This document shows positions 1 to 64,000 of a stretch of DNA of 64,000 nucleotides, piece by piece (positions within the stretch are counted from its first letter, which is position 1; every line of letters begins with the position of its first letter). The position numbers and the translations under genes are program-made. The notes beneath the pieces were generated by a model, which searched no databases, had not been told where the DNA came from, and worked only from the letters and a program-made list of their open reading frames with translations. The DNA is from a bacterium. Its GTDB lineage: Bacteria > UBA8248. Where the stretch lies: assembly GCA_965207065.1 (NCBI GenBank), contig OZ242260.1, forward strand, positions 544,001 to 608,000. Reading direction: 5' to 3'.

Positions 1-529
1 AAACAAGCTTATCACCGGGTTTCGCCCCCTGGTTCGTCACCATCTCTCTGGGGTCGACCGTTCCTGTGACGGCGATGCCGTATTTGGGCTCCACGTCATC
101 CACGCTGTGGCCACCCAAGATGACGCCGCCCGCCTCGCGCATCTTGTCCGCACCGCCTGCCAGGATTCTCCCCAGCACGTCCAGACCGATATGGCAGGGA
201 AACCCCACCAGATTCAGTCCGGTAATCGGCTGCGCGCCCATGGTGAAGCAATCGCTCAGCGCGTTGGCAGCGGCTATCTGGCCATAGTCGTAAGGATCGT
301 CCACGATGGGCGTGAAAAAATCCACCGTCTGGACGATGGCCAGATCCTCTCTGAGTCGATAAACGCCCGTATCGTCCCCGGCGTTCGTTCCGTAGAGCAG
401 GTTGGGGTCCGAAAACGGCTCAAACTGGCTCAAAGCCTCTCGCAGGTCCTCCGGACCCAGCTTCGAACCTCACCCGCCCGCCTTGACCATCCGGGTAAGT
501 TGTACTTTTCTCTCCGATGCAGTCGCCAT
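1..529 (-). CDS. selD: Selenide, water dikinase (selenophosphate synthetase), selenocysteine-containing; 3' part runs off the window
   Basis: Manual translation from ATG 529 (AGGAG upstream): MATASERKVQLTRMVKAGG-TGA-GSKLGPEDL...GDDTGVYRL...VQTVDFFTPIVDDPYDYGQIAAANALSD...GGHSVDDVEPKYGIAVTG. The in-frame TGA at 472-470 is at the catalytic Cys/Sec position of the UxxK motif. Confidence 0.96.
442..461 (-). promoter_or_regulatory. Putative bacterial SECIS hairpin of selD
   Basis: Minus-strand GCTGGGTCC-GGA-GGACCTGC; GGTCC/GGACC stem with a G-starting loop 17 nt after the UGA. Confidence 0.7.
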
Positions 530-661
530 TCTCTCTCCTGATATCCCGACGCGGCTTGGGAAAATTCCCGTCCGGGGGGATAATAATACATCTTCAGATG
601 ATAGACAAAAAACTGATTTCTTTCCCCTGTTTCCAATGAATGCGCCAGAAAGGACTCCTGA

Positions 662-1630
662 ATGAAAGTCGTGATTTCAGATGATTACCAAGACTGCATC
701 CGCCACCTCGAGTGTTTCTCAAAAATGGGTGGCCACGACGTGACTATCCACAACGATACGAAGGACAACATCGACGCCCTTGCTGAGCGGTTCCGGGACG
801 CAGAAGCCATCGTCCTGATCAGGGAGCGCACCCACATCACCGAAGCACTGCTCGCCAGACTCCCCAATCTCAAAATCGTGAGCCAGACGGGCGCCGGCTT
901 CGGCGGGCACGTCGACCTGGAAGCCTGCACCCGCCACAAAGTGGCCGTGGCCGCAGGGGGGACCGGCACGCACTCCACGTGTGAACTCACCTGGGGCCTC
1001 ATCCACTGCGCCATACGCTCCATCCCTCAGGAAATCAAAAACCTGGAGAATGGCGGCTGGCAGACTACACTGGGTGAGGACTTGTTCGGCAAAACGCTCG
1101 GCGTGTATTCCTACGGCAACATCGGCAGTCAGGTAGCTGCAGTGGGAAAAGCGTTCGGCATGGACGTCATCACCTACGGAAGAGAGGGTTCCGCCGAGCG
1201 CGCCCGTACGGACGGCATCCCGATGGCGGGCAGCAAGGAGGCGCTCTTCGCGGAGTCCGACATCGTAAGCCTCCATATCCGCCTGATTCCCCAGACGAGT
1301 GGCATCGTGACGGCGAAGGACTTGAGCCTCATGAAGCCGAGCGCCCTTTTGGTGAACACCAGCCGCGCAGGGCTGATAGAAGAAGGCGCCCTCGAAGCCG
1401 CGCTCAAGGCGGGAAGGCCCGGTTTCGCCGCCGTGGACGTGTATGAGCAAGAGCCCGTCCGGGGAGCCGAACACCCGCTCATCAGCATGGAGAACGCGGT
1501 TTGCACGCCGCATCTGGGCTACGTCACGAGAGGCACGTTTGAGAGATATTTCGGTATCGCCTTTGATCAAATCAACGCTTACGCCGACGGGAAGCCGATA
1601 AACATCCACAACCCCGAAGTCCTGGAGTGA
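662..1630 (+). CDS. D-2-hydroxyacid dehydrogenase family protein
   Basis: GVYSYGNIGSQV Rossmann-like motif, VNTSRAGLI, DVYEQEP, TPHLGY catalytic motifs. Confidence 0.9.
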   Translation: MKVVISDDYQDCIRHLECFSKMGGHDVTIHNDTKDNIDALAERFRDAEAIVLIRERTHITEALLARLPNLKIVSQTGAGFGGHVDLEACTRHKVAVAAGGTGTHSTCELTWGLIHCAIRSIPQEIKNLENGGWQTTLGEDLFGKTLGVYSYGNIGSQVAAVGKAFGMDVITYGREGSAERARTDGIPMAGSKEALFAESDIVSLHIRLIPQTSGIVTAKDLSLMKPSALLVNTSRAGLIEEGALEAALKAGRPGFAAVDVYEQEPVRGAEHPLISMENAVCTPHLGYVTRGTFERYFGIAFDQINAYADGKPINIHNPEVLE

Positions 1631-1736
1631 GGATTATATCGTGCCGATCCTGTATTCGGCTTGATTTTTTGCGCAAGGCGGTGTTCAATCGCCTCCCGAA
1701 GCTGGGAAATCACTTACATCTTTGAGGTTCACCAAC

Positions 1737-2879
1737 TTGGAATTTGCTTTTAACGAGCGCCAGGAACTCATGCGCCGCACGCTGCATGAGCTTCTGGAGC
1801 GGGTCTGTCCCCCTGAATACGCAATGGATTGTGACAAGAAGGGCGACGCTCCCGTCGAGGCATACAAGGCCTTGGCTGATGATGGCTGGATAGGCGTATC
1901 CACGCCAGAGGAATACGGCGGCATGGGAGGCGACGCGCTCGATCTGGCCCTAGTCCTGGAAACGGCAGGCATGCACTATCTGGACCTCGCCACCATGATC
2001 TTCAGAAACGTCTGCTACGGTGTGGACGCCCTCCTCGTCAGTGGAACAGATGCCCAGAAAAATGACTTCATCCCCGCCACCATCCAGGGAGAGAAGTATT
2101 TCGCATTTAGTCTCACCGAACCCGACGCCGGCTCAGACGCCGCGGCCATCATCGCCCGCGCGGACCGCGAAGAAGACCGCTTCCGTCTCACGGGCACGAA
2201 AAACTTCACTTCCGGCATGCCGACGGCCACGCATATCCTCGTCGCCGCGCGAACGGACAACTCGGGCGCCAAGCACGAGGGCATCACGAATTTCATCATC
2301 CCTGCCGACGCCGAGGGCGTCACCTGGTCGAAGCTCGATTTGCTCGGCCACCGGGCGATGGGCACCTGCGTGGCGCATTATGACGCCGTGGAGGCGGGCA
2401 TAGACGACGTTCTAGGGGAGGTGGGGGACGGCTGGCAAGGCCTGATGGCGTACATTACCACCGAGCGTCTGTGCCTCTCCGCAGCGCGAACGGGCGCGGC
2501 GGCGGCCGCTCTTGAGCTGGCTCTGAGTCACGCGAAGGAGAGGAAACAGTTCGGCCGCCCCATCGGCAAGTTCCAGGCCGTCAGCCACATGCTCACTGAG
2601 ATGCACATGCTCGTCGACACGGCGCGGCTCCAGGTTTACCGGTTCGCCTGGCTGGTCTCGCAGGGAAAAGCGGGGCGCATCGAGGCGGCGACACTCAAGC
2701 TCTACGCTGGAGAGGCATATAAGCGGGTGGCCGACCTGGGCGTTCAGGTGATGGGCGGGTACGGCTACAGCGGAGAATACGCCATGGAGCGTCACTACCG
2801 CGACGCGCGTCTGGCCACTATCGGCGCGGGCACGAGCGAGGTGCAGAGAAACATCATCGCCAAGGCCCTGGGGTTGTAG
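1737..2879 (+). CDS. Acyl-CoA dehydrogenase family protein
   Basis: FSLTEPDAGSD, RKQFGRPIGKFQAV, QVMGGYGY, IGAGTSEVQR motifs; TTG start after GAGGT. Confidence 0.92.
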   Translation: MEFAFNERQELMRRTLHELLERVCPPEYAMDCDKKGDAPVEAYKALADDGWIGVSTPEEYGGMGGDALDLALVLETAGMHYLDLATMIFRNVCYGVDALLVSGTDAQKNDFIPATIQGEKYFAFSLTEPDAGSDAAAIIARADREEDRFRLTGTKNFTSGMPTATHILVAARTDNSGAKHEGITNFIIPADAEGVTWSKLDLLGHRAMGTCVAHYDAVEAGIDDVLGEVGDGWQGLMAYITTERLCLSAARTGAAAAALELALSHAKERKQFGRPIGKFQAVSHMLTEMHMLVDTARLQVYRFAWLVSQGKAGRIEAATLKLYAGEAYKRVADLGVQVMGGYGYSGEYAMERHYRDARLATIGAGTSEVQRNIIAKALGL

Positions 2880-2972
2880 GAATTTCGCTGAGGATGCTTG
2901 AAGATTTCCCCAAAAGAACCGAAACTGAAGACTATCCAAACGATAAAGCGATTATCTTGAGGAAGCGAATTC

Positions 2973-3440
2973 ATGCCGTTGGATAAAAGCGTACTGGAGA
3001 GAACCTTCCCAGATTTCGAATTCCGGGTCGAACGCGGCAAAATCAGGGAATACGCTCTCGTCCTGGGGCTTACCGACCCGGTGCACACGGATGTGGAGGC
3101 CGCACGAGCCGCGGGTTTTGATGATCTGCTTGCTCCGCCGACGTTCGTGCGCCAGTTCTGGCACGAAAATCCCGAGAACGACCCCATGCCCCATCTCGGC
3201 TACGACCCCAAGCGCCGTCTCCACGGGGAGCAGGAATTCGAATACCACAAGCCCCTGGTCGCCGGCATGAACCTTAAGGGGCAAAACGCCATCGTCTCCA
3301 CCCGCGAGAAGGAAGGCCGCCGGGGCGGGATGATGACCTTCGTCGTAATCGAAACCAGATTCTTGGACGAGACGGGCGAACTGGTTCAGGTGGCGAGGCG
3401 AACTCTCATCGAGACCGCGGCCCCACCCAAAGAGGCCTGA
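2973..3440 (+). CDS. MaoC-like dehydratase N-terminal-type hot-dog protein
   Basis: VERGKIREYA, DPVHTD..AARAAGF..APPTF, LHGEQEFEYHKPL. Confidence 0.88.
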   Translation: MPLDKSVLERTFPDFEFRVERGKIREYALVLGLTDPVHTDVEAARAAGFDDLLAPPTFVRQFWHENPENDPMPHLGYDPKRRLHGEQEFEYHKPLVAGMNLKGQNAIVSTREKEGRRGGMMTFVVIETRFLDETGELVQVARRTLIETAAPPKEA

Positions 3441-3452
3441 TGGAGCATTTAC

Positions 3453-3884
3453 ATGACGATAGCTACAAAATACGCGAAATGGGAAGAACTTGCCGAGGGT
3501 ACAGAGCGTGAACTGACGGTTGGCCCCATCACCCGGACGGACCTCGTTCGCTACGCAGGAGCCAGCGGAGATTTCAACCCCAACCACCACGATGAGATTT
3601 ACGCCATCCGGGCTGGGTTCGACAAACCCTTCGCGCACGGGATGCTCCAGGGCGGATATCTTGCCCGCCTTCTCAGTGAATGGCTGGGGCCGGATTCGTT
3701 CAAGAACTTGAAAATACGCTTCAGCGCGCAAGCATGGCCGGGCGACATGGTGATTTGCAAGGCCAGGGTCGTGCGTCAATATGAAGAGGCAGAGCAACCG
3801 ATGGTCGAAATCGAGGCGAGCGCCGAGAATCAGCGCGGCGATGTGCTCATCAAGGCGACGGCGACAGCCGCTCCCCAATCTTAA
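3453..3884 (+). CDS. MaoC family (R)-hydratase/dehydratase
   Basis: YAGASGDFNPNHHDE..A..AGF..PFAHGML hydratase-2 motif. Confidence 0.9.
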   Translation: MTIATKYAKWEELAEGTERELTVGPITRTDLVRYAGASGDFNPNHHDEIYAIRAGFDKPFAHGMLQGGYLARLLSEWLGPDSFKNLKIRFSAQAWPGDMVICKARVVRQYEEAEQPMVEIEASAENQRGDVLIKATATAAPQS

Positions 3885-3900
3885 TTTAAGGAATTCTCTG

Positions 3901-5112
3901 ATGCTGGCAGGCTACCGCATCCTCGATCTTGGACAGGTTATCGCAGGCACCATCGGCAGCATGATTCTCGCCGACATGGGCGCCGAGGTCATCAAGGTCG
4001 AATCTCCCCAGGGCGATATCGGGCGCAACCCCGCCATTGCGGGCATCGGCCCCGTTTCGAGCATCTTCCTCACCTTCAACCGGGGAAAGAAGGGCATCGT
4101 CATCGACCTGAAAAAGCCCGAAGGCAAGGAAGTGTTCTTGGACCTGGTGGAAAAATCAGACGCCGTGATGGTGAACTTCAGGCCCGGCACGATGGATCGG
4201 CTGGGACTTGGATATGACGTCATGAAGCGGAGAAACCCCGACATCGTGTTCGTCGATTCGAGCGGATACGGGGAACAAGGCCCCTGGCGCGATAAACCGG
4301 CCTTCGATCTCGTCGAACAGGCCGTAAGCGGCCACATGGCCATCACAGGCGAGCCGAACCGCCCGCCCGCCAGGAACGGCTCGCCCACGGCAGATATCTC
4401 TACAGCCCTCTACACCGCCATCGCCTGTATGGCGGGCTTGCTGGCCAAGGCGAAAGGAAGAAGCGGAGCCCACCTCGAAGTGCCGATGTTCGACGTCCAA
4501 CTCGCCATGCTCGGCTATATTTCGACCATGTATCTCAACAACGGCGATATTCCCGAGCCGCCCGGCAACGCGCATGAGTACATGGTGCCCTACCAGGCGT
4601 TTCCGACGGCCACGATCTACATCGTACTCTCCCCACGCGAGGAACGTTTTTGGAAAAAGATGTGCGAGGTCATGGGAATGGCCGAACTGGCTGACGACCC
4701 GCGCTTCCGCACGAACGACCTGCGCTCCGAGAACAGGGACGTCCTTCTGCCCATTATGGAAGAAATTCTCATGACCCGCTCGGGCGAGGAGTGGATTGAA
4801 CTCTTCGAGGCGGCGGGGGTGCCCTCCGCACCTGTTAACCCGCTCGATCGAGCACTCGACAATGAGCAGGTCGAGGCGAGGCGTCTCATTAGAGAATATG
4901 AATACCCCGAAGTCGGAACGGTAAAAATTGTGGGCAACCCCATCCTGAACCGCACGGAAAACGGAAACCCGGACCCAGAACCCGCTCCCCTTCACGGGGG
5001 CGATTCCGAGGACATACTCCGCGAGCTTCTTCATTACAAGGATGAACAAATCCACACACTCATCGATTCCAGGGTGGTCATCGCTACCGGCTCCGAAGTT
5101 TCCAAAAAATAA
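3901..5112 (+). CDS. CaiB/BaiF family (class III) CoA-transferase
   Basis: LAGYRILDL, LADMGAEVIKVESP.GD, FNRGKK, NFRPG, LADDPRF motifs. Confidence 0.92.
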   Translation: MLAGYRILDLGQVIAGTIGSMILADMGAEVIKVESPQGDIGRNPAIAGIGPVSSIFLTFNRGKKGIVIDLKKPEGKEVFLDLVEKSDAVMVNFRPGTMDRLGLGYDVMKRRNPDIVFVDSSGYGEQGPWRDKPAFDLVEQAVSGHMAITGEPNRPPARNGSPTADISTALYTAIACMAGLLAKAKGRSGAHLEVPMFDVQLAMLGYISTMYLNNGDIPEPPGNAHEYMVPYQAFPTATIYIVLSPREERFWKKMCEVMGMAELADDPRFRTNDLRSENRDVLLPIMEEILMTRSGEEWIELFEAAGVPSAPVNPLDRALDNEQVEARRLIREYEYPEVGTVKIVGNPILNRTENGNPDPEPAPLHGGDSEDILRELLHYKDEQIHTLIDSRVVIATGSEVSKK

Positions 5113-5311
5113 GCAGCGCCAGTCATCGCCGGCGCTATTATCGAACTGAAAACCGCGCTTTTCCCATTCCCCATCGAATACACTCCCGAAAAAGTCCGGA
5201 ATTTAAGTAGAATTTCACAAAATTATGTCGATCCGGGGTTGATTTCGTTTTATTTTCGTTATATTGTTCGTCTTATCTTTGCTACTCCACGACACAACCC
5301 GGAGATGTGCC

Positions 5312-6844
5312 ATGCTTGCCAAAACCCAAGCAGCAGCCGTATTGGGCGTAGACGCCTACCCTGTCGAAGTGGAAGTCGACCTCGCCTCAGGTCTTCCCTA
5401 TTACGCCACTGTCGGCCTGCCCGACGCCGCCGTTAAGGAGAGCAAGGACAGGATTCGGGCCGCCATCTTTAACACGGGCTTCATCTACCCGATGGGGCGC
5501 ATCACCGTCAGCCTCTCACCAGCAGACGTCCGCAAGGAGGGCAGCGCCTTCGATTTGCCCATTGCGCTCTCCATACTGCGCGCGAACGGCGTGTTTCACT
5601 CACGCTCTCAAATGGAGGATTCCCTGCTATTTCTGGGTGAATTGGCGCTGGATGGTTCCCTGCGGCCCATCCGGGGAGCGCTCAACATCGCCGTTCTCGC
5701 CAAGAAGATGGGCAAGCGCGGCCTCGTCCTCCCGGCGGAGAACGCTCCCGAAGCGGCCGTGGTCGACAAACTCGAGGTCTATCCCGTACACACGCTTCCC
5801 CAGGTGGTGGGATTCATCCGCGAAGAAATCGATATTCCTCCGGCGTGCTGCCAGAAAAACGGAATAGAGACAAAACAGACTGAAGGAATCGATTTCTCGG
5901 ACATCCGGGGACAGCACCAGGCCAAGCGCTCCGTCGAGGTCGCTGCCGCTGGCTCGCACAATCTGTTGATGATAGGCCCACCCGGCAGCGGAAAAAGTAT
6001 GTTGGCAAAAAGATTCCCCACGATACTCCCCCCACTCTCATTGGATGAGGCCATCGAGACCAGCCAGGTGTGGAGCGTGCTCGGCAAGCTCACGAAGCAT
6101 GATTCCCTGATTCAGGAACGACCCTTCCGCGCCCCGCACCACACCATCAGCGACGCAGGCCTTGTGGGCGGAGGCGCGCTCCCGCTGCCCGGTGAGGCCT
6201 CACTCGCGCACAACGGCGTGTTGTTCCTCGATGAACTGCCCGAGTTTCGGAAAAACGTGCTCGAATCCCTGCGTGGTCCGCTCGAAGACGGGAAGATCAC
6301 CATCAGCAGAGCGCAGGCGAGCCTCTCGTTTCCGGCTCGCTTTATGCTAACCGCCGCGATGAACCCCTGCATTTGCGGCCTGCGGACGGACGGCGCATGC
6401 ACCTGTACGCCCAAGCAGGTGGCCCGGTACCGCTCGCGCATCTCGGGGCCGATTCTCGATCGCATCGACATCCACATCAACGTGCCGAGAGTACCCTGGA
6501 AAGAGCTGGCCGAAGACCCAGAGGGCGAGAGTTCCGCGACGATCAGAAACCGCGTTCTCGCGGCGCAGAAGATTCAGAAAGCGCGCTTCAAGGACCACCC
6601 AGGTATTTACGCCAACGCCCACATGGGGCCCGCTCTCATCAACGAACACTGCAAGCTCGACGCCGAGGGAAGACGCCTGCTCAAGCTAGCGGTGGAGAAA
6701 CTGGGCCTATCGGCGCGCGCTTATCATCGCGTGCTGAAAGTGGCGCGGACCATAAGCGATCTGGCCGGGGAAAGAGACATCTCTCCCCAGCATGTGGCGG
6801 AGGCGGTTCAGTACCGCCAACTGGACAGACAGATGCCCGTCTGA
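5312..6844 (+). CDS. comM: YifB/ComM family Mg-chelatase-like AAA+ ATPase
   Basis: VGLPDAAVKESKDRIRAA, GPPGSGKSM Walker A, RAPHHTIS, LAHNGVLFLDELPEF, LSARAYHRVLKVARTI. Confidence 0.93.
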   Translation: MLAKTQAAAVLGVDAYPVEVEVDLASGLPYYATVGLPDAAVKESKDRIRAAIFNTGFIYPMGRITVSLSPADVRKEGSAFDLPIALSILRANGVFHSRSQMEDSLLFLGELALDGSLRPIRGALNIAVLAKKMGKRGLVLPAENAPEAAVVDKLEVYPVHTLPQVVGFIREEIDIPPACCQKNGIETKQTEGIDFSDIRGQHQAKRSVEVAAAGSHNLLMIGPPGSGKSMLAKRFPTILPPLSLDEAIETSQVWSVLGKLTKHDSLIQERPFRAPHHTISDAGLVGGGALPLPGEASLAHNGVLFLDELPEFRKNVLESLRGPLEDGKITISRAQASLSFPARFMLTAAMNPCICGLRTDGACTCTPKQVARYRSRISGPILDRIDIHINVPRVPWKELAEDPEGESSATIRNRVLAAQKIQKARFKDHPGIYANAHMGPALINEHCKLDAEGRRLLKLAVEKLGLSARAYHRVLKVARTISDLAGERDISPQHVAEAVQYRQLDRQMPV

Positions 6845-6867
6845 ACCTTGCGGCCTCGATATTGAGA

Positions 6868-6896
6868 TTGACGCGCATTCGCCTTGTTTGTAATTT
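6868..6896 (+). promoter_or_regulatory. Putative sigma70 promoter of LLM copy 1
   Basis: TTGACG-N17-TAATTT; retained as TTGACG-N17-TATTTT in copy 2. Confidence 0.5.
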
Positions 6897-6976
6897 CAAA
6901 AAAAAAGCGCAGCCAATACATGCGCGCCCAATTTGGGCTATACTGGTTGCATCTACCACCATAGAGGTTTTCGGAT

Positions 6977-8092
6977 ATGGGAACCGAATACGCTTGGTTT
7001 CTCCCGTCGGCCAGGGCGGGTGACGGCCAAAAGATCAACACCCGGAAGCCTGAGCGAAAACCCACCATCGAGTATCTCTCGCGCGTTGCGAGCGCCGCCG
7101 AGCGGGCCGGTTTCGTAAACCTTCTGGTGCCCACAGGCACCCACTGCCTGGACGCCTGGCTCGTGGCCGCGGGCGTAGCGCAGCATACCGAAAGAATCAA
7201 ATTTTGCGTGGCGTTTCGACCGGGTCTCACCAGCCCCGTATTCGCCGCCCAGACGGCGAGTACACTCGATACGCTCACCGGCGGTCGCTTGACGCTCAAC
7301 GTCGTCACCGGATCGAGCCATACTGAGCAGATGCGCTACGGCGACCACCTTGTACATGATGAGCGCTACGACAGGACGGAGGAGTTTCTGGAAATCGTCA
7401 CACGAATCTGGAGCGCCGACGCTCCCATCACCTACCAAGGGAAGTATTTCGACATCAGAGAAGCCGCCTTTTTCCCGATCCACGTCTCAAAACCCTGGCC
7501 GCCTATCTATCTCGGCGGAAGCTCGGAGCCCGGCCGCCGGGTGGGAGCGAAATTCTCGGACGTGCACATGATGTACGCCGTGGATTTGGAGACCATCGCC
7601 AAGGACGCGCTCGACATGAAGCGTCGCGCCGCGGAGGTCGGCCGCGAAGAGCAGATAAAATTCGGCGTCCGGATGCACATCCTTTGCCGGGAGACAAAGG
7701 AGGAGGCAAAAAAAGCCGCACAAGCGCTCATCGAGGGGAGCGACATCTCGAACGTGCAGGTCTGGGCCGATTTGAAGACCAAATCGGAGAGCATCGGCCA
7801 GACGCGCGTGAACGAACTGGCGAAGGGCGAATCTCTCTGGATCACCGACACCTTGTGGATGGGCGTGAACACGGTTCGCGCGGGCCCGGGCGCCTGCCTG
7901 GTGGGAACGCCGGACATGATCGCCAAGGCGCTCAAGGAATACGTGGACGTGGGCGTTCACACGTTCATTCTCTCCGGCTGGCCGCACGTCGAGGAAGTCG
8001 AGATATTCGGACGCGAGATAATGCCCCTGCTCGAGGATACGGAGCCCATCACCCTGGAGCAACCCTTACCCGCACTCGCGGAATACGATTGA
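6977..8092 (+). CDS. LLM-class FMNH2-dependent monooxygenase, SsuD/MsuD-like (copy 1)
   Basis: WFLP..GDG, AAERAGF..LLVPTG..C.DAW, AFRPG, GGRLTLNVVTG, HDERYDRTEEFL, LVGTP, FILSGWPH. Confidence 0.9.
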   Translation: MGTEYAWFLPSARAGDGQKINTRKPERKPTIEYLSRVASAAERAGFVNLLVPTGTHCLDAWLVAAGVAQHTERIKFCVAFRPGLTSPVFAAQTASTLDTLTGGRLTLNVVTGSSHTEQMRYGDHLVHDERYDRTEEFLEIVTRIWSADAPITYQGKYFDIREAAFFPIHVSKPWPPIYLGGSSEPGRRVGAKFSDVHMMYAVDLETIAKDALDMKRRAAEVGREEQIKFGVRMHILCRETKEEAKKAAQALIEGSDISNVQVWADLKTKSESIGQTRVNELAKGESLWITDTLWMGVNTVRAGPGACLVGTPDMIAKALKEYVDVGVHTFILSGWPHVEEVEIFGREIMPLLEDTEPITLEQPLPALAEYD

Positions 8093-8158
8093 AGATAAAG
8101 AATACCGCCAACTCAACTGACAGATGCCCGTCAGATCCTCACGGCCCCGGTCTTGAGA

Positions 8159-8187
8159 TTGACGCGCTTCCACCTTGTTTGTATTTT
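8159..8187 (+). promoter_or_regulatory. Putative sigma70 promoter of LLM copy 2
   Basis: TTGACG-N17-TATTTT. Confidence 0.5.
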
Positions 8188-8266
8188 CAGAATCAGGCGA
8201 AGCGAATACATGCGCGCCCATTTCGCGCTATACTGAGCGCATCTCTCACCACTGAGGTATTGGGAT

Positions 8267-9382
8267 ATGGGGACTGAATACGCTTGGTTTCTCCCGTCGG
8301 CCAGGGCCGGAGACGGCCACAAAATCAACACCAGGGTGCCTGAGCGGAAACCCACCATCGAATACCTCTCCCAAGTGGCGAGCGCCGCCGAGCGAGCCGG
8401 TTTTGTAAACCTTCTGGTGCCTACCGGTACCCACTGCATGGACGCCTGGCTCGTGGCCGCAGGCGTGGCTCAGCACACGGAGAGGATCAAGTTCTGCGTG
8501 GCGTTCCGCCCCGGCCTCACCAGCCCCGTATTCGCCGCCCAGACGGCGAGCACGCTTGATGCGCTCACCGGCGGGCGCTTGACGCTCAACGTCGTCACAG
8601 GCTCGAGCCATGTCGAGCAAATGCGCTACGGCGACCACCTCGTGCACGATGAGCGTTACGACAGGACGGAGGAGTTCCTGGACATCGTCACACGCATCTG
8701 GAGCGCCGACGCTCCCATCACCTACAAGGGAAAGTATTTCGACATACGAGAAGCCGCTTTTTTCCCGATCCATGTCTCAAAGCCCTGGCCACCCATCTAT
8801 CTCGGCGGAAGCTCGGAACCCGGCCGCCGGGTGGGAGCGAAATTCTCGGACGTGCACATGATGTACGCGGTCGACGTCGAAACCATCGCCAAGGACGCGC
8901 TCGACATGAAGCGGCGCGCCGCGGAGTTCGACCGCGAGGATAAGATACAATTCGGCGTTCGGATGCACATCCTATGTCGGGAGACCAGGGCGGAGGCGAA
9001 AAAAGCCGCGCAGGCGCTCATCGAGGGTAGCGACATTTCGAACGTGCAGGCCTGGGCCGACATGAAGACCAGAACGGAGAGCACCGGCCAGACGCGGGTC
9101 AACGAACTGGCGAAGGGCGAATCTCTCTGGATCACCGACACCTTGTGGATGGGTGTGAACACCGTTCGCGCCGGCGCGGGCGCCTCGCTGGTGGGTACGC
9201 CCGACATGATCGCCAAGGCGCTCAAGGAATACGTGGACGCGGGTGTTCACACGTTTATCCTATCCGGGTGGCCGCATGTCGAGGAAGTAGAGATATTCGG
9301 GCGTGAGATCATGCCGCTGCTTGCGGATACCGACCCCATCACCCTGGAGCAACCCTTACCCGCACTCGCGGAATACGACTGA
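8267..9382 (+). CDS. LLM-class FMNH2-dependent monooxygenase, SsuD/MsuD-like (copy 2)
   Basis: 371 aa; about 26 substitutions relative to copy 1 by manual comparison. Confidence 0.9.
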   Translation: MGTEYAWFLPSARAGDGHKINTRVPERKPTIEYLSQVASAAERAGFVNLLVPTGTHCMDAWLVAAGVAQHTERIKFCVAFRPGLTSPVFAAQTASTLDALTGGRLTLNVVTGSSHVEQMRYGDHLVHDERYDRTEEFLDIVTRIWSADAPITYKGKYFDIREAAFFPIHVSKPWPPIYLGGSSEPGRRVGAKFSDVHMMYAVDVETIAKDALDMKRRAAEFDREDKIQFGVRMHILCRETRAEAKKAAQALIEGSDISNVQAWADMKTRTESTGQTRVNELAKGESLWITDTLWMGVNTVRAGAGASLVGTPDMIAKALKEYVDAGVHTFILSGWPHVEEVEIFGREIMPLLADTDPITLEQPLPALAEYD

Positions 9383-9425
9383 ATATAAATAAGAGAGCCA
9401 AGACAACGGGAAGAGGAAACCATTG

Positions 9426-10604
9426 ATGAACAGTTCTGCAGGCGCGCTAAGCGCCGAATCGAAAAAATGGGTCGACCTTGCAGATTCACTGGCGCAGGAG
9501 AAATTCGCCCCGCGCGCGAAGATGATCGACGAGGAATCACGCTTTCCAGTCGAGAATTATCAGGATCTGGCCGACGCCGGCCTTCTCGCCCTCATGGTGC
9601 CCAGGGAATTCGGCGGCATCGGTGCGGATTCGCTCACCTATGTCACCGTACTCTCAAAGATCGCGAAAGGCTGTGCCTCTACGGGCCTCACCTTCAACAT
9701 GCACAGCGCCGTCGTGGATTTTCTGGGGCAAATCGCCTCCCAGGATCAGATGGAGAGCTACTTCTCGGAAGTGGTGAACAAAGGCGCTATCTTCGCCTCC
9801 ATTACGAGCGAGCCGGGTAGTTCCTTCCGCGACAAGTTGGCGGTGCGCACTTCCATTCGCGAGGATAACGGCCTCTACCGCCTTCATGGAAAGAAACATT
9901 TCTGCTCTCTCTCCACGGGGGCGACTTATTACTTCACCTGGAGTTACCTCGACGGCGCGGAAACCCTGCAGGAAGGCCTTCTGAACGTGATGGTTCCCTC
10001 CTCGAGAGAGAACATCGAAATCATCGACGATTGGCACACCATCGGCATGCGGGGAACAGCATCGAACTCCCTGATGTTTCACGACGTCGCCGTGGAGCCA
10101 TCCGAGATCATCGGGGAACCCGGCAGTATACTCGGCAAAGACATGAGCATGTGGTCACTGGGCTATACAGCCGTCTACATCGGCATCGCGGAGGCGGCGT
10201 ATCAGTTCACGGTGGATTACGTGAAGAAAACGAAATCCGGCATGGGGGTTCCTCTCGGAGAGCTGGACCGCACACAGCGTCAGATCGGCGAGATGGCTAT
10301 GCTGCTCGAGAACGCGCGTCGCGCGGCAGAGAAACTGGGCGCGCTCAGGGGAAATCTCGGGAAGATGGAACTGACCTTCATACTCAACCAGGCGAAGTAC
10401 CTGGCGACCGAAGCCGCAAAGGAACTCGCCGAGCAGGGAATCCGCCTTTGCGGCGGACGCGGGCTTCACCGCTCCCTGCCGCTCGAGCGTCACTTGAGAG
10501 ATGCGGTGGCAGGCATCGTCATGCCGCCCGCCAACGACCGCTGCCTCGAAACCATCGGGCAAATCGCTTTGGGACGCGAAGCAAAAACGCTCGACTTTCA
10601 GTAG
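9426..10604 (+). CDS. Acyl-CoA dehydrogenase-fold protein, probably flavin-dependent monooxygenase (DszC/SfnB-like)
   Basis: GCASTGLTFNMHS, DDWHTIGMRGTASN, PLERHLRDA; lacks the RxQFG motif of true ACADs. Confidence 0.75.
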   Translation: MNSSAGALSAESKKWVDLADSLAQEKFAPRAKMIDEESRFPVENYQDLADAGLLALMVPREFGGIGADSLTYVTVLSKIAKGCASTGLTFNMHSAVVDFLGQIASQDQMESYFSEVVNKGAIFASITSEPGSSFRDKLAVRTSIREDNGLYRLHGKKHFCSLSTGATYYFTWSYLDGAETLQEGLLNVMVPSSRENIEIIDDWHTIGMRGTASNSLMFHDVAVEPSEIIGEPGSILGKDMSMWSLGYTAVYIGIAEAAYQFTVDYVKKTKSGMGVPLGELDRTQRQIGEMAMLLENARRAAEKLGALRGNLGKMELTFILNQAKYLATEAAKELAEQGIRLCGGRGLHRSLPLERHLRDAVAGIVMPPANDRCLETIGQIALGREAKTLDFQ

Positions 10605-10689
10605 CGATTCCCTCACAGACCTCTTATCCTCAATAGCCTAAGCCAGCGAACACTTCTACCTGCGCGCATCCACGAATACGGATGATACC

Positions 10690-12246
10690 CTATCCCCTCG
10701 TTCCAGCACTCCCCGCACGACGCGGATCGCCGAAGGCAGAGAGCCGTCCGCCATCTCCCACCTCCACGGCGTGCACGCCACCGAAGAAGTGGTGGGGATA
10801 CGAATAGGTCGAAACCTCGAAACCGCTTTGGCGCGCAGATTCCAGTACCGCCTCATCCACCGCATCCTCGGCATGGAGGGGGCCTAAATCCAAGTGCATG
10901 CGGGGAGCCTCTACCGCTTCTTTAAGGGTCATGTTCCGGTAAAGCAGGTTCAGGATTACCTGGGCCACTGCCGTGGGGATCCGGTACGAACCAGGACTGC
11001 CAACACCTAAGCGTAATTTCTCCCCCTCGAAAACGAGGGTGGGAGCATAACCCGCCATCGGGCGTTTTCCTGCGCCCAGGGAATTTCCGTGACCCGGGCG
11101 GGGGTCCATCCAGTTCGTGTGGTTGTTCAAGATAACGCCCGTTCCCGGCGGCACGACGCCTGAGCCCCACCCCATACCCAGAGTCTGCGTCTGGCAGACT
11201 ACGTTGCCCCGAGGATCCACAACCGTGAAGTGGGTGGTAGAGCCCGGCTCCGCGTCGTGAACGTGAACACTGGAGGATCGCTCCTCAACTATCGCGGCAG
11301 CGGCATATTCTTTACTCAGGAGGCGAGCTATCGGCATGTCGTAATGGTACGGGTCGCCATAGACCGAGAACCTGTCGCGAAAAGCCGCGCGCATGGCGCG
11401 CGCGAGGGCCAGGCCTCGTGCGGGTTCATCCGCCGCATCCCATTCGGGCAGCAGGACTTCGAGGAAATTCAATATCTGTATCAGGAGCAGGCCGGAAGAA
11501 GGCGGCGGCGCGGTGAGGAAACGCAAGTCCCGATAACGGGAGGCGAGCGGCGCCATCCAGCGCACGCGGTAGTTTTTGAGATCGGACTCCCTTAGATAAC
11601 CGCCGCCGCTCCTCACCTCCTCCGCTATCGTTTCTGCGACTGCGTCCTCGTAAAAAGCGTACGCCCCTTTTTCTGCGATTACGCGCAGCGTTTTCGTCAA
11701 ATCCGGCTGGCGCAAGAGCGCGCCTTTATTAAGCGGCTCTCCGGATGCCGTGTGGATCTTCCCGAGTTCGGGATATGCCGTACAAAGCACCTTAAAGCGA
11801 GGCTCCTCCTGCTGGCGGCGATAGAACCAGCCGACCTTAAAGCCCTCATCCGCCAGGCGGATCGCGCTTGCAAATAAATCTCCCCAGGATTTGCTTCCAT
11901 ATTCGCTGTGAATCGCCTCGAGACCGCGCAACAGACCAGGAACCAGGATGGACCGATGGCCCCGACTATGCGCGTCGTCTGTGTGTTGTCCGTTTTCATC
12001 GCACTCGAATATGCCGGGCTCCATGCCTATGGGGCATTCGTTGCTGAAATCGACGAACCTGGCTCTTTGCTCCTCCTCCCGCCAGATGAGCGCCACGCCG
12101 CCGCCGCCCAGCCCGGAATAGAATGGCTCCGCCACGCCAAGGGCCAGGGATACGGCAACTGCCGCATCGCAGGCGTCTCCTCCCTTTTCCATGACGCGCA
12201 AACCCGCTTCCACCACTTTTTCATGAGCCGCCGCTACGGCGAACAT
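10690..12246 (-). CDS. ggt: Gamma-glutamyltransferase family protein (no signal peptide)
   Basis: GGDACDAAVA, SGLGGGG, TTHFTVVD (N-terminal nucleophile Thr), GSPGS, DPRR. Confidence 0.9.
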   Translation of the reverse strand: MFAVAAAHEKVVEAGLRVMEKGGDACDAAVAVSLALGVAEPFYSGLGGGGVALIWREEEQRARFVDFSNECPIGMEPGIFECDENGQHTDDAHSRGHRSILVPGLLRGLEAIHSEYGSKSWGDLFASAIRLADEGFKVGWFYRRQQEEPRFKVLCTAYPELGKIHTASGEPLNKGALLRQPDLTKTLRVIAEKGAYAFYEDAVAETIAEEVRSGGGYLRESDLKNYRVRWMAPLASRYRDLRFLTAPPPSSGLLLIQILNFLEVLLPEWDAADEPARGLALARAMRAAFRDRFSVYGDPYHYDMPIARLLSKEYAAAAIVEERSSSVHVHDAEPGSTTHFTVVDPRGNVVCQTQTLGMGWGSGVVPPGTGVILNNHTNWMDPRPGHGNSLGAGKRPMAGYAPTLVFEGEKLRLGVGSPGSYRIPTAVAQVILNLLYRNMTLKEAVEAPRMHLDLGPLHAEDAVDEAVLESARQSGFEVSTYSYPHHFFGGVHAVEVGDGGRLSAFGDPRRAGSAGTRG

Positions 12247-12465
12247 ACGACTTCCTCTCGTTTTTCTTAGATCATCTCTTTTAGAGGATTATAAGCACAC
12301 CGAGGCTCCAGGGCGCATCCATGGACGTGTAGTGCACCGCATTATGTCAATTTTTGGCTATCAACGATGACAAAACTGCATTATTTGCTGTAGTTTAGGC
12401 GGGTTACCTTCAAATATCGCCGCGTTTTGTATAATCGGCACGTTATTGAGCCACGGACATCTGTG

Positions 12466-13812
12466 ATGACGGACAAACCGCCTGATGGAGAAAATCCCTC
12501 CGTTTCCGGTCCTTCCCAAAAGGAAAGAGGACCATCGCCCGGTGAAAACCGGCGACCCCGGAAAAAACGCTTTACGTTCTCATTCGTCAGGAAGTTCCTC
12601 CTCTTCCTGACCCTTGCCGTGGGCCTCTTCTTCGCCGCCGAGGCGGGATATTTCTGGTGGCAGAACTGGGAGCGATTCGTCTCGACGGATAACGCCTACG
12701 TCAAGAGCACGCTAACTCCTGTGAGCACCGAAATCGCGGGCGTGGTGAAGAAACTCCTGGTCAAGGACAACCAGGCGGTTCGGATAGGAGAGCTCCTCGT
12801 CGTCCTCGACAAGCGGCGTCATGAGGTCGCCCTCCAAAAAGCCAAGGCCGCCGTTGCCGTTGCCCGTGCGAAGTATGAGGCGAGCAAGGTGTCCGTCACC
12901 CATTCCATGGGCCGAGCCACAGGTCTTCAGCAGGAAGCTCGCGCACGCCGCGAGACTCTGAGGCGCACTCTCCGCTCGGCCCGCGCTCTGCTCATTCAAA
13001 GAAAAAACGAAACGCGTGCCCATGCGGCCACGAAGAAACAGGCGCGCGAGGATTTGAACAGAAAACTGCGTCTGCATGGCCAGAAAATTATCTCGGATGA
13101 AAACTTGGCACTTGTACGCGCTTCCCATGATGTCGCCAGGGCGAATTACGATGCTTCCCAGGCCGCGCTCAACGTGGAAGAAAACAAGGTTTCGGCAATC
13201 GTCAACCAGATGGAAGAGGCGCAGGCCTCCGTGGCGCTAGCGGAAAACGAGGACCGCTCCCGGCGCATGAAGAGCCATGACGCCGATTCCTTGAAAGCCG
13301 AACTTGAAGAAGCTCTGGCCGACTACAAGGAGAAAGAACTTCTCCTCTCCTATACCGAGATTCGCGCGCCCGTATCCGGCTACGTGGAGAAATCCGTCGA
13401 CCCGGGTACTTTCGTACAGCCCGGGCGCCCGTTGCTGCTCATTGTTCAACTCGAGAAGGCATACATCCGGGCGAATTTCAAGGAAATCAAACTCGAAGGC
13501 ATCCACGTGGGCCAGCCCGCCGAAATCGTTCTCGACGCCTACCCGAACCGTACGTTCAAGGGCCATATTGCGAGCCTGTACTCGGGAACGGGTGAGACCT
13601 TCTCCCTCCTACCGCCTGAGAACGCGACCGGCAACTGGGTCAAGGTCACCCGTCGCATTCCCGTGAAGATCCTGCTGGACGAAAAGCCTCCCAAGAACTT
13701 CCCCCTTCTGGTCGGCATGTCCGCCTACGTGACCGTGGACACAAAAATACGGCGCGGTCCCCGACTGCTGGCGTACCCTGTGGACAAGAAACCGCAAAAC
13801 CAAAAACCTTGA
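12466..13812 (+). CDS. emrA: EmrA/HlyD family efflux periplasmic adaptor
   Basis: N-terminal TM, STDNAYV, coiled coil, IRAPVSG, FSLLPPENATGNWVKV. Confidence 0.9.
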   Translation: MTDKPPDGENPSVSGPSQKERGPSPGENRRPRKKRFTFSFVRKFLLFLTLAVGLFFAAEAGYFWWQNWERFVSTDNAYVKSTLTPVSTEIAGVVKKLLVKDNQAVRIGELLVVLDKRRHEVALQKAKAAVAVARAKYEASKVSVTHSMGRATGLQQEARARRETLRRTLRSARALLIQRKNETRAHAATKKQAREDLNRKLRLHGQKIISDENLALVRASHDVARANYDASQAALNVEENKVSAIVNQMEEAQASVALAENEDRSRRMKSHDADSLKAELEEALADYKEKELLLSYTEIRAPVSGYVEKSVDPGTFVQPGRPLLLIVQLEKAYIRANFKEIKLEGIHVGQPAEIVLDAYPNRTFKGHIASLYSGTGETFSLLPPENATGNWVKVTRRIPVKILLDEKPPKNFPLLVGMSAYVTVDTKIRRGPRLLAYPVDKKPQNQKP

Positions 13813-15392
13813 ACGCAAAAACGACTTCATCCACTCCCGGAAGCGGAGGGGAAGCCACCGCGGAAACAAGTTATCCATCCCCCTTCAACCGCGCGATGAT
13901 TACGCTCGCGGTCGTTTCAGCAGCGTTTATATCCATAATGGACGCCAGCATCGTCAACGTGGTAATGCCGCACATGCGCGGTTCGTTCAACGTCGATCTG
14001 TCCACCATCACCTGGGTGGCGACCATCTACACCATCGCCCAGATCATCACGATCACCATGTCAGCCTGGTGGAGCACTCTGCTGGGACGAAAGCGTTATT
14101 TTCTCATCTCCTTCATCTTGTTCACACTGGCGTCGATTCTCGTCGGCACCTCGCAAACCTTCACGCAGATGCTTGTCTACCGCATCCTGCAAGGACTCGG
14201 CGGCGGGGGGCTCATACCTGTCGCGCAGGCGATATTGCGCGAAACCTATCCAGCGAACAGGCAAGGCTGGGCGATGGCGATGTTCGCGGCGGGTGTGGTT
14301 CTTGCGCCCGCGATGGGCCCGGTAGTGGGCGGGTGGATCACGGAAACGCTAAGCTGGCCATGGGTTTTTTACATCAACGTGCCCGTCGCCGCCGTGGGAC
14401 TGGCCCTCGTTTCCATCTACGTGTACGACCCGCCCCACATGAAGCGAGGAATCAACAAGGTGGACTGGATGGGCATCATCCTGATCGGGGTCGGCCTCAC
14501 CGCGCTCCAGGTCGTCCTCGAGCGAGGACAGGACGAGGACTGGTTCGACTCCAACCTCATCATCGTGATGACGATAGTAACCATCATCACCCTGACGGCG
14601 CTGGTCATATGGGAGCTCAGGACGGAAGAACCCATCATCGATTTCAGGGTTCTTAAAAACCTGAACCTGAGCGCCTCGTGCATCGTGGTGCTGATCTTCG
14701 GAGTCATAATGTTCGGGACCACCTTCATCCTGCCGCAATTTCTCCAAAACCTGCTCAATCACGGCCCCTATGAAACCGGTCTCGTCATGCTGCCAAGGGG
14801 TATCGCGCTCTTCTGCATGATGCCCATCGTGGGTCACCTGTACAACCTTGTGGACTACAGGATATTGATGTGCGGAGGCGTAGCGCTGGCCGTCACCTCC
14901 ATGTTTCTGATGTCGGGGCTCTCGTTGCAAACGGATTACTGGGATATGGTGTCGCGCCTCGTCATTCTGGGGTTCGGCATGCCCTTCGTCTTCGTTACTC
15001 TGACGACCGTCGCCTTCAGCACCACCGCGGTGGCCGATATCAACTCCGCCACGAGCCTCTACAACCTGGCGCGCCGTCTGGGCGGCAACCTGGGATTCGC
15101 CGTGATGGCGATACTACTCGAGCGGCGCACAGCCCTTCATCGCGTGAACATGGTGGGGAACATCACCGAGTCGAACCCCACGTTTCTTCACTATAAGGAA
15201 ACACTCACGGAAATGCTCGTCCGCAAGCAGATCGACCCCCACACCGCGCAAACCAAGGCGATGGGCCTCATCGAGCAAACCATCGATAAGCAAGCCACCA
15301 TGCTCGCTTATAACGACATCTACTGGGTCATGGGATGGAGCTTCATATTCGTCATCCCTTTCATTCTGGTGCTGAGAGCCAAGCAGGTGTGA
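13809..15392 (+). CDS. emrB: EmrB/QacA DHA2 family MFS efflux permease
   Basis: MDASIVNV, RILQGLGGG, GPVVGGWITE..SWPWVFYINVP, LERGQDEDWF; overlaps the emrA stop. Confidence 0.92.
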   Translation: MNAKTTSSTPGSGGEATAETSYPSPFNRAMITLAVVSAAFISIMDASIVNVVMPHMRGSFNVDLSTITWVATIYTIAQIITITMSAWWSTLLGRKRYFLISFILFTLASILVGTSQTFTQMLVYRILQGLGGGGLIPVAQAILRETYPANRQGWAMAMFAAGVVLAPAMGPVVGGWITETLSWPWVFYINVPVAAVGLALVSIYVYDPPHMKRGINKVDWMGIILIGVGLTALQVVLERGQDEDWFDSNLIIVMTIVTIITLTALVIWELRTEEPIIDFRVLKNLNLSASCIVVLIFGVIMFGTTFILPQFLQNLLNHGPYETGLVMLPRGIALFCMMPIVGHLYNLVDYRILMCGGVALAVTSMFLMSGLSLQTDYWDMVSRLVILGFGMPFVFVTLTTVAFSTTAVADINSATSLYNLARRLGGNLGFAVMAILLERRTALHRVNMVGNITESNPTFLHYKETLTEMLVRKQIDPHTAQTKAMGLIEQTIDKQATMLAYNDIYWVMGWSFIFVIPFILVLRAKQV

Positions 15393-15486
15393 GGTTCGTC
15401 CGACCGCCAGAAAATGCGAACGAAACAGTAATGCTTACAGAGACGGCAGGTTGAATGCTCTGGATATGAAGCGCGAAAAGCGAGGA

Positions 15487-15585
15487 TTACTTCTTGGGGT
15501 AAATCCCGAACGGATCCTTGAGCAGCACCTTCCAGACGAAAATAATAACGACCACGGCCAATATGATGATCGAAAGGGTTTCCAT
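15487..15585 (-). CDS. Small single-pass membrane protein (32 aa)
   Basis: METLSIIILAVVVIIFVWKVLLKDPFGIYPKK; AGGAG upstream; one TM helix followed by a basic tail. Confidence 0.6.
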   Translation of the reverse strand: METLSIIILAVVVIIFVWKVLLKDPFGIYPKK

Positions 15586-15617
15586 ATAGAACCGATTCTC
15601 CTATGAGTGCGTGAATC

Positions 15618-15694
15618 TGGTGGGTCGCCGGGGAATCGAACCCCGAACCTACGGATTAAGAGTCCGTTGCTCTGCCTAGTTGAGCTAGCGACCC
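15618..15694 (-). tRNA. tRNA-Lys(CTT)
   Basis: GGGTCGCTAGCTCAACTAGGCAGAGCAACGGACTCTTAATCCGTAGGTTCGGGGTTCGATTCCCCGGCGACCCACCA; cloverleaf with encoded CCA. Confidence 0.97.
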
Positions 15695-15906
15695 GATATT
15701 TGAATCATCGCCGAGCGGCGATAGTCAAACCAGAAGTTAGCACAGCGTCCCCTCATAACAAAACCGGTGCGGCTCATCAACTCTTGAGCGCTCCAGAGGG
15801 GGACTCAGCCTTTCACCGCTGGATGGAAATTCCTCCAAGAGATCATGAAGCCGCGCATTCCGGGTTCCCGCTCGCCCGACGGCTCGCGCACTTCTTTCGG
15901 GTACGC

Positions 15907-17229
15907 CTATCTTTCGGGAATCAGGCCACGGGGGCTGAAGCGCAAAACCAGCAACAGGATCACACCCATGATCATCAGCCGCATGTGAGCCGCGCTTTCC
16001 ATCAGATGACGACGAATCGGGCTGTCTTGCGCGAGTCCCGAGGTGAGCAGGTCCATCAACCAAAGACCAATGGGTTCGGCCTCTATCCAGAAGAACCAGA
16101 TGACAAAACCGCCCAGAACAGCGCCCCAGTTGTTCCCTGACCCGCCGACGATGACCATCACCCAGATAATGAAGGTAAAGCGCAGCGGCTGGTAGGAGGC
16201 AGGCGTGAACTGCCCGTCCAGGGTGGTGAGCATGGCCCCGGCGACGCCGACCACCGCCGAACCCAGAACGAACACCTGCAGATGGCGTCCCGTGATGTCC
16301 TTGCCCATTGCGGAAGCGGCGATTTCGTTGTCTCTGATGGCGCGCATCATACGGCCCCACGGCGAATGGAGCGCCCGCTCGGAAAGCCACAAAACCACAA
16401 TAAGAACAATCAAGAACAGTCCCGCGTATGATAACTTGACAAAGATGGAGGAAAACTCCACGGGCGATGCGCCCAGACGGGCGGCCCAGTCCTGGAACCA
16501 GAGAGCCTGCTGAAGATCCACCTCATAAGGTACGGGACGAGGCAACCCACTTACGTTTTTAACGCCTCGGGCCAGCCAGTCCTCGTTTTTCAGGACGGCG
16601 ATGATGATCTCCGAAATGCCCAGCGTGGCGATTGCCAGATAATCGGTCCTGAGGCCTAAGGCGATCTTTCCGATCACCCAGGCGACGGCGGCGGCGAGCA
16701 GACCGCCTGCAACCCAAGAAAGCAGGATGGGGAGCCCGAGACCTCCCAGAAATCCGGCAATTGTCGGGTCCACAGCCTCAATGGCCTCCACCGCGGGAAA
16801 AAAGAACGCCCGCGCGAGAAAAAAGCCGCCGATAATGATGAAAGCGAGGAGGACCTTTCGCGGTATCCCGGCGGGAGCGCGTCTAGCAACAAACACAGCG
16901 GCCAGGATCGTCGCGAGGGAAATCGCAAGGGCGACAATGACGCCGAAGCCGCCCGCTTCCCAGGCCGCCGGAACCGGCGCGATGGAAACGAGAACCGCCG
17001 TCACCCCGCCCAGCGCCGCGAATCCCATAATGCCAATGTTAAATAGGCCGGCGTAGCCCCACTGTATGTTGACGCCCAGAGACATCACCGCCGATATCAG
17101 ACAGAGGTTCAGAATCGCCAGCGCCAGGGACCAGCTCTGGAACACACCGACCACGGCCAGAGCTACGAACATGAAGGCGAACATATATACGGCGCGCAAG
17201 TTCTCTCTCCAGCCGCTCACAGGGCTCAT
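15907..17229 (-). CDS. livM: Branched-chain amino acid ABC transporter permease (LivM-like)
   Basis: LGVNIQWGYAGLFN.G, LRTDYLAIATLG, SPWGRMMRAIRDNE, VGGSGNN.GA; ATGA coupling with livH. Confidence 0.88.
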   Translation of the reverse strand: MSPVSGWRENLRAVYMFAFMFVALAVVGVFQSWSLALAILNLCLISAVMSLGVNIQWGYAGLFNIGIMGFAALGGVTAVLVSIAPVPAAWEAGGFGVIVALAISLATILAAVFVARRAPAGIPRKVLLAFIIIGGFFLARAFFFPAVEAIEAVDPTIAGFLGGLGLPILLSWVAGGLLAAAVAWVIGKIALGLRTDYLAIATLGISEIIIAVLKNEDWLARGVKNVSGLPRPVPYEVDLQQALWFQDWAARLGASPVEFSSIFVKLSYAGLFLIVLIVVLWLSERALHSPWGRMMRAIRDNEIAASAMGKDITGRHLQVFVLGSAVVGVAGAMLTTLDGQFTPASYQPLRFTFIIWVMVIVGGSGNNWGAVLGGFVIWFFWIEAEPIGLWLMDLLTSGLAQDSPIRRHLMESAAHMRLMIMGVILLLVLRFSPRGLIPER

Positions 17230-18239
17230 GAAGATCTCCGTCCAAAAATACCTGTGGGCCGGAGCAGCAGCACCAGCACCAGAATGACGAAGGAAACCGC
17301 GAACTTGTAATCCGTGGACAACAACTGCACCAGCCCTTCCGGCGTCCAGTCTCCGGGTGCGAGATAGCCGACAAATTTCCTGTAGGCGTAGGTGAGAGCG
17401 ACCTCGGAGAAGGCGATGGTGAAACCGCCTACGATTGCGCCCAGCGGGTTGCCCAGACCGCCGACGATGGCGGCGGCGAAGATGGGCAGCAGTAGATTGA
17501 AATAGGTAAACGGCTTGAAACTCTTGTCCAGGCCATACATGACACCTGCTATGGTGGCGAGAGTTGCGGCGATGAACCAGGTGGTACGCACGACCCGTTC
17601 CGGATCGATCCCCGAGAGCAGAGCCAGATCTTCGTTGTCCGAATAAGCGCGCATGGATTTGCCGGTGCGCGTACGGTTCAGAAACCAAAAAAGCGCCGCC
17701 ACCACGATGATAGCCATCAGAATGGTAAGGCCCTGCGTGGTCTTGAAAGCGACGCCTTCGCTAAATCCACTCAGACGCTTGAAGGTCGGGGCAGTGATGA
17801 TGAAACGCTCCCCGTCAACGAACCACCTGTCACCGGGTCCGATGATGAGGCGCACCACGCTGTTGTAGACGAACATCACTCCAACCGAGACGATCATCAA
17901 CACCTCGGGCTTCGCTTTCACCCGGCGATAGAAACGATACACCCAACGATCGATTAACAGGCAAAGAGCGATCGTGCAGAGGACGCCGAACGGTAGGGCC
18001 AAAAGCGCGGTCGGCAGCGGGGCGATCGAAACGCCCCAGTATTGCAGCGCCCATGTGAGCAGGATGGTCGCCATGGCCCCAAAGGCCATCGTGTCGCCCT
18101 GGGCGAAGTCCGAAAAGCGCAAGATGGCGTATATCAAGGTGACGGCCAGAGCCCCGAGCGCCAACTGACTGCCGTACGCCATGGCGGGAACAATGACGAA
18201 GTTCGAGAGCAGGATCAGCGCGTTCAGGATGCCGTCCAT
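17226..18239 (-). CDS. livH: Branched-chain amino acid ABC transporter permease (LivH-like)
   Basis: LTLIY..LRFSDFAQG-type segment, TRTGKSMRA...N..LA.LSGI, AAIVGGLG, LRPTGIFG. Confidence 0.88.
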   Translation of the reverse strand: MDGILNALILLSNFVIVPAMAYGSQLALGALAVTLIYAILRFSDFAQGDTMAFGAMATILLTWALQYWGVSIAPLPTALLALPFGVLCTIALCLLIDRWVYRFYRRVKAKPEVLMIVSVGVMFVYNSVVRLIIGPGDRWFVDGERFIITAPTFKRLSGFSEGVAFKTTQGLTILMAIIVVAALFWFLNRTRTGKSMRAYSDNEDLALLSGIDPERVVRTTWFIAATLATIAGVMYGLDKSFKPFTYFNLLLPIFAAAIVGGLGNPLGAIVGGFTIAFSEVALTYAYRKFVGYLAPGDWTPEGLVQLLSTDYKFAVSFVILVLVLLLRPTGIFGRRSS

Positions 18240-18243
18240 CGCC

Positions 18244-18966
18244 TCAGCCGCCCAGGAACGCCCGGCGGACTTCGGTGTTCATCATCAGGGCCGGACCGGT
18301 GTCGGTGTATCGGTTCCGCCCCTGCACCAGTACGTAGCCCCTGTCGGCGATGCTCAGCGCCTGGCGGGCGTTCTGCTCCACCATCAGAATGGCGATGCCG
18401 TCGCCCGCGATGTAGAGGATCTGCTCGAACAACTCGGTCATCACGATTGGCGAGACCCCCGCCGTGGGCTCATCGAGCATCAACACCTTCGGACGGGTCA
18501 TGAGCGCGCGGCCCACCGCCACCTGCTGGCGCTGGCCGCCGGAAAGCTCACCGGCGAGTTGGCGGCGTTTTTCCTTGAGTACCGGGAAGAGGTCGAACAC
18601 ACGCCCCATCGTGTCCGCTATGTCGCCCTCACGGATGAAGGCCCCCATCTCCAGGTTTTCCTCGACCGTCATGGAGGTGAAGACGTTGCCGGTTTGCGGC
18701 ACCAGACTCATGCCGCGGACGACGCGATCCTGCGGCGACAGCCCGGTGATGTCCTCCCCGCCCAGGCGAACAGTACCCTCGCGCATCCCCAGCATGCCGA
18801 AGAGCGCCTTCATGGCCGTGGATTTGCCCGAGCCGTTAGGGCCGACGACGACCGTTATTTCTCCGCTTCGGGCGCCGATGGTGCACCCGTTCAGAATGTC
18901 CGGCCCGCCGTAGCCGCCGGTCATGTTCTCACCGAGGAGATAATCTTCCGAATCATTCATCGTCAT
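18244..18966 (-). CDS. livF: ABC transporter ATP-binding protein (LivF-like)
   Basis: GPNGSGKST, LSGGQRQ, MLDEPTAG, VEQN. Confidence 0.9.
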   Translation of the reverse strand: MTMNDSEDYLLGENMTGGYGGPDILNGCTIGARSGEITVVVGPNGSGKSTAMKALFGMLGMREGTVRLGGEDITGLSPQDRVVRGMSLVPQTGNVFTSMTVEENLEMGAFIREGDIADTMGRVFDLFPVLKEKRRQLAGELSGGQRQQVAVGRALMTRPKVLMLDEPTAGVSPIVMTELFEQILYIAGDGIAILMVEQNARQALSIADRGYVLVQGRNRYTDTGPALMMNTEVRRAFLGG

Positions 18967-19739
18967 CGGTTCGGCTTGTCTTTGCGTCGCCCGCCCAGAT
19001 AGGCCGTGATGACTTGCTCGTCGGCCTTCACCTCCTCGACGCCGCCCTGTGCGAGAATCGCGCCCTCGGCCATAACGATCACCGGGTCGCAAAGACGCGA
19101 GATGAAATCCATGTCGTGCTCTATCATGCAGAAAGTGTATCCGCGCTCGCGCTGCAAACGCAGAATGGCGTCTCCCAGCGTTTTGAGCAGGGTGCGGTTC
19201 ACACCGGCACCCACTTCATCCAGAAGAACGACCTTGGCGTCGGCCATCATGGTGCGACCAAGTTCCAACAGCTTCTTTTGACCGCCGGAGAGGTTCCCGG
19301 CCAGTTCGTCGGCTACTTGGGTGATTTGAAGAAACTCGATGACTTCCTCGGCCTTGGCGCGAACGCGCTCTTCTTCTGAGCGCACCTTCTCCGGAAGCAA
19401 CCAGGCCCCGAGAAGGTTTTCTCCCGACTGACCCGAGGGCACCATCATGAGGTTTTCGCGAACTGTCAGGGTGGTGAACTCCTGTGCTATCTGGAAGGTA
19501 CGCAACATGCCCATGGCATATAATTCGTGAGGCTGGAGGCCGGTGACGTTCTCACCGTCCAGATAGACGCTACCCGATGTGGGACGATAGACCCCGGCGA
19601 TTACGTTGAACAGCGTGGTTTTACCCGCGCCGTTGGGACCGATGAGCCCAGTGATGCGGCCGCCGTCGATGGACAGGGAAACGCCATCCACGGCGCGAAT
19701 GCCGCCAAAGTGCATGTGGAGATCAACTACCGAGATCAT
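18963..19739 (-). CDS. livG: ABC transporter ATP-binding protein (LivG-like)
   Basis: GPNGAGKTT, LRTFQ, LSGGQKKLLELGR, IEHDM, AYLG. Confidence 0.9.
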   Translation of the reverse strand: MISVVDLHMHFGGIRAVDGVSLSIDGGRITGLIGPNGAGKTTLFNVIAGVYRPTSGSVYLDGENVTGLQPHELYAMGMLRTFQIAQEFTTLTVRENLMMVPSGQSGENLLGAWLLPEKVRSEEERVRAKAEEVIEFLQITQVADELAGNLSGGQKKLLELGRTMMADAKVVLLDEVGAGVNRTLLKTLGDAILRLQRERGYTFCMIEHDMDFISRLCDPVIVMAEGAILAQGGVEEVKADEQVITAYLGGRRKDKPNR

Positions 19740-19814
19740 GAGATCCACAAAGAACGCCCGGTCTCATCGCCCGGGCGTTCTCCCATGGAACGGACCACGA
19801 ACAACCGATCCTGT

Positions 19815-20999
19815 TTAGCGGTACCGCACAGTGGTGATCTTCCCACCCTTCACAAGTATCTCCCGGTAGTTGCCCGCGCTCTCACCGGGACCTATCAGTT
19901 CGACCGCCGAGGCGCCCACATAATCGACGTCGCCGCCCTTGGCGAGGATCTTGAGCGCCTTGGCCAGTTCACCGGGGTAAATCTTCTCGCCCGGCGCATT
20001 GGCGACCATCATCACCTTGTCCTTGAGCTTCATGCTCTTGCTGGAGCCGGCCGCCTGCATGGCCAGCAGGAGCAGCGCCGCTGCATCGTAGGCTTCGGCC
20101 ACGAACGGGTTGCCCCCCTTGAAGCCGGCCTTCTTGGCCAGTGCGCCGAGTTTCGCCGCGCCAGGGCTGTCCGTACCGGGAACGGTGCCGTAAGAACCAT
20201 CGAGCGCTTTTCCGATCGCTTTCGGCAGGCTGTCACCGATCATCCCGTCCGGCAGCAAGAAGGTTTCGAATGCGCCGGTATCGACGGCCGCCCGTATGAT
20301 GCCTTTGCCGCCCTGGTCCACGTAACCGGCGACGATCAGGACGTCGCCGCCCGCGGCCGAAAGAGCGCCGACTTCCGCCGTGTAGTCCGCCTTGCCGTCT
20401 TCGTGCGCCGCGGAAATCGTAATCTTGCCGCCGACCTTCTTGAAGTTGGTCTTGATGCTGTCAGCCAGGCCCTTGCCGTAGTCGTTGTTGGTATAAGTCA
20501 AGGCCGCTGACTTGACGCCTCTTTCTTTTAAAACGGCGCTGATGACCTGCCCCTGCCGGGCGTCGGAGGGAGCGGTGCGGAAGAACAGCCCGTTGTCCTT
20601 GAGAGTGGACAGAGCCGGGGAAGTCGCCGATGGGGAGATCATAACGACCCCGTTGGGCATGGCCACATTTTGCAATATGGCAATAGTAACGCCCGAGCAA
20701 TCTCCGCCGACGATGGCGTTGACCTTATCGGACGTGACCAGACGCTCGGCCGCCGCCCTGGCGGCAGCGGAATCGGTGCAAGTGGTATCGCCGCGCACCG
20801 AAACCACTTTGGCGCCGCCCAGCAAGGCGCCGCTGTCGGTGACTTCCTTCATCGCCAATTCAGCGCCTTTAGCCATTGGTGGAGTCAAGGATTCGATGGG
20901 GCCCGTATAACCGAAAAGGACGCCCAGTTTGACGGTTTCGGCGCCTGCCGTCACACTTGTGAACAAAACCAACGTCATTGCAACCAGCAATTTTTTCAT
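19815..20999 (-). CDS. livK: ABC transporter substrate-binding protein (LivK/LivJ-like)
   Basis: Signal peptide MKKLLVAMTLVLF, ISPSATSPALS, FFRTAPSD..QG, NNDYGKGL. Confidence 0.88.
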   Translation of the reverse strand: MKKLLVAMTLVLFTSVTAGAETVKLGVLFGYTGPIESLTPPMAKGAELAMKEVTDSGALLGGAKVVSVRGDTTCTDSAAARAAAERLVTSDKVNAIVGGDCSGVTIAILQNVAMPNGVVMISPSATSPALSTLKDNGLFFRTAPSDARQGQVISAVLKERGVKSAALTYTNNDYGKGLADSIKTNFKKVGGKITISAAHEDGKADYTAEVGALSAAGGDVLIVAGYVDQGGKGIIRAAVDTGAFETFLLPDGMIGDSLPKAIGKALDGSYGTVPGTDSPGAAKLGALAKKAGFKGGNPFVAEAYDAAALLLLAMQAAGSSKSMKLKDKVMMVANAPGEKIYPGELAKALKILAKGGDVDYVGASAVELIGPGESAGNYREILVKGGKITTVRYR

Positions 21000-21305
21000 C
21001 GCCTTATCTCCCATTAGGCATTATTCGAAAATGTAATCTAACGATCCGAATGCTCATTGTGATGAAACCGGATTATACACGAACCCAGATAAATGGTCGA
21101 AAAAAATTCTTGAAGACGAGCAATTCCACGCACGCTGTGCGCTGATGACAATAACACCAAGGAATAAAGGGTCTCAAGATGTATGCTTCAGGGTCTGTGC
21201 ACCAAAGGGGCACACAGCGCCGGACGAAGGCGCCGCAGATAACATCCGCAATCTTCTAACGCTCGTATCTTCTTTGACTTCGTGGTGTTTCTCATGATTT
21301 TCAGG

Positions 21306-21382
21306 TGGCACGCCCGGTAGGACTCGAACCTACAACCTTCGGATCCGAAGTCCGACGCTCTATCCAATTGAGCTACGGGCGC
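21306..21382 (-). tRNA. tRNA-Arg(TCG)
   Basis: GCGCCCGTAGCTCAATTGGATAGAGCGTCGGACTTCGGATCCGAAGGTTGTAGGTTCGAGTCCTACCGGGCGTGCCA. Confidence 0.96.
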
Positions 21383-21439
21383 GTGATATCCGTTGGTCTT
21401 GTGCGGAAGCCAGGTCCGCTCAAGAATTTGTAAACGCTT

Positions 21440-21516
21440 TGGGGTGAGTGAGGGGATTTGAACCCCCGACCTCCGGGGCCACAACCCGGCGCTCTAACCA
21501 CTGAGCTACACCCACC
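21440..21516 (-). tRNA. tRNA-His(GTG)
   Basis: GGTGGGTGTAGCTCAGTGGTTAGAGCGCCGGGTTGTGGCCCCGGAGGTCGGGGGTTCAAATCCCCTCACTCACCCCA, including G-1. Confidence 0.96.
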
Positions 21517-21584
21517 ATGCCTTCATCCCCCTCTTCCGCGGTGGCCACGCGTATGGAAAATAGGGTGACGCGATTTCCCTAAAA

Positions 21585-21661
<77 letters not shown>

Positions 21662-22042
21662 CCGACTCGGCGACTTTTCCGTGGCAACCCATTCGCAGGC
21701 GCCGTTTTCCGCCCGAAAGGCAAGAGAAAATAACATAAATCGAGATCGTCAACAATGCCTTGATGAGGAAGCCCATCCTGAAAAAGAGGTCACGATGGGA
21801 AAAGAACAGCTATGCGCTCGGCAGGATTCGGGAAGATGCTGCAGAAGAGGATCATGCAGTCAGGTGAGCAAAAAAACACACGCATGGGGCCTTCCGGCCC
21901 CGCCCCGCGAGCGCCCCCTTCTCCCCAAATTTTTGTATTGTGAAATTAGTATAAGGAAACCGCCGGAAATGTCCAGCGGCGTTGGAGAATTTGCGATTTT
22001 TCCAAGCACTCACACCGAGAGCGATACGGACAATACGAAAAC

Positions 22043-22933
22043 CTACTCCCCCTCGAAGGGTTTTCTGCGCACCCTGCCCTCGCCCACCAAAGCGGCCTTC
22101 ATGAGAAGAACCAGGGTGTTGGTTCTGGGGATGAGGTGGATGAAGCGATCGAGCTTTTGATCGATCACGTCGATCTCACTCTCCGTAAGCCCCATCCCCG
22201 CCACTTGCTGCCTACTCAATTCGACGGCGAAGGGAAATTCCTGGGCGGCTGCCGCCGCTGCGCCTTGCGCCTGCGTGACGGTAATCAGGTATCCCGCTTT
22301 CGCCATCTCTTCTTTCAAGAACGGCCAGACGCGCTCCAGGAAAGCGGGATGATGCCCCAGCGCGCGCCAGACACTGCCCAGCCCGCCGGTCGCCTCGCGT
22401 ATCTCCCTGAATATAGCTCCCAGAGAATCATCGACGCCCACCGGGTCCACGAGATTTTCGGCGCGCATGGTAGCGGGCGGCCCGGTGGGCAGCGCAGAGG
22501 TATCCGCCTCCGAACCGGGGCGGATGCCGCCTATCTTCATGCCGTTGAGCGTGCCCTTGAGCGCCGCGACGAGAATAAGGTTCTTGGGATTCGCGTCATT
22601 GTATATGTCCAGGACGCCGTTGACTGCTTCGATATCCTCTGGTGAGTAGTCGAAGTCGTCTTCCAGTTCTTCCCCTACGTCGGGCACGTCGGGCGGCATG
22701 GGCGGGGCCATGCGCATCCTCAGGTTGTCCGCGCAACGCTCGAAATATGCGATTGAGGCGTTGGGCCTGAGCGCGTCCCAAGCCGCGCAAAAATAATCCT
22801 CATGCACCGCGAGGGTGCGGTAGATGAGGTTCACCTGGGTGCTGCGGAGCACCTGGCGCATATCTTCATAAATCGCCGCGACACGCCCGGTAGCGCGCTC
22901 TTCGGTGATTTCATCGAAAGCGATGGATTTCAT
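22043..22933 (-). CDS. DehI-family (group I haloacid dehalogenase-like) protein
   Basis: 296 aa with internal pseudo-repeat (EITEERATGRVAAIYEDMR..VNLIYRTLA..AAWDALRP versus LGAIFREIREAT..SVWRALG..RVWPFLK) and NPKNL; GAGGGAG RBS. Confidence 0.7.
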   Translation of the reverse strand: MKSIAFDEITEERATGRVAAIYEDMRQVLRSTQVNLIYRTLAVHEDYFCAAWDALRPNASIAYFERCADNLRMRMAPPMPPDVPDVGEELEDDFDYSPEDIEAVNGVLDIYNDANPKNLILVAALKGTLNGMKIGGIRPGSEADTSALPTGPPATMRAENLVDPVGVDDSLGAIFREIREATGGLGSVWRALGHHPAFLERVWPFLKEEMAKAGYLITVTQAQGAAAAAAQEFPFAVELSRQQVAGMGLTESEIDVIDQKLDRFIHLIPRTNTLVLLMKAALVGEGRVRRKPFEGE

Positions 22934-23086
22934 AATCTCCCTCTATATGGCCCGTAAGACGAAAAGCGCAATAGTGCATGGTGAAGCGCAGAAATAATCA
23001 CCCAGAGTATAGGGATGGTGATTAGATGGAACAAGCAGGTTTTTCTCCCGAGACCCTTCTGTTCAAATAATAATTAAAAAAATCAC

Positions 23087-23150
23087 TTGACAAGAAAGTT
23101 GAACAAAATTATATTTGATTTAGTCAAATATTGAGATATGACATATTTGA
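23087..23150 (+). promoter_or_regulatory. Sigma70 promoter with overlapping palindromic operator (probable MarR site)
   Basis: TTGACA (23087)-N17-TATATT (23110); perfect palindrome ATATTTGA-N5-TCAAATAT at 23111-23131; extra half-site ATATTTGA at 23143. Confidence 0.75.
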
Positions 23151-23233
23151 TAAATACTACAAAAAGCACAGTATGGCGCATAGAGTCAGCCGAATAAATT
23201 CGGAAACAAAAATATAGAGGAGTTCAGAACAGA

Positions 23234-23719
23234 ATGAACACTACGTCGCAAACCTGTTGCGAGGGCACGGCGCTCGAAACACACGACCTCGGCGCGCGTC
23301 TTCACGTGGCGCTCGATGGTCTCCTTCATCTGAAAAAACCCGCCGACAGGGAGGCGGTGTGCCGCCACGACATCACCCACAACCAGTGGACTCTCCTCCA
23401 CATGCTCGCAGGCGCTGAAGCGGAACCCCTCCCCATGGGAGTCATCGCCAGACGAATGCGCCTCACCCCGAGCGGCGTTACGCGCTGCGCTGACCCGCTC
23501 GTCGAGCGCGGCCTGATAGAGCGCTGCATGAAGGCAGGAGACCGCCGCGTGTGCTGCCTGAGTCTGAGCGAGGCGGGAGTGGCGCTTCATGGGACTATCT
23601 CGGAAAGCTGCGCGCTCGAGGACGGCGCGCTTCTGGATAAATTCTCCCCTGCGGAGAAAGAAGAGATCGTCCGCGCGATAGAAAAACTCGCGCGCGCCGC
23701 CGAGGAGTTATCTTCATGA
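23234..23719 (+). CDS. Cysteine-rich MarR family transcriptional regulator
   Basis: ITHNQWTLL, LTPSGVTR..D.LVERGLIER, DRR wing motif; 8 Cys including CC pairs at the N-terminus and in DRRVCC. Confidence 0.85.
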   Translation: MNTTSQTCCEGTALETHDLGARLHVALDGLLHLKKPADREAVCRHDITHNQWTLLHMLAGAEAEPLPMGVIARRMRLTPSGVTRCADPLVERGLIERCMKAGDRRVCCLSLSEAGVALHGTISESCALEDGALLDKFSPAEKEEIVRAIEKLARAAEELSS

Positions 23720-24813
23720 TCACCGAAGTGAAATCAACGCCTGCCGCTGATAACCTTGCATCGTCCACCGAGGAAGCCTCCTGCTGCGCGCCGGAGCCGA
23801 AAGCCAAGTGGACTTCCCCCTACCTGTGGGGCTTCCTATCGATAGGCGCGCTATTTGCGCTCATCCTTTGGGCGGGAGCGGAACGAGAGATTTCCGCCGG
23901 TCTCATCACCGCCGAGATCAAGCGAAACATCTTATTCATGCTGAACAGCTTCTGGGGCATCGCGCCCTTTTTCCTCCTGAGCGTGGGGGTCTCGGCGTGG
24001 GTCACCGTCGCCGGGTACGCGGACAAGATAAAAGCGGTGTTCGACAAGCGCCAGGGCATGGCCATCGCCAGCGCTTCCGCAGTGGGCGCCGTGGTTCCGT
24101 TTTGCTCCTGCGGCGTCATCCCCCTGATCGCCGCCATGCTGGCAAGCGGCGTACCGCTTGGACCCGTGATGGCCTTCTGGATCAGTTCGCCCCTGATGAG
24201 TCCTGAGAAATTCGTGCTGACAGCGGGCGTTCTGGGCACGGACTACGCCGTAGCGCGGCTCGTCAGCGCGGTTGTTTTGGGTGCCGCCGCAGGCTACGCC
24301 ACCTACCTCATCGGGCGAAGCGGAAGGCTCGACGGGGAACTCAGGAGCATCGTTGCGCCGGGTGCGCAAGAAACCCAAGGTGAAACCCGGATGCACAGGC
24401 CGTCTTTGAGCGGCTTCGCCACTCAGGCGAGCAGCGTGGGCCTTTACCTCGCCAAGTGGCTGGCGGTGGCGTTTTTCCTGGAAGCGCTCATCGTTCACTA
24501 CGTCGACCCCGCGTGGATAGGCGCGATACTCGGCAAAGACAACCCCTGGTCGATCCCCCTGGCGAGCGCGGTGGGAATACCGCTCTACACATCGGGCGTC
24601 GCCGCCATCCCCATCACCAAGGGACTCCTTGCCGCCGGCATGGGCGGGGGCGCTGCCATGGCATTTCTCATCGCGGGTCCCGTCACGTGCGTACCCGCCA
24701 TGGCCGGCGTGTGGGCGTTGGTGAAGCGTAAAGTTTTCGCCATCTATCTGGCGACGGGCATCGTTGGCTCGCTAGTCGCGGGATTCGCCTTTCAGCTTCT
24801 CGTCCGGTCTTGA
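23716..24813 (+). CDS. ArsP/DUF318 family permease
   Basis: PFCSCGVIP, GVPLGPVMAF..SSP, GIPLY, AMAFLIAGP; ATGA coupling to marR. Confidence 0.88.
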   Translation: MITEVKSTPAADNLASSTEEASCCAPEPKAKWTSPYLWGFLSIGALFALILWAGAEREISAGLITAEIKRNILFMLNSFWGIAPFFLLSVGVSAWVTVAGYADKIKAVFDKRQGMAIASASAVGAVVPFCSCGVIPLIAAMLASGVPLGPVMAFWISSPLMSPEKFVLTAGVLGTDYAVARLVSAVVLGAAAGYATYLIGRSGRLDGELRSIVAPGAQETQGETRMHRPSLSGFATQASSVGLYLAKWLAVAFFLEALIVHYVDPAWIGAILGKDNPWSIPLASAVGIPLYTSGVAAIPITKGLLAAGMGGGAAMAFLIAGPVTCVPAMAGVWALVKRKVFAIYLATGIVGSLVAGFAFQLLVRS

Positions 24814-24820
24814 GGCTTCA

Positions 24821-24852
24821 GGCCCCCCGTCCTCGGGGGGTCTTCGCTTTTT
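24821..24852 (+). terminator. Probable intrinsic terminator
   Basis: GGCCCCCCG-TCCT-CGGGGGGTC followed by TTCGCTTTTT. Confidence 0.6.
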
Positions 24853-24951
24853 CCCTATCAACAATCCCCTTGCTCCTCTCGACAAGATGCGCTCGTGGCC
24901 GTAATCTCCCAGAAAATTCACGAGATATTTCTACCCTGGAGACATGCGAAA

Positions 24952-25809
24952 ATGCCGATATCCCTTCACGCCGCCGAGTACTCTGAACCAAGCCAAATGA
25001 GCGTTGGCTACGTCATCACCACGCCCGAGGTGCGCTCGCCCCTGATGCCGGGCGTGCGCGGGGATTTCGGCGAAAACCTGGGCGTCCTCAAGGAATTGGG
25101 CTACGACACTTTGGAGGTCGCCATGCGCGACCCCGAGGACCCCGACGCACAGGGGGTGGAGGCGGAAATCGCACGCTCGGGCTTTTCGGTGACGATGATA
25201 GGTTCGGCCCCCAGCGAGCTTCAGGACGGGGTGATGATGTGCCACCCCGACGCCGAGATCCGTGATGCGGGCGCCGCCCGGCTGCGCTCGCTTATCGATG
25301 CGGGTGAGAAACTCGGCGCCCTCGGCGTGAACATCGGCCGGTTCCGCGGCACGTGCATTCCCGGCGAGATGTGGGAGACCTCGAACGGCTGGATGCGCGA
25401 CGCCATGCGCGCGGGTGCCGACTACGCCGCTGCGCGCGGCATGAAAATCTACATCGAACCCTACAACCGCTACGAGACCAACTTCATCAACACCGTGCGC
25501 CAGGGGATGGAATACGTGAAGGAGGAGAACCACGCCGGCCTCGCGCTGATGATCGACAGCTGCTGGATGAATTCCGAGGACGCCTCCATCCCCGGGGCCA
25601 TCTTCGCCGCGCGCGATTGGATAGAATACGTGCACGTGGCCGATTCCACGCGCGGCTATCCGGGTTCGGCCCACATCCACTTCGGCGACTTCATCCGCGC
25701 GCTGCGCGAGATCGGCTACGAGGGCGTGCTATCGGTGCAGATCGACCAGAAGCCCGCCTTCCGGGTCGCGGCGGAGCGGAGTATCCGGCTGCTCAGGTGT
25801 TTTTTGTGA
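24952..25809 (+). CDS. Sugar phosphate isomerase/epimerase (xylose isomerase-like TIM barrel)
   Basis: IEPYNRYETNFIN, D..WMN.E, YVHVADSTRGYPG, L.EIGYEG. Confidence 0.85.
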   Translation: MPISLHAAEYSEPSQMSVGYVITTPEVRSPLMPGVRGDFGENLGVLKELGYDTLEVAMRDPEDPDAQGVEAEIARSGFSVTMIGSAPSELQDGVMMCHPDAEIRDAGAARLRSLIDAGEKLGALGVNIGRFRGTCIPGEMWETSNGWMRDAMRAGADYAAARGMKIYIEPYNRYETNFINTVRQGMEYVKEENHAGLALMIDSCWMNSEDASIPGAIFAARDWIEYVHVADSTRGYPGSAHIHFGDFIRALREIGYEGVLSVQIDQKPAFRVAAERSIRLLRCFL

Positions 25810-25903
25810 CGCGAGGTTTTCGGATAGGTATCAGGTAACGGGAGAGACAGCGTGCAACCCCGCCGAGGCAGATACCGGAGTGAACCCGCACCACCCTTCT
25901 CTT

Positions 25904-26221
25904 CTAAATCGCACGCGGCAATGCGGCTTGAGACGGTGGATTTTCCCTCGTAGGCAGAAGGCGGATATTATCGCCTGATTCTTCCTCGGCGCAGGCGAGC
26001 TCAAAATGCGCCTGCAGGTTGAGCCAAAACTCGGGTGCGACGCCGAACCAGTGGCCCAGACGCAGGGCCGTATCCCCGGTGATTGCTCTCTTCCCGTTGA
26101 TGATCTGACTCACCCGATTGGGCGGCACGCTGATCTGGCGCGCGAATTCGGTGGGCGTGACGCCGAGATCCGTCAATTCGTCCTTAAAAATCCCGCTAGG
26201 ATGAACGGCTCGCTTGAGCAC
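25904..26221 (-). CDS. higA: HigA family antitoxin (no adjacent HigB)
   Basis: VHP, VPPNRVSQIINGKRAITGDTALRLG..FG..PEFWLNLQ. Confidence 0.9.
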   Translation of the reverse strand: MLKRAVHPSGIFKDELTDLGVTPTEFARQISVPPNRVSQIINGKRAITGDTALRLGHWFGVAPEFWLNLQAHFELACAEEESGDNIRLLPTRENPPSQAALPRAI

Positions 26222-26234
26222 CTGTGTTTCTCCT

Positions 26235-26699
26235 TTACTTCTCGCATTCCCCTTTCGCGAGCTTGGTGGCGATGTGGGCCGGAAAGGCGGGGAAGATCTC
26301 GATGAGCCTTTTCTCCTTCTCGTCGCGGACTACGACGGTGTGCGAATGCCTCCTCGACAGGAAAAACCCAGTGAGGCGAAAACGCCCGAAGGGCTGCCAG
26401 GTGAGGATGAAAGGATAGGTGACGGATTTTTCCTTGTTGAAGGGCCGCGTGATGAGGAGTTCCCCTTCGCCTCCTATGGGGTAGGCCAGCTTCTTGAACT
26501 CGCCCTTTTTGCGCTCCACCAGCCAGACGGCCAGATCGCGCTTGTCGGCCGGAAGCGTGATGCGAACCTTCTGCTCCACCTTGTAGCCGTTCAGGATAGT
26601 ATAGCTCACCCGGCAGTTGAACACGCTTTCCACGTTTGTCTCTGCGCTTGCGGAGACAACAGAAGCGAGCACTGCAATGACACAAACGATGCGCTTCAT
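26235..26699 (-). CDS. Hypothetical exported protein
   Basis: Signal peptide MKRIVCVIAVLASVVSASA; GAGG RBS; no recognised domain. Confidence 0.65.
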   Translation of the reverse strand: MKRIVCVIAVLASVVSASAETNVESVFNCRVSYTILNGYKVEQKVRITLPADKRDLAVWLVERKKGEFKKLAYPIGGEGELLITRPFNKEKSVTYPFILTWQPFGRFRLTGFFLSRRHSHTVVVRDEKEKRLIEIFPAFPAHIATKLAKGECEK

Positions 26700-26842
26700 G
26701 CGGAAACCTCGGAAGTGGAGGGGTCGCATCCGGTAACAAACAGGTCACATTATGGACGATTCTAGCGGATGATTTCCAGCGGGGGCCTCAGAAGGGTAGG
26801 GCTGACACCCTCTGCTATGAAATACAATAGCCTCCCCACAAC

Positions 26843-26878
26843 AAAAACGCCCCGGAGCCGATGCCCCGGGGCGATTTT
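26843..26878 (-). terminator. Intrinsic terminator (possibly bidirectional) after the AhpD-like gene
   Basis: AAAAA-CGCCCCGG...CCGGGGCG-ATTTT. Confidence 0.7.
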
Positions 26879-26891
26879 GATCGGAAGGAGT

Positions 26892-27569
26892 TCAGCCGTT
26901 CCTGTTCGGGTCCTGGGCGTCTGGTTCAGGGTACTCGTTCGGCCAGTGGTCGACTATCGTCTTGTAGTAGGTCTTGACCTTCCCGCCGTCCAAATAGAGG
27001 GATTTCTTGATCTTGTCGACTTCCTTTTGCTCCTCGAGCGGGATGCCGAGTGAATCCATGAAGCGGTTGAAGAGGTTGAACAGCCCGCTCACCATCGTGA
27101 GTTCGACGATTTCGGCTTCGGAGAAGTGTTTGCGCACCTCCTCGAAAACGTCGTTTTTCGAGCGCGCCGTGTTGAGCGTTACGTGCTCCGCCCACAGGAT
27201 GGCCGCCTTCTCGCGCGGGGTGAATAAATCCGATTCCATGTAGGCGTCCGTGCTGATGACTTCCACCTGCTCGGGGCTGATGCCGGCCGCTTGACCAAGC
27301 GACGTGTTGTGCGCGTATCAGTAGGCGCACCCGTTGAGATGGCTCGTCTTGATGACAACCATCTCCTTGACCTTCGTCTTGAGGATGCTGCCCCCGCCCT
27401 CGCGCTGGAGCGTCGCGATAAAGGGCAGCATGGCCTTGGCGACGTGGGGGGTCTTGGCCAGCACCCGCATCGAATGCGGCACGCGGCCCAGCATGGCGGT
27501 GGTGGCATCGTAGAGGCGGGCCACGTCGCCGTCCGCCTCCTCGGGCTGAATCATCTCGATCCTGGACAT
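26892..27569 (-). CDS. AhpD/carboxymuconolactone decarboxylase-like selenoprotein (225 aa, Sec84)
   Basis: The 83-aa and 124-aa ORFs are in one frame joined by TGA at 27320-27318: KTSHLNGCAY-U-YAHNTSLG gives the AhpD CxxC-xxH motif as CxxU; downstream TPREKAAILWAEHVT..FSEAEIVELT..FNRF is the CMD C-terminal half. Confidence 0.88.
27286..27303 (-). promoter_or_regulatory. Putative bacterial SECIS hairpin
   Basis: GTCGCTT-GGTC-AAGCGGC; loop starts 21 nt after the UGA and begins with GG. Confidence 0.75.
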
Positions 27570-27676
27570 ACCTGATATCTCCTGTCTGCGCGTCCCATGA
27601 GAAAACGGACGCCTTGTTCATCACTGGCCGCCATCACGGCTCGGCGGCCACAATCAAATAACATTAACTGTGTGCA

Positions 27677-28279
27677 TTATGCCCCATCCGTCGCCTCGCG
27701 GGCCAGCCACGCGCGGAACCCCGCGAGCGCGAGACCCCGGTGGCTGATGCGGTTTTTCACATCGAGCGGAAGCTCCGAGACGGCGCAGCCGTGCTCGGGC
27801 AGATACATGAGCGGGTCGTAGCCGAAACCACCCTCCCCTTGCGGCGCACGCAGTATTCGCCCGTGCATTGCACCCTCGAAAAAACCGAACCAGCCATCCG
27901 GCTTAACGTATGCAAGCACGCAGGCGTAGCGCGCGCCGCGCTCAGCATCTGAAACCTCGCGCATCCGCTCGAGCAAGAGCGCGTTCCGCCCCGAATCGTC
28001 CAGTCCATCACCGCCGAAACGGGCGGATCGAACGCCAAGCTCACCGGGCAGCGCATCCACCTCCACGCCCGAATCATCGGCGAGGGCAGGCATTCCGCTC
28101 GCCTCGCATGCGGCCCGCGCCTTGATAAGCGCGTTTTCCGCATAGGTGGAGCCGGTTTCCTCGGCGTCGAACACGATGCCCGCCTCATCGGGGAGAAGGA
28201 GTTCGACGTTCATACCCTCAAGGGCGGCGCGCACCTCGCGCGCTTTTCCGGGATTTCCACTCGCGAGAACGATTTTCAT
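27677..28279 (-). CDS. rdgB: Non-canonical purine NTP pyrophosphatase (RdgB/HAM1)
   Basis: LASGNPGK, ETGSTYAENA..KA, ADDSG, GFGYDP, KNRISHRG; ATGA coupling to rph. Confidence 0.95.
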   Translation of the reverse strand: MKIVLASGNPGKAREVRAALEGMNVELLLPDEAGIVFDAEETGSTYAENALIKARAACEASGMPALADDSGVEVDALPGELGVRSARFGGDGLDDSGRNALLLERMREVSDAERGARYACVLAYVKPDGWFGFFEGAMHGRILRAPQGEGGFGYDPLMYLPEHGCAVSELPLDVKNRISHRGLALAGFRAWLAREATDGA

Positions 28280-29013
28280 TTGGCGCCGACGTGTTTCGCC
28301 TGAATCTCCAGGAGTTCCCGTATGCCTTTTTCCGCCAGAGCGACCAAGCGGTTCAGATCGCTCTTTCGAAACGGGGTCTGCTCGGCCGTTCCCTGAAGCT
28401 CCACGAAACGGCCGCCGCCGGTCATCACGACGTTCATGTCCACCTCGGCGGTCGAGTCTTCCGAGTAGTCCAAATCCAGCATGGGGACGCCCCCGACCAC
28501 GCCAACGCTCACGGCGGCCACTGCCTCGCGGACCGGTGATTCGGCGATGCGCCCCTCCGCGAGAAGGGCATTCACAGCACGGACAAGCGCAACGTATCCT
28601 CCCGTGATGGCGGCGCACCGCGTACCGCCGTCCGCCTGAATGACGTCGCAGTCGATGTATACTGTCAGTCCCTCAATTTTCGAGAGGTCCACGACCGAGC
28701 GCATCGAACGCCCGATAAGCCTTTGAATCTCCTGGCTGCGGCCGGCGCGCGCGCGGCCTCTGTCCACCCGCCAGGGAGAGCTGCCCGGCAGCATGGCGTA
28801 TTCGGCCGTCACCCATCCCTCGCCCGAATCACGCTTGTGGGGCGGCACGCGTCCCTCTACCGAGGCGGCGCACAGGACCCTCGTATCTCCCACAGAGATG
28901 AGGCAGCTTCCCGCGCAGGTTTTCACGTAATCAGGCTCCACGCTCACTTTCCGGTTCTCATCGGGTAGCCTCCCGTCTGCGCGCACCTTATCGCCCATCA
29001 TTTTTCTCGCCAT
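28276..29013 (-). CDS. rph: Ribonuclease PH
   Basis: GWVTAEYAMLP, EIQRLIGRS, CDVIQADGGTRCAAITG signature, DLDYSEDS. Confidence 0.97.
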   Translation of the reverse strand: MARKMMGDKVRADGRLPDENRKVSVEPDYVKTCAGSCLISVGDTRVLCAASVEGRVPPHKRDSGEGWVTAEYAMLPGSSPWRVDRGRARAGRSQEIQRLIGRSMRSVVDLSKIEGLTVYIDCDVIQADGGTRCAAITGGYVALVRAVNALLAEGRIAESPVREAVAAVSVGVVGGVPMLDLDYSEDSTAEVDMNVVMTGGGRFVELQGTAEQTPFRKSDLNRLVALAEKGIRELLEIQAKHVGAK

Positions 29014-29114
29014 GCTCTCTCCTATCGAAAACGAACCATCTTCCAGACGGAGTGGATACTACGGGGATTTTACGCGCGAATCCAGAGAGCACTGGACGGA
29101 GCTCCCGAGTGGTT

Positions 29115-32100
29115 TTATGCGGCGGGTGCGGTGTATTTCGTCTCGCTGAGGCCCACCATCCGCCTCAAGCTGCGGACAAAATTCTGGGCTGCGAGATAGA
29201 TGCACGGCACGAGGAAGAGCGTGAACAGGGTGGAGAGCGAGAGCCCGCTCAACACGACGAGTCCCAAGGGCTTGAGCATCTCCGAACCCTTCCCCCAGCC
29301 GCTTGCCAGAGGGGTGAGCGCGATGATGGTGGTCAGCGTGGTCATGAGAATCGGGCGCAGCCTCGTCGAGGCCCCTTCGATGATGGCTTCTCTTATCTCC
29401 ATCCCGCGTTCTCTCAAGCGTTCGACGTAGTCGATCATGACGATGGAGTTGTTCACCACGATGCCCACCAGCAGGATGACGCCGATGAGCACAGTCGACC
29501 CGAAGGGCGTGCCGGTGAGGTAGAGACCTACGAGCGCACCGGTGAGCGCGGGCGGCACGGCGAATATGATGACCAAGGGGTTCACGAGCGAGTCGTACTG
29601 GACGGCAAGCACCGTGTAGACCAGGAATATCGCGAGAAGGGCCAGGATGAAGAGTTCGCGGTTTGATTTCTTCAGGTTCTCCTCGTCCTCGCCGGGCAGG
29701 ATGAAGTAGCCCCTCGGTACGTTGATGTCTTTCAGGCGAGCGCGTACGTCTGCGCTCACGTCGCCCAGCGATCGGCCCTGGATGTCGCCCGTTATCTGAA
29801 GGTGGCGATTCTGATCCGTGCGGGTAATGACCGAACTGCCCTGTCCGTAGCGAATGTGCGCCACGTGGTTCAAGCGCGTGGCGCGCCCGTTCTGGTTCTG
29901 GGGAAACAGGGGCAGGTGCGCCAGATCCTGCTCGCTTTTTATCTCGGTGTCCGAGAACTTGACCCGCACCGGCACGCGCGTATCCACCCGGTTGATGAAG
30001 GTGGCGATGGAGCCATCGACCGCCGTGGCAACGGTGTCGCCCACGTCCTCAACCGAGAGGCCGAGTTCCGCCGCGCGCTCCCTGTTCACCTGAATGCGGA
30101 ATTCAGGCCGGGGCCTGTCCTCAGTCATCTGCACGTTGTGAAGCCCATCCACCCCCTGGAGCTTCTCTACGACTTCTTCGGCAATGCGGTTGATCGTGGG
30201 CAGATCCTCACCCCGGACGCCCAGGGAAAAACTTTTATTGTGGCGTGTATTGGAGGTGCGAAGGCCGCGCACCCGGCTCTTGAAGGCGTAAATACGCGCG
30301 TCTGGATACGTCATCCGCGTGAGCCGGGGCCTCAGCTTTCTGAGGTATTCGAAAACGCTCACGCCGTCTTTGAGCGTCACATCGATTCTGCCCCTAGTGG
30401 CGGAGGGCGAGAAATTCCGCCCGAAAAGACGCCCCCCTGCAGTGGCGAAAACTTTGTCCACGGCGGGATCGCGTACGAGCATGTCATGAATCTCGCGCGT
30501 TACCTGTTTGGTGTACTCGAGGGTGCCGCCAGGCGAGAAGCGGATGTCGACCGAGATTCGCCCATCGTCCACCTGAGGCAGGAGTTCATTGCCCAGTTTG
30601 CCGATGAGCATGTAGCTGCTCGCGCAGACGGCCAGGGCGAGGATGATGACCACCCAGCGGAGGGTGAGAACCGGCCTCAAGAGAGAACGATAGATCCGGT
30701 TGAGCAGATCGACGAACCAGATGAAAAGGCGGAAGAGCGGAAAACGGCTGAAGCCGCTGCTCATCGGGACCTGCAGGAGCCGGGCGGAGAGCATGGCCAC
30801 TACCGTGAGGCCGACCATGAGGCTGCAAATGAACGCCAGCGTGATGGTGAGTATCAACTCGCGGAACAGCAACGCCACGTAGCCCGATACCAGCAGAAAC
30901 GGCATCACGGCGGCCACGTTCGTGAACGTGGAAGCCAACATGGCGCTCTCCACTTCGGCGGAGCCACGCTCCGCCGACTCCACGGGGTCGCCCCCTTCCG
31001 CCTGGTGGCGCGAGATGTTCTCGAGCATGACGATGGCGTTGTCCACGAGCATTCCCACACCAAGCGCAACTCCACCCAAGCTGAATATGTTGAAGGTGAA
31101 GCCGAGCACCCACATGAGAAAAAACGTGAAGACCGAAGCGATCGGGATCGCCAGGCCGATGATCAGTGTGCGCCTGAGACTCCCCAGGAAGCAGAGCACC
31201 ACCAGTATCGCCAAAGTGCCGCCTACCAGGGCGGAGGAGAGGACATTCTTGATCGAGGCGCGGATGAAGAAACTCTGATCCGAAATCGGAACGAGGGTGA
31301 TGTCGGGCGGAACGATGCCGTAGCGCGTCAGGAAGGCGAGTCTATCGCTGAGACCGTCCACGACGGAGACCGTGTTCGCGTCGGGCTGCTTCAGGGCCAC
31401 CACCTTGACGCTCTCATCGCCGTTCAGCCACACGAATATGCGCCGCTCCTTGCCAGCGTCGTGAACCTTTGCGAAATCACGCAGATAGACCCGGCGGCCG
31501 TCCTTGGTGGGGAAGATGAGGCGCGAAAGCTCCCCCGCGCTCTTGAGCTTGCCCGCCGTCCGGCTCGAATACTCCCGGTGGGCGGTTTTCACCCGTCCGG
31601 CGGCCAGGTCCATATTCTCGGAGCGCATCCGCCTCAAGACCGCGGGCAGATCGAGACCCAGACCCTGCATCCTCGGCAGGTCGACGAGCACCTGCACCTC
31701 CTCGTCCTGACCCCCGAACGCCTCCACCGACGCGATGCCGGGAACGGTCATGAGCTGGGGGATGAGCACCTTTCGCGCCCAGGTCTGAAGCTGTGGACCT
31801 TTGAGGGTTTTGGAAGACAGCGCGTATTCGATGATGGGCACCTGCGCCGGGTCGGACTTGAAGATGCGCGTGTTCTGGAGCTGATCCTGTATCTCCTGCG
31901 GCAGGTTTCTCCTTGCGACGTTGAATTTGGTGATAGCGTCCTGGAGCGCGAGATCGATGTCGCGGTCGAAGTCGAAGAACATCCACAAGCGCGCGGCGCC
32001 CTCGCGGCTGATCGAGAAAATGCGCACCACCCCCTGCGTGGTCGCGAGTTCGCGCTCCACCACCTTGGTCACCTGCTCCTCGACCACCTTGGGGTCGGCC

Positions 32101-32255
32101 CCCTCGAAGTCTATCCCTATGAATATCCGCGGATAGACGATTCTGGGCAGGAAATCGACAGGCAGTCGCGTGAGCGCAAAAAAGCCGAGCACCAGCGCAC
32201 ACACCACACCCATGATGGTTCCCACGGGCCTTCGGATGCAGCTTCGGCTCAGCAC
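29115..32255 (-). CDS. RND efflux permease (AcrB/AcrD/AcrF family)
   Basis: 1046 aa; IRRPV, GMLVDNAIVMLENI, GIVVNNSIV, RLRPILMTT. Confidence 0.93.
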   Translation of the reverse strand: MLSRSCIRRPVGTIMGVVCALVLGFFALTRLPVDFLPRIVYPRIFIGIDFEGADPKVVEEQVTKVVERELATTQGVVRIFSISREGAARLWMFFDFDRDIDLALQDAITKFNVARRNLPQEIQDQLQNTRIFKSDPAQVPIIEYALSSKTLKGPQLQTWARKVLIPQLMTVPGIASVEAFGGQDEEVQVLVDLPRMQGLGLDLPAVLRRMRSENMDLAAGRVKTAHREYSSRTAGKLKSAGELSRLIFPTKDGRRVYLRDFAKVHDAGKERRIFVWLNGDESVKVVALKQPDANTVSVVDGLSDRLAFLTRYGIVPPDITLVPISDQSFFIRASIKNVLSSALVGGTLAILVVLCFLGSLRRTLIIGLAIPIASVFTFFLMWVLGFTFNIFSLGGVALGVGMLVDNAIVMLENISRHQAEGGDPVESAERGSAEVESAMLASTFTNVAAVMPFLLVSGYVALLFRELILTITLAFICSLMVGLTVVAMLSARLLQVPMSSGFSRFPLFRLFIWFVDLLNRIYRSLLRPVLTLRWVVIILALAVCASSYMLIGKLGNELLPQVDDGRISVDIRFSPGGTLEYTKQVTREIHDMLVRDPAVDKVFATAGGRLFGRNFSPSATRGRIDVTLKDGVSVFEYLRKLRPRLTRMTYPDARIYAFKSRVRGLRTSNTRHNKSFSLGVRGEDLPTINRIAEEVVEKLQGVDGLHNVQMTEDRPRPEFRIQVNRERAAELGLSVEDVGDTVATAVDGSIATFINRVDTRVPVRVKFSDTEIKSEQDLAHLPLFPQNQNGRATRLNHVAHIRYGQGSSVITRTDQNRHLQITGDIQGRSLGDVSADVRARLKDINVPRGYFILPGEDEENLKKSNRELFILALLAIFLVYTVLAVQYDSLVNPLVIIFAVPPALTGALVGLYLTGTPFGSTVLIGVILLVGIVVNNSIVMIDYVERLRERGMEIREAIIEGASTRLRPILMTTLTTIIALTPLASGWGKGSEMLKPLGLVVLSGLSLSTLFTLFLVPCIYLAAQNFVRSLRRMVGLSETKYTAPAA

Positions 32256-32273
32256 GGGGCCACTCCTGTAACC

Positions 32274-33749
32274 TTAAGGCCCAACGACCCGAATGGGCCG
32301 CCTGTCCCTTAGCTGGTTGATGGCGCTCACCACCACCCGCTCGCCCACTCGCAGACCCTCGAGAATCTCGATACGCCCGTCGATCATCTCGCCCAGGCGC
32401 ACCTCGCGGCGCACCGCCATGAAGCGTAGACCGCTCCTCCCTGCGCCGCGCCCGCTCGCCTCGGCCATACCTCTGCGCGCACCGCCTCTCATGCCGGGGC
32501 CGCCCTGCCCGCCCCCGCGCGCATCACCTCTTCTTGCGCGACCACCGCTCCCCGCTCCCCTCTGTAACCTTCTCACGACGAAGACCGCGCCCGACTTCGT
32601 GCGCAAATCCCCGTCCCAGATCACGGCGTGAACCGGCAGGTTGATCGAGCGCCTGCCCAACAGGGGGTCGAACTTCACGCGGGCGAGAAGACCGGGCCTC
32701 AGGGAAGAATCGGGATTTTGAACGTCCACCTCCACGATGAGCTGGCGCGAACTGGGGTCCACGCTCGGGAATATGCGCGTCAGCTTCCCCGAGAATGTGC
32801 GGCCCCGATAGGCGTCGAGTTCGACGCGCGCACCCTGGCCTATCTTGATGAGCGGGAGATCCAGTTCGCTCACCCGAACCCGTGCGCGCAGCGTGTCCGT
32901 CTGGGCGATGGTGAACAGATGCGCCCGGTTCACCGCCAGATCGCCTGGTTCGATTCTTCTCGCGGTGACGACGCCCGAAATCGGTGAGCGGACGTTGAAG
33001 TATTCCAGTTCCACCTTGAGCCGTCTCACGCGCTGCAGATGCTGGCTCACCTGCGCCTGCGCCATGGCAACCTCCTCGGCGCGCGCGCCTATCTTCACCA
33101 ACTTGAGCTTTTCTTGCGCGACCCTCACGCGAGCGGCGTCTTCGGCGAGGCGCGCGCGGCGCTCGGCCACGTCCGCGCGGGCGCGATTCGCCTCCGTCGT
33201 CACCTTGCGCCATTCCTGTGCGCTGATGACGCCTGTTTTGTGTAAAGCGCCAAGAGAGCGCGCGTTGGCCTCCGCTTCCTCCTGTCTGGCGAGGGCGGAG
33301 GTAATTTCCGCCTCGCTGCGCTTGCGTGTAGCCTCCGCCTGGGTGACGGCAGCGGCGGCGGCGGCGATTTCCTCCGGGCGGCTTCCGGATTTGAGTTTCG
33401 CAAGGTTTGCCCGCGCGGCGGCGAGTTCACTCTCCGCCAGCTTCAAGTCAATTCGTTTGATGGTGGAGTCAAGGCGCGAGAGGATTTGATCCTTTTTCAC
33501 GCGTGAACCCTCTCGGGCCAGGACTTCGCGCACCTGACCCTCGGCGCGGGACATGAGCCGCACCTCGCTCCGGGCCAGGAGCGTTCCCGTAGCCGCCACG
33601 CGCCTGCCCAGACGACCCACGGAAACCTTTTGCACCTGAACCGTGACGATGCGGTTTCTCCGCCCTCTGGGGCGGCCCGCGTAGGCGCAGGTGAACTCAC
33701 CCGCAGCTATGAACACCATGATGAGCACGGCGACTGTTCTTGCAGACAT
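32274..33749 (-). CDS. RND efflux periplasmic adaptor (MFP)
   Basis: ATGTL, GSRPEEI coiled coil, VRSPISG, LRPGL, GL..GERVV; Gly/Arg-rich insertion near the C-terminus. Start at 33749 inferred. Confidence 0.85.
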   Translation of the reverse strand: MSARTVAVLIMVFIAAGEFTCAYAGRPRGRRNRIVTVQVQKVSVGRLGRRVAATGTLLARSEVRLMSRAEGQVREVLAREGSRVKKDQILSRLDSTIKRIDLKLAESELAAARANLAKLKSGSRPEEIAAAAAAVTQAEATRKRSEAEITSALARQEEAEANARSLGALHKTGVISAQEWRKVTTEANRARADVAERRARLAEDAARVRVAQEKLKLVKIGARAEEVAMAQAQVSQHLQRVRRLKVELEYFNVRSPISGVVTARRIEPGDLAVNRAHLFTIAQTDTLRARVRVSELDLPLIKIGQGARVELDAYRGRTFSGKLTRIFPSVDPSSRQLIVEVDVQNPDSSLRPGLLARVKFDPLLGRRSINLPVHAVIWDGDLRTKSGAVFVVRRLQRGAGSGGRARRGDARGGGQGGPGMRGGARRGMAEASGRGAGRSGLRFMAVRREVRLGEMIDGRIEILEGLRVGERVVVSAINQLRDRRPIRVVGP

Positions 33750-33927
33750 CTTCTCGCGGCTCCCGAAAGAGAAACCCGGCGACGAACCATTCATGCGACG
33801 GATGTGAAAAAACGACGCAAACGATCTTATCACATACCACGGGTGTTCTCTTTTGGACGCAAACGGGTTCCTGGGTGGAGAGAGGTTTGGGTAACGGCGA
33901 GCTAAGATGTGTAAAAACCTTCGTTCC

Positions 33928-35124
33928 TCAAATAGACGACAGCCATTCATCTCCAGGCATGATTCGCCGCATGAATTCATCAAACATGGGCACGGTGAAA
34001 GCCGTGTCACCGTGACTTGGACTCCAAATCATGCCCTTGTTGATCAGTTGGCTGCGAACGGGAGCCAGAGAAGTAACCAGGCGGTTCAGTTTTTGGGCGA
34101 CCTCCCCCGAGCGATGAGGCCCCTCACCGAGTTGGGCCATTGCTCGCAGATACTTTTTTTCCGCGGGGGACAGTCTGTCGAACCTGACAAGGAAGAAACT
34201 CTGGTCCAGATTGGCGACGACCTGCCGGGTGGCGATTTCGACATCGGAAACCGTGATGGGAGAACGCTCGGCGACGTCCCATACGTGCTTGCCCCATTCC
34301 TGTAGAAAATAGGGATAACAACGGGTTTTGGAGACAATTTCATCTAGAGCGCGGGGTTCTATTTCCACGTTTTCGTCCCTAGCGGGCTTGGCGAGCGCGA
34401 GTCTGGCATCTTCAGGCAACAATGGACCAATATCAGAAAAATCGAAAAGCCGTTCGGCGTAGGATTTCGCTTTTCCCATGCGACCCCGTACCTGAGGCAG
34501 GCCCGCCCCTAACATGACCACGGGAAGGCGACGCTGGGATATCCGGTGCAACGCGATAATCAAGGCCTCCAGTTGCTCTTCCGGCACGTACTGGAGTTCA
34601 TCGAAGAAAAACGCCACGCAGGTCGCATCCGCCCGGGCGGCAGCGCCGATGGCCTCGAGCAATTCCTGCAAGTCGCTTTCAAGGTTTCCATTGTCCGCCA
34701 GACCGGGTTCGGGATCGGTTTCCAAACCGACTTCTATATCCCGATACTTCACTTTCAATGCCCTTACGAATCCCGCGAGCCCCCTCAAGGCCCTTTGCGC
34801 CAGTTCTTTCGCCGCACGCCTGCGTGAAAGCTTCAACAAAACCGTATGCAGTCGAGGCGCTAAAATGGAGGGTAGCGATTGGTTTTCGGACGCTTCTACC
34901 GACAGCGTATAGATGCCGCTTGCCTCTGCTTCTTCCCGGATGAGGTTCAATAGCACCGTTTTGCCGACCCCACGCAACCCAAGCATCATAGCGCTCTTGG
35001 TCGGGCGTCCTATTCTGGTCCGTTCCAATGCGATTCGCGTGGATTCGCGAACCTCGTCCCGACCAGCCAACTCGGGTGGCGGAGTGCCTGCTCCAGGAGC
35101 ATACGGGTTGCGTATCGGATCCAT
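33928..35124 (-). CDS. AAA-family ATP-binding protein with probable C-terminal winged helix
   Basis: NPYAPGAG.PP..LAGR, Walker A GLRGVGKT, Walker B FFFDELQ, YPYFLQ; C-terminal LSPAEKKYLRAMA..RSGEVA..R..LI.KG. Confidence 0.85.
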   Translation of the reverse strand: MDPIRNPYAPGAGTPPPELAGRDEVRESTRIALERTRIGRPTKSAMMLGLRGVGKTVLLNLIREEAEASGIYTLSVEASENQSLPSILAPRLHTVLLKLSRRRAAKELAQRALRGLAGFVRALKVKYRDIEVGLETDPEPGLADNGNLESDLQELLEAIGAAARADATCVAFFFDELQYVPEEQLEALIIALHRISQRRLPVVMLGAGLPQVRGRMGKAKSYAERLFDFSDIGPLLPEDARLALAKPARDENVEIEPRALDEIVSKTRCYPYFLQEWGKHVWDVAERSPITVSDVEIATRQVVANLDQSFFLVRFDRLSPAEKKYLRAMAQLGEGPHRSGEVAQKLNRLVTSLAPVRSQLINKGMIWSPSHGDTAFTVPMFDEFMRRIMPGDEWLSSI

Positions 35125-35133
35125 AACAAGAGC

Positions 35134-35505
35134 AGTTTATATTAAAATTAGCTAATTTACAATTATTTCATAAGATAGCTAATTTCGCTATATATCAAGA
35201 AATTTGGACACCAAGATGGCTAATATTTCAAATCGATCGCCCGGTTCCAGCCCGGGCAGACAATTTGCGCTTCGGTTTCATCGAAAGAGTTTATAGCAAA
35301 CTTAGAGAGTTTATGATTATCTTATAAATTAGCTAATATCATTATAAATCATGGATCCTCGCCGCCGGGATATTCATTCCCTCAAAGATTGTTTTGCTAC
35401 GCTCCACTTCAGAAACATCTGAGTTGCACATCGGACCTGGAAAAGAAGTTTATATCTAAGTTAGAGAGTTTATGGTTTTCTTATAAGATAGCTAATTTCG
35501 CTATA
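35134..35505. repeat. Three imperfect 59-bp palindromic direct repeats (35134-35192, 35288-35346, 35447-35505)
   Basis: Consensus AGTTTATA-N6-TTAG-N4-TTTAY-N9-ATAAR-N4-CTAA-N6-TATA; periods 154 and 159 bp; last 23 nt identical in copies 1 and 3. Confidence 0.9.
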
Positions 35506-35584
35506 ATCGAGAAAATCTCTTCATTTAGAATGACTTGCCTAAGATACATACAACAGTCGATAACATTTCAGGGCCGGAGAGACC

Positions 35585-36454
35585 TCAGTCAAGCTTACCG
35601 AGCCACTCGGCGATTGCGCGGCCGATCTCATCCGGAGAATCCTCCTGGATGAAGTGGATCCCCGGTACGGTGACTTCGGTCTGGTTCGGCCAGGTGCGGC
35701 AGAATTCGCGCTGCTCGCCGACGAGGATGGCGCCCGGCTCGGCGTTAATGAGCAGCTTGGGAACGGGAGATTCACGAAGCCAGGCGGCGTAACTGCCGAC
35801 GATTTCGGTTACGTCCGCAGGCTCGCCCTCGATGGGAATCTCGCGCGGCCAGGTGAGTGTCGGGCGGCGGTATTCACCGGGTTCAGAGAAAGGACGCCGG
35901 TACTCGGCCATCTCCTCCTCGCTGAGCCCGCGCTTGATCGACCCGGGCAGCACGCGTTCGACGAACACGTTCTTCTCGAGAATCATGGACTCTCCATTTT
36001 CGGAACGGAATCCCTGAAAAACCCTCTGCGACGCTTCGGGCCATTGCGCCCAGGTGAGCGGCTGCACGATGGCCTCCATGTAGGCGAGGCCCTTCACGGC
36101 GTCGCGGTGCCGGTTGGCCCAGTCGAAGCCCAGGGCCGAGCCCCAGTCGTGCATGACGAGGGTGACGCGCTCGGCGACACCCAAAGCCTCCAGTAGCGCA
36201 TCGAGATAGCGGCGGTGATCCACAAAGCGGTAGCGGCCAGGGCCGCTGTCCTCCAGCTTGTCCGAATCGCCCATGCCGATCAGGTCCGGCGCGATGCAGC
36301 GGCCAAGTGGGGCGAGATGGGGGATAACACCACGCCACAGGAAGGAGGAGGTCGGGTTACCGTGCAGAAAAACGATAGGGTCGCCCTCGCCGGTCTCGAC
36401 GTAGGCCATGACGCGGCCGAGCACTTCCAGGCGCTTCTTCTCAGTCCAAGACAC
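35585..36454 (-). CDS. dhaA: Haloalkane dehalogenase (DhaA/LinB type)
   Basis: [26 protein letters not shown] nucleophile, [17 protein letters not shown]. Confidence 0.93.
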
Positions 36455-36566
36455 GGCAGGTCTCCTTACACTTACTCATTCAGATTCTCGCGATACGACT
36501 ATACTCGCGAAAAAGAAGCGTTCGTTCCATCTAAAAAGTGTTGAAATTATTTGATATACGGAGGTG

Positions 36567-37550
36567 CTAGCCGCCGATGGAGCTCATCGTGCGTTCGGGC
36601 TGGACGAACTCCTCCTGGCCGATGAGGTGGCCCGGCGTCTTGGTGAGCACTACCTCGGCGAGCCAGGCCTTTATCTCATCATCCGGCGCGCCTCCCCTGA
36701 GCATTTTCTTGACGTCGTGCTCGACGGTGGAGAACAGGCAGGTCCGCACCATGCCGTCCGCCGTCAGGCGTATGCGGTTGCAGTCCTGACAGAACGGCCG
36801 CGTGACCGAGGCGATGACGCCCACCTCGCCCTTGCCGTCCTTGTAGCGGTAGCGCGTCGCGGGGTCCGAGGGATGGCCGCTCACGAGTTCGAGTTCTCCC
36901 TCGACGGAGAGCCCTTCCAGTATCTCCTCCGCCGACAAGACCTTCTCATGCGCCCAGGTGCGGTCCGCATCGAGCGGCATGTATTCGATGAAGCGCACGA
37001 CGTGGCCCGTCTCGCGCGACCACCTGGCGAAGCGCGGCAATTCCTCCTCGCTCAACCCCTTGACCGCCACCGCGTTGATCTTGATGGGCGAGAATCCGGC
37101 CTCCGCTGCCGCCTCGATGCCCTCCATCACCTGTCCGAACACGTCGCGGCGCGTCATGAACAGGAATTTGCCCGCGTCCATGGAATCGAGGCTGATGTTC
37201 ACGCGCCTCAGGCCCGCAGCGTAGAGATCCTTCGCCATTTTAGGGAGAAAGACGCCGTTGGTCGTGAGGGCCAGGTCCATTTCGGGCTGTACTTCCACCA
37301 TCTGCTCGACCAGGCGGTGCAAGTCCTTTCGCAGCAGCGGCTCGCCGCCGGTCAGATGATAGCTCGTGAAGCCCAGCTCGGTGGTGATGCGCACGACACG
37401 GGTGATTTCCTCGTAGTTGAGAACCTCATCGTGCGGCAGCCACGTCATGCCCTCTTCGGGCATGCAGTAGAAACACCGGAAGTTGCACCTGTCCGTCACC
37501 GATATTCTCAGATCATCGTGCGCACGCCCGTAACGATCGAATAACGCCAT
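36567..37550 (-). CDS. moaA: GTP 3',8-cyclase
   Basis: LRISVTDRCNFRCFYCMP, FCQDCNRIR..CL, C-terminal IGG. Confidence 0.97.
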   Translation of the reverse strand: MALFDRYGRAHDDLRISVTDRCNFRCFYCMPEEGMTWLPHDEVLNYEEITRVVRITTELGFTSYHLTGGEPLLRKDLHRLVEQMVEVQPEMDLALTTNGVFLPKMAKDLYAAGLRRVNISLDSMDAGKFLFMTRRDVFGQVMEGIEAAAEAGFSPIKINAVAVKGLSEEELPRFARWSRETGHVVRFIEYMPLDADRTWAHEKVLSAEEILEGLSVEGELELVSGHPSDPATRYRYKDGKGEVGVIASVTRPFCQDCNRIRLTADGMVRTCLFSTVEHDVKKMLRGGAPDDEIKAWLAEVVLTKTPGHLIGQEEFVQPERTMSSIGG

Positions 37551-37554
37551 TTCC

Positions 37555-39516
37555 CTAACCTTCCCTTTGTGGTGCCGTCATGATCTGGCCCGTCAACTCC
37601 GTATTATACCCGCCCAGCGCCTCCACGGCATCCCGAAAAGCCGCATCGTTCAAAATATCCATCACCTTGCCTATCGCGGGCGTCTCCCAGTGTTCTCCTG
37701 GCACGATGAAATCGAACCTCTCGCGCTCCAGCGGGATGAAATCAAGACCCAGCATGTGAGCTGCCGCGTAAATTCCCAACCCGCAGTCCGCGCGTCCGGC
37801 CGCGACCGCCATGGCCACCGCCATGTGCGTGGTCTCCACCCGCTCATATCCTTGGACATCGCCGGGCGAGAGGCCCTCGCTCGCCATCAGGTGATCGAGC
37901 AGCACCCGCGTGCCCGCTCCACTCTGGCGGTTGACGATGGAGACATCTTCACGGCTCAGATCGGATACCCCCGCAATGCGCTTGGGATTCCCCTTTGGCG
38001 TCAGGATGCCCTGTTCGCGCTGAACGAAATTCACCACCACGACCTCTCGGCCTTTGAGATAGCGTTCGATGTAGTACCAGTTGTACTCCCCGGTCTCGGG
38101 ATCTAGCAGGTGGCTGCCCGCAATGTGCGCCTCCCCGTCGCGCACGGCGATGAGGCCCGCCAGCGAACCCACCGCCGAGGCGGAAAGTCGCGCGTCGTGG
38201 TGGCGCGCTCTCAACTCGTCCGCCAGCAGGTCGAGCGCGTTGTCGTGACTGCCCGCCATGAGCAGGTTGCCCCGGATATCGGCGAGGGGCCTCAAGAGCT
38301 CCACCGTGACCTCCTCGCCCGTCTCAATTCCCTCCGAATGGGGGGGTACGCGCACCACGCCGTCCGCCTCGACGAGCGAACTGATGACGCTGGCCCCGCG
38401 CTTGGCGGGAAGGCAGACCATCCGCTCACCCACCCGGCCAAGCTTTACGCGCAAGAACTCCTCCATCCCCAGCCGCGAGGCGCTCTTCCGGCTCATGAAG
38501 GCCCGGATGCGCTCCTCTTCGCCAGGGGCCGCGCCCGCCATGTGCGCCATGAGCGGCCGCACGAACTCCTGAAGCGCCAGCACCGCCGAGACTGGATAGC
38601 CCGGAATTCCGAGCACGGGCTTGCTCGCGCCCGATTCCGATGCGCAAACGCCCAGTATGGTGGGTTTGCCGGGGAAGATGGCCACGCCGTGTACGAGGAG
38701 TTCTCCGAGTTTTTCGACGACGGCGGCCGTGTGATCCTCCCGCCCTGCGGATGAACCCGCGTTCACCAGAACAACGTCCGCGCGCTCGAGCGCGTCTCGA
38801 ACCGCAGTCTCGATGGCCCCGAACCTGTCTTCCAATATCGGGCCGGGGAGCGCCTCTCCCCCCCACTCGGTGATGAAGGCGGACATGACGCTCGAGTTGA
38901 ACTCCACCAGATCACCGGGCTTCAATTCGGCGCCCGCTTCCACGAGCTCGTCTCCGGTGGGGATGATGGCGACACGCGGCCGCCGACGCACCCACACCCG
39001 GGTGATGCCCGCCGCGAGCAGCGCACCCAGATCGTAGGGCCTTAAAACGTGCCCTGCCGTCAGGATGAGCTGGCCCTCGACGACGTCCTCCCCGGCCACG
39101 CGCACGTTCTGCCATGGGGAGAGCGCCGCCTCGATGCGGATGGCGCCGGGGGTCGCCTCGTGCACGTGTTCGATCATGACGACACAATCCGTTCCCTCGG
39201 GCATGGGATCGCCCGTGTCAAGGGGGTGGGCCTCATCTCCGAGCAGATACTCCTTGGGACTCACGGGCGTGGCGCCCGATGTCCCCGCAGAGGCAAGGGC
39301 GTAGCCGTCCATGGCTGCGGCGTGAAAATGCGGGCTCGAAACCTGCGCGTAGGCCGCGCGCGACGTCACGCGCCCCAGGGCCTCGGGCGTCGGAATTTCT
39401 TCTTCCTCTAGGCGGAACTCGCCCACTTTTTCGAGGAGACGCGAAAGCGCCTCTTCGCGCGGGATGTTTTCCAAATAAATTTTCCGGCCCCCCTGGGCCA
39501 GAGGCAAATCGTTCAT
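37555..39516 (-). CDS. moeA: Molybdopterin molybdo/tungstotransferase MoeA fused to a PBP domain
   Basis: AAMDGYA, IPTGDELV, GSSAGREDHT, PGKP, GIPGYPVS; C-terminal GSHD..VNRQSGAGTR. Confidence 0.9.
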   Translation of the reverse strand: MNDLPLAQGGRKIYLENIPREEALSRLLEKVGEFRLEEEEIPTPEALGRVTSRAAYAQVSSPHFHAAAMDGYALASAGTSGATPVSPKEYLLGDEAHPLDTGDPMPEGTDCVVMIEHVHEATPGAIRIEAALSPWQNVRVAGEDVVEGQLILTAGHVLRPYDLGALLAAGITRVWVRRRPRVAIIPTGDELVEAGAELKPGDLVEFNSSVMSAFITEWGGEALPGPILEDRFGAIETAVRDALERADVVLVNAGSSAGREDHTAAVVEKLGELLVHGVAIFPGKPTILGVCASESGASKPVLGIPGYPVSAVLALQEFVRPLMAHMAGAAPGEEERIRAFMSRKSASRLGMEEFLRVKLGRVGERMVCLPAKRGASVISSLVEADGVVRVPPHSEGIETGEEVTVELLRPLADIRGNLLMAGSHDNALDLLADELRARHHDARLSASAVGSLAGLIAVRDGEAHIAGSHLLDPETGEYNWYYIERYLKGREVVVVNFVQREQGILTPKGNPKRIAGVSDLSREDVSIVNRQSGAGTRVLLDHLMASEGLSPGDVQGYERVETTHMAVAMAVAAGRADCGLGIYAAAHMLGLDFIPLERERFDFIVPGEHWETPAIGKVMDILNDAAFRDAVEALGGYNTELTGQIMTAPQREG

Positions 39517-39560
39517 TCGCTTACACCTGATTCGAAAGAAAAACCTGATCTAAGGCGCGC

Positions 39561-40802
39561 TCAATAAAGATGCACGCGTACTTGCGCTCCTTCGCGCAAC
39601 CCCTCGGCTTCAAGCGGAATCGTGATGTAGCCGTCCGCTTTCGTCATGGTCGATATCATCGCGGAATTGCCCATCAGAGGATGGACGACGCGTCCGTTCT
39701 CACCCTCTTCCAGCGTGACGCGAACAAGGTCTTCACGCCCGGGGGCCGAGGCCACGTTTCTCGAAAGGGTGGCCGCAAGACCTTCTGTTTCCGTTTCGGT
39801 GCGAGCGACCTCACCACTCAACTGCTGTATGACAGGCTGGACAAAAGCGTGAAAAATCATAAGGGCTGAGACCGGATGACCCGGAATACCGATGACGGCC
39901 TTGTCCTCGCCGTCTCTCTCAATTCGTCCAATGATGGTCGGTTTGCCGGGTTTGATGGATATGCCGTGCACAAGAACGCCCGGCTCGCCCAGTGAGTCGA
40001 TGGCCTCGACCGTGTAATCGCGGAGGCCCATAGAGCTTCCGCCGGAGATGAGTACGACATCCGCGTGGCCCACCGCACGCTCCAGGCGCTCTTTGATGAC
40101 GGCCAGATCGTCGGGGAGAATTTCTTCGGTCTGTGGCTCCCCTCCGGCCTCGACCACCCCCGCCGCAAGGGAGAAGCGGTTGATGTCGCGCACCTGACCA
40201 ACGCGCGGAGTCTCGCGCGGGTCGACCAATTCATCGCCTGTGGGGAGTATCGCCACCCGGGGGCGGCGGTGAACCTCGACCGAAGTGACGCCCACGCCCG
40301 CAAGCGCACCCACGTCCTGGCTTCTGAGGCGGGAACCCGCCCCCAGAATCAACTCTTCTTTTTTAAGATCATCACCTATGGCGAGAATGTTTTCGCCCAC
40401 GGCAACGGGACGCCGGGCTTCTAAAGTCTCCGCGTCTGGAGCGGTGGTAAATTCCTCCATCACCACGGCGTCGGCGCCCTCCGGCACCATGCCGCCCGTC
40501 AGGATGCGCGCCGTCTCTCCCCGTCCCACCGAGAACTCCGGCGCCGCCCCCATGGGCACCTGTCCGATTACTTCGAGATAGGCGGGTATGGCCTCGCTCG
40601 CACCGAAAGAATCCGAGGCTCTCAGCGCGTAGCCGTCCATTGTGGCGCGCGGAAAATCTGGCAGATCGACGGGCGAGTAGACGTCACGGGCCAGGACGCG
40701 GCCCACAGCTTCGAAAGAAGACAGGCGCTCCGCCCCCAAGGCGCGGAAACCCTTAAGCGCGCTTTTCGCTTCTTCGGGCGATACGACCTTGAAGAATTCC
40801 AT
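39561..40802 (-). CDS. moeA: Molybdopterin molybdotransferase MoeA
   Basis: RATMDGYA, TGG.VPEGADAVVM, SGGSS.G..D, KPGKP, GIPGHPVS. Confidence 0.93.
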   Translation of the reverse strand: MEFFKVVSPEEAKSALKGFRALGAERLSSFEAVGRVLARDVYSPVDLPDFPRATMDGYALRASDSFGASEAIPAYLEVIGQVPMGAAPEFSVGRGETARILTGGMVPEGADAVVMEEFTTAPDAETLEARRPVAVGENILAIGDDLKKEELILGAGSRLRSQDVGALAGVGVTSVEVHRRPRVAILPTGDELVDPRETPRVGQVRDINRFSLAAGVVEAGGEPQTEEILPDDLAVIKERLERAVGHADVVLISGGSSMGLRDYTVEAIDSLGEPGVLVHGISIKPGKPTIIGRIERDGEDKAVIGIPGHPVSALMIFHAFVQPVIQQLSGEVARTETETEGLAATLSRNVASAPGREDLVRVTLEEGENGRVVHPLMGNSAMISTMTKADGYITIPLEAEGLREGAQVRVHLY

Positions 40803-40988
40803 CGGGTATCTCCAGGAACAAAAAACCAACCGCTGCGCGCGCAGGGCTGGCCATAACTAATACGGACATCATTCGCCCGCCACTTTTTACGAGCGCGGAC
40901 CCGCAATCTCCTATCAGAGGAGACGCCCCGCCGATGAGGAACGAAACGCCTCAGGATTCACGCGCGGAACAGAAGACGAACCGGCTCT

Positions 40989-41189
40989 TCAGCCCTTATC
41001 GCCCTCTCCTGCGGCGGACGCCTCTTTCTTGTCGGGCAGTTCCGGGTCGTCGCTCATCCCCTTCTTGAAGCTCTTGATGCCGCGAGCGAGGCCCGAGCCG
41101 ATCTCGGGCAGGCGCTTCGCGCCGAAGACCAGCACGCATATCGCGAGAATGACCAGAAGCTCGGGAATGCCCATATTCATCGGGAACAT
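40989..41189 (-). CDS. tatA: Twin-arginine translocase subunit TatA/E
   Basis: [29 protein letters not shown]. Confidence 0.95.
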
Positions 41190-41214
41190 CGGCTAAACTC
41201 CTTTGGATGAATGA

Positions 41215-42396
41215 TCAGGAAGCGGCGTCCGCGTACACCTGCGAAGCGGCTCCGACACCATCTCCAGCCTTTGTAATATACCCCAATTTGGAGAAAATTA
41301 CTTCCAGCGCCGAAAGAAGGTAAACCACGTTCGCCTGTGTGGCGCCGTGACCCATCATTCCGATACGCCAGATCTTACCGGCTACCGCGCCCAATCCACC
41401 GCCGATCTCGATGTTGAAATCGTTGAGCAGACTCTTGCGGACGGCGCCATCGTCCATCCCCTCCCGGAGAGCGACTGTGTTGAGCGTGGGCGTGCGCGCG
41501 CCTTCCTGGGCGAACATGGACATTCCGAACGCCTCGACGCCCGCCTGTAACGCCTTGCTCGCCAGGGCGTGCCTCGCAAAGCGCGCCTCCAAGCCTTCAT
41601 CGAAGATGATGCGCAGCGCTTCCCTGATCGCGTAGTTCATCGTAATCGGGCCGGTGTGGTGATAGACGCGCTCGTTGCCCCAGTATTTCTCCACCATACT
41701 CACGTCGAAATACCAGCTCGTGACCTTCGATTTGCGCTCGCGCACCTTGCCGAGCGCGCGCTCGCTGAAGGTGATGGGCGCGACGCCCGGCGGACACGCC
41801 AGGCATTTCTGCGTGCCGCTGTAGGCGACTTCCACCCCCCATTTGTCGAGTTCCACGGGCACGCCGCCGAGCGAGGTGACGCAATCGAGAAGCAAGAGCG
41901 CTCCGTGTTCGCGGCACATCGCTCCGATCTCTTCCATCGGCTGGAGAACGCCCGTGCTCGTTTCCGCATGGACGACCCCGACCATCACCGCATCGGGATT
42001 GGCATCCAGCGCGGCCTTCACGTCCTGGGGATCGATGGGCTGCCCCCAAGGGGCCTCCACGGTGACGACATCCGCCCCGTAGCGGGAAGCAACGTCGCTC
42101 ATGCGTCCGCCGAACACGCCGTTCACGCAGACGATGGCCTTATCGCCAGGCTCGATGATGTTGCAGACGGACGCCTCCATCGCAGCGCTGCCCGTACCCG
42201 ATACGGGGAAAGTCACCTGGTTCTCGGTGTTGAAAAGCGCACGCAGCATCCCCTGGCAGTCGTCCATCACCGCCAGAAAATCGGGGTCCAAGTGTCCCAC
42301 CACGTGGGTGCTCATGGCTTTCAGGATTCTCGGGTGAACCGGGCTCGGCCCCGGCCCCAGCAATAAACGCAGATGCGGATTCAACTCTTCAGACAA
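41215..42396 (-). CDS. Alanine-glyoxylate/serine-pyruvate aminotransferase (class V PLP enzyme)
   Basis: LLLGPGPS, SGTGSAAME, VHAETSTG, DCVTS, SGTQKCL, YHHT, WRIG.MG; TTG start after GAGGG. Confidence 0.92.
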   Translation of the reverse strand: MSEELNPHLRLLLGPGPSPVHPRILKAMSTHVVGHLDPDFLAVMDDCQGMLRALFNTENQVTFPVSGTGSAAMEASVCNIIEPGDKAIVCVNGVFGGRMSDVASRYGADVVTVEAPWGQPIDPQDVKAALDANPDAVMVGVVHAETSTGVLQPMEEIGAMCREHGALLLLDCVTSLGGVPVELDKWGVEVAYSGTQKCLACPPGVAPITFSERALGKVRERKSKVTSWYFDVSMVEKYWGNERVYHHTGPITMNYAIREALRIIFDEGLEARFARHALASKALQAGVEAFGMSMFAQEGARTPTLNTVALREGMDDGAVRKSLLNDFNIEIGGGLGAVAGKIWRIGMMGHGATQANVVYLLSALEVIFSKLGYITKAGDGVGAASQVYADAAS

Positions 42397-42588
42397 GACT
42401 TTTCCCTCGCTCGAATCAGGTATTTGGAATGGATGAGAAGCCTCTGACCATCGCACAAAGCCCCTCGTTCCGAATTGCGACCGCGAGATACTACCACACG
42501 CCCCCACACCCGCAAAGGGGAGTGGGGAGTGTGGTATTCCTATAATCATATACTTTACAAATTATTGCGTGATAAGTAGTGTCGGGCC

Positions 42589-43026
42589 ATGAAATGGACA
42601 CGATTCGTAGTATCGCTTGCATCAAGCATTTTCTCTTTTGACATTGGCGCACTAGAAGATCTGCTTGCCATGTTTTTTGGGAAGAAGTCTCTTCGCATTG
42701 GCAGGCTAAGAAAACTCTATCCCAAAATCATTAAGCTTAGAGATAACTTGGTTTCCGGGGAAGATTCCTATGTGGATATCGACCGGGATGAGACGCATAT
42801 TGATCCTGGCAGTTCTCCAACTCCAATATCGATTAGCTTTTACTCAAAAGCAAAAGAGCTTTCCTACACTTTGGATAAACTCAAAATTCCATATCCCAAT
42901 CTAATCGAAAAAGATGTGTATTCTCAAGAAAATTGGCGTTATTTCCTCATTGAATTGGCACCTTTGGCAGAAGCCAACAACTTGTTTGCTGCGCAAGACT
43001 TATTAAAAGGAGAGGACAATGAATGA
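42589..43026 (+). CDS. Hypothetical protein (AT-rich islet)
   Basis: 145-aa ORF with visibly lower GC than the flanks; no motif recognised. Confidence 0.55.
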   Translation: MKWTRFVVSLASSIFSFDIGALEDLLAMFFGKKSLRIGRLRKLYPKIIKLRDNLVSGEDSYVDIDRDETHIDPGSSPTPISISFYSKAKELSYTLDKLKIPYPNLIEKDVYSQENWRYFLIELAPLAEANNLFAAQDLLKGEDNE

Positions 43027-43259
43027 ACGAGTGATCCGACACGAAATCAAACTGTAAAAAATCCGTCATCTTCATTCTCGCTGTGCTTGCGTTAAGTGTC
43101 TTCGCTATAGCGTTCATGCCTTTATTCAGTGTGAAGAATGCCCTGGCGAAGTTACAGCATGGAGACAAGTTAAAATTGGAAGTGTCTGGTGCTTTAAGCC
43201 ACCAAATCGGCCAAATGCCCAGATATTTCACCATTACATGTAAAGGATGCGGGGATTAG
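43019..43259 (+). pseudogene. Disrupted small membrane/exported protein
   Basis: GGAGAGG RBS, MNERVIRHEIKL then stop/frameshift, continuing in another frame as KSVIFILAVLALSVFAIAFMPLFSVKNALA...CKGCGD. Confidence 0.4.
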
Positions 43260-43303
43260 GTGAAATCTCTTTACCCCACTAGCCTTTTACTCATGGGGAT
43301 TTG

Positions 43304-43453
43304 GTTCCACGCCTTGTTTGAGCGTGTTTTTGAGAATGCTAGGTTCTTACGATTGTCGTATCGCCATACCTATTTCTTGATGTAGCGCTCCATGTGCCCG
43401 ATGCCTATTTTGTGAAAGGCAACCAATAGAGATTATTTTAACAGCGGCCACAC
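43304..43453 (-). mobile_element. IS1595-family (ISXO2-like DDE) transposase C-terminal relic
   Basis: Translation VWPLLK*SLLVAFHKIGIGHMERYIKK*VWRYDNRKN fits the W..LKR...G.FH..S..HL.RY..E..WR.N.R pattern; two in-frame stops (43435, 43372). Confidence 0.75.
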
Positions 43454-43556
43454 AGCCCACTATGTCTACAAATGTAGAATTCCGCTACCAGTGGGATTTA
43501 CACTAAAGTAGTAAAATTACTCCCCCAGTCCCATCGTGCATATAGGAACAACACTA

Positions 43557-44186
43557 ATGACGAAAGAAGAATTACAGCGCGAGTTCGAGACGCTTCGTAA
43601 TCAGGCAATATATCTGATTCAGACATTCAACACCTACAATGATTTGTTCGAGGCCAGTGATGAAGTAGAGCGTGTCTTAAGAAAATCGGCGGAAAGGTTT
43701 TTCGGCGACATAAACACGATAATGATTGAATATATGATCTTGGTAGTTTGCCGACTAACAGACCCTCCAACAACATCCGGCAAACCCAATCTGACAATTC
43801 CACACATGAATAAACTACTGTGTAAAGATGGATTTTTTAGTTCGGAGATCAGAAAGCTAAGCGACAGGATTATGGCTTACAGAAAACTTTTGGAACCCGT
43901 ACGGAACAAAATCGTCGCGCACATAGATCGAGACACGTACATCAAAGACTTGACTCTTGGCGGCCATTCAAAAGAAGAAATGACACGGTTTTTCGAGAAT
44001 GACCTGTTGCAGTATTTCGATAAAGTAGCAGAAGCCATTGACGTCACACCTATACTCGACTTGAACACTCGCTGTAGCGGAGATGCGCTCGACCTCCGTA
44101 AAACATTGAAGCGAGGATTGATCGCCGAGAAATTGATCGAGAAAAATCCCAAAATAGCATTATACTTTCTTGAAAACTCACCCTAG
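43557..44186 (+). CDS. HEPN domain protein (AbiU2-like)
   Basis: FF..I...M....IL..CRLTDP.....NLTI and the RNKIVAH (Rx5H) HEPN motif. Confidence 0.7.
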   Translation: MTKEELQREFETLRNQAIYLIQTFNTYNDLFEASDEVERVLRKSAERFFGDINTIMIEYMILVVCRLTDPPTTSGKPNLTIPHMNKLLCKDGFFSSEIRKLSDRIMAYRKLLEPVRNKIVAHIDRDTYIKDLTLGGHSKEEMTRFFENDLLQYFDKVAEAIDVTPILDLNTRCSGDALDLRKTLKRGLIAEKLIEKNPKIALYFLENSP

Positions 44187-44335
44187 ATACGAGGGCGAGG
44201 AAGATAGACAACATGCACGGATTGTTGCGCGACACTATCATGTCAACGAATTATGAAACGATAAAAGCAAAGATTCGGACACTATTGATACATTTGCCAA
44301 GTGCAACGTTGCGAATCGGCTGGATACTGGCGGTT

Positions 44336-44779
44336 TCAGGCCTGCTTTCGGGGATAAAGAGCATGGTCGGGGTCGATCCACACGACGAAAAAGGTGTCCA
44401 AAAGCAAAAACCCGTGAACGCGCCCATGCTCGTTCGCGGTGAGTTGGAACTGCCACGCCTGCTCGGCGCGAAGCTGCTCGTTGAGGGCGCGAAACCCTTG
44501 GGGTTCTGTGGTCTCGCGAAAATCAATCGGGTGTGCGCGCAAGGCCCTCGATCTGTTCGTCCGAAATTCTTTTGCGGTCAGGCGCGATAAATCTCTCAGT
44601 CTCTCCAGAAATGTATGCAGATACCCGTCCCGGCAACGCTTAAGACTGAATTTTGCATTGCCTACGAGATCCAGATACTTTAAAGAGAACCGGAGCGAAT
44701 CCGCGTCAGGCGGCGGTGAGGCAGGCGGAATGCTCCGGGCGAGACGCGGAATCCTACCTCTCTTGATTTTCTTCGCCAT
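44336..44779 (-). CDS. Putative toxin paired with Panacea antitoxin (RelE/MAG6450-like)
   Basis: FSLKYLD, H.I.F, QF.L....GRVHGF....FFVVWIDP.H.LYP; overlaps the antitoxin 3' end. Confidence 0.6.
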   Translation of the reverse strand: MAKKIKRGRIPRLARSIPPASPPPDADSLRFSLKYLDLVGNAKFSLKRCRDGYLHTFLERLRDLSRLTAKEFRTNRSRALRAHPIDFRETTEPQGFRALNEQLRAEQAWQFQLTANEHGRVHGFLLLDTFFVVWIDPDHALYPRKQA

Positions 44780-45221
44780 CGACCCTCGCCTTATAGTAAT
44801 CCCTCATATCTTCATGAGAGATCACGTTATTCGACGGGGCATCCGGCGGCAGACCCCCACGCGCGTTTCGCCAAGGGTCCTCTTGATGGGTAAGTTTTTC
44901 CAGATCGTAGGCGGTCAGCCCTCCGTACACGTCTATGACTTCGTCGATGTGGTCCCGCGTCCGCGAATCAAACTCTTCTTCCTCAGATTCAATGTCGATT
45001 GGCCGCCACGACCACGCTTTGTATATCCCATAAACCGACGGCACGACAGGGCCATGAACCCACGCTTCGATGGGATCGCCGAACAATGGCGCGTCATACA
45101 GCGCAAGATGCCACGCCTGCGCGTAGTAGAGCAGCTTTTGCAGCTTCAGATTAGAAATGGGGTCACCGTGCTCGTGCGAGAATCCGATTATGCCTTGAGC
45201 GACCTGATTTGCGCTCTTCAT
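44754..45221 (-). CDS. Panacea (DUF4065/SocA-like) antitoxin
   Basis: ISNLKLQKLLYYAQ, IEAWVHGPVVPSVY, L..LTH.E.PW..AR. Confidence 0.9.
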   Translation of the reverse strand: MKSANQVAQGIIGFSHEHGDPISNLKLQKLLYYAQAWHLALYDAPLFGDPIEAWVHGPVVPSVYGIYKAWSWRPIDIESEEEEFDSRTRDHIDEVIDVYGGLTAYDLEKLTHQEDPWRNARGGLPPDAPSNNVISHEDMRDYYKARVDGEENQER

Positions 45222-45329
45222 TTCAATATCCCTTCCGAGGCGGCGCGAGTGAACCGGGTGTGGAACGGATTCACTCTTGCTTCGTCCATAAAACCACTTC
45301 GAGCCGGAATGTTCAAGCGTGTCCTACTC

Positions 45330-45833
45330 TTACTCCCCGTCCAATGCGATGTTGTCGTAGTCCGGAATGGCGCCCATGCCCTTCTTGGCGGCCATGGATT
45401 TGCGCTCGTATTCCATCACGAGCTCTCCGCGCTGGTTGTAGGCGCGCGTCTTGATGGTGACGACCCCGCGGTCGGGCCTGCTCTTCGACTCGCGCTTGTC
45501 GAGAATCTCAGATTCCGAATAGAGCGTATCGCCCGCGAAGACGGGAGCGGGCATCTTGATGTAGGTCCACTCCAGGTTCGCCACCGAGCGGTAGGAGGTG
45601 TCGGTGACCGTCATGCCGGCCACGACGGCCAGCGTGAGCGCTGAATTCACCAGCGGCTTTCCGAACTGGGTCTTCGACGCATAGTGGGCGTCGAAATGAA
45701 TCGGGTGGGTGTTGTTCGTCAGCAGAGTGAACCAGGTGTTGTCTGATTCGAGTATGGTGCGGCCCGGCCTGTGCTTGATGACCTCGCCCACCACGAAATC
45801 CTCGAACCAGCGTCCCATTTGAAAATCAGGCAT
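45330..45833 (-). CDS. MaoC family dehydratase
   Basis: GRWFEDF.VG, GRTI..DN..F..LT.N.HP.HFD, PVF.GDTLY.ES; GAGGAG RBS. Confidence 0.9.
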   Translation of the reverse strand: MPDFQMGRWFEDFVVGEVIKHRPGRTILESDNTWFTLLTNNTHPIHFDAHYASKTQFGKPLVNSALTLAVVAGMTVTDTSYRSVANLEWTYIKMPAPVFAGDTLYSESEILDKRESKSRPDRGVVTIKTRAYNQRGELVMEYERKSMAAKKGMGAIPDYDNIALDGE

Positions 45834-45918
45834 TGTCATTCTCCTCGTTCGCGCCCATCCACACGCAGGGCATAAACCAGGAATGCGCCCTATCGCGCGG
45901 TGGATGATGCTCACCTCT

Positions 45919-47070
45919 CTAGGCGGGGTATTGCTCCAGAAGCCTCTTGGCGATGATGAGGCGCTGAATCTCGTTCGAGCCTTCTCCCACCACCAGGAGT
46001 TTCGAATCCCGGAAATAGCGCTCCACGGGCAACTCCTGGATGTAGCCCATGCCGCCATGGACCTGAATGGCCTCGCTCGCGCAGAACTCCGCCGTCTCGG
46101 ACGCAAAGAACTTGGCCATGCCGGCTTCGAGGTCACAACGCTTGCCCTGGGCCTTCAGGTTCGCCGCATGATACGTCATGAGCTTCGCCGCGTGGATGCG
46201 CGTTCCCATTTCGGCAAGTTTCGCCTGTATCAGCTGATGACCCGCCAGCGGCTTGCCGAACGTCTCGCGCTGCTGGGAATAACGCATCGAATCCTCGAAT
46301 GCCGCGCGGGCGAGACCCACGCTGCGCGCCGCCACGTTGACGCGGCCGCCCTCAAGCCCGCTCATGATCATCGGAAAACCCTCGTTCTCCTGGCCGAGCA
46401 GGTTTTCGAGCGGTACACGCGCGTCCTCGAAAACCAGCTCGCTCGTGCGGATGCCCCGGTAACCCATCTTCTTGAGATGCCTGCTCACCTGAAAGCCGGG
46501 CGTTCCCTTGTGTACGAGGATGCAGGAGATGCCCTTCGTTTTCGATTTTTCCGGGTCGGTGCGCGCGAACACGCTGAACATCGTGCCGTGCTCGGCGTTC
46601 GAGATGAACATCTTGGAGCCGTTCATCACCCACTGGTCGTCTTCTCGCACCGCACGCGTCTTGAGAGCGGCGGCGTCGGAACCCGAACCCGGCTCGGTGA
46701 GCGCCATGCCCGAGTGCCACTCGCCGGTGGCCATCTTGGGCAGATAGGTTTTTTTCTGCTCATCCGTCCCGTAGTTCAGAATCATCCAGGCGGTCATCAT
46801 GTGCGTGCCGAGGATGCCGGCCACGCTCATCCAGCCGACGGAGAGCTCTTCCATGGCGATGGCGTAGCACACTTCGTCCATGCCGCTCCCGCCGTATTCC
46901 TCTGGTATCGTAAAACCGAAAAAGCCCAGTTCCTGCATCTTCTCCACGATGGGCGTGGGGTATTTGTCGGCGAGTTCGTATTCCATGGCGATGGGCATGA
47001 TCTCGCGGTCCACGAATTCCTTCATCATCCGCTGGACGCTCGTCTGTAGTTCGGTAAACTGGAAATGCAA
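45919..47070 (-). CDS. Acyl-CoA dehydrogenase
   Basis: ALTEPGSGSD, NGSKMFISN, RETFGKP, QVHGGMGY, GEGSNEIQR. Confidence 0.93.
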   Translation of the reverse strand: MHFQFTELQTSVQRMMKEFVDREIMPIAMEYELADKYPTPIVEKMQELGFFGFTIPEEYGGSGMDEVCYAIAMEELSVGWMSVAGILGTHMMTAWMILNYGTDEQKKTYLPKMATGEWHSGMALTEPGSGSDAAALKTRAVREDDQWVMNGSKMFISNAEHGTMFSVFARTDPEKSKTKGISCILVHKGTPGFQVSRHLKKMGYRGIRTSELVFEDARVPLENLLGQENEGFPMIMSGLEGGRVNVAARSVGLARAAFEDSMRYSQQRETFGKPLAGHQLIQAKLAEMGTRIHAAKLMTYHAANLKAQGKRCDLEAGMAKFFASETAEFCASEAIQVHGGMGYIQELPVERYFRDSKLLVVGEGSNEIQRLIIAKRLLEQYPA

Positions 47071-47116
47071 GGGATGTTCCCTCCTGAATTTAAATGGCCG
47101 AAATTTCCGCCAAGTA

Positions 47117-48295
47117 TTAAATCACGCCGTCGCGGCGCAAGTCCGCCACGTCGTCCGGGGAGTAGCCGAGCTTTTCGAGCACCTCTTCGGTATGGGCGCT
47201 CAGGCCCGGCGGGTGTTCGAGCCTGGGCGTCATTTCGCTGAATTTCACCGGAAAGCGGCACATTTTCAAATTTCCGTATTCGCCTTCCACCTCGGGGAAA
47301 ATCTCGCGGTGCGCCGTCTGGGGATGATCGCACACCTCTCCCAGATCGTTCACCGCTCCGCAGGGAACACCCGCCTCCAGAAAAATCTTCCGCCATTCCT
47401 CGCGCTCTTTGGTAGCGAGGATCGGCAGCAACTGTTCGAGCAGCGCATCTTTGTTCTCGTGCCTGTCGGCGTTGGTCGCGAAGCGCGGGTCGTCCACCCA
47501 TTCGGGGTGCCCGAGGACCCCGGCGAACAGCCGCCAGGTGTTCTCGTTGCCGCAGGCGACGCCGATGAGCTTTCCCCCCTTGGCGGGGTAGGCCCCGTAA
47601 GGCGCGAGAAAATGATGACCCACGCCCACGCGGCTCGGCTTGTTACCGTGCAGATAATAGTGAAAATGGAAATAGCCCTGCATGCTCACCATGCAGTCGA
47701 ACATCGAGACGTCGAGTTCCTGGCCCTCGCCCGTCTGGTCGCGCTGCCTGAGCGCCATCATCGCGCCCAGGGCGACGAAAAGCCCCGTCACCCCGTCGCA
47801 GATGGAATGGGCCATTTTCGCGGGGGATTCGGGCGGGCCCGTCATCTCCATGATGCCCGCTTCGGCCTGAATGAGGCCGTCGAACGCCTTCATGTCGCGG
47901 TAGGGGCCGTCCTGCCCGTAGCCCGAGGTGTGGACGTAGATGATGTCGGGCTTTATCTTCTTCACTTCCTCATACCCGAAACCGAGCCTGTCGATCGCGC
48001 CGGGGCTGAAGTTTTCGAGAAAAACGTCCGCGCTCTCGAGCATCTCCCGTAAAATTTTCTTGCCGCGCTCGTTTTTCAGGTTCAGCGTAACGCTCTTCTT
48101 GTTGGGGTTCACCCAGAAGTGCACCGCCCCCTCGCCGAAGACCGCATCGTCCCAGAGCCGCACCATGTCGCCCGTTTCCGGGACCTCGACTTTCAGGACC
48201 TCCGCGCCGAAATCGGCCAGATGGCGCAGCCCCACCGGCCCGCTGATGGATACCCCCAGCGATACGATTCGAACGCCATCGAGCGGAAGCGCCAT
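47117..48295 (-). CDS. CaiB/BaiF family CoA-transferase
   Basis: PLDGVRI, LADFGAEVLKVE, NKKSVTLNLK, ENFSPG, SGYGQDGPY. Confidence 0.92.
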   Translation of the reverse strand: MALPLDGVRIVSLGVSISGPVGLRHLADFGAEVLKVEVPETGDMVRLWDDAVFGEGAVHFWVNPNKKSVTLNLKNERGKKILREMLESADVFLENFSPGAIDRLGFGYEEVKKIKPDIIYVHTSGYGQDGPYRDMKAFDGLIQAEAGIMEMTGPPESPAKMAHSICDGVTGLFVALGAMMALRQRDQTGEGQELDVSMFDCMVSMQGYFHFHYYLHGNKPSRVGVGHHFLAPYGAYPAKGGKLIGVACGNENTWRLFAGVLGHPEWVDDPRFATNADRHENKDALLEQLLPILATKEREEWRKIFLEAGVPCGAVNDLGEVCDHPQTAHREIFPEVEGEYGNLKMCRFPVKFSEMTPRLEHPPGLSAHTEEVLEKLGYSPDDVADLRRDGVI

Positions 48296-48578
48296 TTTAC
48301 GACTCCTCGAAAAAGTGCGTCCCTAAAACGAGGCGACGGGCGCGGCGACGGCCGATCCCATGCCTTCGCGACTCATGCGGTTTCCCGACGAATGGGTCCA
48401 TGCGAAACCACGAAAGGAGCCATGACAATACACCATCGATTTTATGGATGACAAGGTGGGGGGGGTCAAAACCGAGCGGGGGAGCGAGGGATTGCCGCGA
48501 TTCAAGAATGAGGGAATGCCAAGCGAGGAGGGAGCAATGAATTCACCCGACAGATGAGAGATGGAATGTTTCTATGAA

Positions 48579-48630
48579 GTAGGGACAGGTCGCGACCAGT
48601 GGGACAGCCCCTAAGAAGGGCTGTCCCTAC
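48579..48630. repeat. GTAG-type REP-like palindromic element
   Basis: GTAGGGACAG...CTGTCCCTAC terminal inverted repeat enclosing GGTCGCGACC and GGGACAGCCC/GGGCTGTCCC hairpins. Confidence 0.75.
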
Positions 48631-48684
48631 AGACGAAAACTGATGCCAGGAGGGATAATTGCAATACACCCAGCCCGAAACACA

Positions 48685-48873
48685 TCAGATATTCCGATAC
48701 CCACTCTCGCGATCTTCACGAATGAGGACTTCCGAAGGAATCCGTACGCGGCCTTTCGTCTTCTCCCGGTGTTTCAGAGACAACTCCAGGAAGGATTTGC
48801 GCTTCGCCGTTATGTCGTCCTCAGCAGCGTCGAGACTAGGACGCGGCGCCTCATTCTCATGCTTGCTCATCAC
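48685..48873 (-). CDS. Short protein resembling the C-terminal half of a FitA/VapB-type antitoxin
   Basis: REKTKGRVRIPSEVLIREDRE; no RHH N-terminus, no PIN toxin nearby; ATGA-coupled to the upstream ORF. Confidence 0.4.
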   Translation of the reverse strand: MMSKHENEAPRPSLDAAEDDITAKRKSFLELSLKHREKTKGRVRIPSEVLIREDRESGYRNI

Positions 48874-49214
48874 CCCTCCCCCGCTTCGTCAAGGTAAGCC
48901 TGGAAATCTCCGCTGGTCTGCGAGATGAAGGCCACGGCGCGGTCGAGCGCGATGAACTCCATGTCCCCGGGATCGTCGTCCACCTCGTCTCTGAGCTCGG
49001 TGAGGACGCCCAGATATTCCCCGGCCCTGGGTCCTGCGGCGGTATCTTTTTTCTCGCTCGGCGCCATCTCCTTCTCCACGAAATCCGCGAACGGACCCAC
49101 CTCGTAGGAGATGAAGCAGAACATGTGATAAAGCGCCTTCTCCTCGACGCCCCCCTCGCCCTGCGCGTCTTTTCTCAGTTCGTTCAGCTTCGCCAAAACG
49201 GGTTCGTGCTTCAA
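48870..49214 (-). CDS. Hypothetical protein with internal duplication
   Basis: AAGGAG RBS with TTG start; halves L..L.ELR......E..AL.....FIS....F. Confidence 0.7.
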   Translation of the reverse strand: MKHEPVLAKLNELRKDAQGEGGVEEKALYHMFCFISYEVGPFADFVEKEMAPSEKKDTAAGPRAGEYLGVLTELRDEVDDDPGDMEFIALDRAVAFISQTSGDFQAYLDEAGEG

Positions 49215-58638: not shown

Positions 58639-59997
58639 ATGTCGAGAAGAGTCGCCATCATCGGTGCGGGAGTCTCGGGACTGGGAGCGGCCTGGGCGCT
58701 GAACAGGCATCCCGACAGGTTCGATTTCAGGCTTTATGAAGCGCAGGCCCAAGTGGGCGGCAACGCCGTCACCGCCGACATGCCGCAGGACGACGGCACC
58801 TCGATCCCCTTCGATATCTCCGTCACCGCCTGTATCCCCTCGGTGTACCACCACATCCTCCTGCTGATGCGTCAGTACGGGATCGAACTGCTCGACACCC
58901 GGTTCAGTTACAGCGTGAAATACCGGGGCGGCGTCTACGCCCACGATTTCGACTCGGATATCAGAAGGGAATTGCAGCCCGAAATCGAAAAATTCCAGAA
59001 ACTCTTGAGACGCCTGAAATGGTTCGGCGGGCTCAGCCGCTCGCGCTCCAGGCTGCTGGCGGCCCTCAACCCGTTCAACTACGTGAGCATGGGCGCGGTC
59101 TTGAACCTGGGCAAATTTTCCGGCGATTTCAGGTACAAGATATTAAAGCCCATGTTCGTGAACTTCCTGATGGCGACGAACGTGTTCGACATGCCCGCCT
59201 CCCTGTTTTCCCGGTATCTGGAGTTCTTCGACATCGAATCCGCCACGCCGATGCAGACCTGGGAGCGCGGCACGCGGCGCATCTACGAGGAACTCTCGGC
59301 AGGCTTTCCCGAGAAGATATACCTGAACCGCCCGGTCCGGAAGGTGTATAGAGGTTCATCCGAAGTCGTCGTGGAGGATGAAGCGGGAAACGCGGAGACG
59401 TTCGATGATGTGGTCTTCGCGTGCAACGCGAACCAGACGCTGATGATGCTGGATGCGCCGACCCGCTTCGAGAGCTGGCTCCTCTCCTCGATTCGCTATG
59501 AGAGCGAACTGCACAACCACACGGTCGTGCATTCGGACGCCTCGGTGCTGCCCGAGAGCGACGTCCAGGCGCTCAAAACCCGCAGCAACCACATTGAACA
59601 GTACGGCGCGCGGCCCGACAACTACGAGATCACCTATATCATGCACAACCAGCAGCCCTGGGCGAAGCGATCGGACAAGCCGTGCCTGGTGACGTACAAC
59701 CCCGTCAGCCAAATTGATGAGGCGAAGATCGTCATGAAGTGGTGGTTCCAGCACATCGTGCACGACGTGCGCCACGTGGCCCTGCTCATGCCCATGTTCC
59801 GCTTCGTTCAGGGGAGGCGGCGGACCTGGCACTGCGGCGCCCACACGCTCATCAACAGCCAGGAGACCTGCTTCGTGACCGGCCTCGCCGCAGCGAGACA
59901 GATGGGAGCGGACTATCCGTTCCGCGATCCGGAAGCCAGGAAGTGGTTCAACTTCTACGGGCGCACGATGTACGGCAGGCGCTTCAAGAAGGCATGA
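58639..59997 (+). CDS. FAD-dependent oxidoreductase (amine oxidase-like / COG2907-like)
   Basis: VAIIGAGVSGLGAA, YEA..QVGGNA, FDDVVFAC, VHSD, QG..RTWHCGA. Confidence 0.8.
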   Translation: MSRRVAIIGAGVSGLGAAWALNRHPDRFDFRLYEAQAQVGGNAVTADMPQDDGTSIPFDISVTACIPSVYHHILLLMRQYGIELLDTRFSYSVKYRGGVYAHDFDSDIRRELQPEIEKFQKLLRRLKWFGGLSRSRSRLLAALNPFNYVSMGAVLNLGKFSGDFRYKILKPMFVNFLMATNVFDMPASLFSRYLEFFDIESATPMQTWERGTRRIYEELSAGFPEKIYLNRPVRKVYRGSSEVVVEDEAGNAETFDDVVFACNANQTLMMLDAPTRFESWLLSSIRYESELHNHTVVHSDASVLPESDVQALKTRSNHIEQYGARPDNYEITYIMHNQQPWAKRSDKPCLVTYNPVSQIDEAKIVMKWWFQHIVHDVRHVALLMPMFRFVQGRRRTWHCGAHTLINSQETCFVTGLAAARQMGADYPFRDPEARKWFNFYGRTMYGRRFKKA

Positions 59998-60333
59998 GGC
60001 GGGGGCTTGCCCTGCGCGGATGACCTGGAGAATCAAGGCGCGAGCATCCCTGGCGCGCCCGCCGACCGCGCAGCTGTGGCCATCAAGCGCCGACAGGTAT
60101 TACAATCATCCTGGAATGCCTGGCAAAGGCGAGAAGTCATGGCCTGGCCGATGAGTCCGCCAGTAAAGACTTTCGTGAACGGACGCGGACAAGAAACATC
60201 GCAAACCTGGCGGGTTCGATTTTGTGAAGAATTATATTCCGCAAACTGGTAATATAATCGCAGAAGAATGCGACACGTTTCAATTTCTGCTTCTGCCGAT
60301 TCTGTTGATGGCTCTCAACCGGAGGGAATGATA

Positions 60334-61149
60334 ATGCGCGCTCGTCTCGCCCGCACTGTATTCTTGCTTCTTGCAATCTGCACGTACGTTCTGGCCCACT
60401 CCCCCGCGATGCCGCGCGCGGAGGGCGCGACGCCCGAGGAGAGAGGGATCAAGATCGCGCGCGATACCCGCGAGAAAGCCAGAGGCTTCGGGAACTTCAC
60501 GGCCGCGCAGAGCATGGTGCTTCGCAACAGGCACGGCCAGGAGAGCCGGCGCCAGCTCCGCGTGAAGGTGATCGAAACGGACGGTGGAGGCAACAAGAGC
60601 CTGTTCGTCTTCGACCGTCCGCGCGACGTGAGGGGTACCGCGCTGCTCGTCCACACCCACAAGAAAAAGAACGACGACCAGTGGCTCTACCTGCCCGCTC
60701 TCAAGCGGGTCAAGCGCATCAGTTCGACGAACCAGTCGGGATCGTTCATGGGCAGCGAATTCGCTTACGAGGACATGGGCACCCAGGAGGTGGAGAAATA
60801 CACCTACCGCTACCTGCGCGACGAGCCTTGCGGCAAGCTGACCTGTACGGTCGTGGAGCGCTTCCCGACGAACAAGCGCTCGGGCTACACGCGCCAGATC
60901 GTCTGGCAGGACAAGGGCGAGCTTCGGGCCTGGAAAGTCCATTACTACGACCGCAAGAACGCGCACCTGAAGACGCTCACACTGGCGAAATACAAGAAGT
61001 ATCTGGACAAGTACTGGCAGGCCGGCGAGATGAACATGGTGAACCACCTGACGGGCAAGAGCACCGTTCTTAGCTGGAAGGATTACAAGTTCCGCACCAA
61101 GCTCAAAGCCAGCGAATTCACCCGGACCGGGCTGAAACGGGTGCGCTGA
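60334..61149 (+). CDS. Outer membrane lipoprotein-sorting (LolA-like) protein
   Basis: F..P.DV.GT.LL, DDQWLYLPALKRVKRI, SFMGSEF.YED, YYDRK...LK. Confidence 0.88.
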   Translation: MRARLARTVFLLLAICTYVLAHSPAMPRAEGATPEERGIKIARDTREKARGFGNFTAAQSMVLRNRHGQESRRQLRVKVIETDGGGNKSLFVFDRPRDVRGTALLVHTHKKKNDDQWLYLPALKRVKRISSTNQSGSFMGSEFAYEDMGTQEVEKYTYRYLRDEPCGKLTCTVVERFPTNKRSGYTRQIVWQDKGELRAWKVHYYDRKNAHLKTLTLAKYKKYLDKYWQAGEMNMVNHLTGKSTVLSWKDYKFRTKLKASEFTRTGLKRVR

Positions 61150-62405
61150 TGCCGCTGCGCGCCGTTTTTCACCGCGCGGTGTTCGCCACCGTCCCCGCCC
61201 TGGTCGTTTTCTTTCTCGCCGGGGTGAGCCTCGGAGCCGAAAGCATCGAGCACGAGTTCACCGGCAGCGTGGACCTCGACGGCCGCTGGTATCCCCAGCT
61301 CCACGCCCATCCCGAACAGCGCGCGCACGCGAGCGGTTTCGCCGTCGAGCCGAAACTCCATCTCAGGGGCGAGGGCGACTGGAGTTTCACGATGGCGCCG
61401 TTTTTCCGCTACGACGGCGCGGACTCAAGCCGCACCCACGCCGATCTGCGCGAAGCCTACCTTCTGATGTTCGGTGAAGCCGGCGAGGGGGAATGGGAGC
61501 TGCGCCTCGGCGTGGACCGCGTGTTCTGGGGCGTCACCGAGTCGCAGCACCTGGTCGACATCATCAACCAAACCGACCTCGTGGAGCATCCGAACAAGGA
61601 AACCAAGCTGGGCCAGCCCATGGCCCACCTCACCTGGTCGACAGAGCGGGGCATCCTGGAATTTTTTGCCCTGACCTATCACCGCGTGCGCACCTACCCG
61701 GGCCGCCATGGCCGCCTGCGCTCCTCGATCGTCATAGACGATGAGAATGTCACATACGAAAGCGCCGCCCAGGAGTGGCGCGTGGACCTCGCCGCCCGCT
61801 ACAGCCACAGCTTCGGGCCATTCGACTTAGGCGTCAGCGTGTTCGACGGCACCAGCCGGGAGCCTTCCTTCACCCCGCACATTGACGAGCGCGGCGCGCT
61901 GAGCCTGCGCCAGCATTACGAACCGATCCTTCAGTTCAGCGTGGACGCCCAGCTCACAATCGAGTCGTGGCTGTTCAAGCTGGAAGCCCTTCAGCGCGAA
62001 GGCGCGCGAAACCTCCAGGGCGTGAAAGAGGATTTCGCCGCTTTCGTCGTCGGGGGTGAATACACCTTCAACTCCGTTTTCGGCTCGGCCGCCGACCTCG
62101 GCCTGCTCGCTGAATGGAATTACGACGAGCGGCGCGAGCGCTCGAACTCCGAGTTCCAGAACGACCTCTTCTTCGCCGTTCGCCTCGGGCTCAACGACGC
62201 CCAGAGCACGGAGCTTATCGCCGGCGTTCTGGCGGACGCGGACCACACCACGCGCACCATGAGCATCGAATTGAGACGGCGCCTCTCGGATCAGTGGTCC
62301 ATGAAGCTGGAATCGATCATTCTCATGGACGTCGACGAAGAGGACATCATCCATGGCACGAGGCGGGACAGCTTCGTGGCCCTGAACGTTACGTACAACT
62401 TCTAG
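61149..62405 (+). CDS. Outer membrane beta-barrel protein (DUF1302-like)
   Basis: Signal peptide, DLREAY, G..RVFWGVTES..LVDIINQ.D, C-terminal YNF. Confidence 0.75.
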   Translation: MPLRAVFHRAVFATVPALVVFFLAGVSLGAESIEHEFTGSVDLDGRWYPQLHAHPEQRAHASGFAVEPKLHLRGEGDWSFTMAPFFRYDGADSSRTHADLREAYLLMFGEAGEGEWELRLGVDRVFWGVTESQHLVDIINQTDLVEHPNKETKLGQPMAHLTWSTERGILEFFALTYHRVRTYPGRHGRLRSSIVIDDENVTYESAAQEWRVDLAARYSHSFGPFDLGVSVFDGTSREPSFTPHIDERGALSLRQHYEPILQFSVDAQLTIESWLFKLEALQREGARNLQGVKEDFAAFVVGGEYTFNSVFGSAADLGLLAEWNYDERRERSNSEFQNDLFFAVRLGLNDAQSTELIAGVLADADHTTRTMSIELRRRLSDQWSMKLESIILMDVDEEDIIHGTRRDSFVALNVTYNF

Positions 62406-62559
62406 ATCAATTTCTTTTCGTCTGCACGCCCGATGGAGGCGGGGCTGTTGAAAAGTCCTCCGGGGGGAGTGATGGCCCAAAAAGCACCACGCAATGCGGG
62501 ATGGTGGTTTTGCTCTTCGCTTTTGATCGGTTTATTTCGGTCGATGAGGAAAAGAGCGA

Positions 62560-62604
62560 GGACAGGTCGCGACCCCGGACAGGCGCGGGGGCCTGTCCGG
62601 CTAC
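62560..62604. repeat. REP-like element related to those at 48579 and 51731
   Basis: GGACAGGTCGCGACC and GGACAGGC...GCCTGTCC followed by CTAC. Confidence 0.6.
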
Positions 62605-62634
62605 GGCGGCGTCCCTCGATACGGCCGTTGCCGG

Positions 62635-64000
62635 TCAGGAAGTGAGGGCGACCGCCTGGTGGTCACTTGCCGCCCGATCAGATGAGAAGATCGGGCGCTT
62701 CGACTTGATTCGGAGCTTGAGGCTCTTGCGAGGGGTGCAGGTCGGGAACGGGTTTATCTTGACCGGGTAGCTCGATGGCAGCACTTCAAGCTCGAAGTAG
62801 TAGGCGATCATCAACAGATTGATCGTCATCTGATATTCCGCCACCCTCGGGCCGAGGCAGGTGTGCGTGCCGAAACCGAATGCCCCGTAAGCCCCGTGTT
62901 TCTTGTGCTCCTCGCGCCCGGGAAGATACCGGTCGATATCGAACTTCTCCGGATCCGGATAGTTCTCCTCCATGTAGTGAACGGCGGTGGACGCCAGCAC
63001 GACACGGGAATCGAGGGGTAGTTCATAGCCCTCCACGATGCAACTGTTCATGACGGTTCTCAGCTGCAACGGCACGCTGGGATAGATCCGGAGGGTTTCG
63101 AGAATCAGCCGGTGGGCGGTGTCGATGGCCTCCTCGTTCAAGTCCTCAGGTCCCGGGTCTCCGTTCGCGAACAGCGCCTCGGCTTCCCTGCGCACGCGCT
63201 GAAAGACATCCGGATGGGAGACCATCAAATAGAGCCCGAAACCGACGGCGGTGCCCATGTACATGGCTGCAACGAACGGTATGATCATCATGAACCTGGT
63301 ATCGGTATCCGGAAAGTACTGGGGGTCGCTGTCGTGCAGGCTGATCAGGTCGTCGATCAGGTCGCGGGGTTGGTTTTCGCGCTGCGCCGGGGTGTGCGAG
63401 TTGCGGATCATGGAATAGACGCGGTCGATGCGCCGCCGGATGGCCTTCATCCGCGGCGTTCGCATGAAGGACTTCGGCAATATCTTCTGCGCGTAGGTGA
63501 TCAACATGCGGTTCTTGTATTTGTGGATGTCGTCCACGTATTCTGAAAAATCCATGCTGAACAGGAGCCGGGATACCTGGCCGGACATCAGAGTGCGGGT
63601 TGCGTCCTTGGCGACGAGCACGTCGCCCACGTTCCACGAATCCAGGGCCAGCCGTATCTCCTGGAACATATCTCCGAGACGTTCGTTCAGGCGGCTCCGG
63701 GAGGAGGCCATCTGGAACGCCTTGCGCATGCGGAAATGTTCGGCCCCGTCCATGCCCGGCAGGCTTCTCGATGCGCCGAGCACGGCCTCCATACCCTCCA
63801 TGGTTTCCTTCGACCGCAGGTGCATCCGACCGTTCCGGTTGACCCAGATGTTGGCATCGTTCCCGGCGATGACGAAAACTTTCTTCCTGGAAAAGGGAGA
63901 CTTGATCGCGAAGACGGGACCATAGTCGCGGTAAAGATCGGCCAGCAGTTTGGACGTATTCCCCTGCCAGAGCGAATCTTTGCGGAGCATTTTCCACAGG
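62635..64000 (-). CDS. Cytochrome P450 (5' end probably beyond the window)
   Basis: ETLR (ExxR), FDIDRY, heme motif FGFGTHTCLG; frame is open to the window edge. Confidence 0.92.
   Translation of the reverse strand, partial: LWKMLRKDSLWQGNTSKLLADLYRDYGPVFAIKSPFSRKKVFVIAGNDANIWVNRNGRMHLRSKETMEGMEAVLGASRSLPGMDGAEHFRMRKAFQMASSRSRLNERLGDMFQEIRLALDSWNVGDVLVAKDATRTLMSGQVSRLLFSMDFSEYVDDIHKYKNRMLITYAQKILPKSFMRTPRMKAIRRRIDRVYSMIRNSHTPAQRENQPRDLIDDLISLHDSDPQYFPDTDTRFMMIIPFVAAMYMGTAVGFGLYLMVSHPDVFQRVRREAEALFANGDPGPEDLNEEAIDTAHRLILETLRIYPSVPLQLRTVMNSCIVEGYELPLDSRVVLASTAVHYMEENYPDPEKFDIDRYLPGREEHKKHGAYGAFGFGTHTCLGPRVAEYQMTINLLMIAYYFELEVLPSSYPVKINPFPTCTPRKSLKLRIKSKRPIFSSDRAASDHQAVALTS

Follow-up and report, generated by a model that had tools for sequence, protein, structure and literature searches.

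Archaeal origins of replication carry inverted repeats in AT-rich DNA directly upstream of the initiator gene. The lac operators O1, O2 and O3 are auxiliary operators of the autorepression type that work with looping, and the Rep proteins of iteron plasmids bind inverted repeats in the promoter of their own gene. Repeated initiator sites at the initiator's own gene, the DnaA boxes of the dnaA promoter, are described in PMC8203912. An Orc1/Cdc6 protein that regulates transcription and is not an initiator, Orc1-2 of Saccharolobus, appears in PMC6061795 and PMC9738581. BrxC, BrxD and DUF499 are treated in PMC12839542 as ORC/Cdc6-clade ATPases of defence systems, some with a winged helix.

The locus described here lies in a window of 64,000 nt, the whole stretch of bacterial DNA that was analysed, and consists of an ATPase gene preceded by three copies of a palindromic unit (Table 1). 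Our analysis points, with moderate confidence, to a self-contained, probably self-repressed cassette whose promoter-operator and gene 5' end were tandemly duplicated, the copies being kept as auxiliary operators. An earlier reading, made from the letters without database searches (the sequence-only reading), knew of no described system of such architecture; full-text literature searches agreed, and they returned no paper on the ATPase family.

Table 1. Features of the ATPase locus, with positions in the 64,000-nt window.
Feature	Positions	Strand	Description
ATPase ORF	33928..35124	minus	398 aa; predicted Orc1/Cdc6-like AAA+ with C-terminal winged helix; intact
Inserted cassette, approximate extent	33900..35563		between alpha/beta-hydrolase gene and HlyD-type gene
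Proximal unit P (unit 1)	35128..35200	minus	predicted promoter-operator of live gene; same element and geometry in 88 loci
Partial left-half unit copy	35213..35224	minus	12-mer, 92% match to unit
Relic of ATPase 5' end behind unit M	35235..35281	minus	ATG at 35281; aligns to live start, z 3.9
Middle unit M (unit 2)	35282..35354	minus	retained copy of putative operator; all four anchors present
Relic of ATPase 5' end behind unit D	35400..35440	minus	start codon gone; aligns to live start, z 5.0
Distal unit D (unit 3)	35441..35513	minus	retained copy of putative operator; all four anchors present

The ATPase gene is present in a single copy in the 4,476,866-base genome. Its product has a Walker A motif, GLRGVGKT, at residues 49-56 and a Walker B motif at D175 E176. 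G49, G52, G54, K55 and D175 are invariant across 118 relatives, which indicates that the AAA+ core is present. Pfam matched the protein to AAA_16 (E 5.5e-16) and AAA_22 (E 2.4e-7). By sequence it belongs neither to Pfam ATPase_2 (PF01637), against which it scored 17.5 bits with a cut-off of 33.2, nor to the Orc1/Cdc6 family TIGR02928, with 17.8 bits and a cut-off of 181.3. A sequence search of the PDB gave only P-loop-local matches to ORC4 (E 0.0019). The NCBIfam and PADLOC searches gave only sub-threshold matches, those to BrxD being far under the cut-offs (PADLOC E 0.0028; NCBIfam 13.6 bits against 350), and the ESM Atlas search found only clusters named 'putative ATP-binding protein'.

The structure was modelled with AF2. 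An earlier model from 10 close sequences was unusable (pLDDT 52.5) and was superseded by one from a 118-sequence alignment (pLDDT 96.8), which places two long helices (84-100 and 103-123) and a loop between strands 72-77 and 170-175. The best Foldseek matches of this model were 2qby_A, 1w5s, 2qen, 2v1u and 2fna, the first of which, 2qby_A, is Orc1/Cdc6 on origin DNA (E 9.9e-11). On 2qby_A, 1w5s, 2v1u and 1fnn the model superposes over 405-445 columns (E 1e-10 to 1e-8, TM 0.42-0.52), and the superposition on Orc1/Cdc6 takes in the winged helix and the whole chain. The modelled fold is Orc1/Cdc6-like, AAA+ plus winged helix. The likeness to Orc1/Cdc6 that the sequence-only reading pointed to is one of predicted fold, and does not extend to membership by sequence.

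The family is large. Using phmmer, 7,437 cluster representatives matched at E <= 0.001 and 1,001 at E <= 1e-30, and a collection with one genome per species yielded at least 554 confirmed matches, counted as stretches of DNA. The nearest relatives are 67-89% identical over many phyla. The phage collection held one match, 42% identical, on a record of 5,855 bases. No neighbour gene is conserved, the most widely common neighbour family being found at no more than 7/81 loci, and a recombinase or other gene travelling with the cassette was not seen among these 81 loci. The extent of the cassette was obtained by setting the locus against that of the sister species G022, where the slot is empty and without a unit. 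Horizontal transfer has spread the ATPase as a single accessory gene, and the locus is best read as a self-contained single-gene cassette.

Several other identities of the cassette were considered and rejected. The units are not terminal inverted repeats of an IS or MITE, nor a known IS end, which the sequence-only reading had listed as a possible refutation: the genome-wide profile search confined them to one locus in 4.48 Mb, and the cassette has no transposase. An integron-type cassette does not fit a site that is 5' and over promoter-like boxes, with no common neighbour gene and with arrays made only of stubs of the same gene. Terminal repeats and a target-site duplication were looked for by eye where the island begins and ends; the 7-nt ATCTTAG that G000 has on each side was rejected because sister species do not share it. 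A UvrD-type helicase, a DNA methylase, a phage portal, HipA and DUF4143 were seen among the neighbours, which are mostly metabolic; an association with defence islands is unsupported, since Pfam found no family in more than 3/75 proteins of either of two neighbour sets (150 proteins in total).

The upstream regions of relatives were compared in an alignment, A2, of 88 loci from MAGs, drawn from a collection with one genome per species and labelled as Nitrospinota, Chloroflexota, Latescibacterota, Binatia, Planctomycetota, Spirochaetia, Verrucomicrobia, Proteobacteria and others. In 88/88 aligned loci a unit of ~65 nt precedes the start codon by a constant distance, so the absence of the motif upstream of homologous genes, which would have spoken against the sequence-only reading, is contradicted. 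On this alignment the element is inherited together with the gene. The anchors TTA/TTA/TAA/TAA are present in 83/88 loci; the inner anchor spacing is 14 nt in 83/83, the distance from the last anchor to a TAT box is 9 nt in 83/83, and the TAT box lies 6-12 nt from the start codon in 82/83. Overall the repeat cores are spaced by 9-10, 14 and 9-10 nt. The -10-like box reads TATAAA or TATAAT in 55/88 loci, with TG ahead of it in 41/88, and a -35-like TTGTAA box is found in 52/88, the geometry of the alignment leaving a spacer of only 15-16 nt between the two. A Shine-Dalgarno-like word was found in the gap between box and start codon in 0/88 loci. A palindrome that covers the -35/-10-like region of its own gene and is conserved with that gene is the arrangement of a putative autorepressor, the boxes being consensus-like only.

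The variable bases of the repeats co-vary within a locus. This was seen for the outer-left and inner-left repeats, which are direct (z 4.4), and for the two outer repeats, which are inverted (z 6.8); 0/2000 shuffles reached the observed values. The arms are 76.7% complementary versus 71.0 +/- 0.6 in shuffles, and doubly changed cells number 202 versus 116 +/- 9, a count reached in 0/500 shuffles. Co-variation of direct as well as inverted repeats would fit one protein reading all four. Mutual information between winged-helix residues and operator bases gave no clean signal, the top columns being scattered protein-wide and confounded by relatedness. A profile of the 88-locus unit was made from these same upstream regions and its matches there are circular; independent support for the element is given by the alignment itself, by a three-unit profile and by a strict pattern with a reversed control. 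Two relatives carried by plasmids (60-66% identical) have the TAT box only 1 nt upstream of the ATG or overlapping it, where it cannot serve as a -10 for that start.

At the locus itself, 65-nt repeat copies were found at 35128-35192, 35282-35346 and 35441-35505, spaced by 154 and 159 bp and with 69% and 78% identity to the reference copy. Each unit is an imperfect palindrome, and the three palindromic units ahead of an intact gene are as the sequence-only reading had described them. Unit 1 has arms of 22 nt (35138-35159 and 35171-35192) that are 77% complementary with 11 nt between them. Of its four TTA-core repeats two are direct and two inverted; it also contains a TTGTAA box and a TATAAA box with 11 nt to the ATG. 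The ATPase start codon lies 3-9 nt past this unit and the sequence has no Shine-Dalgarno ahead of it, again in agreement with what had been read. The -35-like box is altered to TCATAA in unit M and is CCATAA in unit D. A half-site had been placed near 35212-35229; it was located as the 12-mer in Table 1, and a counterpart was found in L008 only. G+C is 0.35-0.39 over the units, 0.50-0.60 over the gene and 0.62-0.70 in the flanks. Tandem Repeats Finder gave no rows for the unit region, as the copies are too diverged, and an Rfam search up to E 1 gave no match. The genome scan that the sequence-only reading had proposed, run with the three-unit profile, returned these three places only (E 3.5e-17 to 1.6e-15). 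One weak, different site, a second-type solo unit, lies at 4,070,837 of G000. The three-unit stretch is present in other strains: among contigs of other public runs, one of 14,241 nt covers 33300-35855 with 58 differences and 3 gaps, and a second of 1,733 nt covers 33739-35470, comprising units 1, 2 and part of 3.

Behind units 2 and 3 the DNA resembles the start of the live gene, as had been claimed. Alignments of the 60 nt after each unit to the live gene start beat shuffles (z in Table 1), 1/500 shuffles being as high in each case, and 35407-35435 pairs with 35091-35119 of the live gene over 29 nt (72%). The reading MKPKRKLSARAGT at 35281 is as the earlier note wrote it; its reading frame is not kept in sister species. 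The relic similarity is in register and the period of the units is 154-165 bp in 9 genomes. By these alignments, the distal units and relics are products of duplicating the element together with the gene 5' end.

Nine genomes of the genus were compared in 36 pairs, of which 10 served for the D units and the M-D spacers. Between-species identity is 0.85 for P, 0.76 for M and 0.79 for D, versus 0.56 and 0.60 for the spacers with relics and 0.705 for ATPase four-fold sites. The shuffle baseline is 0.546 +/- 0.034, and the relic spacers are at this baseline; the palindromes have outlasted the relics, as the sequence-only reading had held. In our own reading of the unit sequences the four anchors stand at exact spacing in 14/14 distal units. 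The TTGTAA box is found in 0/14 distal units versus 9/9 proximal ones, and 3/14 distal units have a TAT box that is missing or has moved. Because they are more conserved than both relic DNA and synonymous sites, the extra units are, on this comparison, retained by selection. Part of this apparent conservation could come from gene conversion between units, since M units are no closer to orthologous M units (0.762) than to P of other species (0.756). Distal units are not simply copied from P, as a distal-type sequence (nnATAA, ACTCTCTAA) is common to several species and differs from P. The comparison of unit number across related genomes, also proposed earlier, gave 1-3 units per locus. Members of the genus have often lost the ATPase gene or carry it broken, so its role is dispensable.

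Taken as a mechanism, the self-repressed cassette would work as follows. ATPase protomers would bind the four TTA-core repeats and so shut their own promoter, and the nucleotide state of the ATPase would set its affinity for the repeats. The repeats overlie the TTGTAA (-35-like) and TATAAA/T (-10-like, often TG-extended) boxes, and since the -10-like box ends 6-11 nt ahead of the start codon, an mRNA with little or no leader is predicted. In the genus ancestor a piece of ~156 bp, made up of the element and ~85 nt of coding start, was tandemly duplicated. Unequal crossing-over between copies would then have shifted their number to the one to three of today with the period unchanged. The coding relics would have decayed neutrally. 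The extra elements have lost TTGTAA and kept the four repeat cores under purifying selection, which makes auxiliary operators their most likely role. Such operators would raise local occupancy or allow repression by a complex that is looped or of higher order; a spacing of ~156 bp is about 15 helical turns.

It is unlikely, in our view, that the cassette is a portable ORC-type recognition module with a task other than self-control. Such a module would be a minimal initiator with its origin, or a sensor or competitor of foreign origins (a single-gene immunity or addiction element), with the element as its loading site and the arrays as platforms for a higher-order ATPase complex. It also seems to us quite improbable that the units are origin-recognition-box-like sites, with the cassette pairing an ORC-type initiator and an origin, as a minimal replicon or as an element that interferes with replication, and with the arrays serving as multi-site loading platforms. 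This reading would agree with a predicted fold that is that of Orc1/Cdc6 bound to origin DNA, with inverted repeats in an AT-rich stretch directly upstream of an initiator-like gene, and with the presence of the family on 106/72,556 plasmid records, including those of cultivable Sphingobium, Azoarcus and Rhodococcus. However, the carrier plasmids are large and have replicon typing of their own, the cassette is single, chromosomal and among ordinary metabolic genes, and the TIGR02928 score is far below the cut-off. The repeats lie over promoter-like boxes whose distance from the start codon is fixed, an arrangement in keeping with gene control. No circle-like contig joint was seen, contigs being a poor test.

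The sequence-only reading had also offered the palindrome as a recombination or integration site at which cassettes replace one another, each leaving a unit and a stub of the old gene. Extra units do occur in 6/78 loci outside the genus (L032, L034, L037, L047, L058 and L085), 76-100 bp upstream and/or downstream of the gene stop, and the gene of L047 lies between copies of a repeat at least 64 nt long. Solo units without the gene were found in G014, G019, G012 and elsewhere, the array region differs strongly in a pair of species with 91-98% identity in the flanking genes, and the ATPase alleles of the genus are mosaic, with one left breakpoint at about +78 nt, near the relic end. The other breakpoints, however, are near +50, +135, +190, +440 and +680 nt and are not site-specific, the cassette is accompanied by no recombinase or other gene in the neighbour comparison, and the empty site of G022 is without a unit. 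The constant stub and period are explained more simply by one tandem duplication followed by unequal crossing-over. In G014, where the counterpart of unit D survives alone, deletion of a G000-like locus is the simplest account. On these grounds serial replacement of paralogues at a dedicated recombination site is not supported, and we consider it improbable.

It is likewise improbable that the distal units, instead of binding protein, act as additional promoters or give rise to upstream or divergent transcripts in which the palindromes form RNA structure. The TATAAA box is kept in 11/14 distal units, and in units 1 and 2 the promoter scan found opposite-strand sites of the TTTATA-16-TACAAT type. 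One RNA library has a 202-nt contig over 35011-35212, which takes in the gene start and the whole of unit 1. If this contig is RNA, and the library may hold DNA, some transcripts would begin upstream of unit 1, which would count against a purely leaderless message. The sequencing runs are contigs that give no transcript ends, strands or copy numbers, and parts that an RNA run leaves uncovered are no evidence. Against extra promoters, the TTGTAA box is gone in 14/14 distal units, and the consensus promoter scan is at chance, with no site on the gene strand and 2 sites versus 2.0 +/- 1.6 in shuffles; terminator counts are also at shuffle level. The outcome of this promoter scan, like the short spacer between the -35-like and -10-like boxes, counts against the preferred reading as well. 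RNA structure is opposed by the direct repeats, which co-vary as strongly as the inverted ones, as a hairpin does not predict, and by the empty Rfam search.

That the extra units are functionless, neutral leftovers of a recent duplication has little probability: the coding relics are clearly decaying, unit number varies among species and the AT-rich, low-complexity units inflate identity, as the baseline indicates, but the distal units exceed four-fold sites with the spacers at baseline, all 14 keep the four anchors at exact spacing, and their sequence type is common across species and unlike P.

The preferred reading, a self-repressed cassette with retained operator copies, concerns a large family that is strikingly conserved across phyla and annotated merely as 'ATP-binding protein'. 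A portable control element with no Shine-Dalgarno would be a clean model for expression and regulation in any host after transfer. The genus offers a natural series of one, two and three putative operator copies under selection, a ready test for cooperative multi-site use by an ORC-like ATPase. Relatives on the plasmids of the cultivable hosts named above make binding and reporter work feasible.

Compared with archaeal Orc1/Cdc6 proteins (2qby, 2v1u, 1w5s), the model has the same AAA+ base, lid and C-terminal winged helix, and inverted repeats in AT-rich DNA again lie directly upstream of the gene. The bacterial ATPase differs in being only 14-18% identical to those structures and below the TIGR02928 cut-off, and in being a single accessory gene, spread horizontally, with its sites over its own predicted promoter. 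To our knowledge no replication or damage-response role is known for the family. The best overall superposition of the model is on archaeal ATPase_2 proteins (PF01637; 2qen, 2fna), with TM 0.56-0.57 by query and 0.62-0.64 by target. These are of equal size, have the same ATPase-plus-winged-helix layout and are likewise uncharacterised, but the ATPase is no member of that family by its Pfam score, and we know of no conserved self-operator for ATPase_2 proteins. With BrxC, BrxD and DUF499 it shares the AAA+ clade and weak BrxD profile matches; unlike them, it has no BREX or other defence partners nearby in the neighbour scans, and the matches are far below cut-offs. In its putative sites over its own promoter, its distant copies kept by selection and its direct and inverted repeats of one short word, the locus resembles lac O1/O2/O3, the dnaA boxes and the iteron Rep systems. 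It differs from all of these in that the putative auxiliary sites were born by duplicating the promoter with the gene 5' end, the predicted regulator is an ORC-like ATPase, and the whole module is portable between phyla.

The intact ATPase gene of the window is preceded by a 450-bp stretch in which the G+C content falls to 0.35-0.39, versus 0.595 for the genome. A repeat search recovered the three units that had been read from the sequence alone, spaced at 154 and 159 bp. Each contains an imperfect palindrome, and identity to the reference copy is 69% and 78% for the other two. Behind units 2 and 3, a stretch of 60 nt aligned in register to the live gene start (z 3.9 and 5.0, respectively), with scores reached by 1/500 shuffles each, confirming that relics of the ATPase 5' end lie behind both. 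A profile built from the three units matched only this locus in the 4,476,866-base genome, where the ATPase gene is also single-copy, and an Rfam search gave no match. On these results the original observation was correct in all checkable parts. Taken at its longest, with a GTG at 34010, the ORF of the downstream HlyD-type gene would share 83 nt (33928-34010) with the ATPase 3' end; an ATG near 33795 is the likelier start.

ATPase gene and palindromic units identified in the window
Feature	Coordinates	Strand	Length	Basis
ATPase ORF, intact	33928-35124	minus	398 codons	ORF call
Unit 1 (proximal)	35128-35192	minus	65 nt	repeat search
Unit 2 (middle)	35282-35346	minus	65 nt	repeat search
Unit 3 (distal)	35441-35505	minus	65 nt	repeat search

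Pfam assigned the ATPase to generic P-loop families only (AAA_16, 5.5e-16; AAA_22, 2.4e-7). The ATPase_2 score was below the family threshold, and the Orc1/Cdc6, RuvB and BrxD matches from NCBIfam and PADLOC were all sub-threshold. Judged by sequence thresholds, the protein lies outside the curated Orc1/Cdc6 and ATPase_2 families. An AlphaFold model was built from a 118-sequence alignment (pLDDT 96.8, pTM 0.92). Foldseek ranked first 2qby_A, the Orc1/Cdc6 heterodimer on origin DNA (E 9.9e-11), followed by A. pernix ORC2 and ORC1, the archaeal Walker-type ATPases 2qen and 2fna, eukaryotic ORC subunits, and RuvB. The alignment shows invariant Walker A residues, an invariant Walker B aspartate (D175) and a nearly invariant E176. 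By fold the protein is thus an Orc1/Cdc6-like ATPase with a winged helix, so that the resemblance to Orc1/Cdc6 first suggested by gene layout holds at the level of predicted fold.

A search of 5.8 billion proteins gave significant scores for 8,000/8,000 scored candidates, and the best 120 of at least 8,000 relatives show 75-100% identity, almost all with a length of 398 aa. When cluster representatives at 50% identity were searched exhaustively, 7,437 matched at E ≤0.001 and 1,001 at E ≤1e-30. From 600 candidates in a one-genome-per-species collection, at least 554 ATPase stretches were confirmed. The best 80 of these are full length, 67-88% identical, and come from MAGs labeled Nitrospinota, Dehalococcoidia and other Chloroflexota, Latescibacterota, Binatia, Thermodesulfobacteriota, Planctomycetota, Spirochaetia, Verrucomicrobia, Alpha-, Beta- and Gammaproteobacteria, and others. 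Relatives were also found on 106/72,556 plasmid records, annotated 'ATP-binding protein' or 'AAA family ATPase', and on one phage record. Spurious ATPase-overlapping frames aside, no neighboring gene family was common to more than 7/81 loci. A Pfam census of 150 flanking proteins yielded mostly metabolic genes, with no family in more than 3/75 proteins of either of two sets. A UvrD-type helicase gene starts ~20-70 nt past the ATPase stop codon in about 7/81 loci (L036 4201-6270, with similar starts in L026, L040, L061, L069, L086 and L092).

The 85 nt upstream of the ATPase start codon were aligned for 88 loci, of which 9 belong to the window genus and 79 were found by scanning the collection; a further locus with only 13 nt upstream was left out. 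The palindrome noticed in the window recurs upstream of homologous ATPase genes, a single architecture being shared by 88/88 loci. It consists, from left to right, of an outer box (TTTATAG or TTTGAn), two TTA repeats, a short center, two TAA repeats, TATAAA/T, and the start codon. The four anchors, which are the TTA/TTA/TAA/TAA cores of the repeats, are exact in 83/88 loci. Of the other five loci, L043, L067 and L089 each differ by one base in a single anchor, and in L072 and L093 the outer-left anchor is not TTA as aligned. Among the 83, the first spacing is 9 nt in 73 loci and 10 nt in 10, the inner spacing is 14 nt in 83/83, and the third is 9 nt in 59, 10 nt in 23 and 18 nt in one. The last anchor lies 9 nt from the TAT box in 83/83, and 6-12 nt separate that box from the start codon in 82/83. 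The box is TATAAA or TATAAT in 55/88 loci and preceded by TG in 41/88, and the inner-right repeat is TTGTAA in 52/88. A Shine-Dalgarno-like word between box and start codon was found in 0/88 loci.

The palindrome arms have 76.7% complementary cells (shuffles, 71.0 ± 0.6; slid registers, 34-48%) and 202 doubly changed cells (shuffles, 116 ± 9), figures that come from related, non-independent loci and are not probabilities. Variable bases co-vary between direct repeats as well as inverted ones (z 4.4 to 6.8 in 4/6 repeat pairs, 0/2000 shuffles as high; related loci, again not probabilities), as predicted for four sites read by one protein and unlike the prediction for a hairpin. The main proposal made from the sequence alone is thereby partly supported: the palindrome is the ATPase gene's own conserved control element, and the ATPase is its predicted binding protein.

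Two loci depart from the usual arrangement. In L011, from G044 in a different family within the class, the gene for an IS1595-family transposase (2744-3430; DDE_Tnp_IS1595, E 5.5e-24) lies between the unit and the start codon, putting 744 nt between the ATPase and its control element. In L018 (1400-1500, G021) the start codon of a distant paralogue, 48% identical, is preceded by a wider palindrome of different build, CTAGCAAGTTTAT and, after about 50 nt, ATAAACTTGCTAG, which uses the AGTTTAT word as well.

The promoter assignment of the unit is putative and only consensus-based; a promoter scan did not flag it, with site counts at chance level. In two plasmid relatives the TAT box is 1 nt before the ATG or overlaps it, so in these two the outer box belongs to the palindrome and cannot serve that start as a -10. 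Contigs from public runs matched the stretch over all three units (14,241 nt) and over units 1, 2 and part of 3 (1,733 nt). One metatranscriptome contained contigs over 34588-34991 and 35011-35212, and in that run no close-match contig was found for the neighboring hydrolase and HlyD genes. The 35011-35212 contig (202 nt, 4 differences) covers the beginning of the ATPase gene and the whole of unit 1. We take these contigs as a weak hint that the gene is expressed and a hint that some transcripts include unit 1, which would not fit a strictly leaderless message.

An ATPase match was found in 14/22 sister genomes, mostly in the same slot after the alpha/beta-hydrolase gene. In the sister species G022 the hydrolase orthologue (86% identical) adjoins the HlyD-side flank, and both units and ATPase are missing. 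Because this slot is empty, the cassette of gene and units must have been inserted or deleted as one discrete piece of about 1.35-1.7 kb. Unit number was compared as the sequence-only reading had suggested, and the nine genomes with usable upstream sequence have two or three units with a period of 154-165 bp. Between-species identity, from 36 pairs (10 for distal units and middle-distal spacers), was 0.85 for proximal, 0.76 for middle and 0.79 for distal units, 0.56 and 0.60 for the relic-bearing spacers, and 0.705 for four-fold degenerate sites of the ATPase, versus a shuffle baseline of 0.546 ± 0.034 for such AT-rich units. That the palindromes outlast the relic DNA, as had been claimed, favors retention of the extra copies.

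Reading of the unit sequences found the four anchors at exact spacing in 14/14 middle and distal units, TTGTAA in 0/14 of these versus 9/9 proximal units, and the TAT box lost or shifted in 3/14. The extra copies therefore keep the apparent binding part and lose the apparent promoter part. Orthologous middle units are 0.762 identical to each other versus 0.756 to proximal units of other species. The signal is conservation of motif positions, to which some gene conversion may contribute; against mere copying of the proximal unit speaks the distal-type sequence, which different species have in common. These comparisons indicate that the extra copies are under selection. The ATPase itself is often lost or broken in the genus with units persisting: G013 (L013) is without codons 1-109, G006 (L014/L020) is split in two frames, G017 (L017) has the last 26 codons only, and G005 (L009) has an in-frame TAA.

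We propose that a unit plus about 85 nt of coding sequence was duplicated once in tandem, and that unequal crossing-over followed between units, or between a relic and the live gene start. A single tandem duplication explains the array, since the relics are in register, of one length and at a constant period. The same process also explains copy-number variation and the 'young' middle unit of L010 and L004, which resembles a proximal one.

The palindrome had also been offered as a recombination site, and several features fit. In two species with hydrolase and ATPase genes 91-98% identical, the array regions are only 42-67% identical, and ATPase alleles are mosaic. Extra units occur in 6/78 loci outside the genus, 76-100 bp upstream and/or past the stop codon of the gene, in one case bracketing the gene (L047). 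Solo units without the gene occur in G014 (L109), which retains in that slot just the distal unit with 15 nt of relic, and in G019 (L110; one unit), and a second, related unit type lies at another locus in the window's own genome (G000) and in G011, G012, G015 and G017. However, the empty G022 slot has no unit, no recombinase accompanies the cassette, and the allele breakpoints are scattered (near +50, +78, +135, +190, +440 and +680). The mosaic alleles reflect homologous exchange of the ordinary kind between relatives that co-occur and do not point to a fixed site; a recombination site is improbable and, as a dedicated mechanism, unsupported.

Some Chloroflexota and Spirochaetia loci have further units beyond the 3' end of the ATPase gene, right after the stop codon in L034, L037 and L085 and farther in L032 and L058. 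The L047 copies (2856-2919 and 4367-4430) are identical with their flanks (about 120 nt by eye) and form a direct repeat. The second-type unit has four repeats (G000 contig C1 4070837-4070880, outside the window; also L111, L112 and L113) and is solitary, the 1.5 kb around it containing no ATPase. In its right half it closely resembles units of Dehalococcoidia loci, L034 among them. It is conserved in G011, G012, G015 and G017, and G015 carries a pair separated by 1.28 kb. In G011 and G012 the gene for a MazE/AbrB-type antitoxin, with a PIN-like ORF after it, is found ~80 nt downstream of the unit.

A full-text literature search, supplementary files aside, found no description of this ATPase family. 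ORC/Cdc6-clade ATPases serve in BREX-type defence (PMC12839542), but such partner genes are absent beside this ATPase. What the window contributes is an array of tandem operators, the derivation of that array from the 5' end of the gene itself, and evidence that selection keeps the spare operators. Archaeal Orc1-2 is reported to be an Orc1-type protein able to act as a transcription regulator (PMC6061795, PMC9738581). The cassette may work like an autorepressed DNA-binding protein with auxiliary operators, binding being predicted, and in layout it is similar to archaeal orc1/cdc6 genes beside their origin boxes and to the Rep genes of iteron plasmids.
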